Under the pieces are notes generated by a model. The model worked only from the letters and a program-made list of their open reading frames with translations. It did no database searches and was not told the origin of the DNA. Positions 1 through 27,896 of a DNA stretch of 27,896 nucleotides are shown here, one piece after another. The DNA comes from Octopus sinensis (lineage: Eukaryota): positions 1 to 27,896 of the forward strand of contig NW_021835571.1 of NCBI RefSeq assembly GCF_006345805.1, written 5' to 3'. Numbering within the stretch: the stretch's first letter is position 1; every line of letters starts with the position of its first letter. The translations under genes and the position numbers were made by a program.

Positions 1-576
1 TTTTCTCCAACTGAATACACGTCATTGATTGGTTTAAATTACCCAAATACGACAACTTCAACACGAAATCACTTCAAGAATACAAAAGAGTAAATCCGGA
101 GTTTCAAAGTGTTTAGCTACAAAAAATTAATTAAAAAATCTGTACATCAAATTGAATAGATCGAAATGTTTATTTAAAAAATAAATTTTTAAGCATTCGA
201 TATGCATTTCATGCGAAAAACAGGACAAACAGCGGACAACAACATCAGCAGCGCTTTCAATATATTTGTCAACACGTGCTTTCTCGCAGACAAAAGAGTT
301 CTCATGTTTGGTTGGTTACTATAGAAACAGGCATGAATGTGTCTGCGGCTTACGATTAGCTAAAATTCCCCCAAATTTTTCAAACTTTAATTGCTAATAA
401 CTCTTTATTTATTGATCTATAGCGAAAATGATTTTCATGTCATTGATTAGCCTATAAAAATATATCATTACACTGAATATGAAATCAATTCGAACAGAAA
501 TTAAAACTGGCAGCTAAACAGAAAAGTTTCCGAATACTTAATGTAATTAATACAAACATGGCAATGTATGTCTGAG

Positions 577-593
577 TGTGTGTGCGTGTGTGT

Positions 594-625
<32 letters not shown>
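577..625. repeat. (TG)n microsatellite
   Basis: Direct reading of the TG dinucleotide run. Confidence 0.95.
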
Positions 626-627
<2 letters not shown>

Positions 628-814
628 GGGTTGTGGCAAACTTTACGAAAGAAGTTAATGAAAGCAGAAGCGAGATTAATTAGAGTGAAATAAGATAAAC
701 CATCGTAAGGCTAATCAAAGTTGATAAGCGAAGTTCATAGTTTACAGGCTTAAAACAAAGTCTCAAATTTCATGTGGCGTTCACTGTAACACTTTTGGTA
801 ATTCATGGCATAAA

Positions 815-1028
815 GGCGACGAGCTGACCGAATTTTTTGCACGACTCTGGACAAAACTTTCAGAGACTTTTCGTCTGCCTCAGTTGAAATTCCATTCAGG
901 TTGACTTTGCAGTCATCGTTTCGGGGTCGATGAAATAAGCGCCAGTTGAGCCCTGGGGATAATGTAATCGACTGGCCACACCCAGCACCCAAATTCCAGG
1001 CCTTGTGCCTACAACAGAAAGGATTATT
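815..1028 (+). mobile_element. Diverged tRNA-derived SINE (family A, same as 21491-21706)
   Basis: Shares GGCGxxGAGCTG head, 'gactttgc..tcatc.tttcggggtcgat' core and 'ccaggccttgtgcct...agaaaggattatt' tail with the copies at 21491, 22290 and 24206. Confidence 0.75.
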
Positions 1029-1078
1029 CCTGGTATAATCGGTGTTGCATAGAATACCATTATATATATATATATATA

Positions 1079-1470
1079 CTAGCAGTATCGCCCGGCATTG
1101 CTTGGGTTTGTAAGGGAAATAACTATATAAGCATTTTTAGAGATGTAAAGTATAATTGCCATCTCAATATGGCTAACCACAAAGGGGGGTGTTACTGTAG
1201 CTTTTTACGTTCTGAGATTTAATAATATATTTTAGAGAGTTACTTCCCTTATATGATAGCAAAAAAATGCATTAAAAATGGGAAAAATGATGGTAAATTT
1301 TTTTTTAAATCGTAGACTCATCGTAGACGCGCGCTAATATCCAGAAGGGCCCGATATGAATCACGACTATAAGATACCCGGTTTTGGTTACACTGCACCG
1401 CAAAATGTGGGAGTAGTTAGGAATCTAAATCGTAGGGACAGACACACAATTTCACTTTTATATATAAAGA
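1079..1470 (-). mobile_element. Non-autonomous Helitron-like element (~390 bp)
   Basis: Minus strand starts A|TCTTTATATATAAAAG and ends CTAG|T. A decayed GC-rich subterminal hairpin (cccggcattgcttggg, 1091-1106) lies ~10 nt from CTAG. No TSD, insertion between A and T: canonical Helitron termini. Confidence 0.75.
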
Positions 1471-1488
1471 TATAATTATATATATATA

Positions 1489-1544
<56 letters not shown>

Positions 1545-1620
1545 AAATATATATAATATATGTATGTATGTATGTATTGTCAGCTTAATTCGTTTTGATT
1601 TTTTTCCCATGAGTTTTTCT

Positions 1621-1786
1621 CGCAGGAGTGGGTGTGTGGTAAGAAACTTGCTTCCCAACCACATGGCTCCGGGTTCAGTCCCACTGCGTACCACCTTAGG
1701 TAAGCGTCTTCTACTATATCTACTATAGGCTCGAGCTGACCAAAGCCTTCTGAGTGGATGTGGTAGACGGAAAACTGAATGAAGGA
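1621..1786 (+). mobile_element. tRNA-derived SINE (family B)
   Basis: A-box-like TGGGTGTGTGG and B-box-like GGGTTCAGTCCC, followed by a 'gtcttctactata...gaccaaagcctt.tgagtggat.tggtagacgga' body. A diverged copy is at ~7450-7550. Confidence 0.7.
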
Positions 1787-2009
1787 GTCTAGTGCTTTTA
1801 GCTTAGATTTTCTTGGGGTAGGCCAAATTGGAGCCGTCTTGAGTGTAACTGGCCGAAACTGCAAAGACGATCTGGAAATCGACTGAGGATAGGAAGCTCC
1901 GAATGACCCGTCCTTCTTTTTTCCTGTCCTTTTTGTATCGTTTAACTGTCCAGATGTTTCATTGTCACCTGTTACATTTTTTTACATTTTTTGTTTTCTT
2001 CATATATAT

Positions 2010-2223
2010 AATTATAAATTAGGGCATCTGAGAGATATCACCACGCTGAAATAGCAGTCAAAACCTGACCCTAAAGCCACATTAAACTACTCTACACTAG
2101 GATAATAGACAGAGAGACAGAATAAACTAGCAGTGCTATATGAACATTTAATGTGGCTTTAGGGTCAGGTTTTGACTGCTATTTCAGCGTGGTGGTATCT
2201 CTCAGATACCCTAATTTATAATT
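2010..2223. repeat. Long inverted repeat (77-bp arms 2010-2086 / 2147-2223, 60-bp spacer) in a TA-flanked insert
   Basis: Arms are reverse complements with 2 mismatches. Confidence 0.9.
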
Positions 2224-2353
2224 TTAAATAATTACCTTTGTAAAGTTTATACTCCATGCTGGCCACTTGATAAGATCGATATTTAAATATCGATCTTATC
2301 CTTATTATAAAATTTATATATATATATATAATATATATATATAATATATAATA

Positions 2354-2392
<39 letters not shown>

Positions 2393-2403
2393 TAATACAT
2401 ATA

Positions 2404-2443
<40 letters not shown>

Positions 2444-2723
2444 CATACATATAGTTTGAAATTTACATTACAGAAAAAAAAGATGAAGACAGGTGTATAT
2501 ACTACAAACAGATGTGTTAGTCTAACGCTCGGGAAGGGGAGAAAATATTTTACGTTTCGAGCCATATATATGTATGTATGTATGTATGTATGTGTATGTA
2601 TGTATGTATGTATGTATGTATGTATGTATGTGTGTGTATGTGTGTGTATGTGTGTGTGTGTACATATATAATATATATGGAATCAAGAGGTATTGAGAAT
2701 ATATATATATATACATATATACA

Positions 2724-2867
2724 AAATAAGAAAATGGGGAAATACATCTAAATCAAATATCGATTACCAGATAATACCCAATTATGTGGTGGTTTAATAA
2801 AGTATGTGATTGGGTATTATCTGGTAATCGATATTTGATTTAGATGTATTTCTCCATTTTCTTATTT
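2724..2867. repeat. Long inverted repeat (59-bp arms 2724-2782 / 2809-2867) starting at a TA run
   Basis: Arms are reverse complements with 1 mismatch. Unique sequence continues to ~3048, where (TA)n resumes. Confidence 0.9.
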
Positions 2868-3058
2868 CGTATTATGAATTTGTGGTAAATCATTTTACCT
2901 TTGCCCATATAATACAGTAAATGAATTAATTGCATCGCAATTATTAACATTTATGTATTAACTTTGTTGGGTACTTCACTAGCGGTAGATTGGATCATGT
3001 TTATCCCATGGAGGGTTGCATTTACAACGCCTATCTCAATTTGTAACTATATACATAT

Positions 3059-3109
<51 letters not shown>

Positions 3110-3112
3110 ATC

Positions 3113-3146
<34 letters not shown>

Positions 3147-3164
3147 ATTATATATAACATATTA

Positions 3165-3495
3165 GAGAGAGACCCCCTTCGGTCATGAATGACCATGGGA
3201 TTGCACCTAGAAAGTTACCCTCCTAGACACAAGTCGGGCAAGGTTGTTTATGGAAGACCACCAGTCGCCCATGCATACCGGACTCCCCTCTCCACGCCAC
3301 CAGTGTTATCCAAGGGAAAGACAAAGGCCGATACAGCTTGGCACCTGTGACGTCGCAACTCATTTCTACAGTTGAGTGAACTGGAGCAACGTGAAATAAA
3401 GTGCCTTGCTCAAGAACACAACACGCAGCCCGGTCCGGGATTCGAGCTCACAACCTCACGATCGTAAGCTCGACGCTCTACCCACTGAGCCATGC
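3165..3495 (-). mobile_element. Full-length tRNA-derived SINE (family C; tRNA head + CORE-like domain + LINE-like tail)
   Basis: Minus strand reads GCATGGCTCAGTGGGTAGAGCGTC (A box) ... GAGCTCGAATCCCGG (B box), then TGTGTTCTTGAGCAAGGCACTTTA (CORE-like). It ends in CATGGTCATTCATGACCGAAGGGGG. Confidence 0.8.
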
Positions 3496-3503
3496 ACACA
3501 TAT

Positions 3504-3594
<91 letters not shown>

Positions 3595-3719
3595 CTATAT
3601 ATATATATATATATATATATTCTTCATACCTTTTGATTCCAAATCCAACTCTCATTATTTCATCAAACAAAGGATTATATGCAAATCCATAAGTCGTGTT
3701 TATTCTTATTTCTATTTTC

Positions 3720-3936
3720 ATGGCATTGTTTAGTGAAAACCCCCAACTTAAATGGAGGAGGAAGAAAGCGGAAGCTGTCCTGGTGGTCGCCTCTGCTTTT
3801 ATCTGCAACGTTTTAATCCACAGTGTCATTGTATCACTTCATCTGTATTTTGCTGAACTGAATCGAGAATATCCAGATAACCGTGAACTTATATCAGTAA
3901 TTATATTCTTACCAGAAGCAGTTTACGGATTAATAG
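3720..3936 (+). CDS. SLC16/monocarboxylate transporter-like MFS protein, first coding exon (TM1-TM2)
   Basis: ATG at 3720 gives MALFSENPQLKWRRKKAEAVLVVASAFICNVLIHSV...YFAELNREY...LIG. Donor G|GTAAGT at 3937 is phase 1 and frame-compatible with the exon at 7160. The start codon is inferred. Confidence 0.8.
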
Positions 3937-4049
3937 GTAAGTTAAACATTAAGGTTTTCATTGCGACTAATTACACGTGGATACCATTGTCTTCTTTTGC
4001 TGTTTTTATTTTTGAGCTATTAAACTCAGGGCTTAGATATGTTTAAAGT

Positions 4050-4320
4050 TCAGCCAGCCCCCTCTTGCATACCTTTCAATGATTGTTCTAGGTGCCTATA
4101 CAGTCATGAGCAGACATAGTGACTTTTTGGGCCCCATCACCTTTGATTCAGCTGGCATCCAAGATGTGACATTTACCAGGAGAGGGGGCTGAATTCTTAT
4201 CCAGCTGCTACACATAATAATTGACTAATGCAACGTGAAGTGAAGGGATTTGCTCACTGCGCCACTCAGTTCTGGCATTGAATCTATGGTCTTACCATCA
4301 TAAGACAAACACCCAAACCA
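4050..4320 (-). mobile_element. Old diverged SINE copy related to family C
   Basis: 'gcaacgtgaagtgaagggatttgctca' and 'cagctggcatcc..gatgtgaca' resemble 3335-3412. Boundaries are approximate. Confidence 0.4.
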
Positions 4321-4826
4321 TTATGCTAATTTTTCCTGTTTTCCCACTATATTTCATACCTACTGGTGAACGCCTCCTTAGTAGTCCCCTCGTCGCTACT
4401 TCGGTGAGTTGCTACGGATTGTGTATGAGTATCATCTCTCACAGTCTCGTTTCCACTTAGTGGCCATCCTTTATCATGATGAAATAAAGCCCGAAACGAC
4501 ATTATCCATTCCTCTCTCTCTCTCTCTCTCTTTCTTTCCCTTTCCCACCTCCTTATATTACCCTGTCTGCTCGAATGACTGCCTGTCTTACATGATTTTG
4601 ACAACAAATTATTTTCCTCCCGCGCTCTGTCAATATTCCACTCAGATATTCTCATTTCGCTAGCCAGTGACTGGTGGTGACAAACCAATGATGTTGATAT
4701 ACAATAATTAAAGTTATGTATCGAGTTTGTTACATTCCCGTTTTATGTTAACCTGGGAGTTGAAGCAACGCTTCTACCGAGAGCAGTGAAAGAGAGTGAA
4801 AGAAAATATTGTAAGAAAAGGTAGAT

Positions 4827-4861
<35 letters not shown>

Positions 4862-5190
4862 AGACAAATGGTATGTGCAGGTAATTATGTATGTGTGTGT
4901 GTGTATCTCCCGTTCTCTCTTTCTTTCTCTCTTTCCGAAAGCAGTATTTACACCGAATGGTAATCTGTGTATCCGTCCTTACATGGATCTCTTGCTAGAT
5001 CGCCAAACACTGCGTTATTAGTCTTGAGGGACCCTATCCTGTAGGCGCTCGATGCACAAAAACATTGAACATCGATCGCAGCAGACGAGAATCGCCAGTC
5101 ATGGGCGCCAAAACTCCATTGTATCACATGGTTTCATTCTGCTGGAAATCGTCAGTGGAAAGTGTCCGGTCACCGCACGCCAGTCATGCA

Positions 5191-5228
5191 AACACGCATA
5201 CACACACATACACACACACACAAACACA

Positions 5229-5279
<51 letters not shown>
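5191..5279. repeat. (CA)n microsatellite
   Basis: Direct reading. Confidence 0.95.
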
Positions 5280-5282
<3 letters not shown>

Positions 5283-5528
5283 GTATATATGGATGGATGC
5301 GCTCTCTAGACAATAATTTTTCCGTTCAAGTTAAGGCTCTTATTGTTAATCTCATTAACCTCCTGCTGTTGCATAATCATGCAGGATGCTGTAAAGAACA
5401 CGGACTTGGCGTTGGGGTTCATTTGCATTACCAGTTATAAGTGTTTCAGTGTTCAGTAATGCATAATACCGCAATCCTTAGATCTAACTCATGACTGCAG
5501 CACGCATAACAAATCATGCAAGATTATG

Positions 5529-5587
<59 letters not shown>

Positions 5588-6147
5588 CAATAATACAGTG
5601 ATTGTTTCTTATCAGGAACAAAATGTTTAATAGTAATGCAATAGAAGTGCGCAATTAAATGAGACAAATATATTAAACTATGGTTGCAGAACAAACAAAT
5701 ACAAGGTCATCCACGTAACATTTCATATCTCGAACATTTAATCATAGAATATACATGTATAACATCACGGAAGATGAAACATAACTCATCAGTACAAGCA
5801 TATAAGAAAATAGGCTCGCCATCTTAGCCTGTTAATGAATTCCGTGGTTTGATGGATCAATGATTCCATGTATGCATTATTCGAGAGTATGGGAATATTC
5901 TCTGAGGAAAAACCTAGACAGTGTTTAGTCATTATGCAGCCTATATGAAGTGCTCAAAAGAGCAAAAGTGGAAAATTCATTATAAATATTGACCTTACTC
6001 ATTAATTTAATCACAAACCTCACAGAACAACTTTTTTTCTACCCCTTCTTGAAATTTGGTGGCATTGGGTGTGGCAGTACATCCATTACAACAACCACCA
6101 TATGCCACTGATACATATATGTGTTTGTATGCGTGAACGCGTGTGCG

Positions 6148-6238
<91 letters not shown>

Positions 6239-6794
6239 TATATATATATACTATATATATAATATATATATACATACATATATATATATATATTATATAT
6301 ATATATATTATATATAATATATATATTATATAGTTGTGTTGTGTCAAGAACGTATTAGAGCTCAAATAGAGCTCGTTCAAAGAAGTCAAAGAGCCAAAAG
6401 GAAGAGAACGTACGGTTAAACATCAATTCTAATCGCTACAAATGTATCGATACATACAAACCACATATACAGGATTAAAATTAAATTAAATCAAATTAAA
6501 TTATTTAACGATTTACCCGTATAAGAAGATCTGTAAGTAAAAATAGGTTTCATGCGAAAACATCCATAGCTTCTTCTTTACATATACATACATATATAAT
6601 ACATATATATACACATATATATAACACACACACACCCCCATATATATAATATAATATATATATATATATATATATAGAATGCATGTATTCATGTGTATAT
6701 ATATCATATATATGTGTGAATATGTGTTTGTGATATGTATGGATTTATGTGTGTGTGTGTATATATATATATATTATATATATGTTACATATGT

Positions 6795-6996
6795 GACCGC
6801 GTGTGTATCGTTGGCGACTTTTTCTGTCCTCCGTCTTCCCTTCTTTGGACCTTTCCTTTTCCTGTTTCTGACGAAGAGTTCCTCTCGAAATGTTAAATCT
6901 TCCTTCTTTCTTTCCTTTCCTGAGCGTCCAATAACACTATACTTGTTCCATGTCCTCGCGTTGTTGTGGTTTCTCTTTGTATTTTCATGTTTGGAT

Positions 6997-7000
<4 letters not shown>
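6795..7000 (+). mobile_element. Penelope-like element terminal remnant with decayed minimal hammerhead (6864-6898)
   Basis: GTTT-CTGACGA-A-GAG ttcct CTC-GAAA-TGTT-AAAT in a pyrimidine-rich insert ending at (TA)n. GAAATGTT is explicable as CpG decay of GAAACGTT. Confidence 0.55.
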
Positions 7001-7040
<40 letters not shown>

Positions 7041-7042
7041 GT

Positions 7043-7100
<58 letters not shown>

Positions 7101-7159
7101 TGTATGTATTTATATATATATATATGTATATCAAATCTCAAACAAACCTTTATTGGCAG

Positions 7160-7303
7160 GACTTGTAAGTGGAGTGTTCATAAGCAGGTTTGGTGTGCGG
7201 ACAACAGCAATGGTCGGTGTTTTGGAAATAATCATAGGACTTGGTACCTCAGTGGTTTCTCCAAATCTGCCTTTCTTGATGTTTTCTCTGGGGATCTTAT
7301 CAG
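7160..7303 (+). CDS. SLC16-like transporter, second coding exon (144 bp; TM2 end-TM4)
   Basis: Acceptor ttggcAG|GA at 7158-7159. Encodes GLVSGVFISRFGVRTTAMVGVLEIIIGLGTSVVSPNLPFLMFSLGILSG with an MFS motif-A-like segment. Donor G|GTGAAG at 7304, phase 1/1. Confidence 0.88.
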
Positions 7304-7449
7304 GTGAAGTTGCTGTTTCTTTCTTTAATTGAGTGCTAAAAGTACGTCGTGAAATGAGCTCAAGGCTTTTGTCGTTTCCCAAATGACCGTTGTCACATGG
7401 AGGGAGAGGGCCGTAGGGTCAGTAACGAATGCAATTAGAAGAAGAAAGA

Positions 7450-7550
7450 ACCCGCATGTTTTGGGGTTCAATTCTACTGCTCGGCATCTTGAATTATTGT
7501 TTTCTACTGTAGCCCCGGGCCAACCAATACTTTGTAGGTAAATTTGCCTG
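7450..7550 (+). mobile_element. Diverged family B SINE fragment
   Basis: 'ggggttcaattctactgc...ttttctactgtagccccgggccaaccaatactttgt' aligns by eye to 1671-1760. Confidence 0.45.
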
Positions 7551-7579
7551 TCGGAATCTGCGTTGAAGGCCATCTTGAA

Positions 7580-7610
<31 letters not shown>

Positions 7611-7678
7611 TTATGTTTGGCAACCTGAATTAGTTTCTCTACATGTTCATAACTTACCGGTTTCATTTATATACATAC

Positions 7679-7759
<81 letters not shown>

Positions 7760-7785
7760 CTTTATCTCTCTCTCTCTCTCTCTTT

Positions 7786-7925
<140 letters not shown>

Positions 7926-8209
7926 ATATATTATATATATATATATATATATAAGTTTAACAATTAAGGATAATCTCTAATAAGGGATCTTAACAAGAAA
8001 TTATCGGGTAGCTAGCGTGAAAACCTCATAAAAGAAAAGAATCCGAAAATATTTTTTTCTTTTGAACAAATTAATTATATCTATATTGTATAAAGGGCAT
8101 TATTACACATAAATGCCTCACACTAGGAGGGACAAAGTCATTACTACCAAAAATTATACTATCATACCCAAATGCAGTTTTTCAAAGCAAGACATTAAAA
8201 ATGAATTAT

Positions 8210-8265
8210 GTTCTGTATCACCGTGATTTCACATACAACTTGCGTCTAATGATCGTCAGCAGAAC
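8210..8265 (-). ncRNA. Type I hammerhead ribozyme (first of 25 minus-strand copies)
   Basis: Minus strand reads GUUCUG-CUGACGA-U CAU UA GAC GCAA GUU GU AUG U-GAAA-UCA CGG UGA-UA^CAGAAC. It has a 6-bp stem I, the CUGANGA core, stem II capped by a GNRA loop, GAAA, stem III and an AUA cleavage triplet. The predicted cut is between 8216 and 8215. Confidence 0.88.
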
Positions 8266-11200
8266 TGATTCTGAATACATCATAAATAAACAACCTTATG
8301 TAGCGAAGACGAACAGACAACTGTTCACTCCGGCCAAGCACATGGAATGTTTATAATCATATATCCGGTAAATGGCGGGCTTTTTACGAACTGCATGTCG
8401 GGTAATGAAAAGTATTTCGGAATAAGTTTAACAATTAAGGATAATCTCTTAATAAGGGATCTTAACAAGAAATTATCGGGTAGCTAGCGTGAAAACCTCA
8501 TAAAGAAAAGAATCCGAAAATAATTTTTTTCTTTTGAACAAATTAATTATATCTATATTGTATAAAGGGCATTATTACACATAAATGCCTCACACTAGGA
8601 GGGACAAAGTCATTACTACCAAAAATTATACTAATCATACCCAAATGCAGTTTTTCAAAGCAAGACATTTAAAATGAATTATGTTCTGTATCACCGTGAT
8701 TTCACATACAACTTGCGTCTAATGATCGTCAGCAGAACTGATTCTGAATACATCATAAATAACCAACCTTATGTAGCGAAGACGAACAGACAACTGTTCA
8801 CTCCGGCCAAGCACATGGAATGTTTATAATCATATATCCGGTAAATGGCGGGCTTTTTACGAACTGCATGTCGGGTAATGAAAAGTATTTCGGAATAAGT
8901 TTACAATTAAGGATAATCTCTTAATAAGGGATCTTAACAAGAAATTATCGGGTAGCTAGCGTGAAAACCTCATAAAAGAAAAGAATCCGAAAATATTTTT
9001 TTCTTTTGAACAAATAATTATATCTATATGTATAAAGGGCATTATTACACATAAATGCCTCACACTAGGAGGGACAAAGTCATTACTACCAAAATTATAC
9101 TAATCATACCCAAATGCAGTTTTTCAAAGCAAGACATTTAAAAATGAATTATGTTCTGTATCACCGTGATTTCACATACAACTTGCGTCTAATGATCGTC
9201 AGCAGAACTGATTCTGAATACATCATAAATAACCAACCTTATGTAGCGAAGACGAACAGACAACTGTTCACTCCGGCCAAGCACATGGAATGTTTATAAA
9301 TCATATATCCGGTAAATGGCGGGCTTTTTACGAACTGCATGTCGGGTAATGAAAAGTATTTCGGAATAAGTTAACAATTAAGGATAATCTCTTAATAAGG
9401 GATCTTAACAAGAAATTATCGGGTAGCTAGCGTGAAAACCTCATAAAAGAAAAGAATCCGAAAATAATTTTTTCTTTTGAACAAATTAATTATATCTATA
9501 TTGTATAAAGGGCATTATTACACATAAATGCCTCACACTAGGAGGGACAAAGTCATTACTACCAAAATTATACTAATCATACCAAATGCAGTTTTTTCAA
9601 AGCAAGACATTTAAAAATGAATTATGTTCTGTATCACCGTGATTTCACATACAACTTGCGTCTAATGATCGTCAGCAGAACTGATTCTGAATACATCATA
9701 AATAAACCAACCTTATGTAGCGAAGACGAACAGACAACTGTTCACTCCGGCCAAGCACATGGAATGTTTATAAATCATATATCCGGTAAATGGCGGGCTT
9801 TTTACGAACTGCATGTCGGGTAATGAAAAGTATTTCGGAATAAGTTTAACAATTAAGGATAATCTCTTAATAAGGGATCTTAACAAGAATTATCGGGTAG
9901 CTAGCGTGAAAACCTCATAAAAGAAAAGAATCCGAAAATAATTTTTTTCTTTTGAACAAATTAATTATATCTATATTGTATAAAGGGCATTATTACACAT
10001 AAATGCCTCACACTAGGAGGGACAAAGTCATTACTACCAAAATTATACTAATCATACCCAAATGCAGTTTTTCAAAGCAAGACATTTAAAAATGAATTAT
10101 GTTCTGTATCACCGTGATTTCACATACAACTTGCGTCTAATGATCGTCAGCAGAACTGATTCTGAATACATCATAAATAAACCAACCTTATGTAGCGAAG
10201 ACGAACAGACAACTGTTCACTCCGGCCAAGCACATGGAATGTTTATAAATCATATATCCGGTAAATGGCGGGCTTTTTACGAACTGCATGTCGGGTAATG
10301 AAAAGTATTTCGGAATAAGTTTAACAATTAAGGATAATCTCTTAATAAGGGATCTTAACAAGAAATTATCGGGTAGCTAGCGTGAAAACCTCATAAAAGA
10401 AAAGAATCCGAAAATAATTTTTTCTTTTGAACAAATTAATTATATCTATATTGTATAAAGGGCATTATTACACATAAATGCCTCACACTAGGAGGGACAA
10501 AGTCATTACTACCAAAATTATACTAATCATACCCAAATGCAGTTTTTCAAAGCAAGACATTTAAAAATGAATTATGTTCTGTATCACCGTGATTTCACAT
10601 ACAACTTGCGTCTAATGATCGTCAGCAGAACTGATTCTGAATACATCATAAATAAACCAACCTTATGTAGCGAAGACGAACAGACAACTGTTCACTCCGG
10701 CCAAGCACATGGAATGTTTATAAATCATATATCCGGTAAATGGCGGGCTTTTTACGAACTGCATGTCGGGTAATGAAAAGTATTTCGGAATAAGTTTAAC
10801 AATTAAGGATAATCTCTTAATAAGGGATCTTAACAAGAAATTATCGGGTAGCTAGCGTGAAAACCTCATAAAAGAAAAGAATCCGAAAATAATTTTTTTC
10901 TTTGAACAAATTAATTATATCTATATTGTATAGAGGGCATTATTACACATAAATGCCTCACACTAGGAGGGACAAAGTCATTACTACCAAAAATTATACT
11001 ATCATACCCAAATGCAGTTTTTCAAAGCAAGACATTTAAAAATGAATTATGTTCTGTATCACCGTGATTTCACATACAACTTGCGTCTAATGATCGTCAG
11101 CAGAACTGATTCTGAATACATCATAAATAAACCAACCTTATGTAGCGAAGACGAACAGACAACTGTTCACTCCGGCCAAGCACATGGAATGTTTATAAAT

Positions 11201-14200
11201 CATATATCCGGTAAATGGCGGGCTTTTTACGAACTGCATGTCGGGTAATGAAAAGTATTTCGGAATAAGTTTAACAATTAAGGATAATCTCTTAATAAGG
11301 GATCTTAACAAGAAATTATCGGGTAGCTAGCGTGAAAACCTCATAAAGAAAAGAATCCGAAAATAATTTTTTCTTTTGAACAAATTAATTATATCTATAT
11401 TGTATAAAGGGCATTATTACACATAAATGCCTCACACTAGGAGGGACAAAGTCATTACTACAAAAATTATACTAATCATACCCAAATGCAGTTTTTCAAA
11501 GCAAGACATTTAAAAATGAATTATGTTCTGTATCACCGTGATTTCACATACAACTTGCGTCTAATGATCGTCAGCAGAACTGATTCTGAATACATCATAA
11601 ATAAACCAACCTTATGTAGCGAAGACGAACAGACAACTGTTCACTCCGGCCAAGCACATGGAATGTTTATAATCATATATCCGGTAAATGGCGGGCTTTT
11701 TACGAACTGCATGTCGGGTAATGAAAAGTATTTCGGAATAAGTTTAACAATTAAGGATAATCTCTTAATAAGGGATCTTAACAAGAATTATCGGGTAGCT
11801 AGCGTGAAAACCTCATAAAAGAAAAGAATCCGAAAATAATTTTTTTCTTTTGAACAAATTAATTATATCTATATTGTATAAAGGGCATTATTACACATAA
11901 ATGCCTCACACTAGGAGGGACAAAGTCATTACTACAAAAATTATACTAATCATACCCAAATGCAGTTTTTCAAAGCAAGACATTTAAAAATGAATTATGT
12001 CTGTATCACCGTGATTTCACATACAACTTGCGTCTAATGATCGTCAGCAGAACTGATTCTGAATACATCATAAATAAACCAACCTTATGTAGCGAAGACG
12101 AACAGACAACTGTTCACTCCGGCCAAGCACATGGAATGTTTATAAATCATATATCCGGTAAATGGCGGGCTTTTTACGAACTGCATGTCGGGTAATGAAA
12201 AGTATTTCGGAATAAGTTTAACAATTAAGGATAATCTCTTAATAAGGGATCTTAACAAGAAATTATCGGGTAGCTAGCGTGAAAACCTCATAAAAGAAAA
12301 GAATCCGAAAATAATTTTTTTCTTTTGAACAATTAATTATATCTATATTGTATAAAGGGCATTATTACACATAATGCCTCACACTAGGAGGGACAAAGTC
12401 ATTACTACAAAAATTATACTAATCATACCAAATGCAGTTTTTCAAAGCAAGACATTTAAAAATGAATTATGTCTGTATCACCGTGATTTCACATACAACT
12501 TGCGTCTAATGATCGTCAGCAGAACTGATTCTGAATACATCATAAATAAACCAACCTTATGTAGCGAAGACGAACAGACAACTGTTCACTCCGGCCAAGC
12601 ACATGGAATGTTTATAAATCATATATCCGGTAAATGGCGGGCTTTTTACGAACTGCATGTCGGGTAATGAAAAGTATTTCGGAATAAGTTTAACAATTAA
12701 GGATAATCTCTTAATAAGGGATCTTAACAAGAAATTATCGGGTAGCTAGCGTGAAAACCTCATAAAAGAAAAGAATCCGAAAATAATTTTTTTCTTTTGA
12801 ACAAATTAATTATATCTATATTGTATAAGGGCATTATTACACATAAATGCCTCACACTAGGAGGGACAAAGTCATTACTACCAAAATTATACTAATCATA
12901 CCCAAATGCAGTTTTTCAAAGCAAGACATTTAAAAATGAATTATGTTCTGTATCACCGTGATTTCACATACAACTTGCGTCTAATGATCGTCAGCAGAAC
13001 TGATTCTGAATACATCATAAATAAACCAACCTTATGTAGCGAAGACGAACAGACAACTGTTCACTCCGGCCAAGCACATGGAATGTTTATAAATCATATA
13101 TCCGGTAAATGGCGGCTTTTTACGAACTGCATGTCGGGTAATGAAAAGTATTTCGGAATAAGTTTAACAATTAAGGATAATCTCTTAATAAGGGATCTTA
13201 ACAAGAAATTATCGGGTAGCTAGCGTGAAAACCTCATAAAGAAAAGAATCCGAAAATAATTTTTTTCTTTTGAACAATTAATTATATCTATATTGTATAA
13301 AGGGCATTATTACACATAAATGCCTCACACTAGGAGGGACAAAGTCATTACTACCAAAAATTATACTAATCATACCCAAATGCAGTTTTTCAAAGCAAGA
13401 CATTTAAAAATGAATTATGTTCTGTATCACCGTGATTTCACATACAACTTGCGTCTAATGATCGTCAGCAGAACTGATTCTGAATACATCATAAATAAAC
13501 CAACCTTATGTAGCGAAGACGAACAGACAACTGTTCACTCCGGCCAAGCACATGGAATGTTTATAAATCATATATCCGGTAAATGGCGGGCTTTTTACGA
13601 ACTGCATGTCGGGTAATGAAAAGTATTTCGGAATAAGTTTAACAATTAAGGATAATCTCTTAATAAGGGATCTTAACAAGAATTATCGGGTAGCTAGCGT
13701 GAAAACCTCATAAAAGAAAAGAATCCGAAAATATTTTTTTCTTTTGAACAAATTAATTATATCTATATTGTATAAGGGCATTATTACACATAAATGCCTC
13801 ACACTAGGAGGGACAAAGTCATTACTACCAAAAATTATACTAATCATACCCAAATGCAGTTTTTCAAAGCAAGACATTTAAAAATGAATTATGTTCTGTA
13901 TCACCGTGATTTCACATACAACTTGCGTCTAATGATCGTCAGCAGAACTGATTCTGAATACATCATAAATAAACCAACCTATGTAGCGAAGACGAACAGA
14001 CAACTGTTCACTCCGGCCAAGCACATGGAATGTTTATAAATCATATATCCGGTAAATGGCGGGCTTTTTACGAACTGCATGTCGGGTAATGAAAAGTATT
14101 TCGGAATAAGTTTAACAATTAAGGATAATCTCTTAATAAGGGATCTTAACAAGAAATTATCGGGTAGCTAGCGTGAAAACCTCATAAAAGAAAAGAATCC

Positions 14201-17200
14201 GAAAATAATTTTTTTCTTTTGAACAATTAATTATATCTATATTGTATAAAGGCATTATTACACATAAATGCCTCACACTAGGAGGGACAAAGTCATTACT
14301 ACCAAAAATTATACTAATCATACCCAAATGCAGTTTTTCAAAGCAAGACATTTAAAAAATGAATTATGTTCTGTATCACCGTGATTTCACATACAACTTG
14401 CGTCTAATGATCGTCAGCAGAACTGATTCTGAATACATCATAAATAAACCAACCTTATGTAGCGAAGACGAACAGACAACTGTTCACTCCGGCCAAGCAC
14501 ATGGAATGTTTATAAATCATATATCCGGTAAATGGCGGGCTTTTTACGAACTGCATGTCGGGTAATGAAAAGTATTTCGGAATAAGTTTAACAATTAAGG
14601 ATAATCTCTTAATAAGGGATCTTAACAAGAAATTATCGGGTAGCTAGCGTGAAAACCTCATAAAAGAAAAGAATCCGAAAATAATTTTTTCTTTTGAACA
14701 AATTAATTATATCTATATTGTATAAAGGGCATTATTACACATAATGCCTCACACTAGGAGGGACAAAGTCATTACTACAAAAATTATACTAATCATACCC
14801 AATGCAGTTTTTTCAAAGCAAGACATTTAAAAATGAATTATGTTCTGTATCACCGTGATTTCACATACAACTTGCGTCTAATGATCGTCAGCAGAACTGA
14901 TTCTGAATACATCATAAATAAACCAACCTTATGTAGCGAAGACGAACAGACAACTGTTCACTCCGGCCAAGCACATGGAATGTTTATAATCATATATCCG
15001 GTAAATGGCGGGCTTTTTACGAACTGCATGTCGGGTAATGAAAAGTATTTCGGAATAAGTTTAACAATTAAGGATAATCTCTTAATAAGGGATCTTAACA
15101 AGAAATTATCGGGTAGCTAGCGTGAAAACCTCATAAAAGAAAAGAATCCGAAAATAATTTTTTTCTTTTGAACAAATTAATTATATCTATATTGTATAAA
15201 GGGCATTATTACACATAAATGCCTCACACTAGGAGGGACAAAGTCATTACTACCAAAAATTATACTAATCATACCCAAATGCAGTTTTTCAAAGCAAGAC
15301 ATTTAAAAATGAATTATGTTCTGTATCACCGTGATTTCACATACAACTTGCGTCTAATGATCGTCAGCAGAACTGATTCTGAATACATCATAAATAAACC
15401 AACCTTATGTAGCGAAGACGAACAGACAACTGTTCACTCCGGCCAAGCACATGGAATGTTTATAAATCATATATCCGGTAAATGGCGGGCTTTTTACGAA
15501 CTGCATGTCGGGTAATGAAAAGTATTTCGGAATAAGTTTAACAATTAAGGATAATCTCTTAATAAGAAATTATCGGGTAGCTAGCGTGAAAACCTCATAA
15601 AAGAAAAGAATCCGAAAATAATTTTTTTCTTTTGAACAAATTAATTATATCTATATTGTATAAAGGGCATTATTACACATAAATGCCTCACACTAGGAGG
15701 GACAAAGTCATTACTACCAAAATTATACTAATCATACCCAAATGCAGTTTTTCAAAGCAAGACATTTAAAATGAATTATGTTCTGTATCACCGTGATTTC
15801 ACATACAACTTGCGTCTAATGATCGTCAGCAGAACTGATTCTGAATACATCATAAATAAACCAACCTTATGTAGCGAAGACGAACAGACAACTGTTCACT
15901 CCGGCCAAGCACATGGAATGTTTATAAATCATATATCCGGTAAATGGCGGGCTTTTTACGAACTGCATGTCGGGTAATGAAAAGTATTTCGGAATAAGTT
16001 TAACAATTAAGGATAATCTCTTAATAGGGATCTTAACAAGAAATTATCGGGTAGCTAGCGTGAAAACCTCATAAAAGAAAAGAATCCGAAAATAATTTTT
16101 TCTTTTGAACAAATTAATTATATCTATATTGTATAAAGGGCATTATTACACATAAATGCCTCACACTAGGAGGGACAAAGTCATTACTACCAAAATTATA
16201 CTAATCATACCCAAATGCAGTTTTTCAAAGCAAGACATTTAAAAATGAATATGTTCTGTATCACCGTGATTTCACATACAACTTGCGTCTAATGATCGTC
16301 AGCAGAACTGATTCTGAATACATCATAAATAACCAACCTTATGTAGCGAAGACGAACAGACAACTGTTCACTCCGGCCAAGCACATGGAATGTTTATAAA
16401 TCATATATCGGTAAATGGCGGGCTTTTTACGAACTGCATGTCGGGTAATGAAAAGTATTTCGGAATAAGTTTAACAATTAAGGATAATCTCTTAATAAGG
16501 GATCTTAACAAGAAATTATCGGGTAGCTAGCGTGAAAACCTCATAAAAGAAAAGAATCCGAAAATAATTTTTTTCTTTTGAACAAATTAATTATATCTAT
16601 ATTGTATAAAGGGCATTATTACACATAAATGCCTCACACTAGGAGGGACAAAGTCATTACTACCAAAAATTATACTAATCATACCCAAATGCAGTTTTTC
16701 AAAGCAAGACATTTAAAAATGAATTATGTCTGTATCACCGTGATTTCACATACAACTTGCGTCTAATGATCGTCAGCAGAACTGATTCTGAATACATCAT
16801 AAATAAACCAACCTTATGTAGCGAAGACGAACAGACAACTGTTCACTCCGGCCAAGCACATGGAATGTTTATAAATCATATATCCGGTAAATGGCGGGCT
16901 TTTTACGAACTGCATGTCGGGTAATGAAAAGTATTTCGGAATAAGTTAACAATTAAGGATAATCTCTTAATAAGGGATCTTAACAAGAATTATCGGGTAG
17001 CTAGCGTGAAAACCTCATAAAAGAAAAGAATCCGAAAATAATTTTTTTCTTTTGAACAAATTAATTATATCTATATTGTATAAGGGCATTATTACACATA
17101 ATGCCTCACACTAGGAGGGACAAAGTCATTACTACCAAAAATTATACTAATCATACCCAAATGCAGTTTTTCAAAGCAAGACATTTAAAATGAATTATGT

Positions 17201-19571
17201 TCTGTATCACCGTGATTTCACATACAACTTGCGTCTAATGATCGTCAGCAGAACTGATTCTGAATACATCATAAATAAACCAACCTTATGTAGCGAAGAC
17301 GAACAGACAACTGTTCACTCCGGCCAAGCACATGGAATGTTTATAAATCATATATCCGGTAAATGGCGGCTTTTTACGAACTGCATGTCGGGTAATGAAA
17401 AGTATTTCGGAATAAGTTTAACAATTAAGGATAATCTCTTAATAAGGGATCTTAACAAGAAATTATCGGGTAGCTAGCGTGAAAACCTCATAAAAGAAAA
17501 GAATCCGAAAATAATTTTTTTCTTTTGAACAAATTAATTATATCTATATTGTATAAAGGGCATTATTACACATAAATGCCTCACACTAGGAGGGACAAAG
17601 TCATTACTACCAAAAATTATACTAATCATACCCAAATGCAGTTTTTCAAAGCAAGACATTTAAAAATGAATTATGTTCTGTATCACCGTGATTTCACATA
17701 CAACTTGCGTCTAATGATCGTCAGCAGAACTGATTCTGAATACATCATAAATAACCAACCTTATGTAGCGAAGACGAACAGACAACTGTTCACTCCGGCC
17801 AAGCACATGGAATGTTTATAAATCATATATCCGGTAAATGGCGGGCTTTTTACGAACTGCATGTCGGGTAATGAAAAGTATTTCGGAATAAGTTTAACAA
17901 TTAAGGATAATCTCTTAATAAGGGATCTTAACAAGAATTATCGGGTAGCTAGCGTGAAAACCTCATAAAAGAAAAGAATCCGAAAATAATTTTTTCTTTT
18001 GAACAAATTAATTATATCTATATTGTATAAAGGGCATTATTACACATAAATGCCTCACACTAGGAGGGACAAAGTCATTACTACCAAAAATTATACTAAT
18101 CATACCCAAATGCAGTTTTTCAAAGCAAGACATTTAAAAATGAATTATGTTCTGTATCACCGTGATTTCACATACAACTTGCGTCTAATGATCGTCAGCA
18201 GAACTGATTCTGAATACATCATAAATAAACCAACCTTATGTAGCGAAGACGAACAGACAACTGTTCACTCCGGCCAAGCACATGGAATGTTTATAAATCA
18301 TATATCCGGTAAATGGCGGGCTTTTTACGAACTGCATGTCGGGTAATGAAAAGTATTTCGGAATAAGTTTAACAATTAAGGATAATCTCTTAATAAGGGA
18401 TCTTAACAAGAATTATCGGGTAGCTAGCGTGAAAACCTCATAAAAGAAAAGAATCCGAAAATAATTTTTTTCTTTGAACAAATTAATTATATCTATATTG
18501 TATAAAGGGCATTATTACACATAAATGCCTCACACTAGGAGGGACAAAGTCATTACTACCAAAATTATACTAATCATACCCAATGCAGTTTTTTCAAAGC
18601 AAGACATTTAAAAAATGAATTATGTTCTGTATCACCGTGATTTCACATACAACTTGCGTCTAATGATCGTCAGCAGAACTGATTCTGAATACATCATAAA
18701 TAAACCAACCTATGTAGCGAAGACGAACAGACAACTGTTCACTCCGGCCAAGCACATGGAATGTTTATAAATCATATATCCGGTAAATGGCGGGCTTTTT
18801 ACGAACTGCATGTCGGGTAATGAAAAGTATTTCGGAATAAGTTTAACAATTAAGGATAATCTCTTAATAAGGGATCTTAACAAGAATTATCGGGTAGCTA
18901 GCGTGAAAACCTCATAAAAGAAAAGAATCCGAAAATAATTTTTTTCTTTTGAACAAATTAATTATATCTATATTGTATAAAGGGCATTATTACACATAAA
19001 TGCCTCACACTAGGAGGGACAAAGTCATTACTACCAAAAATTATACTAATCATACCCAAATGCAGTTTTTCAAAGCAAGACATTTAAAAATGAATTATGT
19101 TCTGTATCACCGTGATTTCACATACAACTTGCGTCTAATGATCGTCAGCAGAACTGATTCTGAATACATCATAAATAACCAACCTTATGTAGCGAAGACG
19201 AACAGACAACTGTTCACTCGGCCAAGCACATGGAATGTTTATAAATCATATATCCGGTAAATGGCGGGCTTTTTACGAACTGCATGTCGGGTAATGAAAA
19301 GTATTTCGGAATAAGTTTAACAATTAAGGATAATCTCTTAATAAGGGATCTTAACAAGAAATTATCGGGTAGCTAGCGTGAAAACCTCATAAAGAAAAGA
19401 ATCCGAAAATAATTTTTTTCTTTTGAACAAATAATTATATCTATATTGTATAAAGGGCATTATTACACATAAATGCCTCACACTAGGAGGGACAAAGTCA
19501 TTACTACCAAAAATTATACTAATCATACCCAAATGCAGTTTTTCAAAGCAAGACATTTAAAAATGAATTAT

Positions 19572-19627
19572 GTTCTGTATCACCGTGATTTCACATACAA
19601 CTTGCGTCTAATGATCGTCAGCAGAAC
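19572..19627 (-). ncRNA. Type I hammerhead ribozyme (last minus-strand copy)
   Basis: Identical to the 8210-8265 motif. Confidence 0.85.
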
Positions 19628-19921
19628 TGATTCTGAATACATCATAAATAACCAACCTTATGTAGCGAAGACGAACAGACAACTGTTCACTCCGGCCAAG
19701 CACATGGAATGTTTATAAATCATATATCCGGTAAATGGCGGGCTTTTTACGAACTGCATGTCGGGTAATGAAAAGTATTTCGGAATAAGTTTAACAATTA
19801 AGGATAATCTCTTAATAAGGGATCTTAACAAGAAATTATCGGGTAGCTAGCGTGAAAACCTCATAAAAGAAAAGAATCCGAAAATAATTTTTTTCTTTTG
19901 AACAAATTAATTATATCTATA

Positions 19922-20494
19922 TTTGAAAAACTGCATTTGGGTATGATTAGTATAATTTTTGGTAGTAATGACTTTGTCCCTCCTAGTGTGAGGCATTTAT
20001 GTGTAATAATGCCCTTTATACAATATAGATATAATTAATTTGTTCAAAAGAAAAAAATTATTTTCGGATTCTTTTCTTTTATGAGGTTTTCACGCTAGCT
20101 ACCGATAATTTCTTGTTAAGATCCCTTATTAAGAGATTATCCTTAATTGTTAAACTTATTCCGAAATACTTTTCATTACCCGACATGCAGTTCGTAAAAA
20201 GCCCGCCATTTACCGGATATATGATTTATAAACATTCCATGTGCTTGGCCGGAGTGAACAGTTGTCTGTTCGTCTTCGCTACATAAGGTTGGTTTATTTA
20301 TGATGTATTCAGAATCAGTTCTGCTGACGATCATTAGACGCAGTTGTATGTGAAATCACGGTGATACAGAACATAATTCATTTTTAAATGTCTTGCTTTG
20401 AAAAACTGCATTTGGGTATGATTAGTATAATTTTTGGTAGTAATGACTTTGTCCCTCCTAGTGTGAGGCATTTATGTGTAATAATGCCCTTTAT

Positions 20495-20502
<8 letters not shown>
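19922..20502 (+). repeat. Inverted 1.2-unit arm of the 475-bp repeat
   Basis: Reverse complement of the array unit, starting tttgaaaaactgcatttggg and ending gccctttatacaatata, then (TA)n. Confidence 0.96.
20318..20372 (+). ncRNA. Type I hammerhead ribozyme, plus-strand copy in the inverted arm
   Basis: GTTCTG CTGACGA TCATTAGACGCAGTTGTATGT GAAA TCACGGTGA TA CAGAAC. One A is missing from loop II, which could be real or a consensus error. Confidence 0.82.
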
Positions 20503-20526
<24 letters not shown>

Positions 20527-20582
20527 CGTTTAAATATTTGTTGTGCAAGATTTTTTATGTAAAGTCGTGTGTTGAAACAGAT

Positions 20583-20853
20583 ATTGTTATATTTCGGAAT
20601 GGTCATATTCCCAGTTTAGCCAATAAAAACACACGTACTATATATTTGGCGTTATTTTGCTTCAGTGTTATAAGAAAGAAGAAAACAAAGGACCACTGAT
20701 GCGGTCACAGGAGTGTGACGAAAGAACTCTGGCCGAAATAAGATTAAGATTAATGTAAAAAATAAATAACACTGAAGCAAATAACACCAAATATATAGTG
20801 CGTGTGTTTTTATTGGCTAAACTGGCAAAATGACCATTCCGAAATATAACAAT
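20583..20853. mobile_element. Penelope-like terminal remnant: ~88-bp inverted arms (20583-20671 / 20766-20853) enclosing a decayed hammerhead (20690-20734, +)
   Basis: Arms are reverse complements with a few mismatches. The spacer contains GGACCA-CTGATGC-G-GTCACA GGAG TGTGAC-GAAA-G AA C-TC-TGGCC. The insert is flanked by (TA)n. Confidence 0.6.
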
Positions 20854-20879
20854 TATATATATAATATATATTATATATA

Positions 20880-20923
<44 letters not shown>

Positions 20924-20958
20924 AATGAATCTATATATATATATTATATATAAATGAA

Positions 20959-21002
<44 letters not shown>

Positions 21003-21105
21003 ACTGAATATATAATATATAATATATATATGTAATATATTCATTTATATATATATATTATATATATATATATAATGAATCTATATATATATATATAAAT
21101 GAATG

Positions 21106-21185
<80 letters not shown>

Positions 21186-21324
21186 CATTCATTTACCTTT
21201 CTATCTCAAGTTAACCAACATGAATATTGGAACACATTAAAAGGGCAATTCAGATAATTTATTTTCGTTAAGAATCAAATTCCTATTTTATAATTTAACA
21301 TTTTCTCGGGACCTAAGGTAACAA

Positions 21325-21490
21325 AACCGTTAGTGCGTCGTTCAAATGCTGAGTAGCCTTTCTGGTGGTTCTTTACGTTCTGAGTTCAAATTCCACCAAG
21401 GTCGACTTTACCTTTCGTTCTTTGAGGGTCGATAAAAGAAATATCACAAATTCCAGGCCTCGTGCCCATGGCAGAAGGGATTATTATTAT
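21325..21490 (+). mobile_element. Family A SINE, diverged and internally deleted
   Basis: B box GAGTTCAAATTCC, 'ggtcgacttt' core and (ATT)n tail. Confidence 0.7.
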
Positions 21491-21706
21491 GGCGGTGAGC
21501 TGGCAGAATCGTTAGCACACCGGACGAGATGTTTAACAGTATTTCACGCATCGCTACGTTCTGAGTTCAAATTCCGCCCAGGTCGACTTTGCCTTTTATC
21601 CTTTCGGGGTCGATAAAACAAGTACTGGGGTCGATATAATGGACTGTCCCCCTCCTTCAAACTTTCAGGCCTTGTGCCTCAAGTAGAAAGGATTATTATT
21701 ATTATT
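21491..21706 (+). mobile_element. Family A tRNA-derived SINE inserted in the tail of the preceding copy
   Basis: GGCGGTGAGCTGGCAGAATCGTTAG (A box), GAGTTCAAATTCC (B box) and (ATT)n tail. Confidence 0.85.
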
Positions 21707-21991
21707 TGATGTTTGACTTTTGCCTTACATTTGTACAAGTTGGCTCCAAATCACACCCAGAGGCCTCAAGAGACAACACGTTGGAAGTTCATGTTGGTGT
21801 TATGCCTAGTGTGCCATATATTTGGTTTTGTACTTAGTGTTGTTCTAGAGAATGTTTAAGAAACCATAAGAAAATTATGTTTGTTTTAAAACTTGAGATT
21901 ATATTGAAAGTATTTTGCGAAGGATATGAGCAGTTCCCATGAGCACTATCTTTTGAATTTCTGCCATTTTGGGGTTTCCTGGTATCTGAGC
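21707..21991 (-). mobile_element. 5'-truncated R4/Dong-like non-LTR retrotransposon (ORF C-terminus + 3' UTR)
   Basis: 21991-21899 translates AQIPGNPKMAEIQKIVLMGTAHILRKILSI*, resembling the C-terminus of R4/Dong-clade RLE ORFs. A ~190-nt 3' UTR ends in (TAA)n, and both flanks are (ATT)n. Confidence 0.7.
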
Positions 21992-22002
21992 TTATTATTA
22001 TA

Positions 22003-22040
<38 letters not shown>

Positions 22041-22063
22041 TATTATTATCATTATCATTATTA

Positions 22064-22127
<64 letters not shown>

Positions 22128-22135
22128 CATTATTA

Positions 22136-22223
<88 letters not shown>

Positions 22224-22240
22224 CATTATTATCATTATTA

Positions 22241-22284
<44 letters not shown>
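21992..22284. repeat. (ATT)n/(ATC) microsatellite
   Basis: Direct reading. Confidence 0.97.
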
Positions 22285-22289
22285 GTTAA

Positions 22290-22490
22290 GGCGGTGAGTT
22301 GGCAGAATCGTTAGTACGCTGGACGAAATGCTCAGCAGTATGTTCTGAGTTCAAATTTCGCTGAGGTCGACTTTGCCTTTTATCCTTTCAGGGTCGATGA
22401 AAATAAGTACCAGTTAAAAACTGGGTTCGATATAATCAATTAGTTTTGCCCCACCCCAAATTCAGGCTTTGTGCCTATAGTAAAAATAGG
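22290..22490 (+). mobile_element. Family A SINE
   Basis: Same head, B box and core as 21491. Confidence 0.8.
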
Positions 22491-22500
22491 GAAAAAAATA

Positions 22501-22531
22501 TACTAACCTTTACTTGTGGCTTATTTTTTAG
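22501..22531 (+). promoter_or_regulatory. Branch point (TACTAAC 22501-22507) and 3' splice site of SLC16-like intron 2
   Basis: Perfect branch-point consensus with the branch A 25 nt upstream of the end of the ttttttAG acceptor (22530-22531). Confidence 0.75.
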
Positions 22532-23593
22532 GCAAAGGCTGTTCGTTTGTGTACTTCTCTCTGAACGTGGCTCTCTTTACATACTTTCCAAACGTTGGTC
22601 GCCAGTTGGTCTCCTTGGTCAGTGTTGGTGAAGGTGTTTGTTTTATTTTTGCTCTTCCTTTGATCTCATACTTCATTGAATCTTACGGTTGGCGGTATAG
22701 TTTGCTTTTACTGTGTGGCATCGAAATGCACTGTATTCCGTTCGCACTTATCTACAGCATGAAAGCAGGCGTCGCACATGGTAATTGCAAAATGTCCAGC
22801 CATTCTACAAGAGCAGCCATACGAACGGCCTCGTTTTTTGAAAGCAAGAAAAATCCACCGGCATCAAACGAGAACCATGCGAATCAGCCACAAAATAACG
22901 AGAGGAAAGAAGATCAATGCAATCTGTATTCAACTGCTACAACAAATAAAGCTTTTGAAGACACGGAATGTGATGACGCTAATAGCGGTGATAAAGATTC
23001 CACAAACGATAAACCAGAACATTTAAACTCACCACGGTTGAATGACTCCCCTATACCAAATGACGATGACAGTTCGATAGAAGTGGAGCGACCCGAGTCC
23101 AAGGAAAAGCATGGAATTAATTTAAAAAGCTGGAGAAATTTAGCCGCAAATAAAATGTACATGTTAGCTTTAATATCGGCGACCACCTTTCTTAGTACGT
23201 CAATGGTCATGCTGACGATTCTTCCTGATTTTTGCATGCAGCACGGCTTGTCACTCTCTCAAGGAGCTTGGAATAGCGCAATATCTTCAATAGGGGATAT
23301 CATCGCACGTTTTTTGGGTTCCTGGCTTCTTCATTCGAAACTGTTACCGAGCATAGTGATTTTTTCCTCAGCGATCATCATATGTGGGATTGCAATGTCG
23401 GTCTTTATCGCCGTCAACACATTGACTTATATCACCCTGACTTCGTTCTTTTTCATGTTATTCAATGGACTCGCTTACTCTCAGTACGGTGTAATCTTCT
23501 TGGATCTTGTCGATTTAGAGGACTACGCTCTGGGGATGGGCCTGAACGAAACTCTTGCTGGCATTGGTCTCTTACTGTGCGGTTATCTAGTCA
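22532..23593 (+). CDS. SLC16-like transporter, large third coding exon (TM4-TM11 including hydrophilic central loop)
   Basis: Open frame with 'LISYFIESYGWRYSLLLLCGIEMHC' (MCT YGWR motif), a long polar loop and TM8 'GDIIARF' (DxxxR pair). Phase-1 acceptor at 22531 and donor A|GTAAGT at 23594. Confidence 0.92.
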
Positions 23594-24205
23594 GTAAGTA
23601 TCTCTAAACATTTTTGGTATTTCCTCAAGTGATTGGACATGTGTGTAGGCATGCTCATATACGTGTGTGCGCATGTGCAGGATTATGACTAGAGATATAT
23701 GTGTATGCATGCATGCGTGTCTGTGCATGAGTCTGTAACGGTGAAAGATTATTTGTAGCTGTGAGATTTGTTGGTAAGATGTAAAAAATGGTCACTGCAT
23801 GAGGTTTTAAGAAAATACTTATTTACCGACGAAGGACAATCATCCTGAAACACGTGTCCCTAGATGCAGCCCGGGCGGCTGGGGGTATTTGTCTCCCCTT
23901 CGTAAATGTATATAAGGACACAGGAAAAATGTGTCAAAGCCATCAGGAGGCGTCGATGCTTCCTAGGACGAAACAGCGGTGGTGTCACGTTCGTGTTAGA
24001 TTGACAGTATACAACCATTCTATCGCCCCACCACCGTACATGTCTCTACGAGAGATTTAGAAATTTAGTATTTAGAGACGGGCAGGTTGTGATAGAGTCC
24101 GAAAGCATGCGAAGTGAACAAGTTAATTTCGACCTGTATGTTCTCGTTGTAGCAGTAAAGCAGTTAACCATAGAGAGGGGGATATGCTATTGTGTAGAGA
24201 AGAGA

Positions 24206-24437
24206 GGACGGCGGCGAGGAGGAGCTGGCAGAAACATTAGCGAAATGCGTAGCCGTATTTCGTCTGCCGTTACGTTCTGACTTCAAATTCCGCCGAGGTC
24301 GACTTTGCCTTTCATCCTTTCGGGGTCGATTAAATAAGTACCAGTTACGCACTGGGGTCAATATAATCGACTTAATCCGTTTGTCTGTCATTGTTTTTCC
24401 TCTCTATGTTTAGCCCCTTGTGGGTAGTAAAGAAATA
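24206..24437 (+). mobile_element. Family A-related SINE with 18-bp target-site duplication
   Basis: TATTGTGTAGAGAAGAGA occurs at 24188-24205 and 24438-24455. Head GAGCTGGCAGAAAC, core 'gaggtcgactttgcctttcatcctttcggggtcgat'. Confidence 0.88.
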
Positions 24438-24559
24438 TATTGTGTAGAGAAGAGAAAGTGGGAGAGTATGGAACGAAACAACTGTTCCATTGGTAAGATA
24501 CCATCGTTGTTCTCCTCGTCCCATTTTTCTTTAGAGACGCCATTTTGTCCAACCTGTCA

Positions 24560-25125
24560 ACCAGACTCCGTTCTCACCAACTGACTGACTAATTGAGTTA
24601 TCAGCAAATGACTAATTAACTTCTTTGCCTGGGATCCTTGCTAGAAGGATGGATATATCATTGAGAACAATGGATTTGGCAGGAGGTCTTTGATATCTCT
24701 ATTCTAGCTTTTGGTTAAGTGGAAGAGGTTAGAAATGGTCAAGTGGTGAAGACATTGTTTCGGCCTAGCTAAAAGGCATCTGGAAAATGTAAAACTGGTG
24801 TCAGAAGAAAAACCATTGTTCTACCGTGAGAAAGTTCTGTCGAAGTATTAATTTAAATGTAGCTATGGTGGATCGAATCCACTTCATGCCTGCAAGAATC
24901 ACTACAAGTCCATCCAGACGTATTTGATAAGTAAACCAAAACCGCTTTTGACTCAGAAGCATTCATGCGTATAAACATCACCCGATGCTTTACTCTATGT
25001 CTTTGAAGAGTGCAAGTTTATGATTTGTAGACAAGAATAGTGTTGATAGTGACTTTCAAGTTTCGGCCAGTCCGACGATGGATTAATTTAAGGCAACTTC
25101 AAAGTCACCGACAATAATAGTTTTG
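24560..25125 (-). mobile_element. Possible decayed LINE (APE endonuclease region) fragment
   Basis: Minus-strand KTIIVGDF near 25100-25125 resembles the APE 'IIxGDFN' motif. The rest is full of stops and the boundaries are uncertain. Confidence 0.3.
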
Positions 25126-25141
25126 TTTAAGAATAAAAAAA

Positions 25142-25142
<1 letters not shown>

Positions 25143-25172
<30 letters not shown>

Positions 25173-25599
25173 TGTATGTATGTATGTATGTATGTATGTA
25201 TGCATACATAGTATGTATGCATGCATGATGTATTTATGTATGTATGTATGTATGTATGTATGTATGTATGTATGTATGCATGCTGCATGCATGCATGCAT
25301 GCATGTATGTATGATGTATGTATGTATGTATGTATGTATGATGTATGTATGAATGTATGTTGTTTGTATGTATGTATGTATGTATGAATGTATGTATGTT
25401 TGTATGTAATGTTGTAGTATGTATGTATGTATGTATGTATGTATGTGTGTGTGTATGTATGTATGTATGTATGTACGTATGTATGTATGTATGTATGTAT
25501 GTATGTATGTATGTATGTATGTATGTATGCATGCATGTATGTATGTATGTATGTATGTATGTATGTATGTATGCATACATGTATATATATATATATATA
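25143..25599. repeat. (TATG)n microsatellite grading into (TA)n
   Basis: Direct reading. Confidence 0.97.
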
Positions 25600-25600
25600 C

Positions 25601-25823
25601 CCCAATTCATGGGCTCCTACGGAGCGTTCTTGTTCGGTTTGCTTGCTGCGCCTTTGTTTTGTTTGGACATCGTAATTCCTGGATTTTCCTGAAGAGAAAG
25701 CTGCAATATGGTATCCTCATTCAATCAGAATTTGGAAATTTGTGGCCTTTGAAACTTGTTAGAATGTAATAAAAGGAATTCTGTAAAATCTTCGTTCAAC
25801 TCCATTTCTTCCATTCACTAAAT
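25601..25823 (+). mobile_element. TA-flanked insert with hammerhead-like motif and AATAAA (probable Penelope-like 3' remnant)
   Basis: CTGAAGA (25689) is followed by a long stem II (GAAAGCTGCAA / TTGTGGCCTTT), GAAAC-TT-GTT (25751-25760) and AATAAA at 25768. Stem I is imperfect. Confidence 0.45.
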
Positions 25824-25875
<52 letters not shown>

Positions 25876-26334
25876 CAGCAGAAAATTCAAAAAACCTGTT
25901 ACTCTGAGATTCTGCTGCTTAAATAAAGCATATTACTCTACACTGGTATTTGAGTATCTTTTTCCACCTTGTTTCACATTTATGTGTTACTCCGGTATAT
26001 ATAATATATATATATGCGCAGGTATGGCTGTGTTTTTAAGACTTGGTTTTGTAAACGAAACGGTCACATTTCTTTTCAGATTTTTGTTTTAAATAATTAA
26101 GAATTTGCTGTCACAGCATTCAATGCTTTCAATGTAATTATCCTAAGTCATGCATTTAGCCTCTTTACCTGTTTATTTGTCCTTCTTTTTGATTATCTAA
26201 TTTACCTAATTCCTTTTTCTTTATATCAAAATGCAGTTTCTGACCTGTAAGCTGAGACTGTAACTTTTCTACTGATAATATGCTTACAATCATACGTACA
26301 TTCAGACTTATATGACTGTGTGTATGTATGTATG

Positions 26335-26369
<35 letters not shown>

Positions 26370-26605
26370 CTATATATATATATATATATATATATATCTG
26401 TGTGTATGTATTATATAATATATATATTATATATCTATATATATATATATATATATTAATAATCTATATATATATGTATGTATATATATATATAATATAT
26501 AGATATATATGTAATATACATCTATATATAATATATGGATGTTATATATATATATATTAATATATATATTCTATATAATATATACATATATATATTATAT
26601 GTATG

Positions 26606-26637
<32 letters not shown>

Positions 26638-26657
26638 CTATATATACTTTATATATA

Positions 26658-26717
<60 letters not shown>

Positions 26718-27896
26718 CCGGTGTTTCAGAAAATTTGATATCATTTGAGATGTAAATATCACAGAAGCTACCAAGGTCAAAGCGAATGAAATTAAACAGG
26801 CTTAGTGTTTTGTAACATAAGATCTATTCCTCCAAATTTTTAATAAGAAACTCAAAGGTTCGTGGGTTCCATGAGCGATTTTACAAATGTTCAATATGCG
26901 CACCACCTGAGACAGGGTGAAGTCGGTAGTGCAGCTCCTCCCAAACACGTTGTTGCATGTCTTCGGTAACAGTCTCCAGTGCGGTAGTGGTTCTATGCTC
27001 GAGTTCCTCTATGTTTGAAGGAAGAGGCCCTTCACATAACCCCAGAAAACAATCGAAAGGTGTCAGGTGAGATGAACGAGGCGGCCATTTCCACATCACA
27101 TTCTCTTAATCACCAGCACGCCCGACCCATCTCCCTCGTAGATTGTTCATGAGACAAGTCTTCCACACTGTGTTTCTAGTGAGGTGGAACCCCGTCCTGT
27201 TGAAAAAAGAAGTCTTCATGTTCATTTGCAAAGATCTCATCCATTAACCAATTCTGAAGCGTTTACAGCAAAACATTGCCGGTTACATTTCCCTCAAAGA
27301 AAAACGGGCGATGAAGATGCTTCTTGGACATGGCGCAGAACACGTTTGGTGAGTCCTTCTCATACTCAATTGTGGCATGGGATTTTCTTCGCCCTAAGTG
27401 TGAACCTTATGCTTATTGACTTTGCCATTCGGATGAAATGTGGCCTCAGCACTGAAAACAAGACGTTTCTTGAACTCAGCTTTATCAAGTTTCTCTTGCA
27501 TATCAACAGAGAATTGTTGGCGCTTTTGCTTGTCATCTGCTGTTATGACCTGAACAAGCTGCAGCTTGTAAGGTTTCATAAGCAAGCGTTTTCTCAGGAA
27601 GCGCCAAACTGTCGTTGGAGGAATCTGGGTTTCCAGACTTAGTTCTTCTTGGGGATTCGCAAGAGTATTTGGCAGGCGTGCTCGACTATCTCTTCCGATG
27701 TTAGTGGTCGTCCAGATCATTTTGCCCTGCACAGGCAGCCTGACTCTTTGAACTTTTTGCGCCATGTCCAAATCTGCATTGCCGTTGGTGACTTTTTAGA
27801 GAACTCTCTCACAAATGCACGCTCCAACACACAAAACGCCTTTTCTCTTCCAGTGAATGCCATTTCTGTACTTGAAAAGATAAACACATCAACAAT
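26718..27896 (-). mobile_element. Tc1/mariner DNA transposon (rosa-like), other end outside window
   Basis: TA|CCGGTGTTTCAGAAAA TIR-like end at 26718 in a TA run. Contains the decayed transposase listed below. Confidence 0.8.
26881..27863 (-). pseudogene. Inactivated Tc1/mariner transposase
   Basis: Fragments across frames: MAFTGREKAFCVLE, IPPTTVWRFLRKRLLMKPYKLQLVQ, LVFSAEATFHPNGKVNKH (FSDEA), FQQDGVPPH*, WPPRSSHLTP (SPDL) and GGAHIEHL*. It has frameshifts, stops and two mutated catalytic Asp. Confidence 0.88.

Follow-up and report, generated by a model that had tools for sequence, protein, structure and literature searches.

A two-armed hammerhead retrozyme array in an Octopus sinensis intron and its candidate Penelope-like route of insertion

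The window analysed here is the whole of an unplaced 27.9-kb contig of Octopus sinensis (NW_021835571.1; 27,896 nt). It carries exons of a major facilitator transporter (LOC115231307, MFS_1), whose annotated protein, P0001, joins host exon 2 to host exon 3 in phase across an intron occupied by a large repeat array (Table 1). Tandem Repeats Finder (TRF) reported period 474, 25.3 copies and 98% matches over the long arm. Mapping onto a circularized unit resolved the array into 25.2 minus-sense units and an inverted arm of 1.22 units with one hammerhead. The 25 tandem copies plus one inverted copy described in the initial annotation, and their intronic position, are thereby confirmed. The insertion has lengthened the intron from ~2.7 to 15.2 kb and places a 580-bp near-perfect hairpin in the transporter pre-mRNA; the short arm matches the forward copies in 577 of 583 columns.

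Table 1. Features of the array, its flanks and the host gene in the window. Circle positions refer to the circularized unit.
Feature	Position	Strand	Remarks
Host MFS transporter coding exon 1	3720..3936	+	
Host exon 2, donor of array-bearing intron	7160..7303	+	
(TA)n target flank, site A side	7668..7950		Overlap with element end 3 nt
Long arm	7951..19923	-	25.2 head-to-tail 477-nt units, ribozyme sense on minus; outer (3') end at circle site A (269), inner end at circle 131
Cut-to-cut monomer (predicted circular RNA)	14848..15323	-	GC 33%, without conserved ORF
Representative type I hammerhead	19565..19634	-	Predicted cut between 19578 and 19577 (AUA^CAGAAC)
5'-to-5' arm junction	19922..19923		Microhomology 2 nt
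Short inverted arm	19922..20502	+	1.22 units; start circle 31, outer (3') end circle site B (136)
Sole hammerhead in host pre-mRNA sense	20316..20374	+	Predicted cut after 20366
(TA)n target flank, site B side	20498..20526		Overlap with element end 5 nt
Host exon 3 (MFS_1, PF07690)	22532..23607	+	

The majority unit of the array is 477 nt long. Once homopolymers are compressed 23 of the 25 units are identical, so that the differences between units mostly look like long-read indels. Sense ORFs do not exceed 41 aa. A 98-aa antisense ORF has no Pfam match and shrinks to 43 aa or less in three relatives, and it was rejected as a gene since it is not conserved. The 477-nt unit lacks an ORF for reverse transcriptase (RT) plus GIY-YIG endonuclease and is thus not an autonomous Penelope-like element (PLE). 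The unit has neither an A/B box nor an octamer or a TATA in the sense direction, and its sense strand contains seven runs of four or more U, a combination that argues against transcription by Pol III. The unit is present in 20 of 21 listed sequencing runs from 7 studies, none of them on record as RNA. Among the contigs of four runs, pieces of the unit occur in three runs that we guessed to be RNA, in a form from which strand, level and circularity cannot be read.

On the minus strand the motif GUUCUG-CUGACGA-stem II-GAAA-stem III-UA^CAGAAC is present 25 times, and the plus strand has a single copy; a type I hammerhead is thereby found in 26 of 26 units of the window. The plus-strand copy is one A short in loop II, probably a read error. 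The reading as a retrozyme-type hammerhead repeat with its ribozyme on the minus strand is supported, and the 477-nt monomer starting CAGAAC is upheld as a prediction. The core is intact in 230 of 246 full copies, and its sole locus-fixed change lies at N7. Both sides have changed in 7 of 14 hammerhead pairs, and none of 500 shuffles reached the covariation score; the stems covary across five subfamilies, a positive outcome for one of the checks proposed in the initial annotation. The predicted circle folds better in the sense (z −6.4) than in the antisense (z −3.4). The sense-biased fold, the covariation and the confinement of core change to N7 speak for selection at the RNA level. Fixed variants keep the structure at 8 of 10 paired sites versus 56% expected, a sample too small to count.

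Other features of the ribozyme are less canonical. An Rfam scan of both strands returned neither a hammerhead nor any other ribozyme, and the expected hammerhead match was absent at the gathering threshold and at E ≤ 10. The isolated 70-nt motif fold was not significant (z 0.5). Stem II had been described as GNRA-capped. A GCAA loop does cap a distal 3-bp helix past a 2x2 internal loop, but the base of the stem is a U.U mismatch and not the G10.1-C11.1 pair. The proposed extension of stem I folds in the window subfamily (p 0.68-0.78) but is missing from the sister subfamily, and thus it is not a conserved tertiary-contact motif. Stem III pairs with a probability of only 0.05-0.08 in the monomer fold; it is a near-palindrome with a predicted dimer duplex of −11.9 kcal/mol.

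The exact ribozyme pattern matched 1,181 times genome-wide and its control 0 times, and thus it is not a chance pattern. With a further 2,304 exact matches the genome holds at least 3,485 copies, and the dispersed copies that were anticipated do exist. The sister subfamily is 72% identical to the window subfamily. We found no LTR architecture across 30 loci of the window subfamily, and both element ends lie inside (TA)n, a tract that masks any target-site duplication. On its sequence features the array is classified as a non-LTR retrozyme family. As far as the available text of the sources goes (PMC7229834; bioRxiv 10.64898/2026.07.22.740005), it resembles the metazoan non-LTR retrozymes of coral, mussel and axolotl in having a tandem unit that is non-coding, low in GC and bears a single type I hammerhead, in its self-paired predicted circle and in its dispersed arrays, and the axolotl HHR_Amex2 likewise has U.U at the base of helix II. 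The class is already known, and neither unit size nor copy number is exceptional. A unit at or beyond the long end of the family was an overstatement: 477 nt exceeds the 150-450 bp given in the available text of PMC7229834 but falls within the 51-972 bp of that of bioRxiv 10.64898/2026.07.22.740005. Nor are 25 copies high for one locus beside the 62-mers, 180-mers and 300-mers reported in these same portions.

What is new is the insertion footprint. The inverted copy, treated in the initial annotation as a mere detail, is the key to the mechanism. The loci described here are the best BLAST matches or the first contig-1 matches and are not a random sample. In the window subfamily 26 of 30 are two-armed, always 5'-to-5' and in (TA)n or (ATAG)n, and among unselected contig-1 matches 28 of 29 two-strand clusters are divergent (13/13 and 15/16, counted by eye). 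Exactly one outer end falls at site A (centre ~269, counted as circle 255-270) in all 25 window-subfamily loci with both ends readable; the other falls at circle 124-142 in 21 of the 25, mostly at site B (136-142). The sister subfamily has one end at each orthologous site in 16 of 16 two-armed loci, and the two-armed design recurs in subfamilies 64-78% identical. Exact junctions of site A with (TA)n number 179 across the genome, and the 100 listed include no divergent A/A pair; B/B loci number 0 of 41. The window subfamily is put at about 180 or more loci and the sister subfamily at several hundred. One-armed loci of the window subfamily end at or near site A (4/4), those of the sister subfamily at site B (4/4, including one chimera and one beside a gap), so site A is no longer taken to be the first primer in every case.

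The inner ends behave differently from these fixed outer ends. They are scattered, 47 of 50 being distinct, with no inner junction common to loci and a lean towards the first fifth of the circle (17/50; Rayleigh p about 0.08). Just one of the 50 lies within 10 nt of the ribozyme cut, where ~2 are expected, and in 18 of 24 loci each arm is longer than one unit; both results speak for a template without ends. Overlap at the 18 insert-free junctions (of 26) averages 2.5 nt versus 0.76 by chance.

The arms of a locus also share their sequence variants, which points to a single template molecule. In the window subfamily they differ at 1 of 9,833 sites, versus 0.30% between loci; the sister family shows 0.48% within and 3.8% between. 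Eight loci have locus-specific substitutions on all or nearly all copies of both arms. There are 15 such locus-fixed alleles, of which 10 are private to one locus. The window locus itself has no private variant, so its single-template origin is taken from the family. An A>G excess on the ribozyme strand (7 of 15 fixed alleles, p 0.04) was not reproduced in the sister family (7 A>G versus 8 T>C) and was dropped.

A link to PLEs comes from one locus, L181, which is a single insertion with a PLE as its left arm and 2.97 sister-retrozyme units as its right arm. The right arm switches by microhomology into 132 nt of the 3' UTR of the left-arm PLE (99% identical to the left arm). This PLE family is Neptune-type and has intact 784-aa open frames for RT plus GIY-YIG. 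It also carries a hammerhead-like motif, ends in (TA)n, forms inverted arms and has two 3' ends separated by 30 nt. Such chimeras number 1 of 20 sister loci and 0 of 30 window-subfamily loci, and the one found involves the older subfamily. Four other loci (L182, L161, L187, L033) were rejected as chimeras; PLE pieces lie near the array, with other sequence in between. A second PLE, family A (781-aa ORF, copies 98-99% identical), is a possible helper too, but it lacks a hammerhead core, rarely shows inverted arms and does not match the unit. BLAST gave no significant match between the unit and the PLE termini of 46 GIY-YIG loci or of 5 stretches from family C, with 150 of 5,029 candidates scored. 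Site B bears a short PLE resemblance, CCCTT..ATAC..ATATA, which is only a lead, and family C keeps the rule of one end at each site in 1 of 2 two-armed loci.

The hallmarks of PLE insertion are present in the octopus family: a microsatellite target, an inverted 5'-truncated copy and two 3' ends (compare PMC8557442, PMC11167929). The likeness to Neptune/Nematis-type PLEs extends to (TA)n as the target, partial tandems, a tail at only one of the two 3' ends and a hammerhead in the repeat unit (PMC8557442, PMC11167929, PMC4209133). The octopus unit differs in having no ORF and no detectable similarity in sequence to the PLE termini examined, in an end spacing of ~130 nt versus 30-40 in PLEs, and in arms that reach 25 full tandem units. 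One purified PLE protein cleaves both strands and extends them, with RT starting internally at two sites (PMC11167929). Why PLEs have tandem and inverted ends has been called unexplained (PMC8557442).

We consider it probable that a Penelope-like enzyme carries out rolling-circle reverse transcription of a single circular RNA, primed from both DNA ends, with cleavage and circle predicted from structure. Transcription of the array would proceed in the ribozyme sense, with Pol II as the probable polymerase. Its hammerheads, probably acting as dimers, would release 477-nt monomers that are ligated to circles, as the structure and known retrozymes suggest. A PLE enzyme would then cut both strands of a (TA)n tract, the target being observed and the enzyme presumed, and the two DNA 3' ends would prime cDNA synthesis on a common circle, at site A and site B respectively, in keeping with the observed end positions and strand. 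If both primers copy one strand, the template must be single-stranded and of ribozyme sense. Each RT would circle for 0.1 to 25 turns, and the two cDNA ends would be joined by the 2-4 nt of microhomology seen at the junctions. The window would be one such event, with 25.2 turns from site A and 1.2 from site B. The element is likewise likely to be a non-autonomous retroelement, a non-LTR retrozyme moved by a PLE RT/GIY-YIG endonuclease. A circular template for the cDNA and mobilization by PLEs have been proposed as a model (available text of PMC7229834 and bioRxiv 10.64898/2026.07.22.740005). The U.U start of stem II weighs against the predicted cleavage, as does the failure of 8 of 9 predicted Xenopus retrozymes to cleave.

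The same element and PLE-type double priming could also operate on a long linear multimer that is transcribed from an array already in place and left uncut, a reading we regard as unlikely. The weak monomer stem III and the U.U in stem II may slow cutting, uncut linear RNA is the dominant PLE substrate in vitro (PMC11167929), which weighs against a circle, and the transcript of a uniform array would likewise yield uniform arms. However, fixing a new mutation in all daughter copies, as in the locus-fixed alleles above, would need a bottleneck of one unit followed by re-expansion, and arrays would shrink with each generation, yet 25-mers exist. Neither the scatter of the inner ends nor the lack of a pile-up of 5' ends at the cut fits such a template. 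If instead one arm came from RNA and the other were a DNA copy made by fold-back of the first cDNA, with microhomology providing the capture on (TA)n, arms of the same orientation and identical sequence would be predicted. The 5-nt overlap at site B is open in the fold while a better 6-nt site at 332 is buried, and in 5 of 26 loci (~2 expected) the two inner ends are no more than 20 nt apart. A fold-back arm cannot outgrow its template, though, and in 6 of 24 loci it is the site B arm that is longer (e.g., 10.9 versus 0.3 units); B/B loci, expected if either site could go first, are missing among the 41. We hold this to be very improbable.

Still less credence goes to spread at the DNA level, either by rolling-circle copying of extrachromosomal DNA circles or by satellite growth through unequal exchange after a short insertion. 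It is able to yield uniform tandem arrays, and local expansion of PLE termini is favoured in the available text of bioRxiv 10.64898/2026.07.22.740005, but it would require random end positions and polarity and is already largely refuted. It leaves unexplained the two fixed end sites on one strand, the constant 5'-to-5' polarity, the variants common to inverted arms and the structural covariation. That the array is an artefact of assembly or amplification, such as a fold-back chimera or an over-expanded repeat, is extremely improbable. The contig is unplaced, its copies differ mainly by read-type indels so that the copy number of 25 could be off, and no run contig among the matches listed crosses the arm junction. 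Against this, 42 two-armed loci on chromosome-scale contigs show the same design with a separate junction in each, and it recurs in the diverged subfamilies; the unit itself is found in nearly all of the runs listed.

The double-primed reading also sets the family apart from better known systems. In LINE-1 twin priming both target strands prime cDNA on one RNA and microhomology joins the arms. The second primer limits the first cDNA there, so the arms abut. The window junction suggested this classical form, which failed across loci: the octopus arms abut in 2 of 25 (2.1 expected by chance), and both traverse the same sequence many times. Viroid-like and HDV-like agents share the small, highly paired hammerhead circle and the haplotype diversity among templates. 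The octopus family differs in that its ribozyme was seen on one strand in the motif search (Rfam gave none on either), in its thousands of genomic copies and in having no conserved ORF. Compared with the metazoan retrozymes, its two-armed inverted insertions, two fixed end sites, single-template haplotypes and PLE chimera are octopus features, undescribed in the available text, and 'inverted' has 0 matches in that of PMC7229834. Our literature search, which covered few subscription journals and no repeat databases, found no cephalopod retrozyme and no two-armed retrozyme insertions.

The element is young, and the family young enough for its footprints to be unblurred. The copying route and enzyme of animal retrozymes are so far a hypothesis in the portions of the literature available. 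The octopus family supplies exact start sites, the strand that serves as template, a candidate helper whose frames are intact and a substrate of 477 nt, which makes an in vitro test directly feasible. There is about an even chance that each two-armed array is a fossil record of one circular RNA, in which a dimeric Neptune-type PLE enzyme holds one ribozyme circle, sets two fixed start sites at the cut (TA)n ends and runs two rolling-circle RTs together. A natural RT that turns a small circle into 12 kb of cDNA in (TA)n would interest tool builders. If this reading is true, the arrays would be genomic proof of circular RNA as the retrozyme intermediate, with its helper named, and the tandem, inverted and tailed ends of PLEs would have one possible explanation. 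The arrays would also log the RNA's own variants, possibly including A-to-I edits returned to the germ line.

The array lies in the second intron of an Octopus sinensis MFS transporter gene, identified by protein search, and is bordered on either side by (TA)n. The window is an entire unplaced contig of a 2.72 Gb genome, and the copy number on such a contig may be inexact. Of 25 units, 23 are identical as homopolymer-compressed sequences, so the true copies are probably nearly all alike. The dispersed copies that the initial annotation proposed to look for are found elsewhere in the genome: pattern searches returned 1,181 window-type ribozymes and 2,304 of a sister subfamily (control 0 for the latter), whose units of 469-484 nt are 70-73% identical to the window unit. 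Further subfamilies are 78% and about 64% identical. We compared 30 loci, namely the window and every one of the 29 others to which matches 1-150 (of 316) belong; this sample is biased to young, long arrays. The family is real and recently active, and by sequence criteria the element behaves like, and belongs with, the non-LTR retrozymes, as had been proposed. The comparison literature comprises bioRxiv 10.64898/2026.07.22.740005, PMC7229834, PMC11167929, PMC8557442, PMC7761336 and PMC4209133.

Features of the window and of other loci in the genome (L-numbers, fetched loci; G000:C3, contig 3 of the genome; PLE, Penelope-like element)
Feature	Position	Strand
Second intron, array host	7304-22531	
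Long arm, 25.2 tandem 477-nt units	7951-19923	minus
Inverted arm, 1.22 units	19922-20502	
Remnant of a different repeat (small, two-armed, inverted)	20527-20856	
Degenerate hammerhead-like core of that remnant	about 20695-20725	
Short inverted-repeat remnants between TA tracts (by eye)	2020-2220, 2750-2850, 6860-6900	
High-copy repeats of very high depth, presumably SINE-like	21320-21700, 22280-22480, 24210-24420, 810-1030	
Resembles a broken DNA-transposon gene (by eye)	26720-27896	minus
Fifth retrozyme subfamily, about 64% identical, stem II long	L190:430-1030	
Two tail-to-tail site A ends	G000:C3:37477787-37477882	
Very young family A PLE	L094:1636-6470	
Chimeric insertion (also at L190)	L181:353-3375	
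Family C hammerhead-like motif	L195:500-570	minus
Unrelated type I hammerhead, palindromic loop III, near a PLE ORF	L101:7010-7065	

A hammerhead had been assigned to every copy, and the core CUGACGA...GAAA...UA is indeed present in 26/26 window motifs. The suggested Rfam check left these motifs unscored, and the isolated motif folds no better than shuffles; ribozyme identity rests on comparative evidence. Among 12 hand-picked distinct ribozymes 95% of cells pair and 7 of 14 pairs differ on both sides, which bears out the stem covariation sought among genomic copies. Their covariation score was reached by 0/500 shuffles, with slid controls near zero, although the 12 are related and the shuffle result is thus not a probability. 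Among locus-fixed changes the core varies at N7 only. Position 10.1-11.1 is U.U, A-U or G-C according to subfamily, and U.U is likewise reported for one axolotl retrozyme (PMC7229834). Stem III is near-palindromic and weak in the fold, a pattern consistent with the dimeric ribozymes reported from animal repeats. Folding of the full unit gives a paired circle with stem I as its closing helix (z -6.4 for the sense strand, -3.4 for the antisense), with two-sided change at 16/142 consensus pairs in 10 units. The predicted cleavage may be slow or absent, given that 8/9 retrozyme predictions in Xenopus did not cleave (bioRxiv 10.64898/2026.07.22.740005).

Insertions typically consist of two arms, runs of units whose outer ends border (TA)n and whose inner ends meet (26/30 loci; one arm in 4/30). 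The arm junction is invariably 5′-to-5′, the ribozyme strand reading outwards, and the same polarity was seen by eye in 28/29 two-strand clusters from contig-1 listings that we did not select. Positions are given on the predicted circular RNA (the circle), 1 being the base directly 3′ of the predicted cut. Both outer ends could be read in 25 loci, and in all 25 one end, never both, lies at site A (269, scored as 255-270 to allow for ends blurred by TA errors); L062, which extends past the end of its contig, was excluded. The other end falls at 124-142 in 21 loci and at 109, 111, 220 or 407 in four. The one-end-per-site rule held in 16/16 two-armed sister cases (20 loci). Exact junctions with (TA)n number 179 genome-wide for site A and 17 for the 136 end alone, and no divergent A/A pair occurs among the 100 site A junctions listed of the 179. 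On contig 3 two site A ends meet within one tiny TA tract, probably as two separate insertions. The circle's best (AT)n match (6 nt, starting position 332 not being used as an end in any locus) sits inside the fold, whereas 136-142 (site B) is open. Inner ends are scattered (1/50 near the cut), with a mean overlap of 2.5 nt in 18/26 junctions and short inserts in the other 8.

Within a locus the two arms disagree at a single site out of 9,833 (23 loci), compared with a divergence of 0.30% from one locus to another; the sister values are 0.48% within and 3.8% between loci (14 loci). Eight loci have substitutions shared by every copy, or almost every copy, on either arm, as in L040 and L046 (15/15 copies). 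A new variant that fills a whole array must pass through a single unit and then be copied many times. Twin priming of L1 is a comparison mechanism. Single-unit passage, constant outer ends confined to one strand and the lack of a template-end trace make rolling-circle reverse transcription of one circle, started from both DNA ends, the simplest account; we infer that it would involve transcription, cleavage, ligation, priming and a supplied enzyme. The window locus carries the majority haplotype, so its one-template origin is inferred from the family. One sequencing run has a haplotype seemingly matching L058/L059 (coordinates converted by hand). On the ribozyme strand 7/15 locus-fixed alleles, from several loci, are A>G (52, 158, 229, 340, 368, 393, 396), none after G; ADAR has a neighbour preference. 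They are possibly RNA editing copied into DNA, an excess not repeated in the sister subfamily.

The window element was rejected as an autonomous PLE, and the unit showed no pseudo-LTR homology to the PLE loci compared. PLEs have microsatellite targets, an inverted 5′-truncated copy and tailing of a single end (PMC8557442), and the octopus insertions likewise show PLE-type traits. A purified PLE protein, a predicted dimer, cleaves both strands, extends each of them and initiates at two internal sites; it used uncut RNA in vitro, which counts against a circle template (PMC11167929). Several intact PLE families occur in the genome. In family A neither a hammerhead core nor a match to the unit was found; its copies are 98-99% identical, with a 781-aa ORF, an upstream 479-aa ORF and two 3′ ends separated by about 45 nt. 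Family C forms the left arm of the chimera at L181, whose right arm extends from site B through 2.97 sister units and switches, at a 3-nt overlap, to a 132-nt piece of that PLE's 3′ UTR, which joins the left arm; no PLE sequence lies beyond the right arm. The 784-aa frames of family C, with RT, C-terminal GIY-YIG and a CX4CxxC linker, point to the Neptune/Nematis type. Tandem copies lie 4.4 kb apart, and in the hammerhead-like motif UUGAAAA replaces CUGANGA, with U3 and A8 for the C3-G8 pair. The family has two 3′ ends separated by 30 nt, of which the longer resembles site B; only 1/2 of its loci had one end of each kind, a point against the proposed mechanism. The chimera is one event, and in an older subfamily, so we regard family C as a candidate helper rather than a proven one.

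The remnant adjoining the array looks PLE-like, with a tail of roughly 60 nt confined to one of its arms and close copies elsewhere in the genome. Two of the three short remnants carry minimal hammerhead-like words (by eye).

In the literature search we found neither a cephalopod retrozyme nor a two-armed retrozyme insertion; the supplement of PMC7229834 could list more species or draw an insertion model. The retrozyme class is already known, and what is new is a readable insertion mechanism. In the host pre-mRNA the inverted arm would form a 580-bp near-perfect hairpin with 18800-19923 and would contribute one sense-strand hammerhead, on which editing or small-RNA pathways might act.

Follow-up and report, generated by a model that had tools for sequence, protein, structure and literature searches.

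A hammerhead repeat of Octopus sinensis is inserted as two head-to-head arms between TA repeats

Architecture of the locus

The window, that is, the whole stretch of 27,896 nucleotides analysed here (contig NW_021835571.1 of Octopus sinensis), contains a tandem array at 7951–19923 and an inverted piece at 19922–20502, both lying between two (TA)n runs (Table 1). TRF assigns the array a period of 474 with 25.3 copies; the window units of about 474 nt are shorter than the 477-nt unit because of homopolymer indels. Unit coordinates are numbered from the predicted hammerhead cut site. On the outside the A arm ends at unit 269 (site A; RNA-sense 3' end), and on the inside at 131; the B arm spans unit 31 via the cut site to 136, or to 142 with the bases shared with the flank, its RNA-sense 3' end being site B. 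At position 137 the window carries T, as in the target, where the template has G. Each array unit holds one hammerhead core word (25 in all), 22 of the full motifs are exact, and the two arms together show 1 minor substitution in 12,141 aligned bases.

Table 1. Features of the two-armed insertion in the window
Feature	Position	Strand	Basis
Left (TA)n flank, target side of A arm	7668..7953	.	TRF and sequence
A arm, tandem array of the 477-nt unit (25 copies)	7951..19923	-	Exact-match extension, TRF, unit coordinates
Hammerhead motif (type I) of the array's final full unit, cut predicted between 19578 and 19577	19572..19627	-	Pattern
Head-to-head inner junction, TT common to both arms (2 nt)	19922..19923	.	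Exact-match extension
B arm, 1.2 units	19922..20502	+	Exact-match extension, unit coordinates
B-arm hammerhead motif, predicted cut after 20366	20318..20372	+	Pattern
Site B, best TA-like word of the unit (132–142)	20498..20508	+	TA scoring of unit
Right (TA)n flank	20498..20526	.	TRF

Exact-match extension bears out the end of the array at ...tatctatatt (19923) and the 2-nt tt microhomology at 19922–19923, both proposed in a first-pass annotation of the locus. The 6-nt overlap described there between the stop of the array and the outer end of the inverted arm is real and corresponds to unit 131–136, and neither outer end (unit 269 and 136–142) coincides with the ribozyme cut site, as had been stated. 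The further claim that both 3' ends are UA-rich and merge into (TA)n holds in part: both outer ends do merge, but the end at 7951 is not UA-rich, with a TA match of 3 nt. By chance, a single locus would show a register to within 6 nt in about 2.7% of cases and an overlap of at least 2 nt in 18.5%; the window locus alone therefore cannot carry the argument.

Among the assembled contigs (as distinct from individual reads) of four DNA-type runs, none bridges 19922/19923; run X19 (0.26 share), with its single contig, was left out of the analysis. Two flank searches for an empty allele of the window locus, with 40 candidates scored in each, returned repeat-family matches only. Directly to the right of the TA flank, at 20527–20853, lies a MITE-like repeat with inverted ends, for which there were 512 search candidates.

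The repeat unit and its predicted ribozyme

In better-assembled copies (213 monomers) the unit is 477 nt long and non-coding, with a GC content of about 0.33 and a longest stop-free stretch of 98 codons. A type I hammerhead motif lies on the minus strand: stem I has 6 bp, a GNRA loop caps stem II, and the palindromic stem III closes with a loop of 1 nt. The core, stems I and III and the AUA cut triplet are recognised by pattern; the base of stem II is U-U, the usual pair being G-C. The intact motif has 1,056 exact matches in the genome and none in controls. Across 103–117 loci the core is invariant and N7 occurs in four states, at a low overall divergence of 1.6%. No Rfam model matched at its gathering score, nor any hammerhead model on 20200–20520 at E up to 10, and the ribozyme folded alone did not recover the hammerhead (z +1.4). 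The whole monomer folds with z = -7.4 against 60 shuffles and has a predicted hairpin at unit 214–251 (probability 0.99). A stem joining sites A and B, seen in a local fold, had zero probability in the circular ensemble and was rejected.

By the features tested, the 477-nt element is a metazoan non-LTR retrozyme, its self-cleavage being a prediction. It shares with the retrozymes of this class, in the parts of the sources covered, a low-GC non-coding tandem unit, one type I hammerhead motif in each unit and a well-folded monomer (PMC7229834, bioRxiv 10.64898/2026.07.22.740005). Eight of nine frog retrozymes gave no cleavage in vitro (bioRxiv 10.64898/2026.07.22.740005). Three runs guessed to be RNA yield contigs that span the unit and continue across the cut site, a pattern in which circle and tandem look the same. 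Over window positions 19450–19921, runs X3, X7 and X14 show dense T>C and A>G clusters, with 32 differences in 225 nt; judged from the contigs, these resemble A-to-I hyper-editing of double-stranded RNA, affecting both strands in the way that head-to-head arms would predict.

A family of two-armed insertions

A genome search by whole-unit similarity, in which 29 of 883 candidates were scored, gave 29 further loci, or 30 with the window. Two head-to-head arms, with their RNA 3' ends pointing outward into TA-type repeats, make up 27 of these 30. With site A taken as unit 260–270 and site B as 136–146, 22 loci are A/B, four are A with another end, one has a B end and a contig edge, and none is A/A or B/B. 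A further 120 loci, chosen for having an A or B end, brought the pool to 150 (80 of the 84 remaining loci were taken, the four left out being B-end loci on contig C4). Two arms are present in 122 of the 150: 111 A/B, 7 A with another end, 4 B with another end, and again no A/A or B/B; the other 28 have one arm only or a layout that is not settled. Picking by ends inflates the A/B share, but it would not hide A/A or B/B insertions.

Exact ends counted genome-wide gave 250 A ends and 301 B ends adjoining TA, with none in reversed controls. On contigs C1–C4, 44 of 80 A ends are paired with an outward B end within 20 kb; there are no outward A/A pairs, and no B/B pairs among 94 B ends. The sole inward A/A pair comes from locus L079 (5827–5896), where a second, short insertion (55 nt, with a site A end) lies in the TA flank of the first one. 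The 477-nt repeat is thus present as several hundred dispersed genomic insertions, given at least 250–301 insertion ends and the empty paralogues described below.

The arms vary widely in length. Both exceed two units in 20 of 60 loci, and among the 22 A/B loci free of selection bias one arm's length shows no correlation with the other's. B is over one unit longer than A in 15 of 112 loci, which contradicts the expectation of short inverted arms raised by the first reading.

The same layout occurs in a second, older hammerhead family, H2, which has a 479-nt monomer, about 90% identity and 3,939 search candidates (L145, L087, L095, L165–L194). In a sample drawn via the H2 A end, it was found in 14 of 32 loci, 11 of them with a TA-like B end and none A/A. 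Homology of H2 to the 477-nt unit was considered and rejected, the global score of 155 against 130 +/- 13 not being significant.

Other elements are found in and around these copies. In at least two loci (L078 4728–6435 and L080 3342–5041) the same insert, about 1.7 kb long, lies at unit 384/369–370 with a 15–16-nt duplication, and it borders a third locus (L262 near 3921). The insert has a frame of CCHC gag-like type without a Pfam hit and seems to be a second element that targets the 477-nt repeat. A further hammerhead-like motif family (L051 5014, L052 4740, L080 2670) flanks the insertion at C12:44.29 in inverted orientation, and this insertion appears to lie inside a different two-armed element, at its TA end.

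TA target and start sites

Of 112 A ends, 97 are followed by a perfect TA run of at least 8 nt, as are 86 of 112 B ends, partly by selection. In five cases the insertion occupies the TA tract of a common host repeat, with intact repeat sequence on either side, and the repeat is continuous at empty paralogues. At L043 (C10:39.20) the insertion is at a bare TATA of the host repeat, whose flanks are joined by 4 nt in 43 of 54 paralogues. Genome-wide, the host repeat has 29,355 exact bare sites versus 12 with a TA run; of the ten of these 12 that were viewed, one is the L043 insertion itself, and a simple expansion within an otherwise intact repeat accounts for only one. The L043 insertion is bordered by about 10 TA units on one side and about 17 on the other. 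Because the site is bare in most paralogues, the TA flanks there were likely made at or after insertion, and this one empty-site case suggests that insertion itself can produce TA flanks. No TA has been added at the two loci situated in (TAGA)n and (TATATATG)n. With a single case on one side and two loci without added TA on the other, slippage of the target is as possible as RNA-templated addition. The proposal that a cut TA microsatellite served as target stands insofar as TA flanks are common in the family; a pre-existing run is not always needed, as L043 illustrates. Target-site duplications are unreadable in (TA)n; at L043, a 4-nt TATA is present on both sides, lengthened.

The two start sites differ in character. 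Site A (unit 260–270) matches TA over 3 nt at most and lies just 3' of the predicted hairpin at 214–251. The site B word (132–142) has the top TA score within the unit, and terminal B copies carry the base of the target at position 137 in 93 of 117 cases. We infer from this that site A is set by protein, and that pairing between the TA end and the unit's best UA word assists the start at site B. The distance between A and B, the 'tail', is 127 nt. Across the family, the A and B ends support the idea of internal start sites away from the ribozyme cut site. The circularly permuted UA-rich ends that the first-pass annotation expected on tabulating other copies did not appear: ends are fixed at two sites, and only B is TA-like.

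Inner ends and the joint

The register match at the window had been read as a signature of twin priming. In the family, A-arm inner ends fall at 126–147 in 8 of 118 loci against 5.4 expected, and in a wider band in 11 against 10.4, so the match does not extend beyond chance. Nor are B-arm inner ends in excess in register with site A (2 of 54, 3.5 expected). A pile-up of inner ends at the cut site, the mark of a cleaved linear monomer, shows no clear excess either (5 of 118 and 8 of 115, against 4.2%).

What the inner ends do share is their position relative to each other: the two lie within 20 nt in 42 of 111 loci, with 9.5 expected. In a comparison of short and long insertions (n = 112, site A widened by one base), this holds for 38 of 57 short ones (4.9 expected) and 4 of 55 long ones (4.7 expected). 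In this family, the two arms of a short insertion as a rule finish at the same point of the template; the window insertion belongs to the long, asymmetric class. Among the 42 symmetric joints, B reaches further in 21, equally far in 12 and less far in 9. An exact overlap of at least 2 nt is present at 47 of 70 insert-free joints, and at 29 of 43 when palindromic joints are set aside, versus 18.5% by chance. Inserts occur at 52 of 122 joints, many of them copied from nearby sequence. Such microhomology and inserts resemble the outcome of microhomology-mediated end joining.

One RNA template longer than a unit

Sister arms were compared in the 30 loci, out of the first 70, in which both arms span at least one unit. 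They are identical in 23 of the 30, with 21 distinct variants; the sister arm is strictly the nearest in 13, tied in 15 and farther in 2. Locus-specific changes run through all monomers of both arms, for example in 4/4 and 5/5, 6/6 and 5/5, or 10/10 and 7/7. A variant fixed in every monomer points to a single-monomer bottleneck, which a circle provides, a homogeneous uncleaved transcript being a less probable template. The window has the common variant, and this test is therefore uninformative for the window itself. The cut site is crossed by 80 of 118 A arms and 79 of 115 B arms, and the 274 crossings have a gap rate of 0.5% versus 1.2% elsewhere. The suggestion of a circular or uncleaved multimeric template is thus backed by the roughly two thirds of arms that cross the cut site, and that of a ribozyme-sense RNA primed from both sides of a TA target by the fixed sites and shared variants.

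Candidate enzymes and related elements

The octopus genome carries intact RT+GIY-YIG frames, and three RT+GIY-YIG families were found. One copy, L164, is itself two-armed, with ends about 30–36 nt apart. Among 50 GIY-YIG loci (150 of 5,029 candidates scored), none shares sequence with the 477-nt unit. A young Penelope-type family (L145 2173–5873, L149) has a 479-codon frame upstream of a 781-codon RT+GIY-YIG frame and a (TA)n end; L145 also duplicates about 1.1 kb of its 3' flank.

Penelope-like elements are described as inserting at (TA)n with a copy that is inverted and 5'-truncated, and only one of their ends bears a tail (PMC8557442). The purified enzyme of an anole element cuts and extends both strands, its two internal start sites bound the tail, and a dimer is predicted; in vitro it used unprocessed RNA, cleavage not being needed for insertion, and its start sites show neither target homology nor a strand difference (PMC11167929). 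Retrozymes have been proposed to use circles and Penelope enzymes (PMC7229834, PMC4209133), a connection also drawn by phylogeny in a 2026 preprint that leans to local tandem-repeat amplification and leaves the mechanism open (bioRxiv 10.64898/2026.07.22.740005). The retrozyme route to new loci, like the inverted ends and one-sided tails of Penelope-like elements, is described there and in related work as an open question (bioRxiv 10.64898/2026.07.22.740005, PMC8557442, PMC11167929). The part of PMC13282606 covered does not mention ribozymes.

Compared with these descriptions, the octopus repeat resembles Penelope-like elements in its inverted 5'-truncated copy (122 of 150 loci), its tail at one end and its TA or AT-rich targets (PMC8557442), as well as in two internal start sites for reverse transcription 3' of a hammerhead with a palindromic stem III (PMC11167929, PMC4209133). 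It differs from them in having no ORF, arms of up to 25 units and a tail of 127 nt rather than 30–40, as far as the covered parts of these sources go. Unlike in the anole element, site B appears to be homology-guided, and each site is used once per insertion (PMC11167929). Its inverted arms, fixed start sites and microsatellite targets have no counterpart in the covered accounts of retrozymes, and PMC7229834 contains neither the word 'inverted' nor 'microsatellite'. In the openly available main texts searched, no description was found of retrozymes inserting as two arms that use a pair of fixed sites.

Mechanism and alternative explanations

What the loci show directly is a pair of outward arms, a single use of each of two fixed sites, one variant in both arms, seamless passage through the cut site, and microhomology or short inserts at the joint. 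Since the fixed A and B sites never combine as A/A or B/B and one variant fills both arms, RNA-templated, two-ended priming is supported. Of the first reading, then, the observation is confirmed and the RNA-templated priming from two ends is supported; the L1-type twin-priming geometry is not. Penelope-type two-site initiation appears to be a closer model of the layout than L1 5' inversion. Our preferred reading, to which we give a probability of roughly 60%, is that a retrozyme repeat was inserted as head-to-head arms between (TA)n, likely by a borrowed Penelope-type RT/GIY-YIG enzyme that started from both DNA ends on one and the same RNA, probably a circle made by the ribozyme.

On this reading, the enzyme would cut both strands at a TA site, and one RNA molecule, probably a ribozyme-made circle, would be reverse-transcribed from both DNA ends. 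The start at site A would be set by the protein, and that at site B by pairing of the TA end with the UA word. Two polymerases displacing each other's cDNA as they travel round the circle could generate multi-unit arms of unrelated lengths, as in the window, and polymerases stopping in the first round would halt at about the same template point. Host end joining would finally fuse both inner ends. More tentatively, a Penelope RT dimer might perform double rolling-circle reverse transcription on one ribozyme-made circle, with one subunit for each end and site; by first adding TA repeats in a telomerase-like manner, it would make insertions create the microsatellites that they seem to target.

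The same two-ended priming could have used a linear, uncleaved read-through transcript of an existing array, which we consider unlikely but worth serious attention. The seamless cut-site crossings fit linear and circular RNA alike, a shared RNA 5' end would explain why short insertions stop at a common point (the cut site is crossed in 15 of 36 of them), and the anole element does use unprocessed RNA in vitro (PMC11167929). A linear template would, however, need a single-monomer bottleneck to account for 21 variants that are each fixed across the monomers of a locus, as well as an uncleaved RNA of 25 units for the window, and it sits uneasily with a hammerhead core that is conserved while N7 drifts. 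Priming at A alone is a less probable route: the cDNA would fold back and copy itself as far as the TA word of site B, where the other target end would capture it. Fold-back accounts for the A/B asymmetry, the shared variants and the near-perfect short palindromes (12 of 42 symmetric joints are exact). It is disfavoured because in 38 of 112 loci the A arm is too short to have supplied the whole B arm, with a shortfall of over one unit in 15, and because at symmetric joints B reaches further in 21 and less far in only 9; later central deletions or loss of units would be needed to rescue it.

Very little weight falls on the remaining readings. In L1-type twin priming, first priming takes place on the 3' poly(A) tail, the second priming site adjoins the stop of the first cDNA, and a target-site duplication is made. 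L1 elements reportedly undergo 5' inversion by twin priming (Ostertag and Kazazian 2001). The octopus insertions are similar in that both break ends prime and give two head-to-head pieces with a microhomology joint, and the 6-nt overlap of the window is what a second primer annealing just upstream of a stalled first cDNA would leave. Unlike in L1, however, there is no poly(A) start, site A being internal, and no register of second primer with first stop in the family; the arms start at fixed sites, overlap, run through multiple rounds and often cover the same template over many units. L1-style twin priming (briefly described in PMC2246262) is contradicted as a rule for the family; it could hold for the window locus only, and overall we rate it very improbable. 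A DNA-level origin, in which monomers expanded by slippage or unequal crossover and template switching at fragile (TA)n produced the inversion, seems no likelier to us. Tandem arrays are homogeneous, (TA)n is self-complementary, and part of the 25 window copies could be later expansion. Such a process cannot, however, put the same two ends with fixed polarity at over a hundred unlinked sites, and at empty paralogues the host repeat is continuous across the insertion point. An assembly or chimeric-read artefact would fit an unplaced 27.9-kb contig with about 1% homopolymer indels and no bridging contig, yet it is hardly credible given that the two flanks differ, that the A/B layout recurs on chromosome-scale contigs and that contigs of run X1 hold three other head-to-head joints of the unit.

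Implications for the family

A young family with hundreds of copies offers mapped predictions for the insertion reaction: two start sites, a single use of each per insertion, one template molecule, a shared first-round stop point and, possibly, addition of TA. If our preferred reading is true, some 'satellite' arrays arise at full length in a single event, and their head-to-head arms would be ready sources of double-stranded RNA.
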